From: an uncultured Clostridia bacterium
Lineage (GTDB): Bacteria; Bacillota; Clostridia; Christensenellales; CAG-314
Length of the DNA: 59,083 nucleotides
Assembly (NCBI GenBank): GCA_947601445.1
Contig: CANQGD010000005.1
Location: 1 to 59,083, forward strand
Direction: 5' to 3'
The position numbers and the translations under genes were made by a program. Under the pieces are notes generated by a model. The model was not told the origin of the DNA, searched no databases, and saw nothing but the letters and a program-made list of their open reading frames with translations. Positions 1 to 59,083 of the stretch are shown here, piece by piece. Positions within the stretch are counted from its first letter, which is position 1. Every line of letters starts with the position of its first letter.

Positions 1-165
1 GTCGCCGATCGCGCCCGATTGTGCGCTCGGCGCTTCGCCTGTGGCGTCAGTGCCGCCCGCAAAGGTTGCCGTCGCTTTCTCGTTGCATGCCGCAAGCGCA
101 ACGCTTGCTACCATTGCTAACACAAGTACAAGACAAAGCAACCATCGTGTCGTTTTGTGTGTCAT
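1..165 (-). CDS. Surface lipoprotein, N-terminal part (continues past the left edge); probably an InlB B-repeat/Flg_new-type protein
   Basis: Not in the ORF track. Manual translation from ATG 165 gives MTHKTTRWLLCLVLVLAMVASVALAAC-NEKATATFAGGTDATGEAPSAQSGAIGD..., with lipobox LAAC. An SD (GGAGGA) lies upstream and the frame is open to position 1. The segment resembles 'AAGETGAVSALFGD' in the upstream gene. Confidence 0.8.
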   Translation of the reverse strand, partial: MTHKTTRWLLCLVLVLAMVASVALAACNEKATATFAGGTDATGEAPSAQSGAIGD

Positions 166-227
166 AGGTTTTGTCCTCCATAAAAGATTTTTCATTAAAT
201 TTATCACCACGGAAAAATATGATAAAA

Positions 228-3200
228 TCAGTTTTTCCCGTAAGTAAACGATTTGTTTGCAAGGTCGAAAGTCAGAGTGTATTCACCGTTAAATTCGCTC
301 GGGGTTCCGTCGGCGTTGAGCTTGTTGACCGTTACAACATAAGTGTTGCCTTGGACAGACTGTATCTCTGCGGCAAACTCCTGCACGGAGTTGGACGTTG
401 CGAACAACAAATGAATAGAGTTGAACGTGCCGTCCGCCATAACAGTCACAACGGCTTTTGTGCCGTCGTCGTTGCTGTAAACGACGGTTTGAGAATTGAG
501 CGAACTTTCGTAAGTGAATGTGTGGGCATCGGTATCGAGATAAACCACGACTTTGTAGGTTAGATTGAGATGATACACGCTGAATTGATATACATTGTCG
601 AGGTTTGGATCAACCTTTGTAAGATACCAACCCCATGTTTCGGTTTGTTTTTCCAAACCGTTGCCGTCAACATTTTTGAGAACGCCGTTGGCGGTTACGT
701 AATTTCCGTCCCTGACAGTGAGCGTACTGCCGTCCGACGCAGTGTAGGTGGTTACGACCTCGATTTTCTGCTTGGTGTAGGTAAAGGTTCCGTCAAGCGC
801 CAACGTGACTGTGTAAACGTAACCGTTGTAAGTGAAACGGGTACGATAATTGGAGTAATCGAAAAGAATTTCGTCGCCGCAATAGTAGCCTTGTTCACTG
901 CCGAAAGTGATTTGCAGCGTTTCGTCGCCGTTGGTGTAGGTATACGTTACGCCTTGCTTTACAAAAACATACCTGTCGTCGTTGCCGAACTCGGAGAAAT
1001 CCGCGCCGATCAACTCATCGCCGTTTCGCGTTAGAATATTTTCCTCAACGACAAATTCCTGAGTGAGCTCGGAATGATCGAACCAGGAGATATAAATTGT
1101 ATCTCCGACCGTTTTGTACAAACCGAAATAAGTTTCGTTGAACATAACGCGATCGCCCATTTCCAAAACTTCCGCGGCGCCCGTAAGGCTGTACCAATAC
1201 GTCGTTTGAGCGGCTTTTACGCGTAGGGCGGTGGCATAACGCGCCCAATTGTTGCCTTGGGCAAATGCAACGCCCGTTTCGTAGCTATCGACATAGACGC
1301 GAAGCTGCAAAACACCGTCAAACGGCATACCTACAAGCGTCGGGGGAACGGTTCCCGTAAAGGTGACAATAAAGTCCAACGGAGTTACTTGCTCGCCCGT
1401 TTCGTCTTGGATACGTCCACATTCGTAAAACGCGCGATTGGCGATAGTTTGCACTTCGCCGAGGGTGACGCGTGTGAGTGAGTAGTTGCGGGCAAAAGCA
1501 AGACTGCCTATACTTGAAACGTTGCCCAAAGATATTTCGGTAAGGGCGCACCCCGAAAAGGCGCTTTCGCCGATAGATTGCACATTGTTGAAAATTACCG
1601 TGCGCAATCCCGAACAACCGAGAAACGCTTCGTTGCCGATGACGGTAACGCCGTTGAGATTTACGGAAACGATGTAATCACGATTGGCGAAAACATTGTC
1701 GGCGATTGCCGTGACGCCGTCGGGTATGACGACGGATACGTTTGACGGGTTGCTCTGCTTGTTGTTGTATCCGACAAGCACGCCGTTTTCCACTTCGAAT
1801 TCGGGTTTGATGGACTGCTCGGCATTGCTTGTGACAAATTTTGCATATCCGTCGGGTTGGCTGGGCGTTGCGGAAGCAAACGCTTTGCGGTAAATTTCTT
1901 CGTTGCCGTCGGGGACAAATATCTTGAAGTTGCCCTTGATCCAACGAAATACGTCCTGCCCCAATTCGGGCGGAGTTTGAGATTTGAAAATCGCCGTGTT
2001 GAGTACGGAAGCACCGTCGGCGCTGCTATCCTCAAAGGCGTGGTCGCCTATTTTGCGGAGAGTGGACGGGAACGTTACGGAAACAATATGCTTGTCCTTG
2101 AATACGTCGGACGCTATTTCCGTTACGCCCTCGGGAATTTCGATGACGACGCTTGTGCCGACGTAATCGGTAAGCACGCCCTTTTCGTCTATCACAAAAC
2201 CGCTTTCCAACAGGCTGAACGTGTGTTGATTGAGATTGACGCGCAATGCCAATTCGCTTTCATCGTCGATAAAGGCGATGACAATCGTACACTCGGTTTC
2301 GCTTTCTACGGATACAGTGTAAAATCCCGTGCGCTCGTTTTGAGTACTGCCGTCGGCAGAGTACCAAGCGCCGCCGTAACCGTCCAAATACAGAGTAGAC
2401 GGAGTGTAACCGTCCGCATGAACATAATTGCCTTGCTCATTGTGACGGATCATGAAAATCCCCATACCGGGGTATTGCTCGCCGAGCTCGCTCAAAATAA
2501 AGTAGAAACTTTCTCCCTCTTTGGATAAAAATACCATTTCGGGGTCGGAGTCATCGGCGTAATTCGCAAAATAGTAGATACCTTCGGCGACAAGCTCGTT
2601 TTCTTCTCTTTCCGTTTCGGGATCGATATAGCCGTGATACAACTTGGCATTGCCGTAACCGTCCGGTTGGAACATATAGTCCGCTACAATTTGTCGGTTG
2701 TAATAATACACATACGTATAATAGCCTTCCGTGCCGCGCTCCATAAAGTAGCCGTCGGCAAAAAGACCTTCGCCCAAATCGACGGATTCCTTTACCAATG
2801 CAAAGTACATTTCCACTTGTTCGCCCGTGGAGGGAAATACTCCGCCGAGATAGTAGTCGCCGCTTTCGTTGTTGAGCTTGTATGAGCAATAATAGTTTTT
2901 GGTGCGCAAAGTGCCTTCTTCGGGCAAAGCCAATACGCCCGTGCCGTAACCGTCCAACGTGAGCATAATGTTGGGTATCACATTTCCGTATTCGGTGCCG
3001 TTGTAATAGAGCGGATCGAGGAAAAGATATACGCCGAATTCTTCCGAACGGTATACAAACTTGTTTTGAGAGTCGTCGTCTTGATAAAGCCGTCCGAAAA
3101 CGTAGGTTTCGTCGTCAAGCAACACTTCGAACTCGACAATATCCCCTGCCCCGTCGGCAGTTTGGGTTACGTTGAGCCAACCTTCATACTCCTTGCCGTC

Positions 3201-4487
3201 CCGAACAAGCACCGCCGCTCCAAGACCTTGTACGTTGTTGCGTACGCGTACCGTATCGCCGCTGCCGGCGTCGTCTGTGAACACTTGCACGAGGACGGGA
3301 TACAGCGTGACGTCGGAATAAAGCGTCAACTTTGAACCGAACGGATAATCCCTGCCGTCGCCTGTTTCGGAAGTACAGTAGGAGACGATCTGATTTTGAG
3401 GGTCGTCGTTAGTTGGGGTACGTACCGTAATTTCTGTGCCCCACTTTGCCGTTTGCACAAAACCGTCGTCGGTATAAGTGACGGTAAAGGTGCGCAACTC
3501 AAAATAACTTGTCAGAACAACGCCCGTTTCCGATACGGCGGATTCGACAAGACAGCCCTCATGATCGGGATCGAGCGCAAACTTGCTTTCGTCGGGATTG
3601 CGACTGCTTGCCGTGCTGCCCACAACTGCGAAAAATTCTATATCGTCGCCCTGAACAAATTCGCTTGCGTCGTCGGTTTCCAACCAAACTTTTTGCGTTA
3701 CTTTGGCTTGCCATACGGCATAAAGAGTAACGTCGGAAGTGACGATAATCTCATCGCCTGCGTTGTAGGAGGTGCCGCCGTTGTCCGCAGACGTGTTGTA
3801 ACATACAAACGTTGCCGTTTGAGATACAAAACCGTTTTCGGGCAAGGTGACAACATCGCCGAACAGGGCGGAAACAGCGCCCGTTTCGCCCGCGGCGGAA
3901 AGCGCCAGACCTTTGTCGAAAGCGAGCGTAAATTGCGCCCTCTTGTAATACAGTTTGAGAACTACTCCGTTGTCGTTGAGCTGCGCCGATTGCAACGTCC
4001 CCTGTATCGAGGGATCGAAAACGTATCCTTCGATTTGCACGGGCTGAACGGTCACGTCGGTTTTCCACAACGATTTGAACGTCTGAGTTTGCGCTTCGTC
4101 ACGAAGGAACAAACCGTCGGACTGCTCTTTGTAATGCTCCGTTTTGTAGGATACAAGCCAACGCGCATTTACGGTGAAATCACGCGCGGGGGCAAGAGTT
4201 TGCGCCGTTACGACGGCGCCGTCCAGCTCGTAGCCGTCAAACTCGTAAGCGGATATAGGCACTACGATGTCTTTGAGTTCGTTGTAGAACGCCGAACCCG
4301 ATTTCACCTTGAACAAAACGTTTTGCGTTCCTTCCAAACCGAAATCCACAGTGACGGTTACTTCCGTGACGGGGTCATCGGGAGTGTCCGGACCGGGAAC
4401 GTCCGGATTGCAAGCCGTTAACGTCAATGCAACGACAAGAACCGCAAAAAACGCTAATATAATAGTTATTTTAGATAATCTTTTCAT
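228..4487 (-). CDS. Large (1419 aa) surface lipoprotein with InlB B-repeat-like domains, LDGYG-type repeats and BspA-type (LRR_5) leucine-rich repeats
   Basis: Signal peptide II with lipobox LTAC; B-repeat-like ends (DVTLYAVW, DVTLYPVL); TpLRR/LRR_5 repeats (IPEGVTEIASDVF, IPDGVTAIADNVF, VTVIGNEAF, VQSIGESAF, VSSIGSLAF). Confidence 0.85.
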   Translation of the reverse strand: MKRLSKITIILAFFAVLVVALTLTACNPDVPGPDTPDDPVTEVTVTVDFGLEGTQNVLFKVKSGSAFYNELKDIVVPISAYEFDGYELDGAVVTAQTLAPARDFTVNARWLVSYKTEHYKEQSDGLFLRDEAQTQTFKSLWKTDVTVQPVQIEGYVFDPSIQGTLQSAQLNDNGVVLKLYYKRAQFTLAFDKGLALSAAGETGAVSALFGDVVTLPENGFVSQTATFVCYNTSADNGGTSYNAGDEIIVTSDVTLYAVWQAKVTQKVWLETDDASEFVQGDDIEFFAVVGSTASSRNPDESKFALDPDHEGCLVESAVSETGVVLTSYFELRTFTVTYTDDGFVQTAKWGTEITVRTPTNDDPQNQIVSYCTSETGDGRDYPFGSKLTLYSDVTLYPVLVQVFTDDAGSGDTVRVRNNVQGLGAAVLVRDGKEYEGWLNVTQTADGAGDIVEFEVLLDDETYVFGRLYQDDDSQNKFVYRSEEFGVYLFLDPLYYNGTEYGNVIPNIMLTLDGYGTGVLALPEEGTLRTKNYYCSYKLNNESGDYYLGGVFPSTGEQVEMYFALVKESVDLGEGLFADGYFMERGTEGYYTYVYYYNRQIVADYMFQPDGYGNAKLYHGYIDPETEREENELVAEGIYYFANYADDSDPEMVFLSKEGESFYFILSELGEQYPGMGIFMIRHNEQGNYVHADGYTPSTLYLDGYGGAWYSADGSTQNERTGFYTVSVESETECTIVIAFIDDESELALRVNLNQHTFSLLESGFVIDEKGVLTDYVGTSVVIEIPEGVTEIASDVFKDKHIVSVTFPSTLRKIGDHAFEDSSADGASVLNTAIFKSQTPPELGQDVFRWIKGNFKIFVPDGNEEIYRKAFASATPSQPDGYAKFVTSNAEQSIKPEFEVENGVLVGYNNKQSNPSNVSVVIPDGVTAIADNVFANRDYIVSVNLNGVTVIGNEAFLGCSGLRTVIFNNVQSIGESAFSGCALTEISLGNVSSIGSLAFARNYSLTRVTLGEVQTIANRAFYECGRIQDETGEQVTPLDFIVTFTGTVPPTLVGMPFDGVLQLRVYVDSYETGVAFAQGNNWARYATALRVKAAQTTYWYSLTGAAEVLEMGDRVMFNETYFGLYKTVGDTIYISWFDHSELTQEFVVEENILTRNGDELIGADFSEFGNDDRYVFVKQGVTYTYTNGDETLQITFGSEQGYYCGDEILFDYSNYRTRFTYNGYVYTVTLALDGTFTYTKQKIEVVTTYTASDGSTLTVRDGNYVTANGVLKNVDGNGLEKQTETWGWYLTKVDPNLDNVYQFSVYHLNLTYKVVVYLDTDAHTFTYESSLNSQTVVYSNDDGTKAVVTVMADGTFNSIHLLFATSNSVQEFAAEIQSVQGNTYVVTVNKLNADGTPSEFNGEYTLTFDLANKSFTYGKN

Positions 4488-4496
4488 TATTTCACT

Positions 4497-4525
4497 ATTC
4501 TACTACAAATTGATGAATTTGGCTA
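4497..4525 (-). promoter_or_regulatory. Possible proximal sigmaA promoter of the LRR lipoprotein gene (near-leaderless)
   Basis: TAGCCA-17-TAGAAT, 9 nt before the ATG; no clear SD. Confidence 0.35.
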
Positions 4526-4586
4526 TTTTTTGACTGTATGTTGTGACTTTTAGCGAAAAAATTTTAATGAAATTTTCTTTTGTCAC

Positions 4587-4680
4587 AAAAAAACAGGCGC
4601 CGAAACGCCTGTACAACACTTGTTTGTATAGTTTGACCGTCTTTTAGTCAAATAATATTACATTGCAGGCTACTTTCAGT
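4587..4680 (-). ncRNA. Candidate ~95-nt small RNA or attenuator leader
   Basis: Promoter TTGATT-17-TACAAT at 4715-4687; internal hairpin TTTGAC..GTCAAA; terminator CAGGCG-TTTCGG-CGCCTG followed by T7. Confidence 0.35.
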
Positions 4681-4767
4681 GATAATATTGTATATGAAAA
4701 TTGTAAAAAAATCAAATGTTTGTATCAAAAATAATAAATCAATCGGAATTTTCGCATTTAGAACAGC

Positions 4768-4794
4768 AAAAAACGGCGAATGACTTCGCCGTTT
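4768..4794 (-). terminator. Intrinsic terminator of the MBL hydrolase gene
   Basis: AAACGGCGAA/TTCGCCGTTT stem with a T-tract on the minus strand just after the stop codon. Confidence 0.7.
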
Positions 4795-4811
4795 GACCGA
4801 AATGACATTTT

Positions 4812-5459
4812 TCAGTCCTTAAATCGGTTGAGAACTACCACTTTGGTAGGCAATTCGGGAAGGTCGGACAAAATCAACGTGTCGGAGCCGTCGTTCGTTA
4901 TCGAAGCGGGGGCGAACAAAGCAAGAAACTTGTCGACGCCGTCCACATCGAAATTGTGTTCCGACGTTTTGTAGTGCATCGGCACCACTATCTTGGGACG
5001 AACGGCATCCACGTATCGTTTTGCACCCTGCGCGTCCACGGTAAAAGTGCCGCCCACGGGAATCAGAAGCACATCGCAATCGCGTATTTTTTCAACGACG
5101 TTTTCATCGAAACAACCAATGTCTCCCATATGCACCGCTTTTAACCCGTCCAAAGCAAAGGTAAACACCAAATTTTTACCCCGTTCCGCCCCTTTGGCGT
5201 TGTCGTGAAAAGTGGAAATGCTGTCTATGGCAATGTCGTCGGCGGTACAGGTGATTTGCTCGTCCAATACCGCGGGATTGCCCAAGACGCCGTCCATACA
5301 GTCGTGATCGCCGTGATGATGCGAAACGGTGACTACGTCGCACCTGACGGGAGTCATTTCGAAGCCGACCCAATCCGCCTTGTAAGGGTCGGTAACCACC
5401 GTAGTGCCCATATCGCTGATAATTCTGAAACTCGCGTGTCCCAAATACTGTAATTTCAC
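4812..5459 (-). CDS. MBL-fold metallo-hydrolase (Lactamase_B_3/UlaG-like)
   Basis: YLGHASF, SHHHGDHD, HMGD and PMHY motifs; GTG start with GGAGG SD. Confidence 0.85.
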   Translation of the reverse strand: MKLQYLGHASFRIISDMGTTVVTDPYKADWVGFEMTPVRCDVVTVSHHHGDHDCMDGVLGNPAVLDEQITCTADDIAIDSISTFHDNAKGAERGKNLVFTFALDGLKAVHMGDIGCFDENVVEKIRDCDVLLIPVGGTFTVDAQGAKRYVDAVRPKIVVPMHYKTSEHNFDVDGVDKFLALFAPASITNDGSDTLILSDLPELPTKVVVLNRFKD

Positions 5460-5748
5460 TTTGCGCCTCCCAAACGGTTATATTTACATTTTAAGCCAAT
5501 GGGGCTGATTTGTCAACGCGGCAGAGCCGACATATCCGCGCAAATTAGCGTTTTGAAATATTTTTTTTCTGTCGAGCGAACACGTCGGCGCGTTTGACAT
5601 TTTTTTGCCGCTCTTTGCAAAAGCAATTTGAAAAAATTGTAGATTTTTTTTCGTATATCTGCTATAATGATATTGATTGTACGACAGGGAAATTTTTCTC
5701 TGTCTTAAAACGGCACCCATTGCCGTTTTGTGTAGTAACGGAGGTTAT

Positions 5749-6762
5749 ATGAAGGCTTGGATATTGGAAGAACCTCGAAAATTGAAGCTGACAGAATCTG
5801 CACCCACCGAGATTGATGAAAACCATATAAAAGTAAAAATCGAAGAGGTGTTGATAACCAACTCCGACTTTGAAGTGTACACCGGCGCAAGCAAACGAAA
5901 ATATCCCTTTATTATAGGCAGAAACGCTGTGGGCGTGGTTTCGAAAGTGCCGGGGAACAATCCGTTTTTCAACAAAATGGATCGCGTGGCGATCGAACCG
6001 TACATTCCCTGCGAGGCGTGCGACGAGTGTAAAAACGATGAATACGAAAAATGCTCCAACATGCAGGAATTGGGCTACAACTGCAACGGTCTGCTGCAAA
6101 ACTTTATCGATTTGCCCTACTCTCTGCTGCACCGCTTGCCGGAAAAACTCAAAACGGAAAAGGCTCTGTTTGTACCGTATGTCGCTTTTTGCCTGAACGT
6201 TATCGACGCGCTCAATCTCGAAAAGGGACGGCATATTGCGATATTTTCCTCCACAAAAACGGGATTGATACTCGCTCAATTGGTTACATATTATCAAGCG
6301 GTGCCCGTGTTTATCAGCAATCGCGAAGAACTGCTGGATACGGCAAGAGGTTTGGGCATATTTTACAGCTTCAACCCGGAAACGGTAGACGTGGAAAACG
6401 AAATTCTCGCCATAACGGGCGGAAGAATGTGCAACGAATTGGTACTGTTTTCCAATTCCGACTTCAATATGAAAGACGTGTACAACGTGGCGGCGACAAA
6501 TGCGAATATTTGTTTGGCGGGCTACTCCAACAAGGAAAGCAAGCTGTCCGTTGCGCAAATATGCAAAAAACATCTGAATATATTCGGCGTGTACAACGGC
6601 GCGGGGAGTTACTCCTCGGCAATAAATCTGCTGGTGACGGATACCGTGAACGTGGACGCATTGATAGGAAAAACCGTTCCTTTTGACAAATTGGACGAGG
6701 AACTCGCCAAAACGACCGCAGAAGAACTTGTACTGAAATCGAAAATAGTAAAAATCGGCTGA
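5749..6762 (+). CDS. Zinc-binding MDR (sorbitol/threonine dehydrogenase-like) fold protein with a degenerate active site
   Basis: ATG 5749 after GGAGG; retains the structural Zn motif CxxCxxCx7C and the overall MDR layout; catalytic motifs are altered (see findings). Confidence 0.8.
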   Translation: MKAWILEEPRKLKLTESAPTEIDENHIKVKIEEVLITNSDFEVYTGASKRKYPFIIGRNAVGVVSKVPGNNPFFNKMDRVAIEPYIPCEACDECKNDEYEKCSNMQELGYNCNGLLQNFIDLPYSLLHRLPEKLKTEKALFVPYVAFCLNVIDALNLEKGRHIAIFSSTKTGLILAQLVTYYQAVPVFISNREELLDTARGLGIFYSFNPETVDVENEILAITGGRMCNELVLFSNSDFNMKDVYNVAATNANICLAGYSNKESKLSVAQICKKHLNIFGVYNGAGSYSSAINLLVTDTVNVDALIGKTVPFDKLDEELAKTTAEELVLKSKIVKIG

Positions 6763-6774
6763 ACCGATTCGACT

Positions 6775-6803
6775 TCCCCCGAGAGAATGCTCGGGGGATT
6801 TTT
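6775..6803 (+). terminator. Intrinsic terminator
   Basis: TCCCCCGAG/CTCGGGGGA stem plus TTTTT after the MDR stop codon. Confidence 0.8.
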
Positions 6804-6906
6804 ATTGTGCGGATTCGCGACAAGCACCGCGGTTTTATCAATTGCCTTTGTCTCGACGATGCATGAAATCGCCGCATAGACGCGGATTTAAGCCGACGTT
6901 TAATTA

Positions 6907-6935
6907 TTGACATTTACACCGCAGTATTGTAAAAT
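6907..6935 (+). promoter_or_regulatory. Near-consensus sigmaA promoter
   Basis: TTGACA-17-TAAAAT. Confidence 0.75.
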
Positions 6936-6937
6936 AG

Positions 6938-7099
6938 AGTTGCGACACAGTTTAATATTATTCGAAAATGGGTATCTCTTGGGTAGAGCATACCTCATTC
7001 GCAACATATGTCCCTTTTTCGGATAATACTGTAAACTAGTGTCGCAACTACGCGAAGAGGCGCTTTACGGGTGCCGTTTCGCAAGAGCGGCACTTTTTT
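6938..7099 (+). ncRNA. Highly structured ~160-nt RNA or attenuator leader of unknown family
   Basis: Nested stems AGTTGCGACAC/GTGTCGCAACT, AGTTTA/TAAACT, TATTATTCGAAAA/TTTTCGGATAATA (G-U pair) and GGTATCTCT/AGAGCATACC; ends in a GNRA-capped terminator GTGCCGTTTC-GCAA-GAGCGGCAC-T6. Confidence 0.6.
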
Positions 7100-7128
7100 G
7101 TTGTCGAATATTTTCAAGGAGGATAAAT

Positions 7129-7391
7129 ATGAAAAAAACTTGCAAATTTATTTTGATTTCGCTACTTGTTTTGTTGGTTGCAGCTTCGCTTGCAATAACC
7201 GCATGCACGCCAGCGTAACAAGCATCGGCAAGTTTTCTTTCCTGCGTTGCGGCAATTTGGAAAACGTTACGTTTGAAAATCCCGAGGGTTGGAAAACGGG
7301 TAATACAAATCTGACGCTTGACAATCCTCAAAAAAATGCGGAGTATGTACGTGATTCGGCATACTGTAATGCCGTTTGGACGCGTCAATAA
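7129..7391 (+). pseudogene. Internally deleted BspA/LRR_5 lipoprotein remnant
   Basis: SD AAGGAGG and ATG 7129 give MKKTCKFILISLLVLLVAASLAITAC-TPA*, stopping at 7218. Another frame continues ASVTSIGKFSFLRCGNLENVTFENPEGW...AVWTRQ*, which is a last LRR repeat plus C-terminal cap. Confidence 0.7.
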
Positions 7392-7600
7392 TTAAAAATT
7401 ATTTCACGGCAGTAACTATATTCCGAATATATACAACCTGCCTGTTGTCATTTATGGGCAAAAAACGTTTTTGCGGTTGTTCGTTGGCGATTGCAAAGCG
7501 TTTGAACAGCTGCCATTGGAATCGGGAATATAATCGAAGTGTTGCCGATCGGTTTCAGCAATTTGCGACATTTCACGTGAGGACGTCAAAATATATTTAC

Positions 7601-7663
7601 AAAAACAGCCTCGCTGCCTTGCGACATTCGGCAATACCGAAGCGCACGACGCGGGGCTGTTTT
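7601..7663. terminator. Bidirectional terminator-like hairpin
   Basis: AAAACAGCCTCGC...GCGGGGCTGTTTT between convergent units. Confidence 0.55.
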
Positions 7664-7741
7664 CATATTTTGTTGCGATAATCGGCTGCGCGCAATCTGC
7701 AAACGGTTTTTTCTGCGCAATGCTGCACGCGAACGAACAAA

Positions 7742-8299
7742 TTATTTGATTTTTTTGCCGTCGGAAAAGGCGTTTCCCACTTTTTCGCCCAAAACACGAT
7801 AGTCATGAGCGGCGGAATTGTAGGAAATAAAGTTCGCTTTGCCTATATCCAGATTGCCTTTGCCGTCCAACACGCTTTCATCGGCGGTTATGTTTACTAT
7901 ATCCCCGACAATTATACCGTCCTCGTTGACATGGTTGAGGGTACACTCCGCCGCAACGGGAAATTCTTCGATAAGGGGCGCGTTGACATGCTCTGCCTTT
8001 ACCGTGTGTAAATCGGCGCGATTGAGCTTGTCGGGAACATCGTTGCCCGATACGATACCGACGTAGTCGGCTTCCGTCACGTGAGCGGCGTCGGCAAACG
8101 CCACCGTAAACGCTTTGTTGCGCAAGATGTTTTTTGTGGTGACGTGATCGTCGCTGAGACACAGCATAATTTGATTTGTGTCGTAAATACCTCCCCATGC
8201 CGCGTTCATTGCGTCGGGAGAGCCGTCCTCGTTGTAAGTTGCTATGATAAGCACGGGACACGGAAACATCCAAGTTTTTTTACCGAAATTTTTACGCAT
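7742..8299 (-). CDS. Flavin reductase family protein (flavoredoxin-like)
   Basis: PCPVLIIATY, NAAWGG, VGIVSGN and APLIEEFPVAAEC motifs. Confidence 0.85.
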   Translation of the reverse strand: MRKNFGKKTWMFPCPVLIIATYNEDGSPDAMNAAWGGIYDTNQIMLCLSDDHVTTKNILRNKAFTVAFADAAHVTEADYVGIVSGNDVPDKLNRADLHTVKAEHVNAPLIEEFPVAAECTLNHVNEDGIIVGDIVNITADESVLDGKGNLDIGKANFISYNSAAHDYRVLGEKVGNAFSDGKKIK

Positions 8300-8376
8300 A
8301 ATTCACCTCTTTTTTTTTAATTATAGCACCTAAATGCCCGTCGAGCAATATAATTTTTTGTCGAAGCCGCAAAATC

Positions 8377-8405
8377 TTGACAATTGCGTATAAAAACATT
8401 ATACT
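8377..8405 (+). promoter_or_regulatory. sigmaA promoter of the cysteine hydrolase gene
   Basis: TTGACA-17-TATACT. Confidence 0.7.
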
Positions 8406-8434
8406 ATGAAAAAATCAAAACGAGGTGAAACGTA

Positions 8435-8983
8435 ATGAAACAGGCGATACTTGTTGTGGATATGCTGAACGATTTTGTTACCGGTGCGCTGAAATGCGAC
8501 CGCGGACTTGCAATAGTACCGAAAACCGCAAAACTGCTGGACGGCGCGCGCAAAGCAGGCATACCCGTTATTTTTTGCAACGACGCGCACATCAAAGACA
8601 CGGATCACGAATTGAAACTGTGGGGAGAACATGCGATTGCCGGAACCAAAGGCGCCGAAGTGATACCCGAATTGCATTTGTGCGACAAGGACTACGTTGT
8701 GCCCAAACGCCGTTACAGCGGGTTTTTCCACACCGATCTCGATTTGCTGCTCAAAGAGTTGGGAGTAGATACCGTTATTCTGACGGGTTTGCACACGCAT
8801 ATGTGCGTTCGTCACACGGGAGCGGACGCGTATCAACTAGGATACGATCTGATTGTTGCAAAGGACGCCACCGACAGCTTTACGCAAGAAGACTACGACT
8901 ACGGCTTGAAATACTTCGTCGCCACCTACGGCGCGACGATAACGGACGTTGACAGCTTGTTGCGCAGTTGGCACGTCGAATAA
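8435..8983 (+). CDS. Isochorismatase-family cysteine hydrolase (nicotinamidase-like)
   Basis: VVDMLNDF, NDAH, WGEH, KRRYSGF and GLHTHMCV (D-K-C triad). Confidence 0.9.
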   Translation: MKQAILVVDMLNDFVTGALKCDRGLAIVPKTAKLLDGARKAGIPVIFCNDAHIKDTDHELKLWGEHAIAGTKGAEVIPELHLCDKDYVVPKRRYSGFFHTDLDLLLKELGVDTVILTGLHTHMCVRHTGADAYQLGYDLIVAKDATDSFTQEDYDYGLKYFVATYGATITDVDSLLRSWHVE

Positions 8984-8999
8984 CACATACAAAACGATT

Positions 9000-9025
9000 A
9001 AACGCCCTTAGTAGGGCGTTTTTTT
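9000..9025 (+). terminator. Intrinsic terminator
   Basis: AAACGCCCT/AGGGCGTTT stem plus T-tract. Confidence 0.75.
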
Positions 9026-9092
9026 CAATTCGAAACTTTTTTATCTGAAAACAAGCGACAAACAACTGTTTTAAGTCGTGTTTTCCTTCTCC

Positions 9093-10208
9093 TCAAACGG
9101 GTTTCGGTCCGTTGAACGTATAGTAACTGCATTTTATGCCGGCATTGTAAATATACCGTTTTTTATCCGCGCGACGACCGAACTGCCGCTCGAAATCGGG
9201 CAATGGGGAAAGAAAATAAAAATTCCAATTGTCGAGAGTGCGATATAGTTTGCCCATATCCCTTGCGGTCTGCCTTGCCTCCTCTTTGTCGCCGAGACGT
9301 TCGCCGTAAGGAGGATTGGACACGTTTACGGCATAGCTGCTGTTGCTTACAAAGTCTTGCGCTTTACGCAAATTGAATTTAATGCAGTGAGCAACTCCCG
9401 CTCGTTCGGCATGGAAACGGGCTATTTCGACGGCATACTTGTTTACATCGCCCCCGATAATTTCCAATTTGCGTTCCACGCGCGCGTCGCGCGCTTCCTC
9501 CGCCGCTGACTTTGCGGCATTTGCATCGACACAACACCACTGCTCGTAAGCAAAATGACGGTTCAACCCCGGCGCAATGCGCAATGCTTTCAAAGCCGCT
9601 TCTATGGGCAGCGTACCGCTGCCGCAAAACAAATCCGTAAACGTTTTGTCCGGATTCCATACCGTCAAATCGATAAGGGCAGCCGCAGTTGTCTCCTTTA
9701 ACGGAGCGTCATAGGGCATTGTGCGGTATCCGCGCTTGTGCAACCCCACTCCCGTTGTATCCAGATTGACGGAACATACGTTGTGGGTAATATCCAATTC
9801 TACGCGATATTCGGCGCCGTTTTCCGCAAGAAACCCGTACTTGGGGACAAGAACGTTTACTATCGCCTTTTTTCCAACCGATTGAATGGAATGATGTGCA
9901 AACAACTTGCTATCGACGCTTTTGGTAACTACGATTATGCGACCGCAACGATCTATCCAATCACACCAACAAATACGCGAAATGCCGTCGTAAAGCGCGT
10001 CAAAGTCGGGCACGTTAAATTCGGCAAGATTGATAAGCACTCTCTCACCGCTGCGCAAAAACATATTCAACCGCGCGACATCCGTCCAAGTACAGTTTTC
10101 CACCGCAATGCGACCGTTGACTGCGCGCGTATTCGGATAACCCAAAACGTCAAGCTGACGTTTTACCACCGCTTCGATACCGGCGGCAGCGGGAACAAGC
10201 AATTTCAT
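9093..10208 (-). CDS. THUMP-domain RNA methyltransferase (RlmL/YpsC family)
   Basis: GLHKRGYR, APLKETTAAA, DLFCGSGT and NPPYGERL motifs. Confidence 0.9.
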   Translation of the reverse strand: MKLLVPAAAGIEAVVKRQLDVLGYPNTRAVNGRIAVENCTWTDVARLNMFLRSGERVLINLAEFNVPDFDALYDGISRICWCDWIDRCGRIIVVTKSVDSKLFAHHSIQSVGKKAIVNVLVPKYGFLAENGAEYRVELDITHNVCSVNLDTTGVGLHKRGYRTMPYDAPLKETTAAALIDLTVWNPDKTFTDLFCGSGTLPIEAALKALRIAPGLNRHFAYEQWCCVDANAAKSAAEEARDARVERKLEIIGGDVNKYAVEIARFHAERAGVAHCIKFNLRKAQDFVSNSSYAVNVSNPPYGERLGDKEEARQTARDMGKLYRTLDNWNFYFLSPLPDFERQFGRRADKKRYIYNAGIKCSYYTFNGPKPV

Positions 10209-10297
10209 AAACTTATTTTAACATAACTTTTTGTTTTTGAAAACAGCGTTTATACAATTGAGCAACAAAAAAGACGGTTTTACCCGTCTTGTAAAAA

Positions 10298-10936
10298 CTA
10301 TTTTACAACCTTGCGAACAACCTTTACGGCAGCTATCAAACAACCGCGCAAAAGCAGATCATACAAGGGCGGCACAAGCTGAGCCAAACCGACCGTCAAC
10401 CAAAACAGCCACATTTCGGAAAACAGTCTGTCCAATACGCCCGGAGTCATTGCCCAAGTCAAAACAAAAGTCAAAGCCACCGACGCTTCCAACAGAATGT
10501 AGTAAAGTATCCACTTTACCAATCGGCTGAGATAGGGTTTGCCCTTCAATTCCAATCGCACCACCGTCGCGCCTTCTTCTCCTTCAAACGGACTGTCGAG
10601 AGTCTCCGTACTTTCTTTTCGCGAGGTTATCTTGAATGATTCTCCGCGTACTTTGACAACGGCAAATGGCACGCAAAACAGTGCAATGGGGGCGACTGCG
10701 ACAATGTTTCCCACAAATATACCGCTGATAGCAGCCACAGTGAGCGAGGCAAAATAGGTCAACAGCGAATAGCCGAGATTTCTGCCGTCTACAAGCATAG
10801 GCAGGACCGTAGCCACCGCCGCCATTACCCCGAAAATCAGTGCGGCAAAGGGCAAAACGGACGTCAACAACATAGCGACGCAGGATATTGCGCCGCATAC
10901 GCCGCTCAACGCTATGTTACGGGCGGAGGCTTTCAT
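10298..10936 (-). CDS. Uncharacterised multi-pass membrane protein
   Basis: ATG overlaps the TGA of the J-domain gene; about 6 hydrophobic segments. Confidence 0.75.
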   Translation of the reverse strand: MKASARNIALSGVCGAISCVAMLLTSVLPFAALIFGVMAAVATVLPMLVDGRNLGYSLLTYFASLTVAAISGIFVGNIVAVAPIALFCVPFAVVKVRGESFKITSRKESTETLDSPFEGEEGATVVRLELKGKPYLSRLVKWILYYILLEASVALTFVLTWAMTPGVLDRLFSEMWLFWLTVGLAQLVPPLYDLLLRGCLIAAVKVVRKVVK

Positions 10937-11559
10937 CAGCAGCCTTGTCCCATACATTGACAGCAATTGCAGCACGCATTGCAAAGCAAGCAATCGGCGC
11001 AAGCGCTGCCCGTACACGTTCCGTTGCCTGCGCCAACGCGAGGTCCGTCGTCAACGGGGCGCGATGTGGACCGCAATTGATCCGGACTTATTGTGTTTGA
11101 CGCCAATATTTTGGTCAATTTTTCCAAGCTCTGTTTGTAACGCGCGTTGTTCGGCTCCATTTCACAGGCAAGCTCCAATTGACGTTTGCTTTCCAAAAAC
11201 CAATTTCGCTTGTAAAACAAAATAGACTGAATATAGTGCCACTCTGCGTCACGGGTTACGCGCTCATCCAATTTGGTTTGAGCCTCGTCCAATTTGCCGT
11301 CGGTTATCAATTGTTGAATGACGGTATAATCGGCGTCGTCGCGAGTTTCCGTAGTCTGTTGTTGCTCCTTTCGCTCCGTCATAATGTCACGATAGGCAAC
11401 TTCCAATTGTTGAAGTTTTTCGGAGGCTTCTTCTCCCGCGTCTCCAACTTGAAACCTGTCCTTTTGATATTGCGCTTTAAGCTCGTTGTAGCGAGCGTCA
11501 ATTTCCTCTTGGGTGGCAGATTCCGTCAATCCCAATATTTCGTATGCGTTGTAAATCAT
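10936..11559 (-). CDS. J-domain-like/TPR protein with a cysteine-rich C-terminal tail
   Basis: NAYEILGL...ATQEEI...AY J-fold signature with HPD replaced by QKD; TPR-like AEWHY...EPNN; 10 Cys in the last 26 aa. Start set at ATG 11559 after GGAGA. Confidence 0.8.
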   Translation of the reverse strand: MIYNAYEILGLTESATQEEIDARYNELKAQYQKDRFQVGDAGEEASEKLQQLEVAYRDIMTERKEQQQTTETRDDADYTVIQQLITDGKLDEAQTKLDERVTRDAEWHYIQSILFYKRNWFLESKRQLELACEMEPNNARYKQSLEKLTKILASNTISPDQLRSTSRPVDDGPRVGAGNGTCTGSACADCLLCNACCNCCQCMGQGC

Positions 11560-11676
11560 TTCTTCTCCGTAATTATTGTTGAATTTGCCCGTCATTGTTT
11601 ACGACGGTATTTTATTCCGCGGCGCTTTGTTCAAAGCGACGGAGAAAAGTCCGTTTTTTTACTATGTCGCAAGCGT

Positions 11677-12561
11677 TTACGCTCTGTCGACGCTTGACCG
11701 CTTGACGTCACAAGAAGGTTTGTAACGTTCAAGTACCTGATTTGTCTTGTCGCGGATACTTTCAAATAAAACATTTTTCAGTATACAGGTATACAAATCG
11801 AGATTCAAATCATTGTAACTCATCGCCACTCGGTTGAGCACGGCGAACATCACAAATTGCAACTCGTCGAATTTTAACGACAATTGTTTTCTGTCGGAAG
11901 TGCCGTAACACGCCGCAAACGGATTGTAGTTGCCTTTGTCGGCATCCTTTTCCACATCGTCCAATGCGTCGATAAGGTAAATCCATTTTCCCAAGTTGTA
12001 ACAAAGATTCTTCACGCGTTCGTCAGCGTCCGTTTCGAGAATCTGCTCGGCAAATTGCATTGTAAGCTGCGCAAAGCAATGGGATACCATATCGATATTG
12101 GCATTGTTTTGCATTTCCATTCGACGCAGTTCCGCATATCTCTCGGATAACATAACGTCCATTTCGGGCAATATGTTTTTTGCCTCTATATACGGTTTTT
12201 TCAGTGCCCGAAACGCCGTTTTCTTCTTGACGTTGCCGCCGTCCACCACATCGTCGTAAAGATTCCAATATGTAAGAAGCACATTCGCCGCCGCCATTTT
12301 GTCGGCAAGTTCCGTTTGCTCTGCAACGGTACGTTTTTTAAAGGGGTGACTGAAACACCTGCGATATTCGAGGTTTATGTCCTTGCCCCTTATGCTGTGA
12401 AACAATACGTTGAAAAAATTTACGTCGTTGGAAATAAACAAACGCGGCACATTGCCGAATTGTCTCTTGGTGGAAAAACACATTCCGCACATAAACGTTT
12501 GCCACAGTCCGCGTTTACCCTCTTCGAGTTTGTCCTTTTCGATGTCCAAATATCCAAACAT
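11677..12561 (-). CDS. DUF5685-family protein
   Basis: MFGY start, CGMC, C-x-x-HP, YDDVVD and GKWIYLIDALDD motifs, recognised as typical of this family. Confidence 0.75.
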   Translation of the reverse strand: MFGYLDIEKDKLEEGKRGLWQTFMCGMCFSTKRQFGNVPRLFISNDVNFFNVLFHSIRGKDINLEYRRCFSHPFKKRTVAEQTELADKMAAANVLLTYWNLYDDVVDGGNVKKKTAFRALKKPYIEAKNILPEMDVMLSERYAELRRMEMQNNANIDMVSHCFAQLTMQFAEQILETDADERVKNLCYNLGKWIYLIDALDDVEKDADKGNYNPFAACYGTSDRKQLSLKFDELQFVMFAVLNRVAMSYNDLNLDLYTCILKNVLFESIRDKTNQVLERYKPSCDVKRSSVDRA

Positions 12562-13577
12562 TAGCGAATTTTCGGGATCAATCCCACTTTACGGTACACT
12601 TTGGAAAGCGTTTTTTGAGCAATACAACTTGCTTTTTCCGCACCGTCTTTAAGTACGGATTCAAGATAACTCTTGTCTGCAAGCAATCGTTTTTGTTCTG
12701 CCTGTATGGGCTGTAAAACCGAAATAACGACGTCGGCAACGGCGTCCTTGAAAGTTCCGTAACCCTTGCCCTCAAACAAACGCTCCGCTTCGGCAACAGT
12801 CGTACCGCTCATCAACGAATAGATGTTCAAAAGATTGCTCACGCCCGGCTTGTTTGCGCTGTGATGTACGCAATGAACGTCGGTATCGCTGTCGGTAACC
12901 GCACGTCTCAATTTACGACGAATCGCGTCGGCGTCGTCGGTTAAAGACAGAACGGCGTTGTCGTTGGGATCGGATTTGGACATCTTTGCCGTGGGCTCCT
13001 GCAAACTTTTGATACTGCTTCCCGTCTTGGAAACGAGACACTCCGGTACAACAAACGTATCGGAATAGCGAGCGTTGAAGCGTTCGGCAATATCGCGAGT
13101 AAGTTCTACGTGCTGAACTTGATCTTTACCCACCGGCACATATTGAGTTTGATATAACAATATGTCGCTTGCCATCAATACTGGGTAGTTCATCAAACCC
13201 ATATTGATGTTGTCCGCATGCTTTCTCGACTTATCTTTAAACTGCGTCATGCGGTTCAGCTCTCCCACATAAGCAACCGTATCGAGAATCCAGGCGAGTT
13301 CCGCATGCTCGTGAACATGCGACTGAATAAACAGCGCGCTCTTATTCGGATCCAATCCGCATGCAATATAAAGCGCCACAAGATCCAACGTGTTTTTGCG
13401 CAACTCCGCAGGTACTTGTGCAACCGTCAACGAATGTAAATCAACTACACAAAACAGGCAGTCGTACTGCTCTTGCAACGGCGTCCAATTGCGAATAGCT
13501 CCGAGATAGTTACCCAAGGTTATTTTACCCGTGGGTTGCACGCCGGAAAATACTCTTTTTTTTGCCTCTTCTGCCAT
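12561..13577 (-). CDS. trpS: Tryptophan--tRNA ligase
   Basis: FSGVQPTG, TLGNYLGA, VPVGKDQVQH and KMSKS motifs; start set at ATG 13577 after GAGG. Confidence 0.97.
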   Translation of the reverse strand: MAEEAKKRVFSGVQPTGKITLGNYLGAIRNWTPLQEQYDCLFCVVDLHSLTVAQVPAELRKNTLDLVALYIACGLDPNKSALFIQSHVHEHAELAWILDTVAYVGELNRMTQFKDKSRKHADNINMGLMNYPVLMASDILLYQTQYVPVGKDQVQHVELTRDIAERFNARYSDTFVVPECLVSKTGSSIKSLQEPTAKMSKSDPNDNAVLSLTDDADAIRRKLRRAVTDSDTDVHCVHHSANKPGVSNLLNIYSLMSGTTVAEAERLFEGKGYGTFKDAVADVVISVLQPIQAEQKRLLADKSYLESVLKDGAEKASCIAQKTLSKVYRKVGLIPKIR

Positions 13578-13608
13578 AAAGTACCTCTTGCCCATTATAG
13601 TATTATTC

Positions 13609-13637
13609 AGTATACCATTGCCGAACGGCTTTGTCAA
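13609..13637 (-). promoter_or_regulatory. sigmaA promoter of the trpS operon
   Basis: TTGACA-17-TATACT with extended -10 (TGG), about 30 nt before the start. Confidence 0.7.
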
Positions 13638-13763
13638 GAACATAGCGGAGCAGTGTATGCACGGATAAACAGAGTTTATTACCCTGCTGACAAAAACCGA
13701 GTCGATATGCCTCAATAATCACCCCTTTGTAAATATGCGGCGCACATAAAATCATTTACGTAC

Positions 13764-13802
13764 AAAACGAAAGCACCCGACTCAAATCGGGTGCTTCGTT
13801 TC
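13764..13802 (-). terminator. Intrinsic terminator
   Basis: AAGCACCCGA/TCGGGTGCTT stem after the lipoprotein gene. Confidence 0.7.
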
Positions 13803-13813
13803 AAAAGGAGTAT

Positions 13814-14245
13814 TTATTTGGTTTCTTCCGTGCTAAGTTCGATGTAAATCATCTTGCCGGATTTTTTAATATTGGAGCCCTTTTCAGCATGTTCTCTCAA
13901 TTTTTGGATAAAGGTACTGTCCCAAGCCTTATTTGCAGAAGCGCTATCCTTGAAATAATAGATAGTTACCGCCTGAAATTTGCCGTCTTGATTTCTTTGT
14001 CCGTTGACGGAAGCTATCAGCGAACCCGATTCGAGTCCCATTGTCGCGCCTGTTATGTCAAGCAAACCTTGCTGCACTTTGATAGCGCCTTCCGTTTCGC
14101 CTATAACTGCCTCTACCGTGTATCCGCTGTCCTGCAATTGGTCGCGCGCCTTTGCCGGGTCGGAAGGATAGCCGCATGCGGCAAACATGGTTATCGAAAA
14201 AATTGCAACAAGTGCAAGAGCCATTATAGTAATCGTTTTTTTCAT
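13814..14245 (-). CDS. Hypothetical lipoprotein
   Basis: Signal peptide II with lipobox FAAC; GGAGG SD. Confidence 0.8.
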   Translation of the reverse strand: MKKTITIMALALVAIFSITMFAACGYPSDPAKARDQLQDSGYTVEAVIGETEGAIKVQQGLLDITGATMGLESGSLIASVNGQRNQDGKFQAVTIYYFKDSASANKAWDSTFIQKLREHAEKGSNIKKSGKMIYIELSTEETK

Positions 14246-14353
14246 TGTTTTTTTTACCTCCGAAAATTCGTCACTTACATTTTAACATTTTTACGAAATT
14301 TGTCAATAACGCGGGCGTTGAATGTTGCAAAAAATTTTCACTTTTGTTTAATA

Positions 14354-15259
14354 TCACGATTTAAGCAGAGAAAAATATCTGTCGTCGCCGTCAGGGAAAA
14401 AGGTTACGATGTTTTTTCCTTTGTAACTTTCCTCCTGCGCCAAACGAGTTGCAACCGCGATATTTGCCGCTGAGGAGATACCGCAACTGTAACCCTGTTT
14501 GAGGTTTAGCAATCTGAAAAAATCCAACGCCTCTTCATCCGTAACCAATTCCACTCGATTGACAAAATTGCCGTCGTAAAGAGCGGGAACAAATCCTGCG
14601 CCGATACCGTAAATTTTGTGTAAACCTTGTTTTCCCCGTGAAATAACGGGACTGTTTGCAGGCTCTGCCGCCACTATTTCCAACTGAGGAAATTTTTCAC
14701 GCAGTTTTCTTCCTGTACCCATCAGGGTGCCGCCCGTGCCTACGCCCGCGATCAATACGTCTACTCGGTCCAACTGATTGATAATTTCCTCGCCCGTGGA
14801 CAAATAGTGCGCGGTTGCATTTGCGGGATTGTCAAATTGATTGAGCCAAATATGTCCTTTAACGTACGCATATTGTTCCGCCGCGCCCATTGCGCCTTTC
14901 AAGCCCAAATCGCTCTCGGTGAATATCACTTGCGCGCCCAAACCCCTGATCAACTCGATAAATTCCTCGGGAGAGTTTTTCGGCATGGCGATAAGCACTT
15001 TGTAACCGCGTCTTGCGCTCACGTAGGCAAGGGATACGCCCGTATTTCCGCATGAGGCTTCAACTATCGTATCTCCTTTATGCAAAATGCCCCTTTCCTC
15101 GGCGTCAAGAATCATGCCGAGCACGGACCTGTCCTTTATGCTACCACCGACATTCATCGTTTCGTTTTTTACATATATATCTGCGTCGAAATCCTCTTCG
15201 TATGGGATTAACGGCGTGTTGCCTATACCCAACGGAAGCGCATTTTTGTAAAAATCCAT
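14354..15259 (-). CDS. cysK: Cysteine synthase (PLP-dependent, CysK/M family)
   Basis: IGNTPL, GGSIKDR (PLP lysine), GNTG, NQFDNPAN, GVGTGGT and GIGAGF motifs; start ATG 15259. Confidence 0.85.
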   Translation of the reverse strand: MDFYKNALPLGIGNTPLIPYEEDFDADIYVKNETMNVGGSIKDRSVLGMILDAEERGILHKGDTIVEASCGNTGVSLAYVSARRGYKVLIAMPKNSPEEFIELIRGLGAQVIFTESDLGLKGAMGAAEQYAYVKGHIWLNQFDNPANATAHYLSTGEEIINQLDRVDVLIAGVGTGGTLMGTGRKLREKFPQLEIVAAEPANSPVISRGKQGLHKIYGIGAGFVPALYDGNFVNRVELVTDEEALDFFRLLNLKQGYSCGISSAANIAVATRLAQEESYKGKNIVTFFPDGDDRYFSLLKS

Positions 15260-15448
15260 ATCTACTCCATAGAAAATGATTTGAAAGCGACGGCTGACGC
15301 AAAACGATTTTTTGACATTTAGCCCGTACGTTGTTTGCCGCGACTTTCGCCGCGGCGACAGCTCCGCCACGAAAACTTTCGTTGCGAAAACGGTTTGCTA
15401 TCGACAAGTTGATCGTCGCAACAGAGCGTCCGCAAAAAGTTTGAGCGA

Positions 15449-17878
15449 CTAAACTATCAAATTTACCAGCCTGCCCGGAATAACTATCGCTTTTTTGACT
15501 GTTGCGCCGCCAAGAGCCTCTTTCACGCTTGCGTTGTCCGTAACAAACGCTTCGAGTTCCTTTGCGGAAAGAGTTGCGTCAACCATAAGACGTACTTTCG
15601 GACGGGAATTTATTTGTATCAAAATCTCCGTTTCGCTAACTTTAAGGGCGCGTTCGTCATACTTCGGGAATGAAGACACTACAATACTTCCCGTATGTCC
15701 CGTTTGTTGCCACAATTCCTCGCAAAAATGCGGCGCTAACGGACACAGTATTTTTAATAAATCGTCCACCGTTTCGCGGTATAATTTGGAATTCTTTACG
15801 TTTAGTTTGTCGTATTTGCCGAGAGCGTTGACCAACTCCATCATACGCGCCACCGCAGTATTGAACGAAAACGCGGGATAATCCTCGTCCACCGCCTTGA
15901 TAGTGGCGTGATGCACTCGGTTGAGTTCTTTCTCGTCGTGACCTTGCGTATCGGTGGAAGGATAATCTTCATAAGCCGCCAATACGCTTCTCTCAACGCG
16001 ATCCAACCATTTGTTGATAGCCTTGATTCCGTCCTCCGACCAAGGACCGCCTTCGACATAACGGAATCCGAATGCAAGATAGCACCGGAATACGTCCGCG
16101 CCGTAGGTACCGACATAGTCGTCGGGAGACACCACGTTTCCGTGAGACTTGCTCATTCTGTTGCCGTCGGGACCGAGAATGACGCCCTGATGCACCAAAG
16201 ATTTGAAAGGTTCGTCGAAGTGCAAATAGCCCATATCGCGAAGCGCTTTGGTAATAAATCGCGCATACAGCAAGTGCATACAGGCGTGTTCCGCACCGCC
16301 CACATATTTATCTACGGGCAGCATTTTGTCTATCCACTCGGTGTCGAAAGGCTTGTCGCAATTGTGCGCGTCGGGATACCTGAGATAATACCAACTGCTG
16401 CACACAAACGTATCCAATGTGTCGGGATCGCGCGTTGCGGGCGCGCCGCATTTGGGACAGCGCACATCGTGAATAAATTTGTCGTGCTTTGCAAGAGGAC
16501 TTGTGCCGTCGGGACGGAATTCCACGTCGTAAGGCAGCAACACAGGTAAATTTTCATCCAATACTTCTCCGCAATGCGGACAATATATGATGGGTATTGG
16601 CGCTCCCCAATAGCGTTGACGGGACACAAGCCAATCTCTCAGCCGATAGTTTGTTTTAAGTTTTCCCGCACCCTTTTGTTCAAGTTTTTTCACAACGGCA
16701 ACCTTGCCCTGTTCGCTTGTAAGTCCGTCGAACTCCCCGCTGTCGCACATTACGCCGTAATCGCAAAAAGGAAGTCCGTCGTCCACGTCGGCAGAAGCGC
16801 CTTTTATTACGCGTTTTATTTTCAATCCGTGCTTTTGCGCAAATTTATAGTCGCGCGCGTCGTGAGCGGGCACACCCATTACCGCACCCGTACCGTAGCT
16901 GTTCAGTACGTAATCGCCGATCCAAACTTCCACTTTTTCTCCGTTTATAGGATTGACGGCATAGGCTCCGGTAAATACTCCCGTTTTTTCTTTGGCGGTG
17001 GAAAGTCTTTCTATTTCGTTTGTCTTTGCGACTTCATCGATGTAATCGCAAACTTGCTTGCGACATTCGGGCGTGGTAATACGTTCCACCAATTCGTGTT
17101 CGGGCGCAAGAACCACATACGTACACCCGAACAGCGTGTCGGCACGCGTGGTAAATACTTTGAAAGAACCTGATCCGTCAGCCAGATCGAAAGTAATCTC
17201 ACCGCCTTGGGACTTGCCGATCCAATTGCGCTGCATAGACTTGGTTTTTTCCGGCCAATCCAATGCGTCAAGACCTTGCAGCAATTCCTCGGCATATTCG
17301 GTAATCTTAAAAAACCATTGCGTCAAATCTTTTTTGACGACCTGACTGTCGCAACGTTCGCAGTGACCGTCCACCACCTGCTCGTTGGCAAGCACCGTGT
17401 TGCAGCTCGGACACCAATTGACGGGTGCCTTTTTACGGTAGGCGAGTCCGTGCTTGTACAATTGGGCGAAAATCCATTGCGTCCATTTGTAATACTCGGG
17501 CAGACAGGTTTTTATTTCATGATCCCAATCAAACATAGCGCCGATGTTTTTCAGTTGACCTTCCATTACCTCGATATTGTGCAACGTGCTGTCCTCGGGG
17601 TGAATACCCGTCTTGATGGCATAGTTTTCCGCAGGCAAACCGAAAGCGTCAAACCCCATGGGTTGAAATACGTTTTTACCTTTCATAACCTGATAACGCG
17701 CAAAACTGTCCGTCAGAGCATAGTTATACCAATGCCCAACATGCAACTTGCTGCCGCTGGGATAACTGAACATTTCCAGAACGTAATACTTGTTGTCTAC
17801 GTTGTTTTCGTCAAACTTGTATACTTGCCGTTCTTCCCAGATTTTATTCCATTTTTGTTCTACCGAAATCTTGTCCAT
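15449..17878 (-). CDS. leuS: Leucine--tRNA ligase
   Basis: MFSYPSG, HVGH, FTTRADT, SRQRYWG and RMSKS motifs. Confidence 0.97.
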
Positions 17879-18122
17879 GCCAACCTCTTATCAAATATAG
17901 TAAAATATACCTTAAATAAAATTGTAGTCCAACCTTGGCAAATTGTCAACCGCTTGCCGTCACTTGCAGCAGACTGTTTTGCTTGATAAAAAATCGATTT
18001 TATTTTTGTACAAATGTAAATTTTTGTCACTTTTTAATGATTTTTGACAATTTTTGTCGATATGGGCGAAAACGGAGGCAGAAAAATTCATTAAAAAGTG
18101 CAACTATTTTTGTAAAAAAGTG

Positions 18123-18151
18123 TTGTAATATGTAGAAGTTTGTGGTATTAT
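18123..18151 (+). promoter_or_regulatory. sigmaA promoter of the Spo0A-CTD gene
   Basis: TTGTAA-17-TATTAT with extended TG. Confidence 0.6.
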
Positions 18152-18179
18152 TAGTCTAACAAATTTAAGGAGGACCACT

Positions 18180-18620
18180 ATGAACGAGGGCAATAAAACA
18201 AATCGTTTTCTACGCGGTGAAGAATTGTATCAAAGTGTGATAGGTGACGGCACGGGCGACGTACAAACGCTCGTCGGGCAATTGTTGATAGGACTTGGCT
18301 TCAAAAGCAAGCTGATTGGTACTCCGTTTTTGAAGGAGGCAATAATCTACCGCTACGAAAAGACGGACATCGCGCACGTAAGTTACGCCAACGATGTGTA
18401 TGCTTGTGTTGCAAACAATCTGCACTCCACCGCGAACCGCGTGGAACGTGCCATTCGCAACACAATATACGACTGTGCGCAATGCGGAAATTTGAGCGCG
18501 TTCGATGAATTGTTGCACGGACGAGTATCCTCTCCGGGATATATACCTTCCAACATAGAGTTAATCAGCAGCATAGTTACCTGGTTGCAGTTGGAAAAAG
18601 AAAGAGGTCACGTCAAGTAA
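18180..18620 (+). CDS. Stand-alone Spo0A C-terminal (DNA-binding) domain protein
   Basis: LGFKSKLIGTPFLKEAI, TANRVERAIRNTI and PSNIELI match the Spo0A_C HTH; no receiver domain. Confidence 0.8.
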   Translation: MNEGNKTNRFLRGEELYQSVIGDGTGDVQTLVGQLLIGLGFKSKLIGTPFLKEAIIYRYEKTDIAHVSYANDVYACVANNLHSTANRVERAIRNTIYDCAQCGNLSAFDELLHGRVSSPGYIPSNIELISSIVTWLQLEKERGHVK

Positions 18621-18649
18621 CCTCCCTTTTGCGGCATCGGTACGTTAAA

Positions 18650-19258
18650 CTACGATTGTTTAAGCGCAACCGCTTTATCTGCATATTGTTGACATATACT
18701 TCCCAGCCAAATGACCAAAGAGGCAAAATCCGCAAATTCGGCGGAAGTTAAATCTTTTGTGACGGTTTCCTGCCCGTTTGGATAGTCGAAATACACCGTC
18801 ACGTCCGTTTCGCCGAATTGAACGGTTATTTCGCAAGGATTTTGCCCCGGCGCGGGATTTTTTTCATAAAGAGCTATCTCTATTTTATCCTCCGCACGGT
18901 AAACTTCACGCAATCTCCATCCGTTTGGCATAACCGAATCCCAAACGCTTTCCAGGCGTGTAGCGCGATAGTCCCGCTCAATTTCGGCAAACAGCGGAGA
19001 CTTTCCTTCTGCCGAAACCGTTTCGCGCAATTCGTTTCGTAAATTTCTGTCTTTTTTTGTCAAAAAGTAGGACAACAGCAGCATTGTTACGTCCACGGAA
19101 AGGCAAACAGGCAACCCTGCTATGAGCAGCAACGGCTCGCTTTGATAAATACCCAATCCCACCGCCAAAAAAATCAAAGAAACGCCTATGGCGCATAGCA
19201 TAGCTACGCCGACAGCCTTGACCTTTTTGTGAAATTTGTTGTAATCATTCTTGTTCAT
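18650..19258 (-). CDS. Hypothetical protein with two N-terminal TM helices
   Basis: 202-aa ORF overlapping the trxB stop codon (ATGA). Confidence 0.7.
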   Translation of the reverse strand: MNKNDYNKFHKKVKAVGVAMLCAIGVSLIFLAVGLGIYQSEPLLLIAGLPVCLSVDVTMLLLSYFLTKKDRNLRNELRETVSAEGKSPLFAEIERDYRATRLESVWDSVMPNGWRLREVYRAEDKIEIALYEKNPAPGQNPCEITVQFGETDVTVYFDYPNGQETVTKDLTSAEFADFASLVIWLGSICQQYADKAVALKQS

Positions 19259-20163
19259 CGTTTAATTCCATCAACATATCGGGCGGCGTTGATACCCGCC
19301 ACCGCACCGTCTCCCACAGCAGTTGCACATTGGCGAATTGCTTTGGTACGGCAATCTCCGGCGGCGAATATGCCGTCGCAGCTTGTTTTGCAATCCTCAC
19401 CGGCAACAATATAGCCCTGACCGTCCGATTGCACGATTTCCGAAAAAAGTTCATTGTGCGGTTCTTGCCCTATTGCCACAAATACGGCGTCGCAGTCAAG
19501 ATAGGTCACCGCGCCGTCGGCGTCCCTATATACCGCGCCGCTAACGCAATCGTCACCGACGATCTCCGTAACGCACGCGTTTTTGATCCATTCTATGCGA
19601 CCGTCCGAAGAAATTCTGTCGGTCAACTTTTTGTCACAAAAAAGTTTGTCGAACATGGTAAGTAAATGCACTTCTTTGCAAATATCCGCAAGATAAAGCG
19701 CATATTGGGCGGCGCTGTTGCCGTCGCCTACCACGCACACGTGTTTATCTTTGTAAAATCCGCCGTCGCACACTGCGCAATAACATACGCCTTTGCCGAC
19801 AAGACGTTCTTCGCCCTCAACGTCGAGACTCTTGTGCGTTACTCCGCTTGCAATGACAACGGCAAGACACTCGTATCTGCCGTATTCCGTGGAAACGACA
19901 AAACCGCCGTCGGTTTTGTGTATCGACGCCCTTCCCATATCAAACTCTACCCCGCAAGAGGTAACTTGTTCAAACATATTGTTCGCAAGCGCCGCGCCGC
20001 TTGTTTCCTTTACCGAAGGGAAATTTTCCACCCGTGGAGCTGTTGCGATTTGTCCGCCGAAAGCGTCGGACTCCAACAACATAACCTTTTTACCTGCACG
20101 CGCCGCATATAGCGAGGCGGTAAGTCCCGCAGGGCCACCGCCTATAACCACAATATCATACAT
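19255..20163 (-). CDS. trxB: Thioredoxin reductase-family flavoprotein with atypical nucleotide-binding motifs
   Basis: GGGPAG, GGQ, ENFP, CAVCDG and GIFAAGDC motifs. Confidence 0.85.
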   Translation of the reverse strand: MYDIVVIGGGPAGLTASLYAARAGKKVMLLESDAFGGQIATAPRVENFPSVKETSGAALANNMFEQVTSCGVEFDMGRASIHKTDGGFVVSTEYGRYECLAVVIASGVTHKSLDVEGEERLVGKGVCYCAVCDGGFYKDKHVCVVGDGNSAAQYALYLADICKEVHLLTMFDKLFCDKKLTDRISSDGRIEWIKNACVTEIVGDDCVSGAVYRDADGAVTYLDCDAVFVAIGQEPHNELFSEIVQSDGQGYIVAGEDCKTSCDGIFAAGDCRTKAIRQCATAVGDGAVAGINAARYVDGIKR

Positions 20164-20172
20164 AAAATTCGC

Positions 20173-22536
20173 CTACTTGATGCCTTCGATGTACTTGCGT
20201 ACATTGGAGGCGTTTTCATATACTTTGTAACTGTCTCCGTCCGCGACAATGAGCGTGGGAGTAAGTTTTATTTGAAATTTCTTGGAAAGATCGGAATTTT
20301 GCATGGCGTCTATCTCTTCGACGTCGAGATTGGCTTTGTGCAACATCAACTCCGCCATTTTACAGTTGGGACAATTTTCCTGTACAAACAGCAGTGGTCT
20401 GAGTAAACATGCAGACGCTTTTTCTTCTTCCTTCTCGTGAACAACAAGACATTTCTTTTGTACGCTGCGCTCCGGTTCGTAAGTTTTGCGATCCTTCCAC
20501 TCCTGCGCTTTGCCGTCGTTCCAATTTTGCACCGGACGGTAATAACCCGTTATGCGGCTGTAAACCTCCGTCTTTTGGTGGCAATGCGGACACTCGTACT
20601 GTTCTCCCGCAAGGTATCCGTGATCCGGACAAACGGAATAGGTGGGCGACAACGTATAATAAGGCAAGCGATAATTTTCCGCTATCGTGCGAACCAATTT
20701 CATCGCCGATTTCCAATCGGGAAGCCGCTCACCGAGAAATCCGTGGAAAACCGTTCCGGAAGTGTACAGCGTTTGCAATTCGTCCTGAATGTCCAGCGCG
20801 TCGAAAATATCATAGGTATAGCTGACGGGCAAGTGCGAGCTGTTGGTATAGTAGGGCGTTTCTCCTTTGCGTCCGGCAAAAATCATATCCGGATACAATT
20901 TGGCATCGTGCTTTGCAAGACGGTACGCGGTAGATTCGGCGGGAGTAGCTTCGAGATTGTACAAATCACCGTATTTTTCCTGATAATCGGAAAGACGCTC
21001 GCGCATGTGATTGAGTACCTTTTTGGTGAAAATCTGCGCACGGGAATCGGTCATATCACAGGCAATCCAACGGGCATTGAGACACGCCTCGTTCATACCT
21101 ACAAGTCCGATAGTGGAAAAGTGATTGTCAAACGTGCCCAAATACCGTTTTGTATAAGGGTACAAGCCCGCTTCCATAAGTTTTGTTACGGTTGTGCGCT
21201 TTATTTTGAGAGAACGCGCGGCGATATCCATCATTTTGTCCAAACGGGCAAAAAATTCTTCTTCCGTTTTGCTCAAATATCCGATTCGGGGCATATTGAT
21301 GGTCACGACTCCGACAGATCCCGTTGATTCGCCGCTTCCGAAGAAACCGCCGCTCTTTTTGCGGAGTTCTCTCAAATCCAAACGCAGACGACAGCACATA
21401 CTGCGCACATCGCTCGGCTCCATATCGCTGTTGATATAGTTGCTGAAATAGGGAGTACCGTATTTTGCGGTCATTTCAAACAGCAGTTTGTTGTTTTCCG
21501 TTTCGCTCCAATCGAAATCTTTGGTAATCGAATAGGTAGGAATGGGATATTGAAATCCGCGTCCGTTGTAGTCGCCTTCTATCATGGTTTCGATAAACGC
21601 GCGGTTTATCATATCCATTTCCTTTTTGCAGTCCTTGTAACGGAAAGGCATTTCTTTTCCGCCTACAATGCAGTGCAGCTCGGCGAGGTCGTTGGGTACC
21701 GTCCAATCCAACGTAATGTTGGAAAAGGGCGCCTGAGTACCCCAACGGCTGGGAATATTTACACCGTAAATAAAGGATTCGATACATTTTTTTGTTTCTT
21801 CGTAACTCAGATTGTCCGCCTTTACAAACGGCGCAAGATAAGTATCGAAAGAGCTGAACGCCTGTGCGCCCGCCCACTCGTTTGCCATGATACCGATAAA
21901 GTTGACCATCTGATTGCACAAAGTGGCAAGGTGTTTGGCGGGTGCGGAAGTAATTTTGCTCGTTACTCCTCCCAATCCCTCCTGAATCAGCTGTTTGAGG
22001 GACCAACCGGCACAATATCCGCTAAGCATGCCCAAATCGTGAATGTGCAACGCGCCGCTGCGATGAGCTTCCGAAATTTCTTCGTCATAAACTTCGCTCA
22101 GCCAATAATTTGCCGTGATTGCACCGCTGTTGCTGAGGATCAGTCCGCCTACCGAATAGGTAACGGTGCTGTTTTCCTTAACGCGCCAATCGGCAATTTT
22201 CAAATAATTATCCACAACCGACTTGTAGTCCAAAAAAGTTTCGTTTGCGCGGCGCGCGTTTTCGTGCGATTTGCGATACAGAATATACGCTTTGGCAACG
22301 TCCGCGTAACCCGCTTGTATCAAAACCGTTTCCGCGCTGTCCTGAATGTCCTCTACGGAAATAATTCCGTCGGTTACTTTGTCCAAAAAGTCCGCAGTCA
22401 CTTTGAGCGCAAGCATATCTATCACGTCCTGACTGTAAGGCTTTTTGCAACCTTCGAAAGCGGCTTTGAGCGCGTCGCTTATTTTTGAAAGTTTGAAGTC
22501 GATGATCTGACCGTTTCTTTTCTTTACCTGATACAT
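20173..22536 (-). CDS. nrdD: Anaerobic (class III) ribonucleoside-triphosphate reductase with N-terminal ATP cone and C-terminal CPNC redoxin-like domain
   Basis: VKKRNG ATP cone; HIHDL; YCAGW; SMCCRL; TPAES; CxxH/CxxC Zn site; YSRITGYY glycyl-radical motif. Confidence 0.95.
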   Translation of the reverse strand: MYQVKKRNGQIIDFKLSKISDALKAAFEGCKKPYSQDVIDMLALKVTADFLDKVTDGIISVEDIQDSAETVLIQAGYADVAKAYILYRKSHENARRANETFLDYKSVVDNYLKIADWRVKENSTVTYSVGGLILSNSGAITANYWLSEVYDEEISEAHRSGALHIHDLGMLSGYCAGWSLKQLIQEGLGGVTSKITSAPAKHLATLCNQMVNFIGIMANEWAGAQAFSSFDTYLAPFVKADNLSYEETKKCIESFIYGVNIPSRWGTQAPFSNITLDWTVPNDLAELHCIVGGKEMPFRYKDCKKEMDMINRAFIETMIEGDYNGRGFQYPIPTYSITKDFDWSETENNKLLFEMTAKYGTPYFSNYINSDMEPSDVRSMCCRLRLDLRELRKKSGGFFGSGESTGSVGVVTINMPRIGYLSKTEEEFFARLDKMMDIAARSLKIKRTTVTKLMEAGLYPYTKRYLGTFDNHFSTIGLVGMNEACLNARWIACDMTDSRAQIFTKKVLNHMRERLSDYQEKYGDLYNLEATPAESTAYRLAKHDAKLYPDMIFAGRKGETPYYTNSSHLPVSYTYDIFDALDIQDELQTLYTSGTVFHGFLGERLPDWKSAMKLVRTIAENYRLPYYTLSPTYSVCPDHGYLAGEQYECPHCHQKTEVYSRITGYYRPVQNWNDGKAQEWKDRKTYEPERSVQKKCLVVHEKEEEKASACLLRPLLFVQENCPNCKMAELMLHKANLDVEEIDAMQNSDLSKKFQIKLTPTLIVADGDSYKVYENASNVRKYIEGIK

Positions 22537-22594
22537 TTTTCCTCCGTGGCGCTCTCTCTAAAAACTTTTCTCGTTTTTTAGGGGGAGCCTTTTT

Positions 22595-22624
22595 ATTGTA
22601 GCAAAAGTCAGTGGTTTTTGTCAA
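22595..22624 (-). promoter_or_regulatory. nrdD sigmaA promoter
   Basis: TTGACA-18-TACAAT with TG extension. Confidence 0.6.
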
Positions 22625-22632
22625 TGGCTTAA

Positions 22633-22680
22633 ACACAATATATTGTGTTAGTTTTTCACTTTTGACACAACATATAGTAT
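22633..22680. promoter_or_regulatory. Tandem NrdR boxes
   Basis: ACACAATATATTGTGT (22633-22648) and ACACAACATATAGTAT (22665-22680), starts 32 bp apart, matching the consensus acaCwAtATaTwGtgt upstream of nrdD. Confidence 0.9.
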
Positions 22681-22764
22681 GTCACACATAACTCGATATT
22701 TTCGGAAACAAAAGCCGATTTCAATGTAAAAAATAAAGCGCAACCGAAAAGAACTTAATAATTT

Positions 22765-22875
22765 ATAAAAGAAAGACGACCGTACGGTCGCCTTTCATGA
22801 AGGAGGGTTTCGGTTAGAATATCATAAAATGGAGGAGGAATTCTATTTCACAGAATACCTGTGAATTCTAAACCT
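22765..22875 (-). ncRNA. Candidate trans-acting sRNA with two C-rich anti-SD motifs
   Basis: Has its own promoter; contains CCTCCTCC and CCCTCCTT; terminator GAAAGGCGACC-GTAC-GGTCGTCTTTC-TTTT; no ORF. Confidence 0.65.
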
Positions 22876-22880
22876 TAATT

Positions 22881-22909
22881 AGTATAGCATTACACAGAAG
22901 CAATGTCAA
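22881..22909 (-). promoter_or_regulatory. sigmaA promoter of the candidate sRNA
   Basis: TTGACA-17-TATACT with extended TG. Confidence 0.7.
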
Positions 22910-22994
22910 TACCTAAGTTTGCGAACGAATCGGACTATTTTTTCGCCAATAGGAAAAATTCCGTTATGTTGACAAATTAAAATATCCTTTCCGC

Positions 22995-23180
22995 TTACTG
23001 TTCTACCTCTATTGCGTTTACGGGACAAATTTCCGCCGCCTCATAAGTTTTATCGGGAAAGTCGCCGGGATCGCCGACGGCGTCGGAAAAGCCGTCCGCA
23101 CCTATTTCGAATACTTCGGGACACACATCCACGCACATACCGCAACCTATACAATCGTCTTTTTTTACAAACGCTTTCAT
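22995..23180 (-). CDS. Monocluster ferredoxin (61 aa)
   Basis: CIGCGMC...CP...CPVNAI; ATG 23180 after GGAGG. Confidence 0.9.
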   Translation of the reverse strand: MKAFVKKDDCIGCGMCVDVCPEVFEIGADGFSDAVGDPGDFPDKTYEAAEICPVNAIEVEQ

Positions 23181-23360
23181 GATTACCTCCGAAAAAGTAG
23201 TAGTATTACTATTGTAGCCCGTCGAAAAACAAAACAAACTCCGATTTTATATAATCGTCTCGTTATTTGACGAAACAATCACCGAAAACAGTCGTCCGTC
23301 AGCCGATCGCAAAGCGTTTTTTTTGCATAAATCATGATATAGGCGCAAAGCTCTGCATCT

Positions 23361-24845
23361 TTAATATTTCGAATATTTGTCTATTAAATAATTTACGTAG
23401 TAATCGGGTTCGAAATCTTCTCCCGTTGCAAGTCGAAGAATTTCGTCGGGATACTTACTTGCACCGTATTTGTGTACGTGTTCCCCGAGCCAATCGTTGA
23501 TTTGCTTGGTGTTGCCGCTTGAAAGACTTTGTTCGACGTCGAAATCTTTGTTCATACTGTGATACAGTTGCGCGGCAATAGCGCTGCCCAAGGCGTAAGT
23601 GGGGAAATAACCGAAATTGCCGTATGCCCAATGTACGTCTTGCAGTACGCCGAGAGTGTCGTTGGGCGGAGTAATGCCGAAATATTCGGTAAATTTTTCC
23701 TTCCAATACAACGGAAGATTTTTTACTTCCAATTCTCCGGAAATAAGTTTTTGTTCGATTTCATAACGCAACATAATGTGCAAAGGATAGGTAAGTTCAT
23801 CCGCCTCTGTACGCACAAAACTTGCCTCTGTTCTGTTTATAAACCGCACAAATTCCTCGCAAGACACGTTGTCCAACTGCGGAGCGAATATCTGTTGCAA
23901 CTTGCCGAAATGCGTTTGCCAAAACGCGAAACTGCGTCCTATCATATTTTCATAAAAACGCGACTGGCTTTCGTGCAGTCCGAGACTCGCGCCGCCGCTA
24001 CAAAACGTCCCGTTGAGAGACGGATCGCATTGTCGCTCATATATTGCGTGCCCCGTTTCGTGTATAACCGAAAAAACGGAAGAAATCAAATTGTCCTCGT
24101 AGTAATGCGTAGTTATGCGAACGTCGGTTGTCCCCATACCGGAAGTAAAGGGATGCTCGCTTTCCTTCATAATCCCGAAATTTTTGTCAAAACACATTAC
24201 GTCGCGGATATACTCGCAAAATTCTTTTTGCTTTGCCTTGTCGAACTTTTGTCGCGCCCATTGAGGTACGGGGGAGATTTTCGCCGTTTTTTTCTTTACG
24301 AACGGAACCAATTTTTCTCGTAGCGTTTCGAAAAATTTGTCGTATTTCGCCTGTGTGTAGCGCGGCTCGTATTGATCCAAAAGCACATCGTAGCCTTTCA
24401 GGCTCTCGGTCGCCAACCAAACCGTTTGTTTGCGGCAAAAATCCACTATGCGTTCCAAATAGGGCAAAAACAGTTCAAAATTGTTCGTTTGCTTGGCTTG
24501 CACATACACAGGATACGCTTTGGCGGTAAGCTCGTTGAAAGCAACATATTCCTTTATCGGTATCCTCTTGGTGTTTTGAATGTTTTTATTCGTCACCTCT
24601 ATTTCGTGACGCAACTCGTCGCTCAATTGCTCACGTTCTTTGTAAAGAACGTTTACGCAACGCTCGAAATCAGGGTCCGTTGTGAGTTTGTATTGCATTT
24701 CCGAAAGGGTTGCGTTGTACACGCTGTTTGCGGAAACGCTCCCCGGCGCGGCGTCCGTTTGTGCGTCCCATTCGGTCAGAAAGTCGACATATTGAAAAGC
24801 TAAAATCTTTTTGCGCTGTTCAAAGTAAAATTCAAGTTCTTTCAC
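23361..24845 (-). CDS. Carboxypeptidase, M32 family
   Basis: HPF, HETGH, HESQSR, RTEADE, QDVHW and GYFPTY motifs. Confidence 0.95.
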   Translation of the reverse strand: MKELEFYFEQRKKILAFQYVDFLTEWDAQTDAAPGSVSANSVYNATLSEMQYKLTTDPDFERCVNVLYKEREQLSDELRHEIEVTNKNIQNTKRIPIKEYVAFNELTAKAYPVYVQAKQTNNFELFLPYLERIVDFCRKQTVWLATESLKGYDVLLDQYEPRYTQAKYDKFFETLREKLVPFVKKKTAKISPVPQWARQKFDKAKQKEFCEYIRDVMCFDKNFGIMKESEHPFTSGMGTTDVRITTHYYEDNLISSVFSVIHETGHAIYERQCDPSLNGTFCSGGASLGLHESQSRFYENMIGRSFAFWQTHFGKLQQIFAPQLDNVSCEEFVRFINRTEASFVRTEADELTYPLHIMLRYEIEQKLISGELEVKNLPLYWKEKFTEYFGITPPNDTLGVLQDVHWAYGNFGYFPTYALGSAIAAQLYHSMNKDFDVEQSLSSGNTKQINDWLGEHVHKYGASKYPDEILRLATGEDFEPDYYVNYLIDKYSKY

Positions 24846-24848
24846 GTA

Positions 24849-27404
24849 TCAATTCTCCTTATTGTCTTGGGAATCGTCATTGTTTTGACTTCCCTGCGAA
24901 ATTAACGCCGATTTTGCCGCACGTCGTTTCGAAATTGCCTTTTCCAAGACGGGCAATGCAAATTTCAAACCTACGATAACGCCACTCATAACCAAAGCGT
25001 TGATCGCGATAAACAGTATGGCATAACCGTCAACGGAAACATACATCGGGTTTGCCATGTCGTCGCCGAACCAGCTTGCAAGCAGTTTCAACGCCCACGG
25101 AAAAACCAAATAGCAAAGCGCCGTACCGATTGTTCCGACAATGCCCACGACAATATTATACCAACCGTAAGGCGCCAGCAATATCCACAGCGCCGCCACA
25201 CCCGTTACCGTCATGGAAAACATTGCCACCGTGCTGATTTGATCGGGCGCAAGGCGCAGCACATCCTTAAATGCGTAGGTCATTGCCACCGATAAAAACA
25301 TCGCAATACCGCTGGGTAACGTTCGTTTTAGTGTGTTCGCCACAAATTTGCCCGTGATAAGCGCATGATTCGGTTTGAGCGCAAGCAAAAAGGAGGATAT
25401 GCCTATCACAAAAAATTCCATTGCATAAAGGTGTTGCGGCTCAAACGGGTATGTCGTAAGCATGCACAAACACAAAAGAGTTGTCAGCACGGTCATCGAC
25501 GTTTTCATCAAAAACAACGAAGAACTGTTTTGAATGTTGTTTACAACCTGACGTCCTTCCGCAACGACCTTGGGCATAGAACCGAATTTATTGTCCATAA
25601 GCACAAGGTTTGCCACGGTTTTGGCGGCGTCGGTACCGCACCCCACGGATATAGCGCAGTCGCTTTCGCGCATGGCAAGAATGTCGTTTACTCCGTCTCC
25701 CGTCATGGCAACCGTCCGTCCCGCCTTCTTCATCGAGCGCACCAATATTGCCTTTTGCTCGGGCGTTACGCGTCCGAATACCGTATATTTATCGGCTACA
25801 TCGGCTACCTGTTCGTCGGATAACCCTTCGAGAGAAATGTATTTTTCCGCGTCCTTTACTCCCGCTTTTTGAGCAATGACCGATACGGACAGGGGATTGT
25901 CCCCGGAAATTACCTTTACCGCGACGTCATTGTCCCTAAACCACTTTATGATTTCCGGTGCGTCCGGACGAACGGTATCCTGCAACACGATAAGCGCTAT
26001 CGGTTCCAAACCGTCTACGGCGTCGTTTTTTATAGGCTTGTCCGATTTGCCCACGGCAAGCACTCTGAGTCCTTGCGAAAGCAATTCGTTGATTTGCTTC
26101 GAAAATTCTTTGGAAGTTTTTTTGAACATAAACTCCGCGGCGCCTATCGCGAATGTTCCCTTGCCGACAAGGGTTGCCGCACTGTATTTGCGCGCGGAGG
26201 AAAAAGGCACGTTCGACTTGCTGCCGTAACCTTCTGTATTTTCGAGGTATTTTTTAAGCGCCTGCGCCGTCATGTTGTCGTCACCCGTGGCGTCCAAGAC
26301 GCTTTTGACATATTTTTCTATTTCCTCGACAGGGGCTTTACCGAGAGGCATAATACTTTCGACCGTCATTGTGCCGTCGGTTATCGTCCCCGTCTTGTCC
26401 AAACACAGCGTATCCACGCGCGCCAGCATTTCTATGCAAGGCAGTTCTCGTACAAGCACTTTTTTTCGTGCAAGTTTGAGAGCGGCAACTGCCAACGCGA
26501 CGCTCGTCAACAAAACCATGCCGCTGGGCACCATGCCTATCATGCTTCCGCTGACGGCTTTTAAGGCATTGTTTACTTCTTCGACCACATTATACGACAC
26601 GTTGCCTATTGTCACCGAAGAATTGTTGAAATAGGTTGTCCAAACGTTTATGTCCGCTCCGAGCAGAGTTCGCATTTGCTCGCTGCAAAAAAACGTGGCA
26701 ATGCCCAGCGGGAAAATGATTATCGAAATAAATTTGATAATGCTGCGGATTCCCTTCATGAGTTCGCTATCGGGCGTTTTTGCTTTTTTCACGCGTGCGG
26801 AAAGTTTTTCCACGTAATTATCTTTGCCCACTCTTTCGCAACGTGCGATGCAGTTGCCGGATACAACAAAACTTCCGCTATAAAGAATGTCTCCTTTCCG
26901 TTTTTTGACAGGTTCGCTTTCTCCCGTCAGCATCGATTCGTTTACTTCCGCTTCGCCCACAAGCAATTCGCTGTCGCAACAAATCTGTTTTCCTGCGGAG
27001 AGCAGTAAAATATCGTCCACAACAATATCGCGTGTGGCGATAGTTTGTTTTTCCCCGTTACGCACCGCTTCGACGGTCGGTTCGGAAATTATAGACAGCT
27101 TTTCAACAGCCAATTTACTGCGTATTTCCTGAAATATGCCTATCGCCGTGTTGGCAACGATAATAACGATAAACATCATGTTGGTTACGCTGCCGCAAAG
27201 CAACATCAACAAAAAAATAATGAAACCCAACAAGTTGAAAAACGTAAAAATATTGGATGCGAAAATTTGCAAATAACTTTTACCCACAACCTTTTTTGTG
27301 CGGTTGACAAGTTTTGCCTCTTTTCGCAAACTTATATCCAGATCGGACAATCCCTCGTTTATATCAGGAGTATAACGAACGAGAGTTCCCTTATTTTTTT
27401 TCAT
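24849..27404 (-). CDS. P-type ATPase (CtpE-like), atypical TM4 motif
   Basis: LTGES, DKTGT, VISGD and GDGVND motifs; TM4 reads PSGM. Confidence 0.9.
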   Translation of the reverse strand: MKKNKGTLVRYTPDINEGLSDLDISLRKEAKLVNRTKKVVGKSYLQIFASNIFTFFNLLGFIIFLLMLLCGSVTNMMFIVIIVANTAIGIFQEIRSKLAVEKLSIISEPTVEAVRNGEKQTIATRDIVVDDILLLSAGKQICCDSELLVGEAEVNESMLTGESEPVKKRKGDILYSGSFVVSGNCIARCERVGKDNYVEKLSARVKKAKTPDSELMKGIRSIIKFISIIIFPLGIATFFCSEQMRTLLGADINVWTTYFNNSSVTIGNVSYNVVEEVNNALKAVSGSMIGMVPSGMVLLTSVALAVAALKLARKKVLVRELPCIEMLARVDTLCLDKTGTITDGTMTVESIMPLGKAPVEEIEKYVKSVLDATGDDNMTAQALKKYLENTEGYGSKSNVPFSSARKYSAATLVGKGTFAIGAAEFMFKKTSKEFSKQINELLSQGLRVLAVGKSDKPIKNDAVDGLEPIALIVLQDTVRPDAPEIIKWFRDNDVAVKVISGDNPLSVSVIAQKAGVKDAEKYISLEGLSDEQVADVADKYTVFGRVTPEQKAILVRSMKKAGRTVAMTGDGVNDILAMRESDCAISVGCGTDAAKTVANLVLMDNKFGSMPKVVAEGRQVVNNIQNSSSLFLMKTSMTVLTTLLCLCMLTTYPFEPQHLYAMEFFVIGISSFLLALKPNHALITGKFVANTLKRTLPSGIAMFLSVAMTYAFKDVLRLAPDQISTVAMFSMTVTGVAALWILLAPYGWYNIVVGIVGTIGTALCYLVFPWALKLLASWFGDDMANPMYVSVDGYAILFIAINALVMSGVIVGLKFALPVLEKAISKRRAAKSALISQGSQNNDDSQDNKEN

Positions 27405-27413
27405 ACGAACTCC

Positions 27414-28436
27414 TTAACGGTGCGGCTTTTCTCCGCGTAATTTTAATGTCGGACACGCATTCAGGGACAAATCGGCAAAATCGTCGTTGAGATACATATA
27501 GTAACCTCGCGAGGCGATCATCGCCGCATTGTCTCCGCAAAGGGACAACTTGGGCAGACACACGCGTATGCCGCGATTTTCAAACTCCTTTAAGCGCCGT
27601 CTGAGATAGCTGTTTGCGCCCACGCCCCCTGCCACGGCGACGGTTTTTGCATTGTTGCGGTCTATTTCACGGGAAAGTCTGTCTATCAGCCCGTCTATCG
27701 CGGCGACGGTAAACGAAGCGGCGACATCGGCTTTGTTTATTTGCTCGCCTCTTTGCTCGGCATTGTGCAACAAATTTATCACTGCGGTTTTGAGACCGCT
27801 GTAACTGAAATTTCCGTTGGACGTGACTACCGAATGAAATTTGAAACAAGGATCGCCGTTTTGCGACAATGCGTCTATCTGCGGTCCCCCGGGATAGGGC
27901 AATCCCAAAACGCGCGCCACCTTGTCGAATGCTTCGCCTACCGCGTCGTCGACGGTGGAACAAACGACGTCGTATTCGTCGTAAGAAACGACGTTTACAA
28001 CGGCTGTGTGTCCGCCGCTTGTAAGCAAACAAACGTATGGCGGGGTCAAATCGTCATAAGTAAGATAATTGGCGCAAATATGCCCTTCTATATGGTTGAC
28101 AGCAATGAGCTTTTTGTTTGCAGACTGCGCAAGTCCCTTGGCATAGGATACGCCCACCAGCAACGCGCCCACCAAACCGGCGCCATAAGTAACGGCGACA
28201 GCGTCAATATCGGACAATGAAACACCTGCGTCTTTCAGCGCTTTTTTGACCACTTTGTCCACCGCTTCCACATGGTTGCGCGAAGCAATTTCGGGCACCA
28301 CTCCGCCGTACAATCGATGAATATCTATTTGCGAAAGCACCACATCCGAAAGTATTTCCCGTCCGTTTTTTACCACTGCTGCGGCGGTTTCATCACAGGA
28401 GCTTTCTATTCCCAATATATAAATCTCTTTGTTCAT
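27414..28436 (-). CDS. tsaD: tRNA N6-adenosine threonylcarbamoyltransferase
   Basis: GIESSCDET, GGVVPEIASR, HIEGH, SGGHT, DDAVGEAFDK and DNAAMI motifs. Confidence 0.97.
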   Translation of the reverse strand: MNKEIYILGIESSCDETAAAVVKNGREILSDVVLSQIDIHRLYGGVVPEIASRNHVEAVDKVVKKALKDAGVSLSDIDAVAVTYGAGLVGALLVGVSYAKGLAQSANKKLIAVNHIEGHICANYLTYDDLTPPYVCLLTSGGHTAVVNVVSYDEYDVVCSTVDDAVGEAFDKVARVLGLPYPGGPQIDALSQNGDPCFKFHSVVTSNGNFSYSGLKTAVINLLHNAEQRGEQINKADVAASFTVAAIDGLIDRLSREIDRNNAKTVAVAGGVGANSYLRRRLKEFENRGIRVCLPKLSLCGDNAAMIASRGYYMYLNDDFADLSLNACPTLKLRGEKPHR

Positions 28437-28574
28437 CTTTAAAATAATACGCCACCGCACGGTTTTTGTCAATTTTTTGTCGGAGTCGCGTCCGACAAAA
28501 ATAACAATGCGACAAAAAACGACGCCGTTATACAAAAATTGCGAACCCGTTGTCGGGATTCGCAAATTTTCTTT

Positions 28575-29951
28575 TTATTTCAGTTCTTTTGGCGCGCGAG
28601 GATAGAGCAATACGTCTCGGATATTGGACATTCCCGTAAGATACATTACCATTCGATCCAACCCCATACCGAATCCGCTGTGCGGCACGCCTCCGTACCG
28701 ACGCAAATCAAGGTATTGTTTGTATCCTTCGATCGTTATGCCCTTGCGCTGCATTGCTTCCACCAACTTGTCATAATCCGTTTCACGCTCGCTGCATCCC
28801 ACGATTTCTCCTATACCGGGCACAAGCAAATCGGTAGCCGCAACGGTTTTGCCGTCGGGATTTTGCTTCATATAAAACGCCTTTATATCCTTGGGATAGT
28901 TTGTGACAAAAACGGGTTTTTTGAACACCTGTTCGGTAAGATAACGTTCGTGTTCGCTTTGCAGTTCGGCGCCCCATTCCGGTTTATACACAAAATTCGC
29001 ATTGGATTTGACTAAAATTTCAACCGCATCGGTATAATCCAATACAACAAAATCCGATTCCACAACGTTGGTGAGTTTGTCAATCAAACCAGGTTCGTAA
29101 AACCTTTCGAAAAATTCCAACTCGGGCTTACAATTTTTCAACACATAGTCCACAACGAACTTGACAAAGCCTTCGACGATCTCGATAATGTCGGGTAATT
29201 CGGCAAACGCAACTTCCGGTTCAACTTGCCAAAACTCCGCGACATGACGCGACGTGTTGGAGTTTTCCGCACGAAAAGTGGGTCCGAAAGTGTAAATTTT
29301 GCCCAAAGCCATAGCCGCCGATTCTCCTTCCAACTGACCGGAAACAGTCAGGAAAGCTTTTTTTCCGAAAAAGTCGTCGGCGTAATACTCTTGTTCATCC
29401 TTTGCGGTGTCATTCCAATGTTTGGTCGTAACGTTAAATACTTCTCCCGCGCCCTCGCAGTCGCTTCCCGTTATGATGGGAGTATGCACATAGGTAAATC
29501 CCCTACTCTGAAAATAAATGTGCGTGGCATAACTCAAAACGGAGCGAACGCGCTGCACGTTGAGCATTGTGTTGGTACGAACCCTTAGATGAGGCATCGT
29601 GCGCAAAAATTCCAAGGTATGACGTTTTTTCTGCAACGGATAGTCGGAAGGACATTCTCCCAATATGCGATAGGAGTCAAGACGCAATTCGCATACATTC
29701 TGCGGCGATTCCACAAGACTTCCTTGCAACATTACGCCGCATCCGACGGAAAAAACTCCGGAAATTTTGTCGTCGAAACGAGATTTGTCCACAACAATCT
29801 GCAAGTTTTTGAGGCAAGTACCGTCGTTTACTTCGAGAAACGCGACGTTTTTGGAATCGCGCGCAGTACGTACCCAGCCGCACACGGTAATCTGCCTGTC
29901 TGAAAAGGCTTTGTAGTTTTCGAAAATTTCTCTTATATCGGTATGTTTCAT
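28575..29951 (-). CDS. asnS: Asparagine--tRNA ligase
   Basis: GWVRT, DCEGAGE, LTVSGQL, FRAENSNT and PHSGFGMG motifs; start ATG 29951. Confidence 0.96.
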   Translation of the reverse strand: MKHTDIREIFENYKAFSDRQITVCGWVRTARDSKNVAFLEVNDGTCLKNLQIVVDKSRFDDKISGVFSVGCGVMLQGSLVESPQNVCELRLDSYRILGECPSDYPLQKKRHTLEFLRTMPHLRVRTNTMLNVQRVRSVLSYATHIYFQSRGFTYVHTPIITGSDCEGAGEVFNVTTKHWNDTAKDEQEYYADDFFGKKAFLTVSGQLEGESAAMALGKIYTFGPTFRAENSNTSRHVAEFWQVEPEVAFAELPDIIEIVEGFVKFVVDYVLKNCKPELEFFERFYEPGLIDKLTNVVESDFVVLDYTDAVEILVKSNANFVYKPEWGAELQSEHERYLTEQVFKKPVFVTNYPKDIKAFYMKQNPDGKTVAATDLLVPGIGEIVGCSERETDYDKLVEAMQRKGITIEGYKQYLDLRRYGGVPHSGFGMGLDRMVMYLTGMSNIRDVLLYPRAPKELK

Positions 29952-30161
29952 AATTTCTCCTGTTGCGCTGTCGACCGACATCGGGTTGTTCACAACTATC
30001 TGTCGCGCACTTGACTGCGCATAGATATAATTATATCAATATTGTTTGGAAATTGCAATAATTGAACGCGTATTTGAGCGCCCAAAACATTTTTTTACAA
30101 AGTAATTGCATACCTTGACTTGTTGGTATATAATAATGTCAACCGAAAACGGAGGAAAAAC

Positions 30162-31073
30162 ATGTCAGATACGGCAATCATCACAACCGACCTAACCAAA
30201 GCGTACAACGGAATACGTGTTGTGGACGGAGTGTCCGTCGAAATAAAAAAGGGAAGCATAGCGGGACTCGTGGGTAAAAACGGCGCAGGAAAAACCACGT
30301 TGATACGTATGCTCACGGGACTTGTCGGCCCGAGCGAAGGAAGTTTTGAAATTCTGCCCGGTCAAACGCGTAAAAGCACAGATGTGTCCGCAATAGTGGA
30401 AAGCCCGTCGCTGTTTAACAATATGTCCGCGATGGACAACATGCGGCTTCAATGCAAAATATTGGGGATTGACGCGAATAACGAATATCTTGCGCAAACT
30501 TTGGCGTTGTTACAGTTGGACCCAAACCTCAAACGCCCCGTCAAAAATTATTCTCTCGGCATGCGACAGCGAGCGGCTCTCGCAATGGCGCTTGTGGGCA
30601 AACCACAATTGCTTATTTTGGATGAACCGACAAACGGACTCGATCCGGAAGGTATTCGTCTGATACGCGAAATTCTCATCAAAATGTGTCGGGAAAACGG
30701 CGTTACGGTGCTTATTTCCAGCCATATACTTGCGGAATTAGGCAAATTTGCCACGGAATTTTTCATAATGGACAAAGGGAAAATACTCAAACATGCGGCA
30801 GCAGAAGAATTGGCGAACTTTGCTCAAAACAAATACCGTCTCACCGTGGACAAAACGGGCATTGCCAGAGAAGCGCTGTTGCAATTCGGCCGCGTGGAAA
30901 TCATTTCCCCGTCTCAATTGGAACTGTATGCGGAAATACCCGTCACGCAGATTCTTCAAACGTTGTCGGATAAAGATGTATCTGTGCGCAGCGTAACGCA
31001 AGCGGGCGACCCGTTGGAGGAATTTTACATTCAAGCGCTGAAAGAAAACGGCATAAACGGAGGCGAACAATGA
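30162..31073 (+). CDS. ABC transporter ATP-binding protein (BcrA/lantibiotic-immunity type)
   Basis: [26 protein letters not shown] and ISSH motifs. Confidence 0.92.
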
Positions 31074-31894
31074 CAAATATACTGCAAACGGAATTTTACC
31101 GTCTGAAAAAAAGCAGATTGTTTTGGGCTTTGTTCTGCGTTTCCGCCGGACTACCGTTAATATCCTCACTGTTGTCGCTGTTGCTGTTATTCGGGATTTA
31201 CTCGCTTAGCGGCGAATCGGGCGTAAGTATCGATTGGCAAACATTCCGCTCGTTGCATCTTACCACATCGATGTTATCCGAATATGCAAGCGTGCAAAAC
31301 GACGCTTCGCTGTTGGCAGTAATTTGTACGGGCGTCTGTTTGAGCAGAAATTTTGCCTACGGCACATACCGTAACATGCTGCTTGCAAAACACAGCCGAT
31401 TGGAAATATATCTTTCCGATTTGTTGACGGCTATGATAGTCGGCGCAAGCTATATCGGTGTATCTATAATTTCCTCACTGCTGTTCGGAGGACTGATTTT
31501 CGGCTTCGGCACATCGGCACTGAATGTATTTACCGCAATAATAACGTCCATTATGTTGGGATTGATCTCTATCGCTTTTGCGCAAACTCTGCTGTGTATG
31601 TTTTTGTTCGGTACGCGCAAAACGTCCGTAGCTCTTTCCTGCACGATAGTTATTTGTCTGGTTGCGCCCTCCCTGTTTGAAGGATTAGTACAGATGCTGA
31701 CATTATTCGAAGTATTCGGCGCGTCCCAAATCAATATCGATCTCAGTTGGGTGCCTTTATACAATTCGTCCTTGCTGGATTTGTACGATATAAGTTGGCC
31801 CCTTGTCGGCAAGATTGTTCTTTATCTCGTACCCCTTTCGATATTTTTCGGATTTATGGGTTGGATAACTTTCCGCAAGGCGGATTTGAAATAA
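31070..31894 (+). CDS. ABC-2 type permease
   Basis: Overlaps the ATPase (ATGA); EFYRLKKS start, 6 TM helices, FRKADLK end. Confidence 0.85.
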
Positions 31895-31965
31895 ATACCG
31901 TTAGAGTAAAACAGATATTTTGCAATTGACGAATTTTGCTTTTCAAATCAAACAAAATTATCCGC

Positions 31966-32020
31966 AAAAAACATACCCCGAAAATTGCACCGTACACGGT
32001 GATTTTCGGGGTATTTGTTT
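31966..32020. terminator. Bidirectional terminator
   Basis: ATACCCCGAAAAT...ATTTTCGGGGTAT between convergent genes. Confidence 0.75.
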
Positions 32021-32107
32021 CAGACGTTTTTTGCACTATTTTTAACGCGATCCCAGCGGCGCCGAATAAGTCCGCAAGCGTAAAATACCGATACGAAAGC
32101 GCGTCGT

Positions 32108-35100
32108 TTATTCCGTGCGCAAAGCGACAACGGGGTCTTTTTTCGCCGCCGAACGCGAAGGAATGAGTCCGGAGAAAAGCGTAAGCACAACGCTGATACT
32201 GACGAGAATAAGCGCGGCAACGGGCGGCAATACTGCGTTCAAGCCTCCTATACCCGTCAATGCGTGTAAAATAAGATTGATGGGTATACACAACAAATAA
32301 GTTGCCAAAACGCCTATCACTCCCGCCGCAAAGCCTATAATAATGGTTTCGGCATTGAACATGCTGGAAACGTCCCGTTTGGACGCGCCTATTGCGCGCA
32401 GTATTCCTATTTCCTTTGTACGTTCCTGTACGGAAATCAAGGTAATGACGCCTATCATTATCGAAGAAACAATCAGAGAAATTGCCACAAATGCGATCAA
32501 CACGTAGGTAACGGCGTCGATGATCGTTGTTACCGCAGACATCACCAATGCCACCAAATCGGTATACTCTATTTTTTGACTTTCGTCCGTGATTACTTCT
32601 TTGTTGTAGCGGTCGATTTCCTCCGCGATAACGTCCTTTGCGTCAAAACTTGACGCAAAAATATTTATGGATGCGGGTTTGTCAAGGTCTACGCAACCCA
32701 ACAGCGACAAATTGCCTTCGTAGGTTGCTTCGCTGAACTCCAATATTTCGTCGTAATATACGGAATATTGTGCGTCTGACGCTTTGTCAAGATAGGCTTT
32801 TGCAGTTTCCGCAAATTCCTTGTCGGACAAGGCGTTAAGCTCAATAAGACGATTGCCGACATACAGTTCTTTTTGCATTTCCACCACACTCGGACGCACA
32901 GCATCTTTAATTTGCTCTTCCGTCATGCTTTCGAGCAACTCCAAAATTTTTTCTGCTGGAATACCGGTCTGATTTGCAAACATGTCGGCTATTGTGGAAT
33001 TTAATATACCCAATTGCGCAAGATCGTTCAGTTGCGTGTCCGCCGACTGCCGGATTGTTTCCATATTGTCGAGAGCAAGCATTTGCGCATATAAATTTCT
33101 TTGTAAAGAATCCGAGTTTTCAAAATAAGTTTGAAAGGCTTCTTTCTTTTTTGCGTCGGACAAGGTTTTTGCTACGGAGTCAAAGGTGCGTCCCGTAAAA
33201 ACATCCGTGGTCGGATCGTCTTTTTGTTCCTTAACAATTTGGGAATTTTCCGCTTGCTGCACAACGTACTTGGTCAACTTGCTTGTATAAGCGATGGAGC
33301 CGGTCAGCATGTGCGCAGTGGCGTCGGGATTGGGACGGATTATTCCCGTTATGTTAAGCTCGAATCCCTTGCCGTAAAGCATTTCGGGATTGTTTTGCAT
33401 TTCCGTTTCCCGTATATCCATCCAAGTATCCCCTACTTTTTCATAGAAGGAGGAACTCAGTATAACTTTTACCCTTGTTCCGCAAATGTCTTCATACTCC
33501 CAATCACGGTAGTTTTCGGAATCTTCGACAGTGGTTTTGTTGCGAATAGCGTCCGCAACCGCGTCTATATAGTCTTGCCCTATAAGTCCCAAAGCATAAA
33601 GCGCGATGTCGCTTATTTCGTTGTCGTCGTTCATTATCAATACAACGTCGTTATAGTTTTCGGGCCAAGTTCCGTAAACAACATCATACTGATCTTGGAT
33701 AAGGTCATTGACGGGTTCTCCGTTTTTCCCCGCCAACATCTCTTGCCAGATATTCATATTGAAGTTTCCCAATCCGGCATAGTATTGTCCCGTGGAAGCC
33801 TCGACATTTTCCAGATATATATCGAGCAGATCTCTCATGAGGTTGCCCACATTACATTCGATAATTTCTCCGTCTATGTTTTTTGTGTAAACATTCAAGT
33901 TGAGATTGTAGTTATAGGAAAGTCCCGCAACGGCTTCGTGCAGTTTGCTGTCTTCCTTGGCTACTTCTTCTTCGAGAAATTTTTTGAAAGCGACAAGATC
34001 GTTGGATTTTTGCGCAGACCCGGATACCATATTTACCAAATCGTAGATCATGGAACGACGATAAACCTTGTCGTTGCCGTGTTCCGTTTTGTTGTTTTCG
34101 GTTTCCATCATATTGGCAACCATTGCCGACAAGTCCATTGTCGTGGATTCGATGGTCAGCGGATAGCTTGTGAGCGTTTGCTCCTCCACCAAATTGATGT
34201 AATTGGTCATGCCTTGACTTACGGACAGAATGAGCGCAATGCCGATTATTCCTATGCTGCCGGCAAAGGAAGTAAGTACGGTACGCCCCTTTTTCGTAAA
34301 TAAATTGTTCAAAGACAACTTGAACGCCGTCCAGAAAGACATAGAAGAACGTTTCTTTTTGTTTTTGGAGCGCTTTCCCGCGACCTGCAAATTATCCTCG
34401 CTTGCACCCGATACGGTATTTTCCGTCGCCGACAAATCGCTTTCGGCAACTTCGTCGGTTTGTTTGTTTTGTGCAAGCATACGTTCGCTCTCGGCTTGTT
34501 TTTCTGCGGCATATTCCTCTTCCGTCAAAGGAGCGCTGTCACCCACTATCACACCGTCCAAAATGCGAATTATGCGCGAAGAATACCTCTCGGCAAGCTC
34601 GGGATTGTGCGTAACCATGATTACAAGCCGATCGTTGGACATTTCTTTGAGCAACTCCATTATTTGAATGCCCGTTTCGGTATCCAATGCGCCGGTGGGT
34701 TCGTCGGCGAGAATTATATCGGGATTGTTTACCAAAGCGCGCGCGATTGCCACACGTTGCATTTGTCCGCCGCTAAGCTGGTTGGGGCGTTTGTTCAGAT
34801 GTTCTTTCAATCCCACCTTACAAAGCGCGTCCTCTGCGCGCAATTTGCGTTCGCTCTTGGGAACGCCTGCCAGAGTCAAAGCCAATTCGACGTTTTTTAG
34901 CACCGTTTGATGAGGAATCAGATTGTATGTTTGAAATACAAATCCGATCGAATGATTGCGATAGGTATCCCAATCGCGATCCTTGTAATTTTTGGTGGAA
35001 ACGCCGTCAATGATCAAATCGCCGGTTGTATATTTGTCCAATCCGCCGATAATGTTCAAAAGAGTTGTTTTTCCGCAACCGCTCGGTCCCAAAATAGACA

Positions 35101-35200
35101 CAAACTCGCTTGTGCGAAATTGCAAATCCACGCCCTTTAAGGCGTGAACGGCGGTATTCGCCACGGGATAATCCTTTACTATTTGTTTAAGTTCGAGCAT
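32108..35200 (-). CDS. Fused ABC ATPase/FtsX-type permease (MacB-like)
   Basis: [34 protein letters not shown] and DPVVALR motifs; start ATG 35200. Confidence 0.92.
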
Positions 35201-35332
35201 AACTACTCCTTTTTTGAAAAAATAGTTCAAAATTGAACTGATTTTATCACCGTGAAATATAAAAGTCAACCGTTTGAGTATATATAGTTAGTTTAACCTT
35301 GTTATATTCACCTATTTTCCGCAAAAATCCGC

Positions 35333-35977
35333 CTATTGCTCGCTCGCGTCGTTTTGTTGACTGTCGGATTGATCGTTCTTTCGCCCTTGACGCGCAGTGG
35401 GAGTATCCGGCAAATATTTTATCAGCACACCGCCGCGCTGCAAGGCGAACAATATGAGAGGTATCAAAACCAACTGCAATATTATACCCGCCCAAGTAGA
35501 AGTAAAGTTACCCAATATTTTTGTGCAAAACGCCGCAAAGTAAGAGGAAGCGTCACCCATCATGAAAAACGCTCCGACAAACGCATTGAGAATACGTCCC
35601 GCAATCATAGCTATTATCAATGCCAATACGGACGCGAAACGACCTATCGAGGTTTTTTTGAGAAAAACCCAACGCATAAGTCCGACAATAAATCCGTATG
35701 CTGCCAATTCGAAAATCATAGGTATCAATCCCGCGGGGAAAGGAGGACGCACTCCGCCCGTGGACAAAAAGGACATCAACGGCGTTACAACCCCGCAAAT
35801 AAGTCCGAGATAAGGACCGCAAAGTATCCCGCAAAGCAATACGGGGAAATGCATGGGGCTGAACAGAGAGGAAAACGCCACGTCGCCGAAAACGTGAAAC
35901 GTACCCGCAAGTATCACTGCCACTGCGGACAGCATTGCGGTAGTAACTACATTCAGTGTCGTAAATTTTGATTTCAT
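35333..35977 (-). CDS. ECF transporter S component (substrate unknown; NiaX-like group)
   Basis: TAMLSA, PMHFPVLLCGILCGP, MIFELAAYG and QLVLIP motifs. Confidence 0.85.
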   Translation of the reverse strand: MKSKFTTLNVVTTAMLSAVAVILAGTFHVFGDVAFSSLFSPMHFPVLLCGILCGPYLGLICGVVTPLMSFLSTGGVRPPFPAGLIPMIFELAAYGFIVGLMRWVFLKKTSIGRFASVLALIIAMIAGRILNAFVGAFFMMGDASSYFAAFCTKILGNFTSTWAGIILQLVLIPLILFALQRGGVLIKYLPDTPTARQGRKNDQSDSQQNDASEQ

Positions 35978-35996
35978 AGAAACTCCTTTTGTTTGA

Positions 35997-36122
35997 TAAA
36001 AGAAAAACTTGTCGAATATCGCTATCGACGCAGTTTTAACACAAAGACATTGCGTCCTGCGTAGCTATTTCGACAAATAATTGTATATTGCCGCCAATAC
36101 GGACGAAAGTCCTTACGTATTG
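35997..36122 (-). promoter_or_regulatory. Candidate riboswitch/attenuator leader of the ECF S gene
   Basis: TATAAT at 36133-36128; 5' hairpin CAATAC-GTAA-GGAC-TTTC-GTCC-GTATTG; long hairpin TTGTCGAA...TTCGACAAG followed by TTTTTCTTTT before the SD. Confidence 0.5.
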
Positions 36123-36252
36123 TTGCGATTATATACAACAAAAGACAAACAGCGTATTTTAATTGCAAAATCCGCTTTACCGACAAATTCACGCCGCCCC
36201 TGCTAAGGAACGAATAAAACCATACCGCTCGGGGTGCCTGTTGAAGATTTTT

Positions 36253-37914
36253 TTACCCCTTACTGAAAAAACCGTCCGTTTGAGCTTTTATTTCCTCGAA
36301 ACGGGACAGAACGACCGTTTTGTCGCCCTTGACCGTAATATAACACTTGATAAGAGGCTCAGTGCCGCTTGGGCGCACTATCAGCTGACTGCCGTCTGCG
36401 CTTCTCAGCCTCAAAACGTCGGCACGCGGCAAATCGTACAGCGTTTGTGTAAGAAAATCGCAGCTGTCCGTCACGGGAGAAGTTCCCAATGTTTCAAAGG
36501 GTGTTTTGCGGATTGCCGCAAGCAACTTTTCCTTGTCCTCGGCGCCCGACAATCCTTCAAAACGGTAGCTTACCGTATTTTGATAGAAGTAACCGTGTTC
36601 GGAATACAGCTCGTCCAGACGCGAAACAACCGTTTTGCCCTGCGATTTAAGTATAGACGCACACTCCGCGATCAGCACTGCGGCAATTACTCCGTCTTTG
36701 TCGCGCACGTAGCTGCCTTTGAGATACCCGCAGCTTTCTTCGAAACCGAATACGTAACGCTCCGAATGACCTTCTTTTTCCAACTTGGCAATCACGTTGC
36801 CAATATATTTGAATCCCGTCAAAACGTCTCGTACTTCCGCCCCATATTGACGAGCAATGGCATCCAACATCGGAGTGGTGACGATAGTCTTGACCAACAC
36901 GGGATTTTGCGGAAGCGTGCCTTCACGATACATCTCACGCAAAATACAGTCGGCAAGCAAAACTCCCACTTCGTTGCCGCTTAACTGACGGTATTTATCG
37001 CCGTCTTTCACAGCCACGCCCAAACGATCGCAATCGGGGTCGTTGGCGATTATCAAATCCGCATTTGTTTCAACTGCAACTTGTTTTGCCAAAGCAAGCG
37101 TTTCCGACTTCTCCGGATTCGGGTACGGACAAGTCGGGAAATTGCCGTCGGGAAGTGACTGTTCTTTGACTATAGTGAGATTGTTCAATCCCATGCGGCG
37201 CAACGTTTCCGGTACCACACGATAGCCCGCTCCGTTTAACGGAGTGTAAACCGCGTTGAGCGAGTCGAGCGGCGCGTCGGTCAATCTTTCCTGCAACACA
37301 CGGTCTATATACATTTCCTCCAACAGCTTGTCGGTGTAATGCACAAGGTTGCCTTCGTACTGCGATATTTCGGGCAACGGTTTGTCGAAAAGCTCCACCG
37401 TTTCGATATAACTTGTAACCTCGGCGGCGTCCTCATCCAACAATTGGCACCCGCTTGAATCGTAAACTTTGTATCCGTTGTACTCCGACGGATTGTGACT
37501 TGCCGTTACATTTACGCCCGTGTCGCAGTGTAACTCTCTGACCATAAAAGACAAATAGGGTGTAGGCATACACTCCGGAGTCAGATAAACGCTTATGCCG
37601 TGGGCGGCAAGCGTCGCCGCAGCCAATTCGCAGAACCGTTTGCTGTTGTTGCGCGAATCGTATGTGATGGCGCAACTGCGCATACGGTGTGCGTCCATAT
37701 AGCGTGCCAAACCCTCCGTTGCACGGTAAACCGTGTAGATATTCATACGTGCGGTTCCCGCAGCCATAATTCCTCTCAAACCGGCGGTGCCGAAAGACAA
37801 ATCTCCGCTGAACGCCTCTTTCTTTTGATCTTCGCTCATTGCATACAGCTCGGATAACAGCTCCTTATCCTCGACTTTGCTACACCATTCTTTGTATTTT
37901 TCCGAATAACTCAT
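36253..37914 (-). CDS. pgm: Phosphoglucomutase/phosphomannomutase
   Basis: FGTAGLRG, TASHNP, DPDCDR, FEES and RPSGTEP motifs. Confidence 0.93.
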   Translation of the reverse strand: MSYSEKYKEWCSKVEDKELLSELYAMSEDQKKEAFSGDLSFGTAGLRGIMAAGTARMNIYTVYRATEGLARYMDAHRMRSCAITYDSRNNSKRFCELAAATLAAHGISVYLTPECMPTPYLSFMVRELHCDTGVNVTASHNPSEYNGYKVYDSSGCQLLDEDAAEVTSYIETVELFDKPLPEISQYEGNLVHYTDKLLEEMYIDRVLQERLTDAPLDSLNAVYTPLNGAGYRVVPETLRRMGLNNLTIVKEQSLPDGNFPTCPYPNPEKSETLALAKQVAVETNADLIIANDPDCDRLGVAVKDGDKYRQLSGNEVGVLLADCILREMYREGTLPQNPVLVKTIVTTPMLDAIARQYGAEVRDVLTGFKYIGNVIAKLEKEGHSERYVFGFEESCGYLKGSYVRDKDGVIAAVLIAECASILKSQGKTVVSRLDELYSEHGYFYQNTVSYRFEGLSGAEDKEKLLAAIRKTPFETLGTSPVTDSCDFLTQTLYDLPRADVLRLRSADGSQLIVRPSGTEPLIKCYITVKGDKTVVLSRFEEIKAQTDGFFSKG

Positions 37915-37923
37915 TTTTTACCT

Positions 37924-39162
37924 CTATTTTACCGTTATTCCGTCCACTCCCGCAAGAGTGCAGGACAAAAATGCCGTCAACGCTTTATGCATGGTTTCCA
38001 AATCTTCACACCCGCACGTTTCGCATGCAGAGTGCATCGCAAGTTGCGCTATACCTATGTCGCACACTTTCATGCCCAATTCTCGCGCAGTTACAAGTCC
38101 CAAAGTGCTTCCGCCGGAGAGTTCGCTGTTGTTGTATAAATCCTGATAAGGCAAGCCGACCAAGTCCATAAGACGCTTGAACACGGCGGCGCTCAGTCCG
38201 TCGGTGGCATAGTTAACATGATGTTTGACGATTATGCCCTCGTTCATATGGCATTTGTACAACGGGTCGTGTTTTTCGGGATGTGCGGGATGCGCCGCAT
38301 GTCCGTTATCCACAGAGAGCACCATTCCGTTTTCCGTTGCATATGTCGATTCGGTTCGGGTCAGGTCCAACGCGTCGATTATTCCGTCCAACACCTGTTT
38401 CAAAAATCCCGGTGTGCCTTGCCGCGTACCGCTGCCCGTTTCCTCATTATCGAGACACGCCACCACGGCAAGCCCTTGCGGTTCGGCGTCCACCAATGCG
38501 TAAAGGGAATTGTATACGCTTGTGAGATTGTCCAACCGAGCCGAACACAAAAATTCGTTATGTAAACCGCTTGAAAATGCTTCCGTAGCAGGCGTAACAT
38601 ATAAATCTGCATCCAAAACATTATCCTCGGTGAGGCTTGCATACAAGTCGGCTTCGCCCTGAGCAAACAAGGGCAAAGTGTCGCTTTGCGGCTTCAAAAA
38701 CGGTTTTTCGTTGGCTTCGCGATTAAGGTGGATTGCAAGACTTGGAATAACCACATTGTAGTCGCTTACAACAAGCTGTTGTTCCACCCCGTCCGCTGTT
38801 TCCGTCAACAAACGCCCCGCAACCTTCATTTTGCGGTCGAAATAACTGTACAGCAGTCCTCCGCCGTATTTTTCCGTATTGATGCGTTTGAGACTTTCGC
38901 TTTCGACAAGCCTGTTGCCTTTGATTTTGAAAGAGGGACTGTCCGTATGACTGACAACTATGTTGAATACGTTGGATTGTCCCAAACAAAACGCGACGAC
39001 CGAACTGCCGTTTCGGGTAACAAAATAACTGCCGCCCCGTTCAAGTTTCCAACTGTCCCCCAATGTGAGACGTACAAAACCCTCTTCTTTGAGAATTTCG
39101 CAAGCGTTTGCCGTTGTGTGATAGGCGGTATAGCTGCTGTCCAAAAAATCTTTAAGTTCCAT
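37924..39162 (-). CDS. M18 family (aspartyl) aminopeptidase
   Basis: HTDSP, RLDN, DNEETGS, DNGHAAHP and MHS motifs. Confidence 0.9.
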   Translation of the reverse strand: MELKDFLDSSYTAYHTTANACEILKEEGFVRLTLGDSWKLERGGSYFVTRNGSSVVAFCLGQSNVFNIVVSHTDSPSFKIKGNRLVESESLKRINTEKYGGGLLYSYFDRKMKVAGRLLTETADGVEQQLVVSDYNVVIPSLAIHLNREANEKPFLKPQSDTLPLFAQGEADLYASLTEDNVLDADLYVTPATEAFSSGLHNEFLCSARLDNLTSVYNSLYALVDAEPQGLAVVACLDNEETGSGTRQGTPGFLKQVLDGIIDALDLTRTESTYATENGMVLSVDNGHAAHPAHPEKHDPLYKCHMNEGIIVKHHVNYATDGLSAAVFKRLMDLVGLPYQDLYNNSELSGGSTLGLVTARELGMKVCDIGIAQLAMHSACETCGCEDLETMHKALTAFLSCTLAGVDGITVK

Positions 39163-39184
39163 GTGGCTGCCTCCTTTGTTGTAA

Positions 39185-40060
39185 TTACAGGTGCTTTTCT
39201 ATGCACGATTTTATATGTTCGACGTAGGCTCTTGCTACATTAAAGCCCGTTACTTGTTCTATTTTCTCAAACATAGCATTACTGTTGACTTCACAAAGTT
39301 TAGGCGGGTCCGTCAACAAAACATCTATGCCGCAGTAGTCCAACCCGATGATTCGTGCGACTTTTTCGCACATTGCGGCAATTTGCGAAGGAACAATCGT
39401 TTTTTCGCATTTGCTCCCGAGAGAAGCGTTCGAACGAAAATCCGCATCGTTTGAGCGCACCATGGCGCAAACGACTTTGCCGCCTATCACGATCACGCGC
39501 ATATCCCGTCCGCGACTTTCTTTTTCGTAATGTTGCAACAGGTAAGATTGCGATTTGATTTCTTCCAAAATTTTTTCCAACTGCCGCCGAGTGTCGCACA
39601 GATATACCTGTTCGCCGAAACTTCCGTGGCATTGTTTGACGACGACGGGCAGCCCGAGCTTTTCAACGACTTTATCCAAGTAAGCGTCACCGATTGCGGC
39701 GTTCGGATTGTAGCACAGCGGTCCCGCGACGGTATCCGGCATAGGTATACCCTCGTTTGCCAACACCGTATGCGTCAACATTTTGTCGTCGCATATCTCC
39801 GTGGCGCGAGCGCTGTTAAACACACGGACGCCGATTTTTTCCAGCAGCATCGGGGTTATGCGTTCCTTGTCGAAATACAGCACGAAATCCGAATGTAAAT
39901 TACATTCGATTGCACCGTTTTTCACATAAACCGCAAAACCGTCGTTTGCTTTCACTTCGATTTCGATGTTCAATGCGGAAAATTCTTCCGTCATCCGCTG
40001 CAATTTGCGTTTTTGCACGGGATGATTGTCGTAGGGGTTAATCAAAATCGTCCCTTTCAT
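39185..40060 (-). CDS. RimK-family ATP-grasp (alpha-L-glutamate) ligase
   Basis: CDDK, GSFG, DMRVIVIG, DFRSN, GIDVL and EVNSN motifs. Confidence 0.88.
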   Translation of the reverse strand: MKGTILINPYDNHPVQKRKLQRMTEEFSALNIEIEVKANDGFAVYVKNGAIECNLHSDFVLYFDKERITPMLLEKIGVRVFNSARATEICDDKMLTHTVLANEGIPMPDTVAGPLCYNPNAAIGDAYLDKVVEKLGLPVVVKQCHGSFGEQVYLCDTRRQLEKILEEIKSQSYLLQHYEKESRGRDMRVIVIGGKVVCAMVRSNDADFRSNASLGSKCEKTIVPSQIAAMCEKVARIIGLDYCGIDVLLTDPPKLCEVNSNAMFEKIEQVTGFNVARAYVEHIKSCIEKHL

Positions 40061-40296
40061 AACATAATAGTATACAATAAATAAAAGATGCAGTCAAGAT
40101 TTGGAAATGTATTATACAACTAAATTCGCCTGCAAATGCCAAAAAGGATGCAATATAAGACTATAATACGCAAAACGCACAGCAATCCTTTTGCCCGAGT
40201 GAAAACGCGATAATTTCCGTTCGGCAATGCAAAAGCGCCCGAAAACCGTTTTTCACAAACAATTCGGACGCTTAAATACCGCGGCAACCGGAAAAA

Positions 40297-41424
40297 TCAA
40301 TCTTCCTTGACTTTTACGGACAATTCAACGGGAAAATCGCTCATCGGCTTGTCGGCGAGAGCTGCCGTCGTCCCCTGTTTTTGACGATATGCCTCGTGAA
40401 ATTTCAACAAATCAAAGTCATATTTTACCTGTTCGGCAAGAAATTTTTCGGCAACGTAACGCATTTGCTCGGCGACATCATCCAAAACCTCACGGGGAAT
40501 TTCTTTGTCGTTTTTTGCAGTGATCGGACCGCTCACTTCCTCGCTGTCCGTTCTGCCGTAGCGCACGGTTGCTTCTATTTCCGCCTTAAATCCGCCTTTT
40601 CCGTCCGGTTCCAGCTTGACGCTTTTTTCCGTCACCTGAACGGTACGCGTCACCGTATCTTGAAAGGACACAAACGTTTCGCCGTACACATCGGGAGAAA
40701 ACAACGACATACCCTTTACCGCCTGTTCGGAAAGCGTCGCAACATATTTGTTTGCGCGGAAAACGCAAATTTCACGATAGCTTATGAAACCCATTTCCTT
40801 GTCGGGAGAACTGCTGTCGGTATTTTGCGACGGTACAAAACGCACCCTGTTGAGAAAACCCGTGCAATGCAATTCGTTTTGACTGCGCGCAAACTCCAAA
40901 AGGCTGTTGTTTGCTACGGCAATTTTTTCCGCCTCATCCAAAAGCGCGGTCGCTATCGCCAAGGACATACTCTGTGCAAGCGCATTTCCCTTGTTAAACA
41001 ATTCCCGCGCGCTACCTTCGCAACAGCAAACAACCGCGCTTTCCTTGAAACTGTGGTGATTTATAAAATACTCCGTCAAATCGCCGAAATTTACTTTTTC
41101 GCAGTACTCCTGACCCAACACAAGTACAACACATTGTCCCAGCGAGGCTTCCTTACCCGTCACTTCGGCGACGTTTTGTATGGCAACGTTGATCGTTTCT
41201 CCCTTTACCGTGACAATTTTGCTGAAAGTTCCTACTTGTTCGGTGCCGTTGCCGGGAGACACTACTTCGGCAGTCATCACAACGCCTCCGTCGTCGGCGG
41301 CGTCTACCCCGATACCGAGTATTATCGCCCTGTCCAACACATTGCTCCCTTTGAAACTAACCGCAATCACCCCAATTGCAACAAAAAATAAAAGTACGGC
41401 GCCTATTCGCTTGAAATTACTCAC
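40297..41424 (-). CDS. Ger(x)C family spore germination protein
   Basis: GTG start at 41424 after GGAGG; RAIILGIGVD; third gene of the ger operon. Confidence 0.8.
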   Translation of the reverse strand: MSNFKRIGAVLLFFVAIGVIAVSFKGSNVLDRAIILGIGVDAADDGGVVMTAEVVSPGNGTEQVGTFSKIVTVKGETINVAIQNVAEVTGKEASLGQCVVLVLGQEYCEKVNFGDLTEYFINHHSFKESAVVCCCEGSARELFNKGNALAQSMSLAIATALLDEAEKIAVANNSLLEFARSQNELHCTGFLNRVRFVPSQNTDSSSPDKEMGFISYREICVFRANKYVATLSEQAVKGMSLFSPDVYGETFVSFQDTVTRTVQVTEKSVKLEPDGKGGFKAEIEATVRYGRTDSEEVSGPITAKNDKEIPREVLDDVAEQMRYVAEKFLAEQVKYDFDLLKFHEAYRQKQGTTAALADKPMSDFPVELSVKVKED

Positions 41425-42520
41425 CCGACACCTCCGTTTTTCTTTGCGCAACTTTCGTAAGCAGCGGCATCAACAACGGCAAAACATACTGCACCAAAGT
41501 GAAAGGAATTACACCCCACTTGACGACAGTATCCAACAACGCGTCGGTAGATACAAACATCGGCAGCGACAGCGTCAACAACACAACGGACGCCGCTATC
41601 CAATTGAATTTGACAAAACGCTTGCCTACAAACTTTTCGATACATTTGTACGCGCAAAAAATAAATATAACCACTTTGATAAATACGCTCACCAACCAAA
41701 TGGACAAAGTCAGCCAATCCCACCTGCCGTTGGTAGTACTTGCCGCGGAAAACACGCCGATCTTGCTCATTGCCATATCGAATTGCGGCGCGAGATAACC
41801 GAACAGCGACACAAACACCGCATTGAGAAGAATGGACAACAACGCTCCCACACCGAAAGAAATCAGCATAGGCGCAAATACGCGCTTTTTGATTTTTATT
41901 CCGTCCAATACGAAGTATATGAAAATGTAGTCGGAAAACCAAAAACTTCTCGTATACGACGTTAGTAAAATTTTTCCCCAGCCGGCTTCTCCCACGGGCA
42001 ACAGCGCGCCGAATTCCGCCTCTCGCAAAGGAGAGATAAAGAGGGCGACAACCGCAATCAAAATAAGCGCAAACAGCAGTTGACCTGTACGAGCAACGGC
42101 GTTAAAGCCCTTTACTGTGGCAAAAAAAGCGAGTGCGGCAACAGGCAGAACATAAACGATCCAATTTGTCGACACATCGAAGGTGACGGAAAACATTTTA
42201 TAACACGAACTGAGCAATATATTTGTGCGCAATACAAATATCACAAAAAATATCGCCAACAACAATTTGGAGACGGGTTTAGACAGACTTTTGTCGAGAA
42301 TAGACGAAATGTCCAAGCGAGACGCATTGTTCAATTTGATCGCCCACAACAAAAAACACAGACATATCCCGTCCCACACAAAGCCGAATGTTACGGCAAG
42401 CCAACTGTCATGTCCGACGTCCCCCGCAAGCAACGACGGCAATGTTAAAAACTTACCGCCCATAACAATCAGCAGATAAAGCAGCGCAAGTTGATCCACG
42501 CTGACTCTGTTTTTATCCAT
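41417..42520 (-). CDS. GerAB/GerKB family spore germination permease
   Basis: Polytopic; LPSLLA...DSWLA and RWDWL motifs; overlaps both neighbours. Confidence 0.85.
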   Translation of the reverse strand: MDKNRVSVDQLALLYLLIVMGGKFLTLPSLLAGDVGHDSWLAVTFGFVWDGICLCFLLWAIKLNNASRLDISSILDKSLSKPVSKLLLAIFFVIFVLRTNILLSSCYKMFSVTFDVSTNWIVYVLPVAALAFFATVKGFNAVARTGQLLFALILIAVVALFISPLREAEFGALLPVGEAGWGKILLTSYTRSFWFSDYIFIYFVLDGIKIKKRVFAPMLISFGVGALLSILLNAVFVSLFGYLAPQFDMAMSKIGVFSAASTTNGRWDWLTLSIWLVSVFIKVVIFIFCAYKCIEKFVGKRFVKFNWIAASVVLLTLSLPMFVSTDALLDTVVKWGVIPFTLVQYVLPLLMPLLTKVAQRKTEVSGE

Positions 42521-43929
42521 CAGCCCCTCCTGTTATCGTTTTCGTTCGGAATCGATTTGGGACGTTTTTTCATATTGGGTACGGGAATTTGCGCTACCGC
42601 GTCCTGCCTATCCTCCGGTATGTCGGGGGCAAAAGGCGCAAGAAACGGCGTTTTGTAATCCTGCATGGACGCGAGATAAACGATGATCGTCAACGTTGAA
42701 ACAATGACGCCCAACAACCCCATTACTCCGCCTACAAACGTTACCGCAAGTCTCAAAAGGGACAAAATAAGAGTATTGTCCGGCATTGTAAACAAACCTA
42801 TACCCGAAAGCGCGCCTATCATTACTGCGGGCGCACCTAAAAGTCCCGCTTGCACCGCCGCGTCGCCAAGCACGATTGCGCCGACAAGAGAAAGAGAAAT
42901 GCCCACGGCGCTCGGCATACGCAAGTTTGCTTCGCGCAATATATCGAAAACAATCAAAACCAATATCATTTCCGTAAGTGGGCTGAACGGTATAGCTTCG
43001 CTGGCGTTTAATACCGTTATCAAAAATCGCAACGGAATTATTTGATAGTTATACACCTGCAAACACACATACAGTGCGGGCAACAACACCGAGGCAATAA
43101 CGCTCACAAAACGCAAACTGCGAGACAGCGTGGTCATCGTGGAATTTTCATAGTAGTCTCCCGGCGACTGCATATCCTCCACAAACAGATACGGCAACGT
43201 CAGCACCATAGGGCTTCCGTCGGATATTACCGCGATACGCCCTTCCAACATTTTGCCCACCGCAATATCCGGTTTTTCGGTACTGCCGACACGTCTGAAC
43301 AAAAACGTTTTGTTTACGTCCAAATATCGCGCCAGATAACTGCTGTCCAACACACCGTCGGTCTTTACGGATTCCAGGCGTTGCACAATATCATCCACTA
43401 TGCGTTTGTCCGCTATTCCCTCGATGTAACATACGGAAACGGCGGTATTTGTGTATTTGCCCACCGCCAAATTTATTATCTTAAAATTCGGAGTTTTGAG
43501 CCGTTTGCGCAAAAGAGTTATGTTGACCTTTATATCCTCCACAAAGCCCTCGCGCGGTCCGCGCATAACCATTGAAGTAGGCGGTTCCGCAACGGACCTT
43601 CCGACCGCAGTACGCGTATCCACGGCGATACAATTGTCTTTTTCGTCAAAAACAAGAGTATAACCGTTGGTGAAATCTTCTATTGCGGCAAAAAAGTTGG
43701 GCGGACGGCGCACGCCCGTACTCGCAGCAAGTTTTTGTTCTATTTCGTCGATATTTTTGGCTTCGGTGATGTAAGCAAGCGGTTGCAGCACGAAATCGGA
43801 CACTTTAACGCCGTCGCACATCGTATCCAAACATACGGCGTTGAGCGTTATGCCGCAGACAATTTTTCGCACGCGAAAATCATCTTGCCCCTGCCACAGC
43901 TTTTGAAATTTATCGAAGGAAATTTTCAT
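42520..43929 (-). CDS. GerA family spore germination protein
   Basis: EPPTS...RGPREGFVE, TEKPD, LEGRIA, EANLRMP and GAIVLGDAAV motifs. Confidence 0.93.
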   Translation of the reverse strand: MKISFDKFQKLWQGQDDFRVRKIVCGITLNAVCLDTMCDGVKVSDFVLQPLAYITEAKNIDEIEQKLAASTGVRRPPNFFAAIEDFTNGYTLVFDEKDNCIAVDTRTAVGRSVAEPPTSMVMRGPREGFVEDIKVNITLLRKRLKTPNFKIINLAVGKYTNTAVSVCYIEGIADKRIVDDIVQRLESVKTDGVLDSSYLARYLDVNKTFLFRRVGSTEKPDIAVGKMLEGRIAVISDGSPMVLTLPYLFVEDMQSPGDYYENSTMTTLSRSLRFVSVIASVLLPALYVCLQVYNYQIIPLRFLITVLNASEAIPFSPLTEMILVLIVFDILREANLRMPSAVGISLSLVGAIVLGDAAVQAGLLGAPAVMIGALSGIGLFTMPDNTLILSLLRLAVTFVGGVMGLLGVIVSTLTIIVYLASMQDYKTPFLAPFAPDIPEDRQDAVAQIPVPNMKKRPKSIPNENDNRRG

Positions 43930-43935
43930 ATATCT

Positions 43936-43965
43936 GATTTTTGCTCAGATAACGAAGAAATATAC
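43936..43965 (-). promoter_or_regulatory. Possible forespore sigmaF/sigmaG-type promoter of the ger operon
   Basis: GTATA-15-AGCAAAAATC resembles the sigmaF consensus GYATA-15-GGnrAnAnT. Confidence 0.35.
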
Positions 43966-44082
43966 TTTTCATTGCGCAATACCCGTCGTAATTTTTATCC
44001 GATACATCAAAATAACATATAAAAAAGCGCCGAATCGCAATCCGACGCCGAGAAAATTATATTTTTTTTTCGGTATATTTAA

Positions 44083-44946
44083 TTAAATAACCACACCGTA
44101 CATTTGATCGAGGGAAACATCGCCCAAATCGCCGCGACTGTCGGCAGAATCCGATCTGTTGTCTCCCATGGCAAAAAAGCACCCTTCCTTGACAACATAG
44201 GGATATTCCTGCGACGTATAGGCAAGACGACCCAATCCGACGCCCATTACCGACAAATCGAACGCTTGAACGTCGAGAACCTGTTCGCCCTCTTCGGCGG
44301 CATGTTTTTTCCCGTAATGGTCTTCGTAGAGAATTTCTCCTTGCGGGGTTTGTATCACAAGACGGTAATTGCCGTTTTCTTTTTGCTCTAACCAAATTTT
44401 GTCGCCGCCGAGAGCAACAATTCGCTTGATGAGCTTTTCGTACTTGCCCCCTATACCGGACTCCGAGCGGGCAAAGAGCGCTTTGAGTTTGCTGTCAACA
44501 CGAAATTTGTAAAATACTGCCACGTCGCCTCTTTGAGGCTTCGCCGTCTTGTTTACATGCACGACATCGCCGCTGTGATACGTAAGTTTCGGGTCATATC
44601 CTGCGGAACTTAAATCATTATAATAAAATGCCGTCATGGATTCACCGCTAATGGTAATCTTTCCGAACACGAAAGCGCGCAAAATTACCGCCAATGCAAG
44701 CACTGCCACAAGAACCCACAAAACAATATCCAATACGCGGCCGAACCTGCTGCGCGGCGTTTGTTGTATTTGCTCGGTTCCTGCGGGGACGTCGTTTTGA
44801 ACATCGGAGGCGTTTTCGGAAATTACGGCGTTTTCATGAGATATTTCCGTTTCCCGTTGTTCGCAGCGCTCTTCACAAGAAGCCTTCTCAACAGAGTCGG
44901 CTTCATCGGAGAGTTTATCGAGTTGTTTGTCGTTGTCACTTTGCAT
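44083..44946 (-). CDS. lepB: Signal peptidase I with acidic N-terminal extension
   Basis: TM helix; SGESM (catalytic Ser), LIKRI (catalytic Lys) and GDNR..S.DSR motifs. Confidence 0.9.
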   Translation of the reverse strand: MQSDNDKQLDKLSDEADSVEKASCEERCEQRETEISHENAVISENASDVQNDVPAGTEQIQQTPRSRFGRVLDIVLWVLVAVLALAVILRAFVFGKITISGESMTAFYYNDLSSAGYDPKLTYHSGDVVHVNKTAKPQRGDVAVFYKFRVDSKLKALFARSESGIGGKYEKLIKRIVALGGDKIWLEQKENGNYRLVIQTPQGEILYEDHYGKKHAAEEGEQVLDVQAFDLSVMGVGLGRLAYTSQEYPYVVKEGCFFAMGDNRSDSADSRGDLGDVSLDQMYGVVI

Positions 44947-45112
44947 TTTGAACTACCTTGTGAAATTTCTCGCCGGACAGCATCACAACGCGACCGCATT
45001 TGACGCATTTTATTTTGTAATCCGCGCCCGTTCGCACCACCGTCCACTGTTTGCAGCCGCACGCGTGCGGTTTGCGCGTCGTTACAGTGTCTCCAACATC
45101 GAAAGTCGTCAT
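44936..45112 (-). CDS. DUF951 (YyzM-like) small zinc-ribbon protein, 58 aa
   Basis: Below the ORF-track length cut-off. Manual translation [58 protein letters not shown]; overlaps both neighbours. Confidence 0.88.
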
Positions 45113-46749
45113 ACCAAGAAAATGTTATTTACCAAAAATTCATTATCGGCGACAATAGCCAACATTTCCACCTTTTCGGAATCCGGCAGTTGTTTGCCGT
45201 CGTCATCGCGATGAAAGTTGACCTTGTCAAACGTGACGTGTTCCCACTTGCCGTTTCCCGCCAATTGAACTCGCTGACTGTACTGTTGGTTGTCCGAACC
45301 GAATTTTGTGATTGCCACCAATCTTATTTGCTGTCGTATGTTGCAACACACATCGAAAACGACCGTAAACGCCTGGTTTATACGTATACTTTTGTCGTTT
45401 ATGGCAAAAGTTGCAAGCGCTTTGCCTTTGGCTCCCAATATGTTCAGATAACCTTTGTCAAGCTGCGGTTCGAGGTCTACATTCCACCAACGAAGATCGG
45501 TCGACAACGGTACAAGCGTTTGTTTTCCCGTTCCGCTGAAAATAATATTTAGCGATTTCGTTATGTTTGTCGCCATCACTTTTTCGGTAAACACCAAAGT
45601 GGAATAAGAAACCTCATCATCAAATGTAGCAAAGCCGGCTATCGTACATTCCTTTTCGTACAAGTTCAATTTTGCCACATATCCGTCGGAAGAACGAGTC
45701 AATGTTGCCTTCGTCCAATGCTTGGCGCGTGCATCCGCATCGGTGCAATACCAAAGAGACGTCTTTTCGATCGGGACATCCGTCTTTACGGACAAACAAT
45801 AATCGCCCCTTTCGTTACGGAAAGATTTTATTTCCGTCTTCGACTTGGCAACATAACCGTTCAGCCATTCCAAAACGCCGTCTACATAACGTTTGGGAAG
45901 ATAATCCATAGACGTAGGCAATATCAACAGCCGACTTTCGGAATTCATACGCAACATTGTCTTGCCTGTTTGGAGAATATCCACAAAAGGACTGTTTGCG
46001 GAGTTAATTACATATACGGGCACTTTGATTTGTTGCGCGTATGTTTGCGGCGCAAGCCCCAACGTCCATTGCTGACGACGCGTATCGTAGGCTATATGCC
46101 GTTCCAATTCATCCTTGCCCGCGTCCAAAACGTTTTCGTCTCTACTGATAACGGGAAAATTGCGATACAGATTGCCAAATAAAATTGCCCCGTTGGCTAC
46201 GCGATTTTCCACACCCAGCACAATAATACCCACATATACACCCTTCCCGGCGGTAAGCACCGACACCTGAGACACGCGCTCTTCGTTCAAAAGATACGTT
46301 ATTGCTCTGCGGCAGGATACTGTATATTCGTACAACTTTGTTTCGCGCGCCGTTTCGGAAATTTCAAACATCGACAAAGCGTTTTCATTGTTGCAATAGA
46401 GTATTTCTTCGGGATATATGGTGTGCAGTCCCTTTGTACGTTTGCCGCACAAATCCACAGACATCGCCACAAAACCGCGCGAGGCCAAATCTTTCAGCGT
46501 ATCCTCTTCTATCGGATGCGAATAGTTGCTCACTACCAGCACGGCAGGCTTGTCCAAAGCGCTTTTTTTGTAACAAAGCGTACCGAACACACGCGTTTTT
46601 GCGCCGCTCGGCAGCGTTCTTCCCGTAAAATACAGCGTTTTGGTCACTATTCCGCCCTGTTCTGTCTGTTTTATCGGGTCAATGTCAAGTTGTTCCGCCG
46701 TAGGATCGAAACTTTCCCACAGAGTTTGTGATGTCAGTACGTTTTCCAT
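45109..46749 (-). CDS. Alpha/beta-hydrolase-fold protein with a C-terminal beta-rich domain; nucleophile motif absent
   Basis: [25 protein letters not shown] and IKVPVY layout; start set at ATG 46749. Confidence 0.6.
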
Positions 46750-46802
46750 AATTTCACCGCATTTATTGTAGCACAAATATCGATTTTGTCAAATATATAC
46801 AA

Positions 46803-47273
46803 TCACTTGTGATAGGATACGTTGTTTTCGATACAGCACGCTCGGTACAGTTGTTCGCAAAGTATCAAACGAAACAATTGATGCGGCAACGTTATCTTTC
46901 CGAAAGACATTCGCGTATCCGCTCGCGACTTGACCGCGTCCGACAAACCGTTGCTGCCGCCTATAACAAACGTAATTACGGAAAAACGTTGCTTTTGCCG
47001 TACAATCAGCGACGACAGCTGCTCGCTGGATACAAGTTCGCCGTCAATATCCATTGCAACGACGTATCCCTCCGTTTTGGAAAGAATAGCTTCGCCTTCG
47101 GTGTTTTTTACGCGTTCTATCTCCGCCTCTCTTTGCACACCGCGACTCAGACATTCGTCAACTTCCACAATTTCCAATTTGCAAAAACGACAAATACGTT
47201 TGGCGTATTCGGCGATGGCGTCGCGCAGATATTGCTCCTTTATTTTTCCGACTGCAATAATTTTCAGTTTCAT
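46803..47273 (-). CDS. rlmH: 23S rRNA pseudouridine-1915 N3-methyltransferase
   Basis: AVGKIKE, FVIGGSNG, TLPHQLFR, EQLYRA and YHK motifs. Confidence 0.96.
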   Translation of the reverse strand: MKLKIIAVGKIKEQYLRDAIAEYAKRICRFCKLEIVEVDECLSRGVQREAEIERVKNTEGEAILSKTEGYVVAMDIDGELVSSEQLSSLIVRQKQRFSVITFVIGGSNGLSDAVKSRADTRMSFGKITLPHQLFRLILCEQLYRACCIENNVSYHK

Positions 47274-48157
47274 ACAAATAATTTCATTATCCAAAGCACA
47301 ATGCAAACAGCGACGGCGGCAATCAAAACGCCCAAAGAAAGACTGTCTTTTTCATCGTCGGCATTTTCCGTTTGCCATGCGCTTTTGGTGGTTTTAATAT
47401 AACCGAATACGCAAAGGCAAAAACCCGCCAATCCCGCGAACATTATGCCAAGTACCGCACCCGTGTTTGTTTTTACGTTCCAAAACGCGTCGTTTCCCAA
47501 CGGGGTGCCGTTCAGTGCGACCACCAACGCGTTGTTAAAAAGATGCGCGGCGATACAGGTCCACAAACTGCCGCTGCGAAACAGCAACAGCGTCAAAAAG
47601 GCTCCGAGCACAAATTGATGGATAGTTTGCGCCGGATTTACATGAAATACTGAGAACAATGCTCCCGACAAGGCAAGCGCTGCCGCTTTGCTACGCATAT
47701 TCCTTGCAGACTGTGCAACCGTTCCTCGGAAAACGATTTCCTCGCAAATCGCTGGGAGAAACGCCGCGACAACAATCAGTCCCGCAAGATTATCGTCAAG
47801 TTCTACTTCCGGGCGTTTGAGCCCCATTGCTTCAATTGCATCCAACAACATCGAATTTAGCGGCATCATTCCGAAAATAAGGCAAACGATTGCCAAAAAT
47901 CCCCACCCCATATGCGCAAAACTCGGTTTGACGTTGAGTTTGGTTGCCGCAATCGGGTTTGTCTTTGTAATGGCGGCATACACAAACGCAGAACCGCCTA
48001 TGCACAAAGTATACAACGCCTGCATCAGCCAAAACTTCCAACCTTCGGGATTTTCGCCGAAAATAAGAGACAGCGCAAAACTCGCCGTCAACATAATTGT
48101 CACGACAAATCCGAAAGAAAACCCAATATCTCGCTTTTTGTAGCTTAATCTAAGCAA
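47270..48157 (-). CDS. CPBP family intramembrane glutamic endopeptidase
   Basis: EEIVFRG, FSVFH and AHLFNN motifs. Confidence 0.9.
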   Translation of the reverse strand: MLRLSYKKRDIGFSFGFVVTIMLTASFALSLIFGENPEGWKFWLMQALYTLCIGGSAFVYAAITKTNPIAATKLNVKPSFAHMGWGFLAIVCLIFGMMPLNSMLLDAIEAMGLKRPEVELDDNLAGLIVVAAFLPAICEEIVFRGTVAQSARNMRSKAAALALSGALFSVFHVNPAQTIHQFVLGAFLTLLLFRSGSLWTCIAAHLFNNALVVALNGTPLGNDAFWNVKTNTGAVLGIMFAGLAGFCLCVFGYIKTTKSAWQTENADDEKDSLSLGVLIAAVAVCIVLWIMKLFV

Positions 48158-48924
48158 ACCGTCACCTCATTGCTGTATTGATCGGCAACATATATCATCA
48201 CATCGCGACCTTCCGTTATTCCGCAAGAAGCGTATGCCGCCACGGCGGAATTAAAGGCAATTTCCTTGGTGTTGTTATTTTCGGAAAGATGTGCAAGCAC
48301 CACTGTTTTTACGGATGTGTGAGCAAGTTGTTTCAGTATTTCCGACGTTTGAGCGTTGGAAAGATGTCCGCGCTCGGACAAAATGCGTCGTTTGAGAGAA
48401 TAGTTGTATTCGCCGCGCAGGAGCATATCTTCGTCGTGATTGCTTTCCAGCATAATCGCGCGACAATCGCCGAGGAAATCAATCAAATCTTGGGAATAAC
48501 ACCCCGTATCCGTTACGCAAGCGAAGCGGCTGCCGCCGCACACAAATTTATATCCGAAACAGCAGACTGCGTCATGCGAACAAATATAACGCGAAACGTC
48601 AATATCCCCTACTTGAAAACTTTCCTTTATTTCCGACACATCGGAAAAGTACACGCGCTGCCGTATCAAATCGGCGATATTCTCCGGCGCGTATATGCGG
48701 GTGGCGGTTTTACGAGTCCACATCGGCAAAGCCGCAATATGGTCGGCGTGTTCATGCGTTATCACGATAGCGGAAATATCCTTCGGTTCAAGACCGCGAT
48801 TTTCAAGCGCATTCAGTATCGCACGGTAAGAATATCCCGCGTCCAACAAAATGTTGACGCTTTCGCTTTGAATAAGTGTACAATTTCCCTTGCTGCCGCT
48901 GAATAACGGCGAAATTTTCAACAT
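48145..48924 (-). CDS. MBL-fold metallo-hydrolase, YycJ/WalJ family
   Basis: SGSKGN, THEHADH, HDA, TDTG, ESNHD, GHLSN and HLSENNN motifs. Confidence 0.9.
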   Translation of the reverse strand: MLKISPLFSGSKGNCTLIQSESVNILLDAGYSYRAILNALENRGLEPKDISAIVITHEHADHIAALPMWTRKTATRIYAPENIADLIRQRVYFSDVSEIKESFQVGDIDVSRYICSHDAVCCFGYKFVCGGSRFACVTDTGCYSQDLIDFLGDCRAIMLESNHDEDMLLRGEYNYSLKRRILSERGHLSNAQTSEILKQLAHTSVKTVVLAHLSENNNTKEIAFNSAVAAYASCGITEGRDVMIYVADQYSNEVTVCLD

Positions 48925-49078
48925 TGATTTTTTTCCTTGACGTAATGTAATCATTATATCACACCGCAACGAAATCGACAACAATTATCCGCGCACAACA
49001 ACTAACGCTTAGCCTGATTACCGATTGTAAAAAGAACCGCCGCGGTATTGTTGCGACGGTTCTTGAATGAAAATTATT

Positions 49079-50911
49079 TTACTTGCGGTCTTCCTCGGTT
49101 ACGTCGATTGTCCCGTCGGAGACTTTTTCTTGCGACTCGGACAATGTTTCGGGAACTTGTTGCGCTTGTTCATCATACTCCGTATCATTTTGTTGAACGG
49201 TTATTTCGGGAAGTTTGTCTACATTTTCTCCGAGAGCGCCAAGCAACTCCTTGCGCTCGGCTTGCCACTCTTCGCTGTTTTTGTCACTGCGGCGGTTGAG
49301 TTCCACAATTTGCTTTTGCAGCTTGCTTGTAAGTTTGTAACGGGAAGATATGAATATTCCCAAACCGACAACTATTATCGGCAACAAGACAAAAGTAAGC
49401 AAAATCGCAATTTGCGCGCTCTGCGGTTGTTGAAGCGGCATAAGTTGCACAACGTCGTTGCCCACAGTGTACTGCCACCACAACAACGAATTTTTACCCA
49501 TTTGGAAAAATCCTTCTTTGGAGTTATTGACAAAACTTTCCGCAATGTTTCCGTAATCGGCGAGATGTTCCGTAAAATCTTCCAGCGCCACGTAATCCGT
49601 TTCTACATAACCTGCCAAACCGATAATCAACGGCGGAATTGCAAGACCGACTGCCTGTGCCGTTGTGTTGAGGAAGTTGTTAAGTCCGGAGAAGTTGCCC
49701 TCGGTACGTTCGCCGAAATACAGCTCGCCCACATCGCACACGTCGCCGAACGCGCTGTGAGGAACAAATACCGTGCCGCCGATACCCAAACCGAGAAGCA
49801 ATCCGAATCCTATCAGAAGCCAATCGGGCGCACCCAAACTGATTTTTACACTGCCGTTACTTACAGTAGGCGTGCCGCTTTCACCGGGCAGAAAGATCAT
49901 AAACATCGCCACCACGATCCAAACGATCGCACCCGTGATATAGGCAAAACGTTTGGACTTTTTCTTTATTATTCTCAGATAAACGGGCAAAGCAATTATT
50001 TGAGCCAAAAACATTGCCGCAGCGGCAACCGTGGCTATCGGGAAACGCGATGTCGCGCCTTCCAAACCCATACTTACCCACAGATATGATTGACTGCGGA
50101 GATAAAAGTCGCACAACGTGAAGAAAAAGCTGCTCATAACCGCCATTCCGAAACTGGCGCACATCTGCATGCCGAGATGACGGCGATAGGTTGCCATTTT
50201 GAGAGGGCGAACAAAATCTTTGATGTCAAATTTGGATTTGACGGCGGGAGTGACCACTTGCTCGTGACTGAACAATGCCGTGACAAGCGCCGAAAGCATA
50301 AATATTCCGCCGAAGGTTGCCGCCATGATTATGTAGGAAGTCGGGCCCTTTTCGGGAGAGGCAATCATTCCCGGAACGGCAACGCAAATAAGGCTGGACA
50401 TAATGGAAAATGCCAATCTTACCGCATTTGTACGATTGCGTTCGGCAAAATCGTCCGTCATTTCGCTGGCATGCGAATAGTAGGGGATGAGCACAAAGCT
50501 TTGCGCCGTGGCATATATCATATACACAAATACCACAAGCAGACATTTTGCCCACACTTGTGTGGTAACAAGGTTCCAAGGGAAGAACAACAAAACAAAT
50601 CCCGCCAACACCACAGGTGCAAATATAAGCATAAAGAACCGTCGTTTGCCGAACTTGCAGGGGCGTTTGGCGTCGGTGATCTTGCCGATAAACGGGTCGA
50701 TAATGCCGTCCCAGATTTTTGTAAGCAGCAGTATCGGAGTAAGATATATCATCGGGATACCGACTACTAACGTCAAAAACGGCGTAAACAAAAAGTTGAT
50801 AATGTTGAAACTTCCGCCCCCGAATATATCGCCGCAGGCAAACGCAAGTTTGTTGCCGAGACTGACCTTGCCGGGAGCAAGGGTCTTTCTTTTCTTTGCT
50901 TTTTCAGTCAT
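49079..50911 (-). CDS. MFS transporter, glycoside-pentoside-hexuronide (MelB-like) family
   Basis: WDGIIDPFIG, FGKRR, PYYS...EMT...ER and GERTEG motifs. Confidence 0.88.
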   Translation of the reverse strand: MTEKAKKRKTLAPGKVSLGNKLAFACGDIFGGGSFNIINFLFTPFLTLVVGIPMIYLTPILLLTKIWDGIIDPFIGKITDAKRPCKFGKRRFFMLIFAPVVLAGFVLLFFPWNLVTTQVWAKCLLVVFVYMIYATAQSFVLIPYYSHASEMTDDFAERNRTNAVRLAFSIMSSLICVAVPGMIASPEKGPTSYIIMAATFGGIFMLSALVTALFSHEQVVTPAVKSKFDIKDFVRPLKMATYRRHLGMQMCASFGMAVMSSFFFTLCDFYLRSQSYLWVSMGLEGATSRFPIATVAAAAMFLAQIIALPVYLRIIKKKSKRFAYITGAIVWIVVAMFMIFLPGESGTPTVSNGSVKISLGAPDWLLIGFGLLLGLGIGGTVFVPHSAFGDVCDVGELYFGERTEGNFSGLNNFLNTTAQAVGLAIPPLIIGLAGYVETDYVALEDFTEHLADYGNIAESFVNNSKEGFFQMGKNSLLWWQYTVGNDVVQLMPLQQPQSAQIAILLTFVLLPIIVVGLGIFISSRYKLTSKLQKQIVELNRRSDKNSEEWQAERKELLGALGENVDKLPEITVQQNDTEYDEQAQQVPETLSESQEKVSDGTIDVTEEDRK

Positions 50912-50946
50912 AAAATTCTCCCGTACGGATAGTTTAATAAAACCTG

Positions 50947-52038
50947 TTACACATTAAATCTGAACAAGACTACGTCTCCGTCTTTCATTACATAGTCCTT
51001 ACCTTCGCTGCGCACTTTGCCGTGTTCCTTCGCTTGGTTGTAACCGCCCATCTCCAACATTGTCTCATAGGGGACGATCTCCGCACGAATAAAGCCCTTT
51101 TCAAAGTCGGAGTGTATTTTCCCGGCAGCTTGCGGCGCTTTGGTACCTTCGGTTATCGTCCAAGCGCGGGTTTCTTTTTCACCCGCGGTGAGATAACTTA
51201 CAAGGTGCAACAGTTTGTAGCACTTTTTTACCAGGCGATTCAAACCGCTTTCCGCAATACCGTAGCTTTCAAGAAACATTTGCCGCTCTTCATTATCCAA
51301 CTTGGAAAGTTCTTCTTCCACCTTGGCGCATATAACAAGCGTTTCGGCATGTTCCTTTTCCGCCTGTTGCTCCACCGCCTTTACAAGCGGATTGTCGTCG
51401 TTTCCGATGTCGTCTTCCGATATATTGGCGGCATATATGACGGGTTTGCTTGTCAGCAAGAACATTTCTTCCACGGCTTGACGTTCTTCTTCATCGAAAC
51501 TCATCGTGCGTACGGGCTGTTCGCTTTCCAAATGAGACAAAATGCGTTGCAAAAGCTCCGCCTCCGTCTTGTATTTTTTGTCGCCCGTTTTTTGCATGGA
51601 GACAGCTTTGTTAAGCCGCGCCGTTACCGTTTCGATGTCGGCTAAAATAAGTTCGAGATTGATTGTTTGAATGTCTTGAACGGGATCGACCTTGTTGTCC
51701 ACATGCGTCACATTGCTGTCGATAAAACATCTGACGACATGGACTATCGCGTCCACCTCGCGTATGTGCGAAAGGAATTTGTTTCCCAAACCCTCGCCCT
51801 TAGACGCGCCTTTGACAAGTCCCGCAATATCCACAAATCGAAGATAGGTGGGTGTGATTTTTTTACTGTTGTACAACGCCGCCAATTTATCCAACCGTTC
51901 GTCAGGCACAGCCACCACGCCCACATTGGGTTCTATCGTGCAAAACGGGTAGTTGGCAATTTCCGCGCCCGCCTGCGTAATGGCATTGAAAAGAGTGCTT
52001 TTGCCCACATTGGGAAGTCCGACAACTCCAAGTTTCAT
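50947..52038 (-). CDS. ychF: Redox-regulated ATPase YchF
   Basis: [32 protein letters not shown] and IHSDF motifs. Confidence 0.97.
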
Positions 52039-52169
52039 ATAATCCTCGGTCTAAAACATACAAAAATTGCGTAAAATTGTATTGCGCAATCCTTACCAAA
52101 AATAAAATTAGGTAAGATAAATTATATTTTAGCATATTATTTGCCAAAAGTAAATAGAAAAGGACGTAT

Positions 52170-52928
52170 ATGACAGTTTTGCAAAGTATATTTTTGGGAT
52201 TGTTGCAGGGGTTTACGGAATTTTTGCCCGTGTCAAGCAGCGGCCATTTGATGCTCGCGGAAAAGCTGTTTGACATAGAAGCGGGATTGTTTTTCGACGT
52301 AATGCTGCATCTCGGAACGCTGCTTGCGGTGCTTATCGCAATGCGGCATACCTTGCTGCAAACATTGCGTCATCCGCTTGCGGACAAAAAATTGCTTTAT
52401 CTGACCGTTGCAAGCATTCCCACATTTCTGTTGGCGCTTATCGTCAAGCTGTTTGTGCCGGAAAACATCATGCAAATTGCGCTGCCCATAGGATTTGCTC
52501 TGACTATCGTGCTGATAGTTTTGTCCGACAAACTTGCTCGACCGCGTTTCAGACTTCAACAAGCAAGCGGCATTTGCATTGTAATTACCGGTCTGACTCA
52601 GGGGATTGCGGTGTTTCCCGGATTATCTCGCAGCGGAAGCACCATTTCCGTGATGAAATTGTTCGGAATGAACGGCAGCGACGCGGCAGAATTCAGTTTT
52701 TTGCTGTCAATACCCGTGATAGTGGCAAGCGCCGCGGTCGAAGGGTGGGAGGCTGTGCAGACCGCAATAGCCACTCCGTGGTACTGCATAGTTATAGGAA
52801 TTGTAGCGGCGTTTTTGTCGGGATTTGTTTCGATATATATGGTTATGCGCGCAATAAAGACCAAAAGTTGGATTTGGTTTGCCGTATATCTGCTTGTGCC
52901 GTTTACAATCTCTCTGATAGTACTGTGA
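52170..52928 (+). CDS. uppP: Undecaprenyl-diphosphatase
   Basis: QGFTEFLPVSSSGH, PGLSRSG and EFSFLL motifs. Confidence 0.95.
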   Translation: MTVLQSIFLGLLQGFTEFLPVSSSGHLMLAEKLFDIEAGLFFDVMLHLGTLLAVLIAMRHTLLQTLRHPLADKKLLYLTVASIPTFLLALIVKLFVPENIMQIALPIGFALTIVLIVLSDKLARPRFRLQQASGICIVITGLTQGIAVFPGLSRSGSTISVMKLFGMNGSDAAEFSFLLSIPVIVASAAVEGWEAVQTAIATPWYCIVIGIVAAFLSGFVSIYMVMRAIKTKSWIWFAVYLLVPFTISLIVL

Positions 52929-53286
52929 CTTGAAGTTTTTTACCCGTATGTTGCAAAACTTTTGTCAAAGACATTTTTGCAATATTGAAAAGACGTCGGA
53001 TTGTTTTGAATTGTCCGTAAAAATACCGTTTAGTCAATCTCCGTAGACCGAAGCGGATATTTTGGAGCGAATGTTTCCGCGTACCACCCGATAAATTGTT
53101 TGCCGTTTGCAAATTTAGAGGATAGACACTTCAACCGTAAAGCCAACGGCAATACCGTCGGACATACTTTACTGTCGGATAGCGACGTCTGCTCCCTAAA
53201 ATGTCGTACACAAATACGAGAATAATGTTTTTTGATTTCTAACATTTGCAAAATATAGAAAATACTTCTTTCAATAAAATACGTAC

Positions 53287-53325
53287 AAAAAGATCGGCGG
53301 TAAACAACCTCAACGCCGATCTTTT
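53287..53325. terminator. Bidirectional terminator
   Basis: AAAAGATCGGCG/CGCCGATCTTTT. Confidence 0.7.
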
Positions 53326-53432
53326 CAAATTTACAATAAATAAAAAACAATATACTTCAAAAATGACCCGCAACGCGACGAGTGCAAATATGCGTGCGGT
53401 GCGTTTTACTTAGCGGTTTTCTGTTTTCAAAA

Positions 53433-54317
53433 TCACTGTTCTGCGGAAAGAGGAACAGGGCGCGAATCGGCTATGAAAATAACGCCGATCGTACCGGGTC
53501 CGCAGTGAGACCCTATTACCGGTCCGACAGTCTGCCGCACAATTTTCGCCTCGGGACGTGCTTCCTTAATCATGGCTGCAAATGCGTCTCCTTCTTCCGG
53601 ACAGTCGGCGTCCAAAACATAAACGTTGAATTCCGTCCCCGTCAATTCGGCAATTACGTGATCCGCCATTTTGCGAAGAGCCTTTTTCTTGCCCGTTATC
53701 TTTTCAAATACTTTCAAACTGCCCTTTTCATCAACAGTCAACATCGGTTTGAGACTCAACAAAGTCCCCGCAAATGCCGCAATACCGGACAGTCTGCCGC
53801 CCCTTTTGAGATGCATAAGGTCGTCAACTACAAAATAAACCGCAACGCGATCGCGGAATGAAGTTAGTTTTTCTATAATTTCGTCGTCCGACGCTCCGCT
53901 GTTTTTAAGTTCGGCGGCATACTCCATCTGTATACCCGCTCCGAGACAAATGGATTTGGTGTCGAAAACCGTGCACTTGCGATCGGGATACTTTTGTTGC
54001 AGTTGCTCCAACGCGGTGTTGAGATGATCGAAAGTACCGCTCATGGCGTGAGAAAAACTTACATACAGCACGTCCTCACCCTTTTCAAAATAGGGTTCGA
54101 GAATTTGAACGTATTCCTCGGGGTTTAACGCCATTGTTTTGGGAATCTCTCCGCCTCTGACAGCGTCGTAAAAAGCACGGAAATCCGTGTTTTTGCCCAA
54201 ATCGTAATAGTAAACATTGCCGCCGTAACTATATGGCATGGCTATCGAATACAGTCCGAGTTCTTCCGCACGAGTATACCACAATTCTCCGTCGGCATCG
54301 CATATTAAAACACTCAT
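53433..54317 (-). CDS. DegV family (fatty-acid-binding FakB-like) protein
   Basis: SHAMSGT, LKRGGRL and IGSHCGPG motifs. Confidence 0.92.
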   Translation of the reverse strand: MSVLICDADGELWYTRAEELGLYSIAMPYSYGGNVYYYDLGKNTDFRAFYDAVRGGEIPKTMALNPEEYVQILEPYFEKGEDVLYVSFSHAMSGTFDHLNTALEQLQQKYPDRKCTVFDTKSICLGAGIQMEYAAELKNSGASDDEIIEKLTSFRDRVAVYFVVDDLMHLKRGGRLSGIAAFAGTLLSLKPMLTVDEKGSLKVFEKITGKKKALRKMADHVIAELTGTEFNVYVLDADCPEEGDAFAAMIKEARPEAKIVRQTVGPVIGSHCGPGTIGVIFIADSRPVPLSAEQ

Positions 54318-54411
54318 TTTAGTTTCCTCCGTTTTCTCGGCATTTTATTTTTACGTGTTGTTTATAGAGAACAACGCTTCGTTTGTTGCAATTTAATGTT
54401 GCAACGGAATA

Positions 54412-55005
54412 TTATTGTTTTTTATCCGTCAAATGTTCGTCACAAACATTTGCCATCACGCTTGTATCCTCTGTACAGCCTTCAAGCTGCTTTACTTGAC
54501 TTTCCTCCGTCGCGGCAGCGCTTTCTTTTCTTGCAAGCGAATTGGTATCTACTTTCCCGCGGAATACGACAAATTGCTGCCACAAAAATTCCAACACGAA
54601 ATTGATTATCATGCAAGTGCCCAAACCGATTATATAACCCCAATCTCCGATAGCGGAAAGCCCTTGCTCCACCATTGCCACATACCAAATTTGAAACGGA
54701 TAAAAGGGTATGTAAAACACAAACGCCAACAACATTGCAATGGGCACATTGTTCGCCGCCTTAAACGTAAACTTGCGATTGAATGTGAAATTCCATATAA
54801 CAGACAGCGCCAACCCCACCGTATCGGCGATAAAGGTGCTTGTGGGTTGCTCGATAATAAACTTCATGGTGGCGTTTGGGTCCATCACGCGGTCGAGGAT
54901 TACCAATTTGAGCAACAGCGAACTTACAGCCTGTATCACTCCCGCCGAAATGGAAAACAGCGTAAACTTTACCGCACGCCAAATTTCTTTTTTGTTGATT
55001 TTCAT
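54412..55005 (-). CDS. GtrA family membrane protein
   Basis: KFTLFS, WNFTFNRKFTF and NFVLEFLWQQFVVF motifs. Confidence 0.85.
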   Translation of the reverse strand: MKINKKEIWRAVKFTLFSISAGVIQAVSSLLLKLVILDRVMDPNATMKFIIEQPTSTFIADTVGLALSVIWNFTFNRKFTFKAANNVPIAMLLAFVFYIPFYPFQIWYVAMVEQGLSAIGDWGYIIGLGTCMIINFVLEFLWQQFVVFRGKVDTNSLARKESAAATEESQVKQLEGCTEDTSVMANVCDEHLTDKKQ

Positions 55006-55109
55006 TCTTATACCTCGGTGTGCCTGCTCTTATGTTAAAACCGCTTACACTCGCCAAATGTTTGCAAAAACTCGGCAAACGGCAAACGAAATAAGCGCAA
55101 GCAAAGCGT

Positions 55110-56543
55110 TCAATTCAAATTGGCAATCGATTGTTCGAGACGGCGCAACGTTTCCTCTTTGCCGAGCAATTCGGCAATTTCGCTGGCACCGCCGGGAGTG
55201 GCGGCAAGTCCGGTCAGCGCAATACGGGCAGGCCAAAGCACTTTTCCGTTTTTTATGCCCTTTTCTTGCGCCAATTCGACAAGCGCGGCATACAGATGCT
55301 CATTATCCCACTGCTCTACGTTCTTGAATTTTTCTTTTACGGACGGCAAAATTTCCTTTGCGACGTCCGCATTTGTTTTTTGTTTTTGATTGTCGTACAA
55401 ACTGTTGTCAAACGCACCGAAATCTGCCAAAAAACGCAATTTTTCCTCTATTTCCGCAAAAGTTTCAATGCGGCTTTGTATCAGCTTGCACACAAGCGTT
55501 TTGTCGAAATTTTTCAGATAACATCCGTTTAACCAAGGCGTGGCGTACTCCGCAAACGCCTCGGGAGTCATTTCTTTGATGTAGAGGGAGTTTAGCCAAG
55601 CAAGTTTCAACGGATCGAAAATGGACGGACTTTTGTTTATTCCCGAAATGTCGAATTTTGCGAGTAACTCGTCGAAACTCATTTTTTCGGTATCGTCCTT
55701 GGGAGACCATCCGAGAAGCGCAATGTAGTTAATTATAGCTTCCTTCAAAAATCCTTTTGCAATAAGGTCCTCGTAGCTTGCGTCGCCGTTGCGTTTGGAC
55801 AATTTGTGCTGTGCGTCTTTCATTATAGGGGGCATGTGTATATACATAGGACGCTCCCAACCGAATGCGTCATATAAAAGATTATATTTGGGCGTACTGC
55901 TCAAATATTCGATACCGCGCATTACGCAGTTGATACCCATCAAGTGATCGTCGATGACGTTGGCAAAATTGTATGTCGGCATACCGTCGGACTTGATCAG
56001 AATTTGATCTTCGAGTTCGCTGTTTTCAATGGTAATATCCCCATATACGGCGTCGTGATAGGTTGTGCTGCCCGAAGTAGGCATATTTTGACGAATTACA
56101 AATTTGTCCCCGCGTTCAAGACGCATTGCCACTTCCTCCTTGGAGAGGTGCAAGCAATGTTTGTCATAACGGCGAGCGCCGTTTACGGCAGGTAAACTTT
56201 CCAATCTTTCTTCACTGCAAAAACAATAGTATGCGTGACCGCTTTCCACTAACTGTTCGGCATATTTCATATATTCGTTTGTGCGCTGACTTTGTATATA
56301 AGGACCGTAATCGCCACCCACGTCGGGTCCCTCGTCATAGTTTAGTCCCGTTTCGTGCAACGTGCGGTAAATAATGTCAACCGCGCCTTCCACGTATCTG
56401 CCTTGATCGGTATCCTCTATGCGCAAAATAAACTTTCCGTTGTTTTTCTTGGCATAAAGATAAGAATATAGCGCGGTGCGCAATCCACCGATATGCAAGT
56501 ATCCCGTAGGGCTGGGAGCAAATCTCGTACGTAACTGTGTCAT
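55110..56543 (-). CDS. gltX: Glutamate--tRNA ligase
   Basis: RFAPSPTG, HIGG, RIEDTD and KLSKR motifs. Confidence 0.97.
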   Translation of the reverse strand: MTQLRTRFAPSPTGYLHIGGLRTALYSYLYAKKNNGKFILRIEDTDQGRYVEGAVDIIYRTLHETGLNYDEGPDVGGDYGPYIQSQRTNEYMKYAEQLVESGHAYYCFCSEERLESLPAVNGARRYDKHCLHLSKEEVAMRLERGDKFVIRQNMPTSGSTTYHDAVYGDITIENSELEDQILIKSDGMPTYNFANVIDDHLMGINCVMRGIEYLSSTPKYNLLYDAFGWERPMYIHMPPIMKDAQHKLSKRNGDASYEDLIAKGFLKEAIINYIALLGWSPKDDTEKMSFDELLAKFDISGINKSPSIFDPLKLAWLNSLYIKEMTPEAFAEYATPWLNGCYLKNFDKTLVCKLIQSRIETFAEIEEKLRFLADFGAFDNSLYDNQKQKTNADVAKEILPSVKEKFKNVEQWDNEHLYAALVELAQEKGIKNGKVLWPARIALTGLAATPGGASEIAELLGKEETLRRLEQSIANLN

Positions 56544-56556
56544 ATAAACCTCGTTA

Positions 56557-57264
56557 TCAATTTAAATTTTTGTACTTGTTTTGTATTGTTTCGATGTCTC
56601 CGTTGAGGAAAAAGCTGTAATAATCGTTGGCGCTATTGAAAATTATGTGTTCCAACAATACCAAATTTATGCTTGCAAGCGCGTGATACAGCTTTTCGGT
56701 GAAATGTATATCGGCTGCGCTGGGACGGCATGTTCCCGTTACATGACAGTGAAACAGAATTACTCCCGCCGCACCCGTACGCATTGCCGAAGCCAATATT
56801 TGTTTTGTGTCTATATTGACAGCATCCGTGCTGTCGGAAACGAATACGTCGCGGTAAATATATCTTGTCGCGCTGTCCACATACACGGCAATCAGGCGTT
56901 CGGTGTAACTTTCGGAAATCAATCCCTGAGCATACTGCACTATCGAGCCGAATCCGCTCAGTGAAATTCGATTCAAATCGCTCTGGCGGTATCTGCGCCA
57001 TACTTCTTTGAGCATAGCAAGATTGCATGCGGTAACTTCACTTACTCCGTCTACGGTCATAAGTTGCTCGGGAGAAGCGTTCAATACTCCTGCAAAAGTC
57101 CCGAATTTATCCAGCAATTTGTGCGCAAGTTTATTGGTATCCTTGCGAGGCAGATATTGAAAGAGCAGCAATTCCAGAACTTCATGATCCTGAAAAGACG
57201 ACAAGCCCTCTCGTATCATTCGTTCGCGGAGCCGCGCGCGATGTCCGTCGTTTTCGTGAGCCAT
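56557..57264 (-). CDS. radC: RadC/JAB domain protein
   Basis: GHRARLRER, ELLL, HhH region and HxH...PSxxD motif. Confidence 0.88.
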   Translation of the reverse strand: MAHENDGHRARLRERMIREGLSSFQDHEVLELLLFQYLPRKDTNKLAHKLLDKFGTFAGVLNASPEQLMTVDGVSEVTACNLAMLKEVWRRYRQSDLNRISLSGFGSIVQYAQGLISESYTERLIAVYVDSATRYIYRDVFVSDSTDAVNIDTKQILASAMRTGAAGVILFHCHVTGTCRPSAADIHFTEKLYHALASINLVLLEHIIFNSANDYYSFFLNGDIETIQNKYKNLN

Positions 57265-57545
57265 AGTTTTTCCTTAAATTTTTTGATTTTTAACAAATTT
57301 TTTGTGAGCGTCGCTTATATGATAGCACATTATCTCGAATTTGTGTATAATATAAGCACAAAAAGGCGTACCGATCTAAATCGGCAGACAGCTTTGTCGG
57401 CGGAACTATTTGTCCGATTGCGAATTTTTCTACAAAACACGTTGTGCATTCGTAAATCGCGCAGACGCGACAAAAAATCAGCTTCTCGCGACGACCGGCG
57501 CTTTGCCGAAAATCGGCGCCATAACTATAAAATTTCGGAGTTAAT

Positions 57546-58874
57546 ATGGGAAAAGCAAAAAAATTACTAAACGATCGATTTGACGAAATGGTGAGTACAT
57601 TACAGCAAGTATTGCGTTTCAACACCGAAAAAACCGCGGCGCTGCCGGGCGCTCCTTTTGGAGAAAACATAAAGAACTGCTTGAATTTTACACTCGGATT
57701 GGCGGCGTCTTTCGGATTGGACGTGTACGATTGCGACGGATATGCCGGACATGCGGATTTGAAGGGAAAAGGCAACGAGGTGCTGGGCATACTCGGACAC
57801 CTTGACGTCGTTCCCGCAAACAAAGACGACGGGTGGATTTGTGCCCCATACGACGCGGAAATCCGCGACGGCAAACTATATGCAAGAGGGGCAATGGACG
57901 ACAAAGGCCCCATGATAGCATGTCTGTTTGCGGTAAAAGCGCTGAAAGATGCGGGAATAACGCCCGACAAAACCGTACGGCTTATCTTCGGTTGCGATGA
58001 AGAAAGCGGAATGCAATGCGTAGAGCATTACTTTACAAAAATGCCCTTCCCAACGGTTTCATTTTCTCCCGACGGAGATTTTCCCGTAATCAACAGAGAA
58101 AAAGGCATTTATCAATTTGACTTGGCGTGCGGCAAATTGCCCGAAGGGGTTACGATTTTTGCGGGAGACCGCGCCAACGTCGTACCGTCAAAATGCGTTG
58201 CGACTTCACGTAAGGAACTGCCGGAAATGACGTGTTTCCAAACACAAACAGACGAGGGATACACTTACACAAGCACGGGAAAAGCGGCGCACGGCAGCAC
58301 TCCGAACGAAGGCATAAACGCCACACATCGCTTGCTTACCGCGCTTGCAAAAGCATATCCGAACAATTTGACGCTTGATTTTTTGGTAAACAAAACAATC
58401 GACACAAGCGGCAAACGTTGGGGAATTGCGCTGCATGACAACGAAAGCGGCGATCTTACGTGCAATTTGGGTGTACTTCGTACTTCTTCCGACGGATTTT
58501 TGACTGCCACATTCGATATTCGTTTCCCCGTCAGCTACAACTGCAAATATATGTACGAATCGATCCGTTCCAACACCCCGGACGAATTTGCGATAATCGA
58601 ACAGCACATTAGCGAACCGCTTCACGTGCCGTCCGACAGTAAACTCGTTACCACATTGATGGACGTATACAACAAACGTATGAACGTACATTTACAGCCG
58701 CTGGCAATAGGCGGGGGAACTTACAGTCGGTGTCTGCCCAATTGCGTGGCATTCGGACCTTTATTCCCGGGAGAAGAACAAACGATACACATGCCCAACG
58801 AATGTATTTCGCTTGAAAATTTACGCATCATGGCGGAATTGTACCTCGAAGCCATTTACCGTTTGTCCAAATAA
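57546..58874 (+). CDS. pepV: M20A dipeptidase (PepV/Sapep family)
   Basis: GHLDVVP, RGAMDDKGP, DEESG, EKG, AHGS, GGGTY and HMPNE motifs. Confidence 0.9.
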   Translation: MGKAKKLLNDRFDEMVSTLQQVLRFNTEKTAALPGAPFGENIKNCLNFTLGLAASFGLDVYDCDGYAGHADLKGKGNEVLGILGHLDVVPANKDDGWICAPYDAEIRDGKLYARGAMDDKGPMIACLFAVKALKDAGITPDKTVRLIFGCDEESGMQCVEHYFTKMPFPTVSFSPDGDFPVINREKGIYQFDLACGKLPEGVTIFAGDRANVVPSKCVATSRKELPEMTCFQTQTDEGYTYTSTGKAAHGSTPNEGINATHRLLTALAKAYPNNLTLDFLVNKTIDTSGKRWGIALHDNESGDLTCNLGVLRTSSDGFLTATFDIRFPVSYNCKYMYESIRSNTPDEFAIIEQHISEPLHVPSDSKLVTTLMDVYNKRMNVHLQPLAIGGGTYSRCLPNCVAFGPLFPGEEQTIHMPNECISLENLRIMAELYLEAIYRLSK

Positions 58875-59083
58875 GCCCGAACACAAAAAACAGCGCCTTG
58901 GAGCCAATGGGTTTATGCCGCGCGCAGACATATTCCGAATTGACGGATTGGTCAAAATCGCGGTAAACCATTCGAGCAACTGACGTAGACTTGTCCTAAT
59001 CTCTCTACACTTTTCTCCTGTACTTGGGTGCAAACACTATATGGTACTTGCAATTCCACGTCGTATGTGCTAATTATCCTTGG

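Follow-up and report, generated by a model that had tools for sequence, protein, structure and literature searches.

The 59,083-nucleotide stretch of clostridial DNA analyzed here (the window) carries a promoter, a long structured leader, an intrinsic terminator, and the remains of a lipoprotein gene (Table 1). The near-consensus sigma-A promoter that an earlier note on this DNA had claimed was confirmed at 11 of 12 consensus positions, with the TG of its extended -10 element at 6928-6929, and directly after it a long hairpin, or rod, spans 6938-7049. The nested helices of this rod, P1 and P2, and the side hairpin P3 were found where that note had placed them. The AAUA bulge between P1 and P2, of which A6955 and flanking A/U residues form part, is conserved, and P1 keeps its sequence as well as its pairing in the outer 7 bp. 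The 174-nt leader RNA folds at -69.8 kcal/mol, compared with -40.8 ± 4.0 kcal/mol for 200 shuffled versions, none of which folded as well (z = -7.18); the reverse strand of the leader folds at -57.9. A 23-codon AUG-to-UAG frame within the hairpin was considered as a leader peptide and dropped, as it has no Shine-Dalgarno sequence and is absent from relatives.

The further claim, that an LRR lipoprotein gene follows the leader, was borne out only in part. A lipoprotein signal peptide and LRR_5-like traces are present, but the gene is broken into a 29-codon open reading frame (ORF) and an out-of-frame remnant, whose match to LRR_5 (20.2 bits; E value, 6e-4) lies under the Pfam cut-off. Contigs of two other studies bridge the joint (X4 record 11, 7179-7267, and X9 record 23, 7188-7338), and the truncation is thus not limited to the source assembly. 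The signal-peptide ORF of the window is what is left of a regulated gene that has decayed; in relatives, full-length BspA LRR_5 lipoproteins are encoded downstream, for example at locus L012 (E value, 1.7e-46). The terminator-to-ATG spacing of about 30 nt that had been noticed holds for the ATG as placed here, at 7129 and 30 nt beyond the U-run.

Table 1. Features of the leader and of the downstream gene remnant, in window coordinates
Feature	Position	Strand	Details
Promoter, sigma-A type	6907..6935	+	-35 TTGACA 6907-6912; 17-nt spacer; TGn-extended -10 TAAAAT 6930-6935
P1 5' arm	6940..6954	+	Outer part 6940-6948, UUGCGACAC, sequence-conserved; inner part 6949-6954 covaries
P2 5' arm	6956..6968	+	Variable covarying stem; partner 7016-7028
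P3 side hairpin	6971..6994	+	Strands 6971-6979 and 6985-6994; loop 6980-6984; family GGUAG motif 6982-6986
seg1	6982..7003	+	P3 loop and 3' strand plus start of J3/2; complementary to linker; proposed anti-antiterminator strand
J3/2 single-stranded junction	6995..7015	+	UUCGC 6998-7002, proposed linker toehold, then A-rich tail
P2 3' arm	7016..7028	+	Partner 6956-6968
P1 3' arm	7032..7047	+	7032-7037 pairs with 6949-6954; 7039-7047 pairs with 6940-6948
Linker	7048..7070	+	7052-7068 pairs with seg1 or, as antiterminator 5' half, with 7071-7082
Antiterminator hairpin	7052..7082	+	Outer GCGAA:UUCGC; inner GGCGC:GUGCC; loop UUUACGG; in minimum free energy fold
Intrinsic terminator	7069..7099	+	Stem 7069-7095; U-run to 7099
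Shine-Dalgarno and lipoprotein signal-peptide ORF	7116..7218	+	AAGGAGG 7116-7122; ATG 7129; 29 codons 7129-7218, ending in TAA
Out-of-frame C-terminal BspA-type LRR remnant	7219..7391	+	Frame of ORF 7071-7391

A family of leaders in gut Clostridia and their phages

Only one copy of the element was found by blastn in its own genome, and this copy is intact, sharing 89% identity with its nearest relative. Covariance models matched 33/47 genomes in the genus, 16/151 sampled genomes of the order, and 35/151 sampled genomes of the class, with at most 12 copies per genome, and matched phage contigs as well (32/80 loci). A pattern applied to genome contigs gave 64 loci; the model recovered 21 of the 26 that were submitted to it, and the other five (by title, from Methylobacter, Bacteroidota, Micrarchaeota, Sinorhizobium, and Krumholzibacteriia) were taken as chance. 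Sequence comparison places the element in a large unnamed family of gut Clostridia and their phages.

The fixed position 5' of genes that had been expected of such an element holds in this family. A promoter with at least 9 of 12 consensus positions precedes 109 of the 117 unique members, against 181 of 2,000 control windows, and for 92 of these the -10 element ends exactly 1 nt ahead of the model match. A start codon with a Shine-Dalgarno sequence follows in 94/117 members at a median distance of 30 nt, which leaves no space for another promoter. Tabulation of the downstream genes, which the earlier note had proposed, showed that surface or membrane proteins predominate, mostly lipoproteins of the BspA-type LRR kind and zinc-ribbon membrane proteins. 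Sorted by rough regular-expression classes, the 117 members comprise 41 lipoprotein-like, 16 zinc-ribbon, 8 other membrane or signal, and 29 other genes, 11 tandem cases in which a second element stands directly next in place of a gene, and 12 with no ORF called downstream. The other downstream genes include YpsA/SLOG, GmrSD_N/DUF262-like, SPFH, ROK, and uncharacterized phage accessory genes.

Covariation and alternative pairings

The homologs with covariation for which the earlier note had called were found, and P1, P2, P3, and the terminator all covary. In alignments A4 and A5, respectively, P1 pairs in 87.0% and 94.8% of cells, with 11/15 and 8/16 pairs changed on both sides, and the terminator pairs in 88.3% and 100% of cells, with 6/9 and 2/7 pairs so changed. 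P2 shows many compensatory changes (alignment A1, columns 22-39 with 87-102). In subfamily 2, P3 pairs in 88.1% and 79.6% of cells, with 5/10 pairs changed on both sides. In alignment A4, helix PKc, which joins J3/2 to the linker, pairs in 77.9% of cells, with 4/6 pairs changed on both sides. The diverse-set MAFFT alignment misplaces the P3 5' strand and the terminator loop, which makes its counts for P3 (42.6%) and the outer antiterminator (about 65%) uninformative. When partners were slid, pairing in P1, P3, the terminator, and seg1:linker fell from 76-100% to 26-51% of cells, and none of 500 shuffles reached the observed covariation score, a count that, like the permutation counts below, overstates independence because the members are related. 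In 135/143 unique members, the transcribed strand gives a more stable rod than the complementary strand does (G-U pairs, 3.64 versus 1.25). These comparisons indicate that the leader is a real structure under selection.

The terminator that had been claimed was found, and it shares 7071-7082 with an antiterminator hairpin, the two being mutually exclusive. What had been described as a small hairpin ahead of the terminator does exist as a helix, but it is actually the inner helix of this antiterminator. By itself the antiterminator folds at -18.7 kcal/mol, and when the whole window RNA was forced into the terminator or the antiterminator, energies of -65.1 and -65.3 were obtained, the states thus being isoenergetic. 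Covariation supports two alternative partners for the linker, neither of them noticed in the earlier note: it is predicted to pair either with the P3 3' strand and the junction behind it or with the 5' half of the terminator. In the window, the seg1:linker duplex reaches -22.8 kcal/mol in three helices of 7, 4, and 5 bp, and the median of 84 members is -19.6 kcal/mol. Cognate pairs of seg1 and linker gave -19.33, versus -14.43 for non-cognate pairs, and the antiterminator -14.30 versus -11.28, with 0/5,000 permutations as low in either case, related members again entering the counts. The seg1:linker pairing is kept with very different sequences (GUAGA:UCUAC, CCAAU:AUUGG, AAAAACG:CGUUUUU, and UAAAAAUGCA:UGCAUUUUU), and the outer helix of the antiterminator likewise differs between subfamilies (UGCGAA:UUCGCA versus CUAUCG:CGAUAG). 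Within subfamily 2, no antiterminator pair is changed on both sides, so that this hairpin draws its support from the energy test and from the contrast between subfamilies.

An alternative fold between the P1 5' arm and the terminator 5' arm, which the earlier note had put forward, was not supported by the same comparison (cognate, -4.37 kcal/mol; non-cognate, -4.51 kcal/mol; 3,994/5,000 permutations as low). The seg1:linker pairing amounts to a pseudoknot spanning the roughly 27-bp rod, and with only about 4 nt from P1 to the linker, the rod would have to bend or P1 to open in part.

Comparison with known RNA families and regulators

The leader had been described as belonging to no recognized family, and this description stands. 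Across the whole window, the Rfam 15 covariance models gave no match at the gathering score, the best sub-threshold match being tsr25 (20.8 bits; cut-off, 63); 29 loci holding other members gave only tRNAs, and two class-level members searched at an E value of 10 or less gave only noise. The T-box model RF00230, which covers Stem I and its specifier loop as well as the antiterminator bulge of the T-box, matched three places elsewhere in the same genome and none at the leader locus. A T-box riboswitch was rejected, there being no RF00230 match at the locus and the downstream genes encoding lipoproteins, zinc-ribbon membrane proteins, and others rather than aminoacyl-tRNA synthetases or proteins of amino-acid biosynthesis or transport.

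Cyclic di-GMP riboswitches precede clostridial surface-protein genes, and the present family resembles them in forming multicopy leaders before genes for adhesin-like or cell wall proteins. It differs in that the class I model RF01051 had no match in its own search, a weak result since the control genomes were silent too, nor in the full Rfam scan, and in that the GGDEF domain, found in eight control genomes, was not found in the 92%-complete genome that carries the window. Among known protein antiterminators, the same genome yielded a single NusG and no CAT_RBD domain; the controls of an ANTAR search were silent. Text searches of the literature returned no description of the leader RNA, and a motif search of part of the supplements to PMC8040213 and PMC10690425 found nothing, though the family may still sit among their thousands of unnamed candidates.

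Discussion

Our comparisons of sequences lead us to favor, at slightly better than even confidence, a cis-acting transcription attenuator of riboswitch-like build in the mRNA 5' leader. Attenuation or antitermination had been proposed from the start, and the decision between terminator and antiterminator is now supported by covariation and by the energy tests. We infer an order of folding, a default state, and the existence of an effector as follows. Transcription would start a few bases upstream of P1, and the long rod (P1, the A-rich bulge, and P2) would form, bearing P3 and the single-stranded J3/2 at its tip. The linker, made next, would then choose between two partners. It might land on the J3/2 toehold, displace the P3 5' strand, and pair with the P3 3' strand, which would free the terminator and yield a short RNA of about 160 nt, leaving the gene silent. 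Alternatively, it might pair with the 5' half and loop of the terminator to form the antiterminator, and RNA polymerase would continue into the gene. Anything that kept P3 and J3/2 shut or occupied, possibly a small ligand or a protein, would turn the gene on.

Such a design is reminiscent of S-box/SAM-I and T-box leaders of the Firmicutes, which use terminator/antiterminator logic with an anti-antiterminator and occur in many copies per genome. Like them, the present leaders place a structured domain next to the promoter and follow it with anti-antiterminator, antiterminator, and terminator helices that exclude one another, and, as in riboswitches generally, the covarying structured domain is joined to an expression platform. 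Unlike in those systems, the proposed anti-antiterminator is not the closing helix but forms over a long range, from one strand of an internal hairpin and a junction, Rfam holds no match, and the genes form no metabolic regulon. No functionally coherent set of regulated genes emerged from the 117 members, a heterogeneity that speaks against an attenuator when set beside metabolite riboswitches, whose gene sets are coherent. It also speaks against it that a pseudoknot across such a rod is sterically demanding, that sequence conservation in the outer 7 bp of P1 exceeds the needs of a plain closing stem, that the antiterminator has no double-sided changes inside subfamily 2, and that two phage contigs with an inverted cassette hint at control at the level of DNA. 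If the element is an attenuator, it would rank among the most frequent structured leaders of gut Clostridia that still lack a name, and it would control envelope proteins, BspA-type LRR lipoproteins among them, that influence how cells meet host and phage. Its input would reveal a new regulatory signal in mostly uncultured bacteria, and its three-partner design with a toehold junction would be a clear natural case of strand-displacement logic.

The two phage contigs invite a different explanation, in which the P1 arms serve as the inverted repeats of a recombinase and a cassette of 77 to 100 nt flips, as in the cwpV switch of Clostridioides difficile. According to the published account (PMC2784873), imperfect 21-bp repeats surround 195 bp between the cwpV promoter and ORF, the OFF state accounts for 96% of genomic DNA, and the OFF transcript terminates. 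In the present family, inversion would swap seg1 for its complement, which resembles the linker, so that the forward orientation would be OFF through termination and the flipped one ON, and assemblies would show the majority OFF state. The P1 5' arm would then be the left and the P1 3' arm the right inverted-repeat arm. As in cwpV, inverted repeats lie between a promoter and a surface-protein gene (6940-6954 and 7032-7047 in the window), and an intrinsic leader terminator would exert control. Two phage-borne relatives appear in both orientations among public contigs. The 77-nt interior of L245 is the reverse complement of that of L203 (76/77 identities) between direct flanks (67/71 and 110/113), and the 91-nt interior of L444 is the reverse complement of those of L417 (91/91) and L404 (90/91), again between direct flanks (72/75 and 108/111). 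These are two independent inversions in public viral contigs (2/106 loci, or, for one of them in a separate count, 1/90), and both the sequence conservation of the outer P1 arms and the gene classes concerned (surface, restriction-like, and phage accessory), which are typical of phase-variable loci, would fit.

Because these inversions are precise, we accord a cwpV-like switch a real, if low, probability, and equally unlikely, in our estimate, is its extension to class-wide miniature invertible attenuators that would switch single surface, defense, or phage accessory genes in many Clostridia and their phages, the cassette supplying an anti-antiterminator one way round and a second antiterminator-like strand the other. 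The cassette differs from that of cwpV in its length (77 to 100 nt against 195 bp), in the terminator lying outside the repeats, and in being a highly structured, covarying RNA, and its 77- to 100-bp spacing is far below that of known switches. None of 182 chromosomal members examined (143 plus 39) is inverted, no strand-changing joint was seen at the leader locus of the window in contigs of four DNA runs, and no recombinase was linked to the element. Conservation and covariation of P2, P3, and the J3/2 tail exceed what an inversion switch would need, and the flipped rod is weakened by its G-U pairs (leader RNA, -54.7 for flipped L245 against -65.8 for forward L203). Rare replication errors can, moreover, flip hairpin-flanked spacers without a recombinase. 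Scans of viral contigs for the inverted junction gave no hit for the phage subfamily and one and none for two chromosomal subfamilies, and a scan of JGI metagenomes found no inverted-junction motif, a blank that is uninformative because the normal junction of the window's subfamily was likewise missing from that collection. The duplex energy of interior and linker in the two orientations is a poor test of orientation, as P3 is self-complementary. Contig breaks at the P1 3' arm in the four DNA runs are explicable by paralogs. Should inversion prove true, phase variation by flipping of an RNA element rather than of a promoter would be widespread and no longer a single curiosity, the cwpV mechanism, described as unique, would be generalized, and the smallest inversion switch known would have been found. 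Under either reading, attenuator or inversion, the family merits a public covariance model, which would end its annotation as empty intergenic DNA.

The complementarity of seg1 and linker, which is real, could also act in trans, with the terminated 160-nt RNA accumulating as an antisense RNA whose seg1 pairs with the linkers of transcripts still being made at its own or paralogous loci, blocking the antiterminator and producing negative feedback or cross-talk among copies. Action in trans would escape the steric problem of the pseudoknot, near-identical linkers are frequently common to copies in one genome (as in G011), the 11 tandem members have a second element rather than a gene beside them, and the family is common in phage contigs. 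A related logic is known from the phage P4 CI RNA and the P1/P7 c4 antisense RNA, in which a piece of the leader pairs further down the same transcript and causes premature termination; the leader segment complementary to a downstream site and the association with phages are held in common, whereas there is no sequence match, including to the c4 family of Rfam, and the target here lies 50 nt away, ahead of an intrinsic terminator. We nevertheless consider this quite improbable, as seg1 is mostly buried in P3 and the cognate partner, which lay within the best 10% compared with other members' partners in 39/83 cases, fits action in cis equally well. Still less credible, and very unlikely in our judgment, is a free-standing small RNA gene, or a 5' stabilizing hairpin with a leaky terminator, whose place before a gene would be incidental and which would take no regulated decision. 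The element does bring a promoter and a strong terminator of its own, 23 of the 117 members are tandem or have no ORF called, and the window copy is intact despite its decayed gene, but the Shine-Dalgarno start codons so close behind most members argue otherwise, and a covarying antiterminator and anti-antiterminator would be purposeless. A mobile repeat (MITE or REP) or a chance palindrome, suggested by the long inverted repeat and the many copies in some genomes, has next to no probability. The earlier note had named a MITE among the findings that would refute it; the single blastn copy in the window's genome and the constant orientation relative to promoter and gene speak against one, the copies have, in addition, diverged with compensatory changes, and their flanks differ between loci.

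The leader and its fold

The near-consensus promoter, the nested helices with their side hairpin and the terminator behind them that the earlier note had described are all present in the window, and the helices form a rod of P1 and P2 with hairpin P3 at its tip. The 174-nt leader has a folding energy of -69.8 kcal/mol, against -40.8 ± 4.0 kcal/mol for 200 dinucleotide shuffles (z -7.18), and the reverse strand of the same 174 nt folds at -57.9 kcal/mol. A promoter-like site within the leader also faces the gene (6998-7027; TTCGCA, 18 nt, GATAAT; 9/12 positions), running from the junction J3/2 into the 3' arm of P2 and, as judged by eye, showing no conservation among relatives.

Features of the leader and of the decayed gene behind it in the window, with one element from a viral contig
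Feature	Position	Strand	Remarks
Sigma-A type promoter (TTGACA + TAAAAT, TG before -10)	6907-6912, 6930-6935	+	17-nt spacing; 11/12 consensus positions
P1	6940-6954 with 7032-7047	+	nested helix within 6938-7049
P2	6956-6968 with 7016-7028	+	nested helix within 6938-7049
Side hairpin P3	6971-6979 with 6985-6994	+	at rod tip
Terminator	7069-7095, U-run to 7099	+	3' of nested helices
Lipoprotein signal-peptide ORF, 29 codons	7129-7218	+	TAA stop at 7216-7218
C-terminal LRR_5-like piece, different frame	up to 7391	+	downstream of 29-codon ORF
Element with inverted cassette	L245:1158-1315	-	viral contig; compared with L203/L236

A new and widespread RNA family

Scanning the window against Rfam 15 at gathering score returned nothing, and at E<=10 only noise appeared around the element (the top match, tsr25, reached 20.8 bits where its cut-off is 63); apart from tRNAs, nothing appeared at 29 loci with other members, and two class-level members gave noise at E<=10. 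The RNA-family search does function on this genome, since ordinary T-boxes were detected elsewhere in it (G000:C1:169870-170085, C1:26795-27030, and C18:13090-13274), one above gathering score (104.4 bits) and two under it. The suggestion that the RNA belongs to no recognised family thus held in these checks. A literature text search found no description of the family, and its motifs were absent from the parts searched of the supplements to two large candidate-RNA catalogues. While terminator/antiterminator leaders are a known kind, the family itself is new, with no Rfam model and no literature description found.

Homologs with compensatory changes in their helices, which the earlier note had led us to expect, occur in genus, family, order, and class. 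By blastn, the 1.6-Mb genome of the window holds no second copy, and, of 36 other congeneric genomes, 12 hold relatives. A covariance model built on 11 close relatives (R1, from alignment A1) matched 33/47 genomes of the genus, with up to 9 matches per genome, 36/82 genomes of the family (3/18 genera), and 16/151 genomes in a sample of the order (11/95 genera). A further model, R2, was built on 38 diverse members (alignment A4) and matched 35/151 genomes and 26/108 genera in a class sample, with up to 12 copies per genome. The class-level matches inspected at both ends of the score range (9 best and 39 weakest) all show promoter, rod, P3, linker, and terminator. In the window's own genome, the covariance models find three copies, namely, the window, C2:36441-36596, and C4:29690-29898. 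Member-bearing records, from animal and human guts, are titled uncultured Clostridia, Clostridiales, Eubacteriales, Christensenellaceae, Candidatus Scatosoma, or Bacillota. One subfamily is frequent among viral contigs, with 32 of the 80 loci retrieved matching; matches also came from two human faecal records that are labelled "Bacteriophage sp." and carry no annotation, and none came from plasmid records. A mobile repeat was excluded, given the single blastn copy and the fixed position of the promoter.

A sigma-A type promoter (at least 9/12 positions) lies directly 5' of 109 of the 117 unique members, compared with 181 of 2000 control windows, and in 92 of these 109 its -10 box ends one base ahead of the model match, indicating that the transcript starts at the foot of P1. 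The outer part of P1 is conserved in sequence (GCGACAC, ACCACAU, or GCCACAC, by subfamily), its inner part covaries freely, and an A-rich bulge ("AAUA") separates it from P2, which varies in length and sequence with many compensatory changes. The rod tip carries P3, whose loop and 3' strand often contain GGUAG or GGUAA, and J3/2 (~20 nt); a linker of ~20 nt follows P1 and leads to the terminator. Selection works at the RNA level, as had been proposed from the G-U pairs: of 143 unique members, 135 have a rod that is stabler than the reverse-complement sequence (means of -42.8 versus -35.3 kcal/mol and 3.64 versus 1.25 G-U pairs), a difference that is consistent in direction but that the formal p value overstates, since the members are related.

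Some elements stand in tandem (L010:1833-1987, L011:1789-1946, L024:2006-2166, L032:1252-1409, and L013:179-346), the upstream one, of subfamily 2, possessing its own terminator but no ORF and the downstream one, of subfamily 1 and with a promoter of its own, following after 130-340 nt. One genome has this layout at three loci, and two further genomes also have it. The window has no upstream tandem partner, and its closest relative has one. In the viral contig L417, most of the linker and the 5' half of the terminator are missing 3' of the P1 arm, an internal deletion that joins the linker start to the terminator 3' strand and U-run.

Mutually exclusive pairings of the linker

The linker can pair with the segment that runs from the P3 loop and 3' strand into J3/2 (seg1). 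The window's version of this duplex joins 6982-7003 to 7050-7068 through three helices of 7, 4, and 5 bp, at -22.8 kcal/mol; the median across 84 members is -19.6 kcal/mol, and cognate duplexes average -19.33 kcal/mol versus -14.43 for non-cognate ones, a mean reached by 0 of 5000 permutations. In A4, 87.6%, 75.9%, and 77.9% of cells are paired in the three sub-helices, where 5/7, 2/3, and 4/6 pairs have changes on both sides, and in subfamily 2 (alignment A5) 90.0% of cells are paired and 7/16 pairs have changed on both sides. Slid controls paired in 30-51% of cells, and the covariation score was reached by 0 of 500 shuffles. The pairing is kept despite total sequence change between the subfamilies.

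Alternatively, the linker pairs with the terminator 5' half and loop as an antiterminator (7052-7082 in the window), at -14.30 kcal/mol for cognate versus -11.28 for non-cognate strands (permutations as low, 0/5000). Subfamilies differ in its outer helix, which reads UGCGAA:UUCGCA in that of the window and CUAUCG:CGAUAG in subfamily 2, within which it is invariant. Terminator and antiterminator exclude each other, as an attenuation or antitermination element demands, and to that extent the earlier reading stands; the alternative fold proposed with it, the P1 5' arm with the terminator strand, fails the cognate versus non-cognate test. The whole window RNA is isoenergetic, at -65.1 kcal/mol with the terminator forced and -65.3 with the antiterminator forced, and the terminator state plus the seg1:linker duplex comes to about -78, a rough sum that presupposes a sterically feasible pseudoknot.

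Proposed mechanism and alternatives

We somewhat favor the reading that P3, the seg1:linker duplex, antiterminator, and terminator form an attenuator with an anti-antiterminator. The helices and their mutual exclusivity are plain, and from them we infer a folding order. On leaving the polymerase, the 5' part of the linker would pair with free J3/2 as a toehold and displace the P3 5' strand, whereupon the terminator would form, presumably as the default state, giving a short RNA of ~160 nt. A putative effector, ligand or protein, holding P3/J3/2 would leave the linker to pair with the next strand made, giving the antiterminator and transcription of the gene. In the window's own genome (92% complete), c-di-GMP is unlikely as the input, since no GGDEF domain was found there; BglG-type antiterminators and a second NusG were not found there either.

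Phage copies raise another possibility, that a flipping cassette (the interior between the P1 arms) controls read-through, a scheme reminiscent of the cwpV switch in C. difficile. In the latter, a segment of 195 bp bounded by imperfect 21-bp repeats lies between promoter and gene, and 96% of the genomic DNA has the OFF form, whose transcript terminates (PMC2784873). The 77-nt cassette of L245 is the reverse complement of the interior of the near-identical locus L203 (76/77), with collinear flanks (67/71 on the promoter side and 110/113 on the linker-terminator-gene side), and the 91-nt cassette of L444 is that of the L417 (91/91) and L404 (90/91) interiors, with direct flanks (72/75 and 108/111). 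Counting orientations in 106 further loci returned L245's contig again and L444, which is independent (other data set, other subfamily); among the chromosomal members examined, inverted cassettes numbered 0/143 and 0/39. Two independent, precisely inverted phage cassettes argue for such a switch, and a flip would exchange the anti-antiterminator for a linker-like strand and should favor read-through. However, the repeat spacing is very short, the flipped rod is weaker (-54.7 versus -65.8 kcal/mol for the whole leader RNA), P2, P3, and J3/2 are conserved, and rare replication errors can also flip hairpin-flanked spacers, so that we regard programmed inversion as unlikely.

Action of the short RNA in trans on nascent linkers, comparable to that of the leader-derived RNAs of phages P4 and P1, would dispense with the steric difficulty of the pseudoknot, and we rate it as distinctly improbable. 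A plain sRNA gene or stabiliser is scarcely credible, as it would leave both the covarying antiterminator and the fixed start-codon distance unexplained. The spread and copy number of the family, its presence in phages, the toehold design of the favored attenuator, and the flipped cassettes make it worth experiments.

Genes behind the leader

Behind 94 of the 117 members, at a median distance of 30 nt, there is a start codon preceded by a Shine-Dalgarno sequence. Rough regex classification placed lipoprotein-like signal peptides behind 41 of the 117, N-terminal zinc ribbons behind 16, other membrane or signal proteins behind 8, other products behind 29, and a second element directly behind 11 (tandem), with no ORF called for 12; for the window itself a spurious frame had been called, and the true ORF of 29 codons is likewise a lipoprotein signal peptide. 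Pfam identified BspA-type LRR_5 lipoproteins, double zinc-ribbon, SPFH + zinc ribbon, YpsA/SLOG, ROK, and GmrSD_N among the downstream proteins, and phage copies sit ahead of function-unassigned proteins, such as a DUF4839 lipoprotein.

In the window, where the start codon lies at 7129, the LRR lipoprotein gene that had been proposed is recognisable by its signal peptide and an LRR_5-like remnant but is not intact, having a stop after 29 codons and a broken frame. Short contigs of two other studies span the joint, which is therefore not an artefact of the window's assembly. A 1419-aa BspA-type LRR protein (LRR_5, E 4e-29) is encoded 2.4 kb upstream on the opposite strand (228-4487, -), and the covariance model finds no leader of this type ahead of it.

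A His/Cys-rich motif, H-x-H-x-F-...-W-...-H-W-H-...-C-x-H, for which no Pfam family was reported, is repeated in many of the regulated lipoproteins. These repeats lie shortly past the lipobox, N-terminal to the LRR region, and occur in the downstream proteins of L011, L012, L024, L032, L070, L076, L080, L089, and other loci.

Follow-up and report, generated by a model that had tools for sequence, protein, structure and literature searches.

The closest described systems are class III ribonucleotide reductases (RNR) that take their electrons from protein thiols. In NrdD2 of Neisseria bacilliformis and Thermotoga maritima (Wei et al. 2014; Aurelius et al. 2015, PMC4493059), an adjacent pair of finger-loop cysteines reportedly occurs together with an active-site Glu, and a protein thiol takes the place of formate. 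NrdD3 of Methanosarcina barkeri (Wei et al. 2015, cited in PMC9176816) embodies the concept considered here, with electrons passing from ferredoxin through a disulfide reductase and a small redoxin to a class III RNR. Redoxin domains fused to an RNR are also on record: in Facklamia ignava, a glutaredoxin domain fused to NrdB is the reductant of this RNR subunit (Rozman Grinberg et al. 2018, PMC6187632), and in the available portion of the accompanying RefSeq survey of RNR-glutaredoxin fusions a single NrdD case is named but not studied.

The locus described here lies in contig CANQGD010000005.1 (GCA_947601445.1) of an uncultured Clostridia bacterium (Christensenellales, CAG-314), positions 1 to 59,083 of which are referred to as the window; its features are listed in Table 1. 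Its NrdD shares the finger-loop Cys pair and the Glu with NrdD2 as outlined above, and a protein thiol reductant is proposed for it as well. It differs in that the finger loop keeps a Met (MCCR vs SCCR), which separates the protein from the N. bacilliformis type with its Met-less SCCR, in that the redoxin is fused to its C-terminus, and in that the cognate thioredoxin reductase (TrxR), encoded 9 bp downstream, is devoid of the NADPH arginines. As in the M. barkeri system, the helper genes are found beside nrdD, but NrdD3 lacks both the Met and the Glu that are present here, its redoxin is a separate protein, and the ferredoxin dependence demonstrated there has as its counterpart only a candidate ferredoxin. 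The M. barkeri reductase is reportedly an Fe-S (FTR-like) enzyme and no flavoprotein.

Table 1. Features of the nrdD-trxR locus, with positions in the window.
Feature	Position	Strand	Basis or remark
orf202, predicted membrane protein	18650..19258	-	ORF; ATG overlaps trxR stop (ATGA)
trxR, low-Mr thioredoxin-reductase homologue, 'GD' type, 302 aa	19255..20163	-	ORF, Pfam, NCBIfam, PDB alignment
TMFDKLF of TrxR, aa 169-175	19639-19659	-	sequence motif
GDGNSA of TrxR, aa 146-151	19711-19728	-	sequence motif
CAVC of TrxR	19768-19779	-	sequence motif
nrdD, class III ribonucleoside-triphosphate reductase + C-terminal redoxin, 787 aa	20173..22536	-	ORF, Pfam, NCBIfam
Thioredoxin-fold domain, NrdD aa 711-787	20176..20406	-	Pfam + profile matches
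cis-Pro motif TPTL of fused redoxin	20251-20262	-	sequence motif
CPNC of fused redoxin, NrdD aa 722-725	20362-20373	-	sequence motif
Zn-ribbon CPDH...CPHC + glycyl-radical motif RITGYY, NrdD aa 636-666	20539..20631	-	alignment to 8p23
TPAES with putative active-site Glu, NrdD aa 531-535	20932..20946	-	sequence motif
Finger-loop SMCCRL (Met + adjacent Cys pair), NrdD aa 379-384	21385..21402	-	sequence motif
GYCAGW with Cys175, first barrel strand, NrdD aa 173-178	22003..22020	-	alignment to 8p23
ATP-cone, NrdD aa 3-92	22261..22530	-	PF03477, E 6.5e-21
nrdD promoter TTGACA-18-TACAAT	22595..22624	-	11/12 consensus positions
Tandem NrdR boxes 22633-22648 and 22665-22680	22633..22680	.	16-mer matches with 0 and 2 mismatches, respectively; 32 bp centre to centre
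Orphan promoter 22909-22881 + intrinsic terminator 22796-22771	22765..22909	-	bracket ~100-nt transcript between fdx and nrdD; promoter 11/12 consensus positions
fdx, single-cluster [4Fe-4S]-type ferredoxin, 61 aa, candidate donor	22995..23180	-	Fer4_13 E 8.9e-12; Fer4_13/Fer4_15 type

The nrdD gene is the sole NrdD-family match in the window's genome, and its product contains an NRDD domain at aa 121-686 (Pfam, E 4e-189) and reaches 1112 bits with NF006126 (NCBIfam; cut-off 548). In an alignment to Prevotella copri NrdD (chain 8p23), GYCAGW falls on the region around the Cys of the first strand, which in the radical mechanism described for that enzyme is the second cysteine, and aa 636-666 align with the C-terminal glycyl-radical region of the same chain. 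Among fused homologues, SMCCRL is found in 69 of the 70 ORFs that span the loop (SICCRL in the remaining one) and TPAES in 74 of 75; by its position in the motif, the Glu of TPAES is putatively the proton donor. When the last 88 aa of NrdD were scanned alone, Pfam returned Thioredoxin (25.8 bits, cut-off 23.5) and Glutaredoxin (25.8 bits, cut-off 22.9), and the same region scanned inside the full-length protein scored slightly under the cut-offs. Glutaredoxin was also matched by all 16 aligned homologues of this domain, and a profile search retrieved glutaredoxin-like proteins/PDO (E ~3e-11), small thioredoxins and NrdH from the PDB. CPNC occurs in 70 of the 75 fused NrdDs. An initial annotation, made from the letters alone, had pointed to SMCCRL, TPAES and the CPNC domain in NrdD and to a TrxR with CAVC, GDGNSA and TMFDKLF starting 9 bp after the nrdD stop, all of which were recovered, on the minus strand.

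That annotation had also linked the redoxin-fused RNR with the adjacent TrxR, and comparison with other genomes shows the two to be a strongly conserved module. All 24 loci of the genus carry a fused nrdD with a TrxR gene at most 1 kb downstream and, in a cross-species sample for which the 80 loci with the most similar TrxR were taken from GTDB species genomes, NrdD::redoxin lies directly upstream of the TrxR in 75, while three loci are cut at a contig end and two are without it. The pair is kept in many gut Bacillota; the median gap is 11 bp, and 68 of the 75 loci have a gap no longer than 150 bp. Its place at the C-terminus, its wide occurrence and its coupling to a TrxR gene set this fusion apart from the glutaredoxin fusions in the available part of PMC6187632. 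An nrdG gene occurs within 400 bp of the pair in 42 of the 75 loci, and no recurrent neighbour other than nrdG, nrdD and trxR was found among the loci compared. A contig from an RNA library (20094-20931, two differences) spans the nrdD-trxR junction, a weak hint in favour of the pairing. On the other side of trxR, orf202 has no match in Pfam or NCBIfam and homologues in only two of 23 other genus loci; it is possibly co-transcribed with trxR and is outside the conserved module.

The window's TrxR keeps the FAD motifs (including GGGPAG), and its GDGNSA and TMFDKLF align to GGGDSA and HRRDQLR of a PDB thioredoxin reductase, that is, to the NADPH-type reference motifs GGGxxA and HRRxxxR. Conserved hydrophobic residues stand in place of all three arginines of HRRxxxR, and the motifs of the window's enzyme are kept in 25 of 25 aligned relatives. 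Linked TrxRs of the 75 loci occur in three forms, namely HRR (12), GGGNxA/QNLxxLT (28) and GD[GA]NxA/TLFDKFF (35), the last of which includes the window's enzyme. The GD type forms a distinct clade (SH-aLRT 99; motifs GD[GA]N[ST]A and xT[LM]FD[KR][FL]F) nested among nrdD-linked, NTR-like enzymes of the HRR and QNL types. Since the linked TrxR is of the HRR type in 12 loci and is the only TrxR of the genome in 8 of these 12, linkage alone implies neither an unusual donor nor a role restricted to RNR. In GD-type genomes, the GD TrxR is the only TrxR in 5 of 19 sampled, and second TrxRs are of the HRR type in only 4 of 14.

Clostridial ferredoxin-dependent flavin thioredoxin reductases (FFTR), which lack NADPH motifs, had been cited initially for comparison. 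The window's TrxR and the clostridial FFTR (6gna, 6gnc) and cyanobacterial FFTR/DTR (5j60, 6xtf) do have in common a low-Mr TrxR fold, FAD, a CxxC and the lack of HRRxxxR, with a hydrophobic/aromatic pair at the HRR site that reads MF in the window and MY/LY in clostridial FFTR-like proteins (IPMYK in chain 6gnc, LPLYK in L123). The GxGxxA region differs (GDGNSA vs GYTKEA in FFTR), and the GD type forms its separate clade. The best tree puts the window's TrxR outside the clade of the clostridial FFTRs, which is a tentative placement.

The loss of the HRRxxxR arginines indicates that GD-type TrxRs most likely do without NADPH, and for the window's enzyme we consider this probable; of the initial claim of NADPH independence, the conserved Arg loss stands, but it does not extend to every module, 12 of the 75 loci having a linked TrxR with HRR. 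Alternatively, the GD TrxR could still be a pyridine-nucleotide enzyme that uses NADH or binds NADPH non-canonically, and the module would then be an ordinary Trx/TrxR/NAD(P)H system like that of NrdD2, except for the fused redoxin. The nesting of the clade and the HRR-type loci would fit this, as would GDGNSA, which still matches the bare GxGxxA pattern, the NADPH-like domain of full NTR length (protein of 302 aa vs 288-294 aa for FFTR) and the solved structures, of which those of NAD(P)H enzymes come closest (211 bits vs 137 and 122 for FFTR chains). Besides the Arg replacement, it is opposed by an Ala in place of the central Gly in 25 of 38 tabulated GD-type loci and by a TIGR01292 score of 298.9 bits, under the cut-off of 343.45. 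NADH-specific Rossmann folds usually carry an acidic residue after strand beta-2, and by our reading of the PDB alignment the window's TrxR has none there. Overall, a pyridine-nucleotide donor appears unlikely.

At 92% completeness, the window's genome yielded neither PFL nor a class I/II RNR, and both of its TrxR-like genes are without HRR, which makes electron transfer from TrxR through the fused redoxin to NrdD the likely route of dNTP supply. A possible objection is that formate is the turnover reductant, redoxin and TrxR serving in protection or regulation, for instance on an inhibitory disulfide formed after oxidative stress. According to Burnim et al. 2022, the CC motif plus Glu is linked to thioredoxin use, the finger-loop Met is needed by the formate route, and MCCR with Glu holds the parts for either reductant. 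Unfused relatives from the same order show the same SMCCRL with TPAEG and only nrdG adjoining, and PFL occurs in 22 of 50 sampled genomes with a fused NrdD. In the other 28, and in 14 of the 19 GD-type genomes sampled (none over the cut-off), PFL was not found. The near-universal pairing, the 11-bp median gap and the conserved CPNC favour a stoichiometric partner over occasional repair, and T. maritima NrdD, albeit a Met-less enzyme, is inactive with formate and requires a protein factor. A mere protective role is thus improbable, but since the Met is kept and PFL occurs in 22 of 50 genomes, formate may be used in addition, and the formate independence put forward in the initial annotation was not borne out.

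We therefore favour, with a probability of about 0.6, a reading in which this NrdD would be re-reduced by protein thiols, in place of or besides formate, and in which the GD TrxR would be fed by a low-potential carrier and not by NADPH. Within it, the thiol relay from TrxR through the fused redoxin to NrdD is highly probable. We infer the direction of electron flow: from the FAD of TrxR to its CAVC dithiol, then to the CPNC disulfide of the redoxin tethered to the NrdD C-terminus, which would in turn reduce the active-site disulfide that Cys175 and one finger-loop Cys would form at each turnover. The glycyl radical would be installed by NrdG, encoded elsewhere in the window's genome, and ties to the dNTP pool would be provided by the NrdR boxes for expression and by the ATP-cone for activity. 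The GD clade would have its origin within the NTR-like reductases linked to nrdD and would have exchanged the three arginines by which the 2'-phosphate of NADPH is bound, its electrons coming from PFOR-reduced ferredoxin or from flavodoxin.

A PFOR is present in the window's genome, and fdx is one of its only two small ferredoxin ORFs. Between the end of the gene and the nrdD start lie 458 bp, in line with the first estimate, and the Cys residues 10, 13, 16, 20 and 52 of its product are invariant in 11 homologues. That this ferredoxin feeds the TrxR is a tentative conjecture, and the link drawn by the initial annotation did not hold up as a conserved one. The fdx gene lies within ~2 kb of the module in 11 of 24 genus genomes (8 upstream, 3 downstream of trxR). 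Beyond the genus, only one of 38 loci of the GD type has a small ferredoxin or Fe-S ORF nearby, and neither a ferredoxin nor a flavodoxin gene is a conserved neighbour of the module. Replacing three Arg by Phe/Leu also removes positive charge, which we would not expect where an acidic ferredoxin docks. It is almost an even chance that fdx is unrelated to TrxR, either as a mere syntenic neighbour or as the reductant of the [4Fe-4S] cluster of the NrdG activase, activases of glycyl-radical enzymes needing a low-potential donor. The eight upstream cases are the closest relatives (NrdD 88-94% identical), so that shared descent explains them, and the promoter context of fdx is separate, with a terminator between it and nrdD. 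Against this, the genome has only one other small ferredoxin gene, a second arrangement with fdx directly after trxR occurs in two genus genomes (and at 1.8 kb downstream in a third), and fdx homologues are commoner in GD-type genomes (9 of 19 vs 3 of 31 others; Fisher p 0.005, uncorrected for kinship). No homologue was found in 4 of the 24 genus genomes and in 10 of the 19 GD-type genomes sampled.

Upstream of nrdD, the tandem NrdR boxes and the terminator separating fdx from nrdD were found as initially reported. The two boxes are the only such 16-mers in the whole window and both lie just upstream of the nrdD promoter. Their number is by itself weak evidence, since at least two matches occurred anywhere in the window in 17 of 100 shuffles; they are credible because of their placement and because 21 of the 22 upstream regions compared within the genus contain a pair 31-32 bp apart, a spacing to be compared with the ~three helical turns described for NrdR boxes (PMC9110341). 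An nrdR gene is present in the genome. Finally, the ~100-nt transcript predicted between fdx and nrdD matches no Rfam family at gathering score, and its promoter/terminator unit is conserved in the nearest relatives only.

The nrdD gene product of this locus is, to judge from its profile matches and motifs, the catalytic subunit of a class III RNR. It scores 630 bits against Pfam PF13597 (cut-off 26.2), 1112 bits against NCBIfam NF006126 (cut-off 548) and 507.6 bits against TIGR02487 (cut-off 326), and Pfam and NCBIfam delimit in it an ATP-cone (aa 3-92) and a class III RNR core (aa 121-686). When aligned with solved NrdDs, the glycyl-radical motif RITGYY (aa 661-666), the Zn-ribbon CPDH...CPHC, the finger loop SMCCRL (aa 379-384) and the first-strand-Cys motif GYCAGW were all matched. 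Two features of NrdD2 enzymes, the double Cys of the finger loop and the Glu of TPAES (aa 531-535), are both present, the latter being from its motif a putative equivalent of the NrdD2 active-site Glu; a third, the Met-less finger loop (SCCR), is not found, as the window's NrdD reads MCCR. The NrdG2-type activase of the same genome is encoded on another contig and is not linked to nrdD (C14:13150-13707; TIGR02495, 212.5 bits with a cut-off of 131). Every sequence feature that had been listed in the initial annotation, including ORFs, motifs, boxes and terminator, was borne out at the locus.

Features of the nrdD locus and its neighbourhood (positions in the window)
Feature	Position or length	Strand	Basis
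fdx, 61-aa ferredoxin	22995-23180	minus	ORF
Predicted short RNA with orphan promoter	22765-22909	minus	
Spacer, fdx to nrdD	458 bp	minus	ORF positions
nrdD, 787 aa	20173-22536	minus	ORF, Pfam and NCBIfam
Gap, nrdD to trxR	9 bp	minus	ORF positions
trxR, thioredoxin-reductase homologue, 302 aa	19255-20163	minus	ORF and profiles
202-aa ORF, ATG overlapping the trxR stop codon (ATGA)	18650-19258	minus	ORF
146-aa ORF	18180-18620	plus	

The C-terminal domain of NrdD corresponds to a thioredoxin-fold redoxin with CPNC (aa 722-725) at the start of helix 1 and a cis-Pro motif, TPTL. Scanned alone, the last 88 residues exceed the Pfam cut-offs for both Thioredoxin and Glutaredoxin, the latter family being matched by 16/16 aligned homologues of the domain, and a profile of the domain retrieved, among solved structures, glutaredoxin-like proteins/protein disulfide oxidoreductases (E ~3e-11), thioredoxins of small size from archaea, and NrdH. 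When the 100 C-terminal residues served as query in a protein search, 95 matches were obtained, every one an NrdD; their lengths are 774-840 aa except for a single fragment of 479 aa.

Fusion and reductase gene occur together well beyond the window. In all 24 loci of the genus that were examined (the window's and 23 others), a TrxR gene lies downstream of the fused nrdD at a distance of at most 1 kb. The fusion was also found in three other families of the order, with an adjacent TrxR in two of them but not in the third, and the unfused NrdDs of the same order (ca. 50% identical, with SMCCRL and TPAEG) are accompanied by nrdG alone. When GTDB species, each represented by a single genome, were scanned with two peptide patterns derived from the TrxR alignment, at least 600 stretches matched; 596 of them were confirmed by tblastn, and the best 80 were kept. 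Among these best 80 of at least 596 loci, an NrdD::redoxin ORF occurs directly upstream of the TrxR in 75; the remaining five correspond to three loci cut by a contig end and two with 6 kb of upstream DNA devoid of NrdD. In this same set of the best 80, the gap between the two genes has a median of 11 bp (<=150 bp in 68/75), nrdG is located within 400 bp in 42/75, and the fused NrdDs display SMCCRL (69 of the 70 ORFs that include the loop), TPAES (74/75) and CPNC (70/75); clustering of all their neighbours revealed nothing recurrent beyond nrdG, nrdD and trxR, and no conserved donor gene. According to their records, most hosts are uncultured Clostridia (Christensenellaceae, Oscillospiraceae, Acutalibacteraceae) and Bacilli MAGs of animal or human gut origin. 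The unit is a widespread module that pairs a class III RNR bearing a redoxin of its own with the matching reductase, and the finding is as such better founded than a single locus would suggest. In one genome of the genus (G016), a fused NrdD was not found and the sole match was a remote NrdD homologue (~29% identity, in two segments); a homologue of the single-cluster ferredoxin is nonetheless present.

The nrdD-linked TrxRs of the best 80 of at least 596 loci fall into three motif classes. The first, HRR, combines GGG[ND]xA and IHRRDxFR, is of the canonical NADPH type and accounts for 13 loci (12 with NrdD upstream); the second, QNL, with GGGN[ST]A and [VIL]QNLxxLT, accounts for 29 (28 with NrdD); the third, GD, to which the window's enzyme belongs, is defined by GD[GA]N[ST]A and xT[LM]FD[KR][FL]F and accounts for 38. 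The co-occurrence of the GD variant with the NrdD-redoxin fusion, raised in the initial annotation, is seen in 35 of these 38 loci. NrdD cores found beside TrxRs of the three classes are 74-88% identical to that of the window. TrxRs of the QNL-type loci (L069-L117, 29 of the best 80 of at least 596; protein P0127) are without HRR, and a solved chain deposited as 'Thioredoxin reductase' (7jyp) reads VQNLPYLT at the QNL site.

The window's TrxR retains the FAD motifs (GGGPAG and a C-terminal GDC) and the redox-active CAVC of an NTR, but neither HRRxxxR nor GGGxxA: in an alignment to a solved thioredoxin reductase, TMFDKLF stands opposite HRRDQLR and GDGNSA opposite GGGDSA. Its score against the NTR equivalog TIGR01292 is 298.9 bits, below the cut-off of 343.45. 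All three arginines of HRRxxxR are lost and this loss is conserved in the GD type, to which 25/25 aligned relatives of the TrxR belong. FFTRs are recognized by the disappearance of both NAD(P)H motifs; in the window HRRxxxR is lost and GxGxxA is formally kept (GDGNSA), the latter being broken as GDANxA in 25 of the 38 GD-type loci among the best 80 of at least 596. These motifs indicate that one large branch of nrdD-linked TrxRs has most likely lost the NADPH site. The window's TrxR nevertheless has the full NTR length rather than the shorter FFTR form, and its bit scores are 211 with NTR structures, 137 and 122 with FFTR chains and 127 with the Gloeobacter enzyme. At the HRR site, FFTR-like proteins have IPMYK or LPLYK where the GD type has LTMFDK, with a hydrophobic then an aromatic residue in both.

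For phylogeny, the 150 best representatives in a library of 1.84 billion proteins were retrieved, 133 were kept by length (270-345 aa), and these together with the loci were subsampled to 125 rows and to 64 rows; the FFTR-like proteins were anchored by L123, which scores 273 bits to PDB 6gnc. In the 64-row 'quick' tree built with IQ-TREE, 20/20 GD-motif rows form one clade (SH-aLRT 99) that joins the QNL types (support 93), and the joint lineage in turn groups with HRR types linked to nrdD (85), all of them falling within NTR-like sequences. Remote from these in the same tree are a clostridial FFTR-like group and a second short group resembling PDB 5nii, each with a support of 99. The comparison with NTR and FFTR clades thereby places the GD clade among NTR-like sequences and away from FFTR, but AU tests permit another arrangement: a tree uniting GD with the FFTR-like group was not rejected (p 0.45) and neither was the control uniting QNL with it (p 0.54). 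Since the long FFTR branch is left free to join GD or QNL at no significant cost, an independent origin of the GD clade from FFTR is not claimed as proven.

The window's genome (1.6 Mb, 59 contigs) is 92% complete, and absences from it therefore count only as 'not found'. It contains one NrdD, one free thioredoxin, PFOR and two TrxR-like genes, both under the NTR cut-off and without HRR; the searches detected in it no PFL-like protein and no class I/II RNR large subunit. The second TrxR-like gene (C15:5343-6212; locus L002:1468-2376, minus strand) keeps CATC and GGGRAA and has VTTQSEF in place of HRRxxxR; in the trees it stands apart on a long branch, and among solved chains 4zn0 and 3cty come closest to it.

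To place these observations in a wider context, 50 of the 75 module-bearing genomes were sampled (12/12 HRR, 19/35 GD and 19/28 QNL), the choice being made before any result. Of the 19 GD genomes, five have the GD TrxR only, and the second TrxR-like genes of the others (n = 14) read HRR in four cases, HRS in one and neither motif in nine. Because only 4/14 of these second genes read HRR and 5/19 genomes have none, most GD-type organisms seem to be without any canonical NTR. The NADPH-independent TrxR proposed in the initial annotation is supported by the conserved arginine loss as far as the GD type is concerned, but does not apply to the module at large, in which 12 linked TrxRs among the best 80 of at least 596 loci are canonical HRR enzymes. 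In 8/12 of the HRR-type genomes (G177-G188, loci L056 to L119), no TrxR homologue other than the one linked to nrdD was found at E<=1e-30, and for this reason the linked enzyme may also act as a housekeeping, general reductase and not for RNR only.

The same sample bears on formate. A PFL over the profile cut-off occurs in 5/12 HRR, 5/19 GD and 12/19 QNL genomes, so that the fused NrdD occurs both with and without PFL. Furthermore, a finger loop with MCCR and Glu is described by Burnim et al. 2022 (PMC9669993) as equipped for formate or thioredoxin. For these two reasons formate independence, also part of the initial annotation, is likely for the window's organism, in which no PFL was found, but is not taken as a property of the enzyme.

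The initial annotation had further envisaged an electron chain running from the neighbouring ferredoxin through the TrxR and the fused redoxin to the RNR, and this hypothesized ferredoxin link was its most attractive part. Only two small ferredoxin ORFs were found in the genome, a 2x[4Fe-4S] ferredoxin encoded on contig 2 and, next to nrdD, the one with a single cluster (fdx). Among 24 genus genomes with a fused nrdD, an fdx homologue lies directly upstream of nrdD in eight, which are the closest relatives, downstream of trxR and in the same orientation in three (two adjacent, one 1.8 kb off), elsewhere or on another contig in nine, and was not found in four. In two of the latter (loci L030 and L032, genomes G003 and G007), the TrxR reads LTWSNKLF and LTWSQKLF, not LT[LM]FDKLF; the two others show no clear TrxR change (LTLFDRLF in L033, partial sequence in L031). 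Beyond the genus, only 1/38 GD-type loci of the best 80 of at least 596 have a small Fe-S ORF nearby. fdx homologues (E <=1e-6) are nonetheless more frequent in GD genomes (9/19) than in HRR (2/12) or QNL genomes (1/19), with a Fisher's p of 0.005 that overstates the association because the genomes are kin. Prediction of a TrxR-ferredoxin complex from their alignments gave a score of 0.00, which speaks neither for nor against binding. Flavodoxin-like domains also occur in the window's genome, and the ferredoxin might just as well supply the NrdG activase; given these alternatives and the few Fe-S neighbours outside the genus, a ferredoxin as TrxR donor is possible, with the odds somewhat against it, and fdx itself in this role is rated lower.

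Several of these elements have counterparts in known systems. The N. bacilliformis enzyme is reduced by thioredoxin and that of T. maritima by a protein factor (PMC4493059), a table in PMC9176816 assigns formate, thioredoxin and an NrdH-like redoxin to NrdD1, NrdD2 and NrdD3, respectively, and finger-loop classes of NrdD are treated in PMC9669993. PMC6187632 reports RNR subunits fused to redoxins, one grx::nrdD case from RefSeq among them, and PMC10880999 and PMC8154056 deal with FFTRs and with how often clostridial TrxBs lack NADPH motifs. The module combines these known kinds, namely NrdD2-like thiol reduction, redoxin fusion and NADPH-independent TrxR, and is not a new category. The literature searched gave no description of the nrdD::redoxin-trxR module, of the three TrxR states or of the GD clade, although related cases may be found in Table S1 of PMC6187632 and in Fig. 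S1 of PMC10880999.

GD TrxRs might represent a new, separately evolved, pyridine-nucleotide-independent flavin TrxR family that descends from the NTRs linked to nrdD in Bacillota and wires PFOR-reduced ferredoxin or flavodoxin into dNTP synthesis via the NrdD redoxin, a reading to which we give a probability of about one in three. If true, it would provide a flavin-based bacterial analogue of the ferredoxin:disulfide reductase-NrdH-NrdD3 chain of archaea and would constitute the only DNA-precursor route in many small-genome gut Clostridia and Bacilli, in cells without any NADPH-linked thioredoxin system. Whatever the donor, the tethered-redoxin NrdD found in hundreds of species is ready-made for structural and kinetic studies of thiol access to a buried active site, and the HRR, QNL and GD states beside near-identical NrdDs offer a natural series for a change in TrxR donor specificity. 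This series could reveal which reductant thiol metabolism draws on in those abundant, uncultured Bacillota of the gut that are apparently without an NADPH-type TrxR; if the module is their sole dNTP route, it would be a point for selectively affecting the growth of these bacteria.

With regard to expression, two 16-mers resembling the NrdR-box consensus, and no others, occur in the whole window; they lie 32 bp apart and abut the -35 hexamer of a near-consensus nrdD promoter. They are kept in 21/22 upstream regions of the genus, and nrdR is present in the genome (TIGR00244, 195.6 bits with a cut-off of 124.65), so that both the paired boxes and the regulator of an NrdR regulon are found. The spacing is in accord with the approximately three helical turns described in PMC9110341. 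Between fdx and the boxes are located a second near-consensus promoter and a strong intrinsic terminator, the latter having been noted in the initial annotation as separating fdx from nrdD. In one metatranscriptome run (X1), near-identical contigs cover parts of the 202-aa ORF, trxR, nrdD and fdx; one (20094-20931, 2 differences) spans the nrdD stop and the trxR start and another (22810-23071) extends from within fdx to just short of the terminator, uncovered stretches (e.g. 22525-22681 and 19071-19384) being uninformative. Two other runs of the same study contained next to none of the sampled words. As such RNA-library contigs may derive from DNA and do not prove a single transcript, the bridging contig gives a weak hint of nrdD-trxR co-transcription.

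The orphan promoter upstream of the boxes, TTGACA-17-TATACT with a TG extension, is followed after ~85-110 nt by the strong terminator, and the short RNA predicted there has C/U-rich, CCUCC-like stretches. This region is found with 69-81% identity only in four close relatives (loci L012-L015), a further locus (L011) giving a short 28-nt match. An Rfam scan of the whole window, short RNA included, gave no family at gathering score; a single sub-threshold match to STnc430 within 22400-23500, on the opposite strand (28.6 bits vs 47), was taken as chance. The 202-aa ORF downstream of trxR has N-terminal hydrophobic segments and matches no Pfam or NCBIfam family; it is considered to lie outside the conserved module because homologues occur in only 2/23 other genus loci. 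Finally, the only match of the 146-aa ORF is the Spo0A C-terminal DNA-binding domain (PF08769, E 2.5e-15); it is without a receiver domain and aligns to positions 142-260 of the 262 of TIGR02875.
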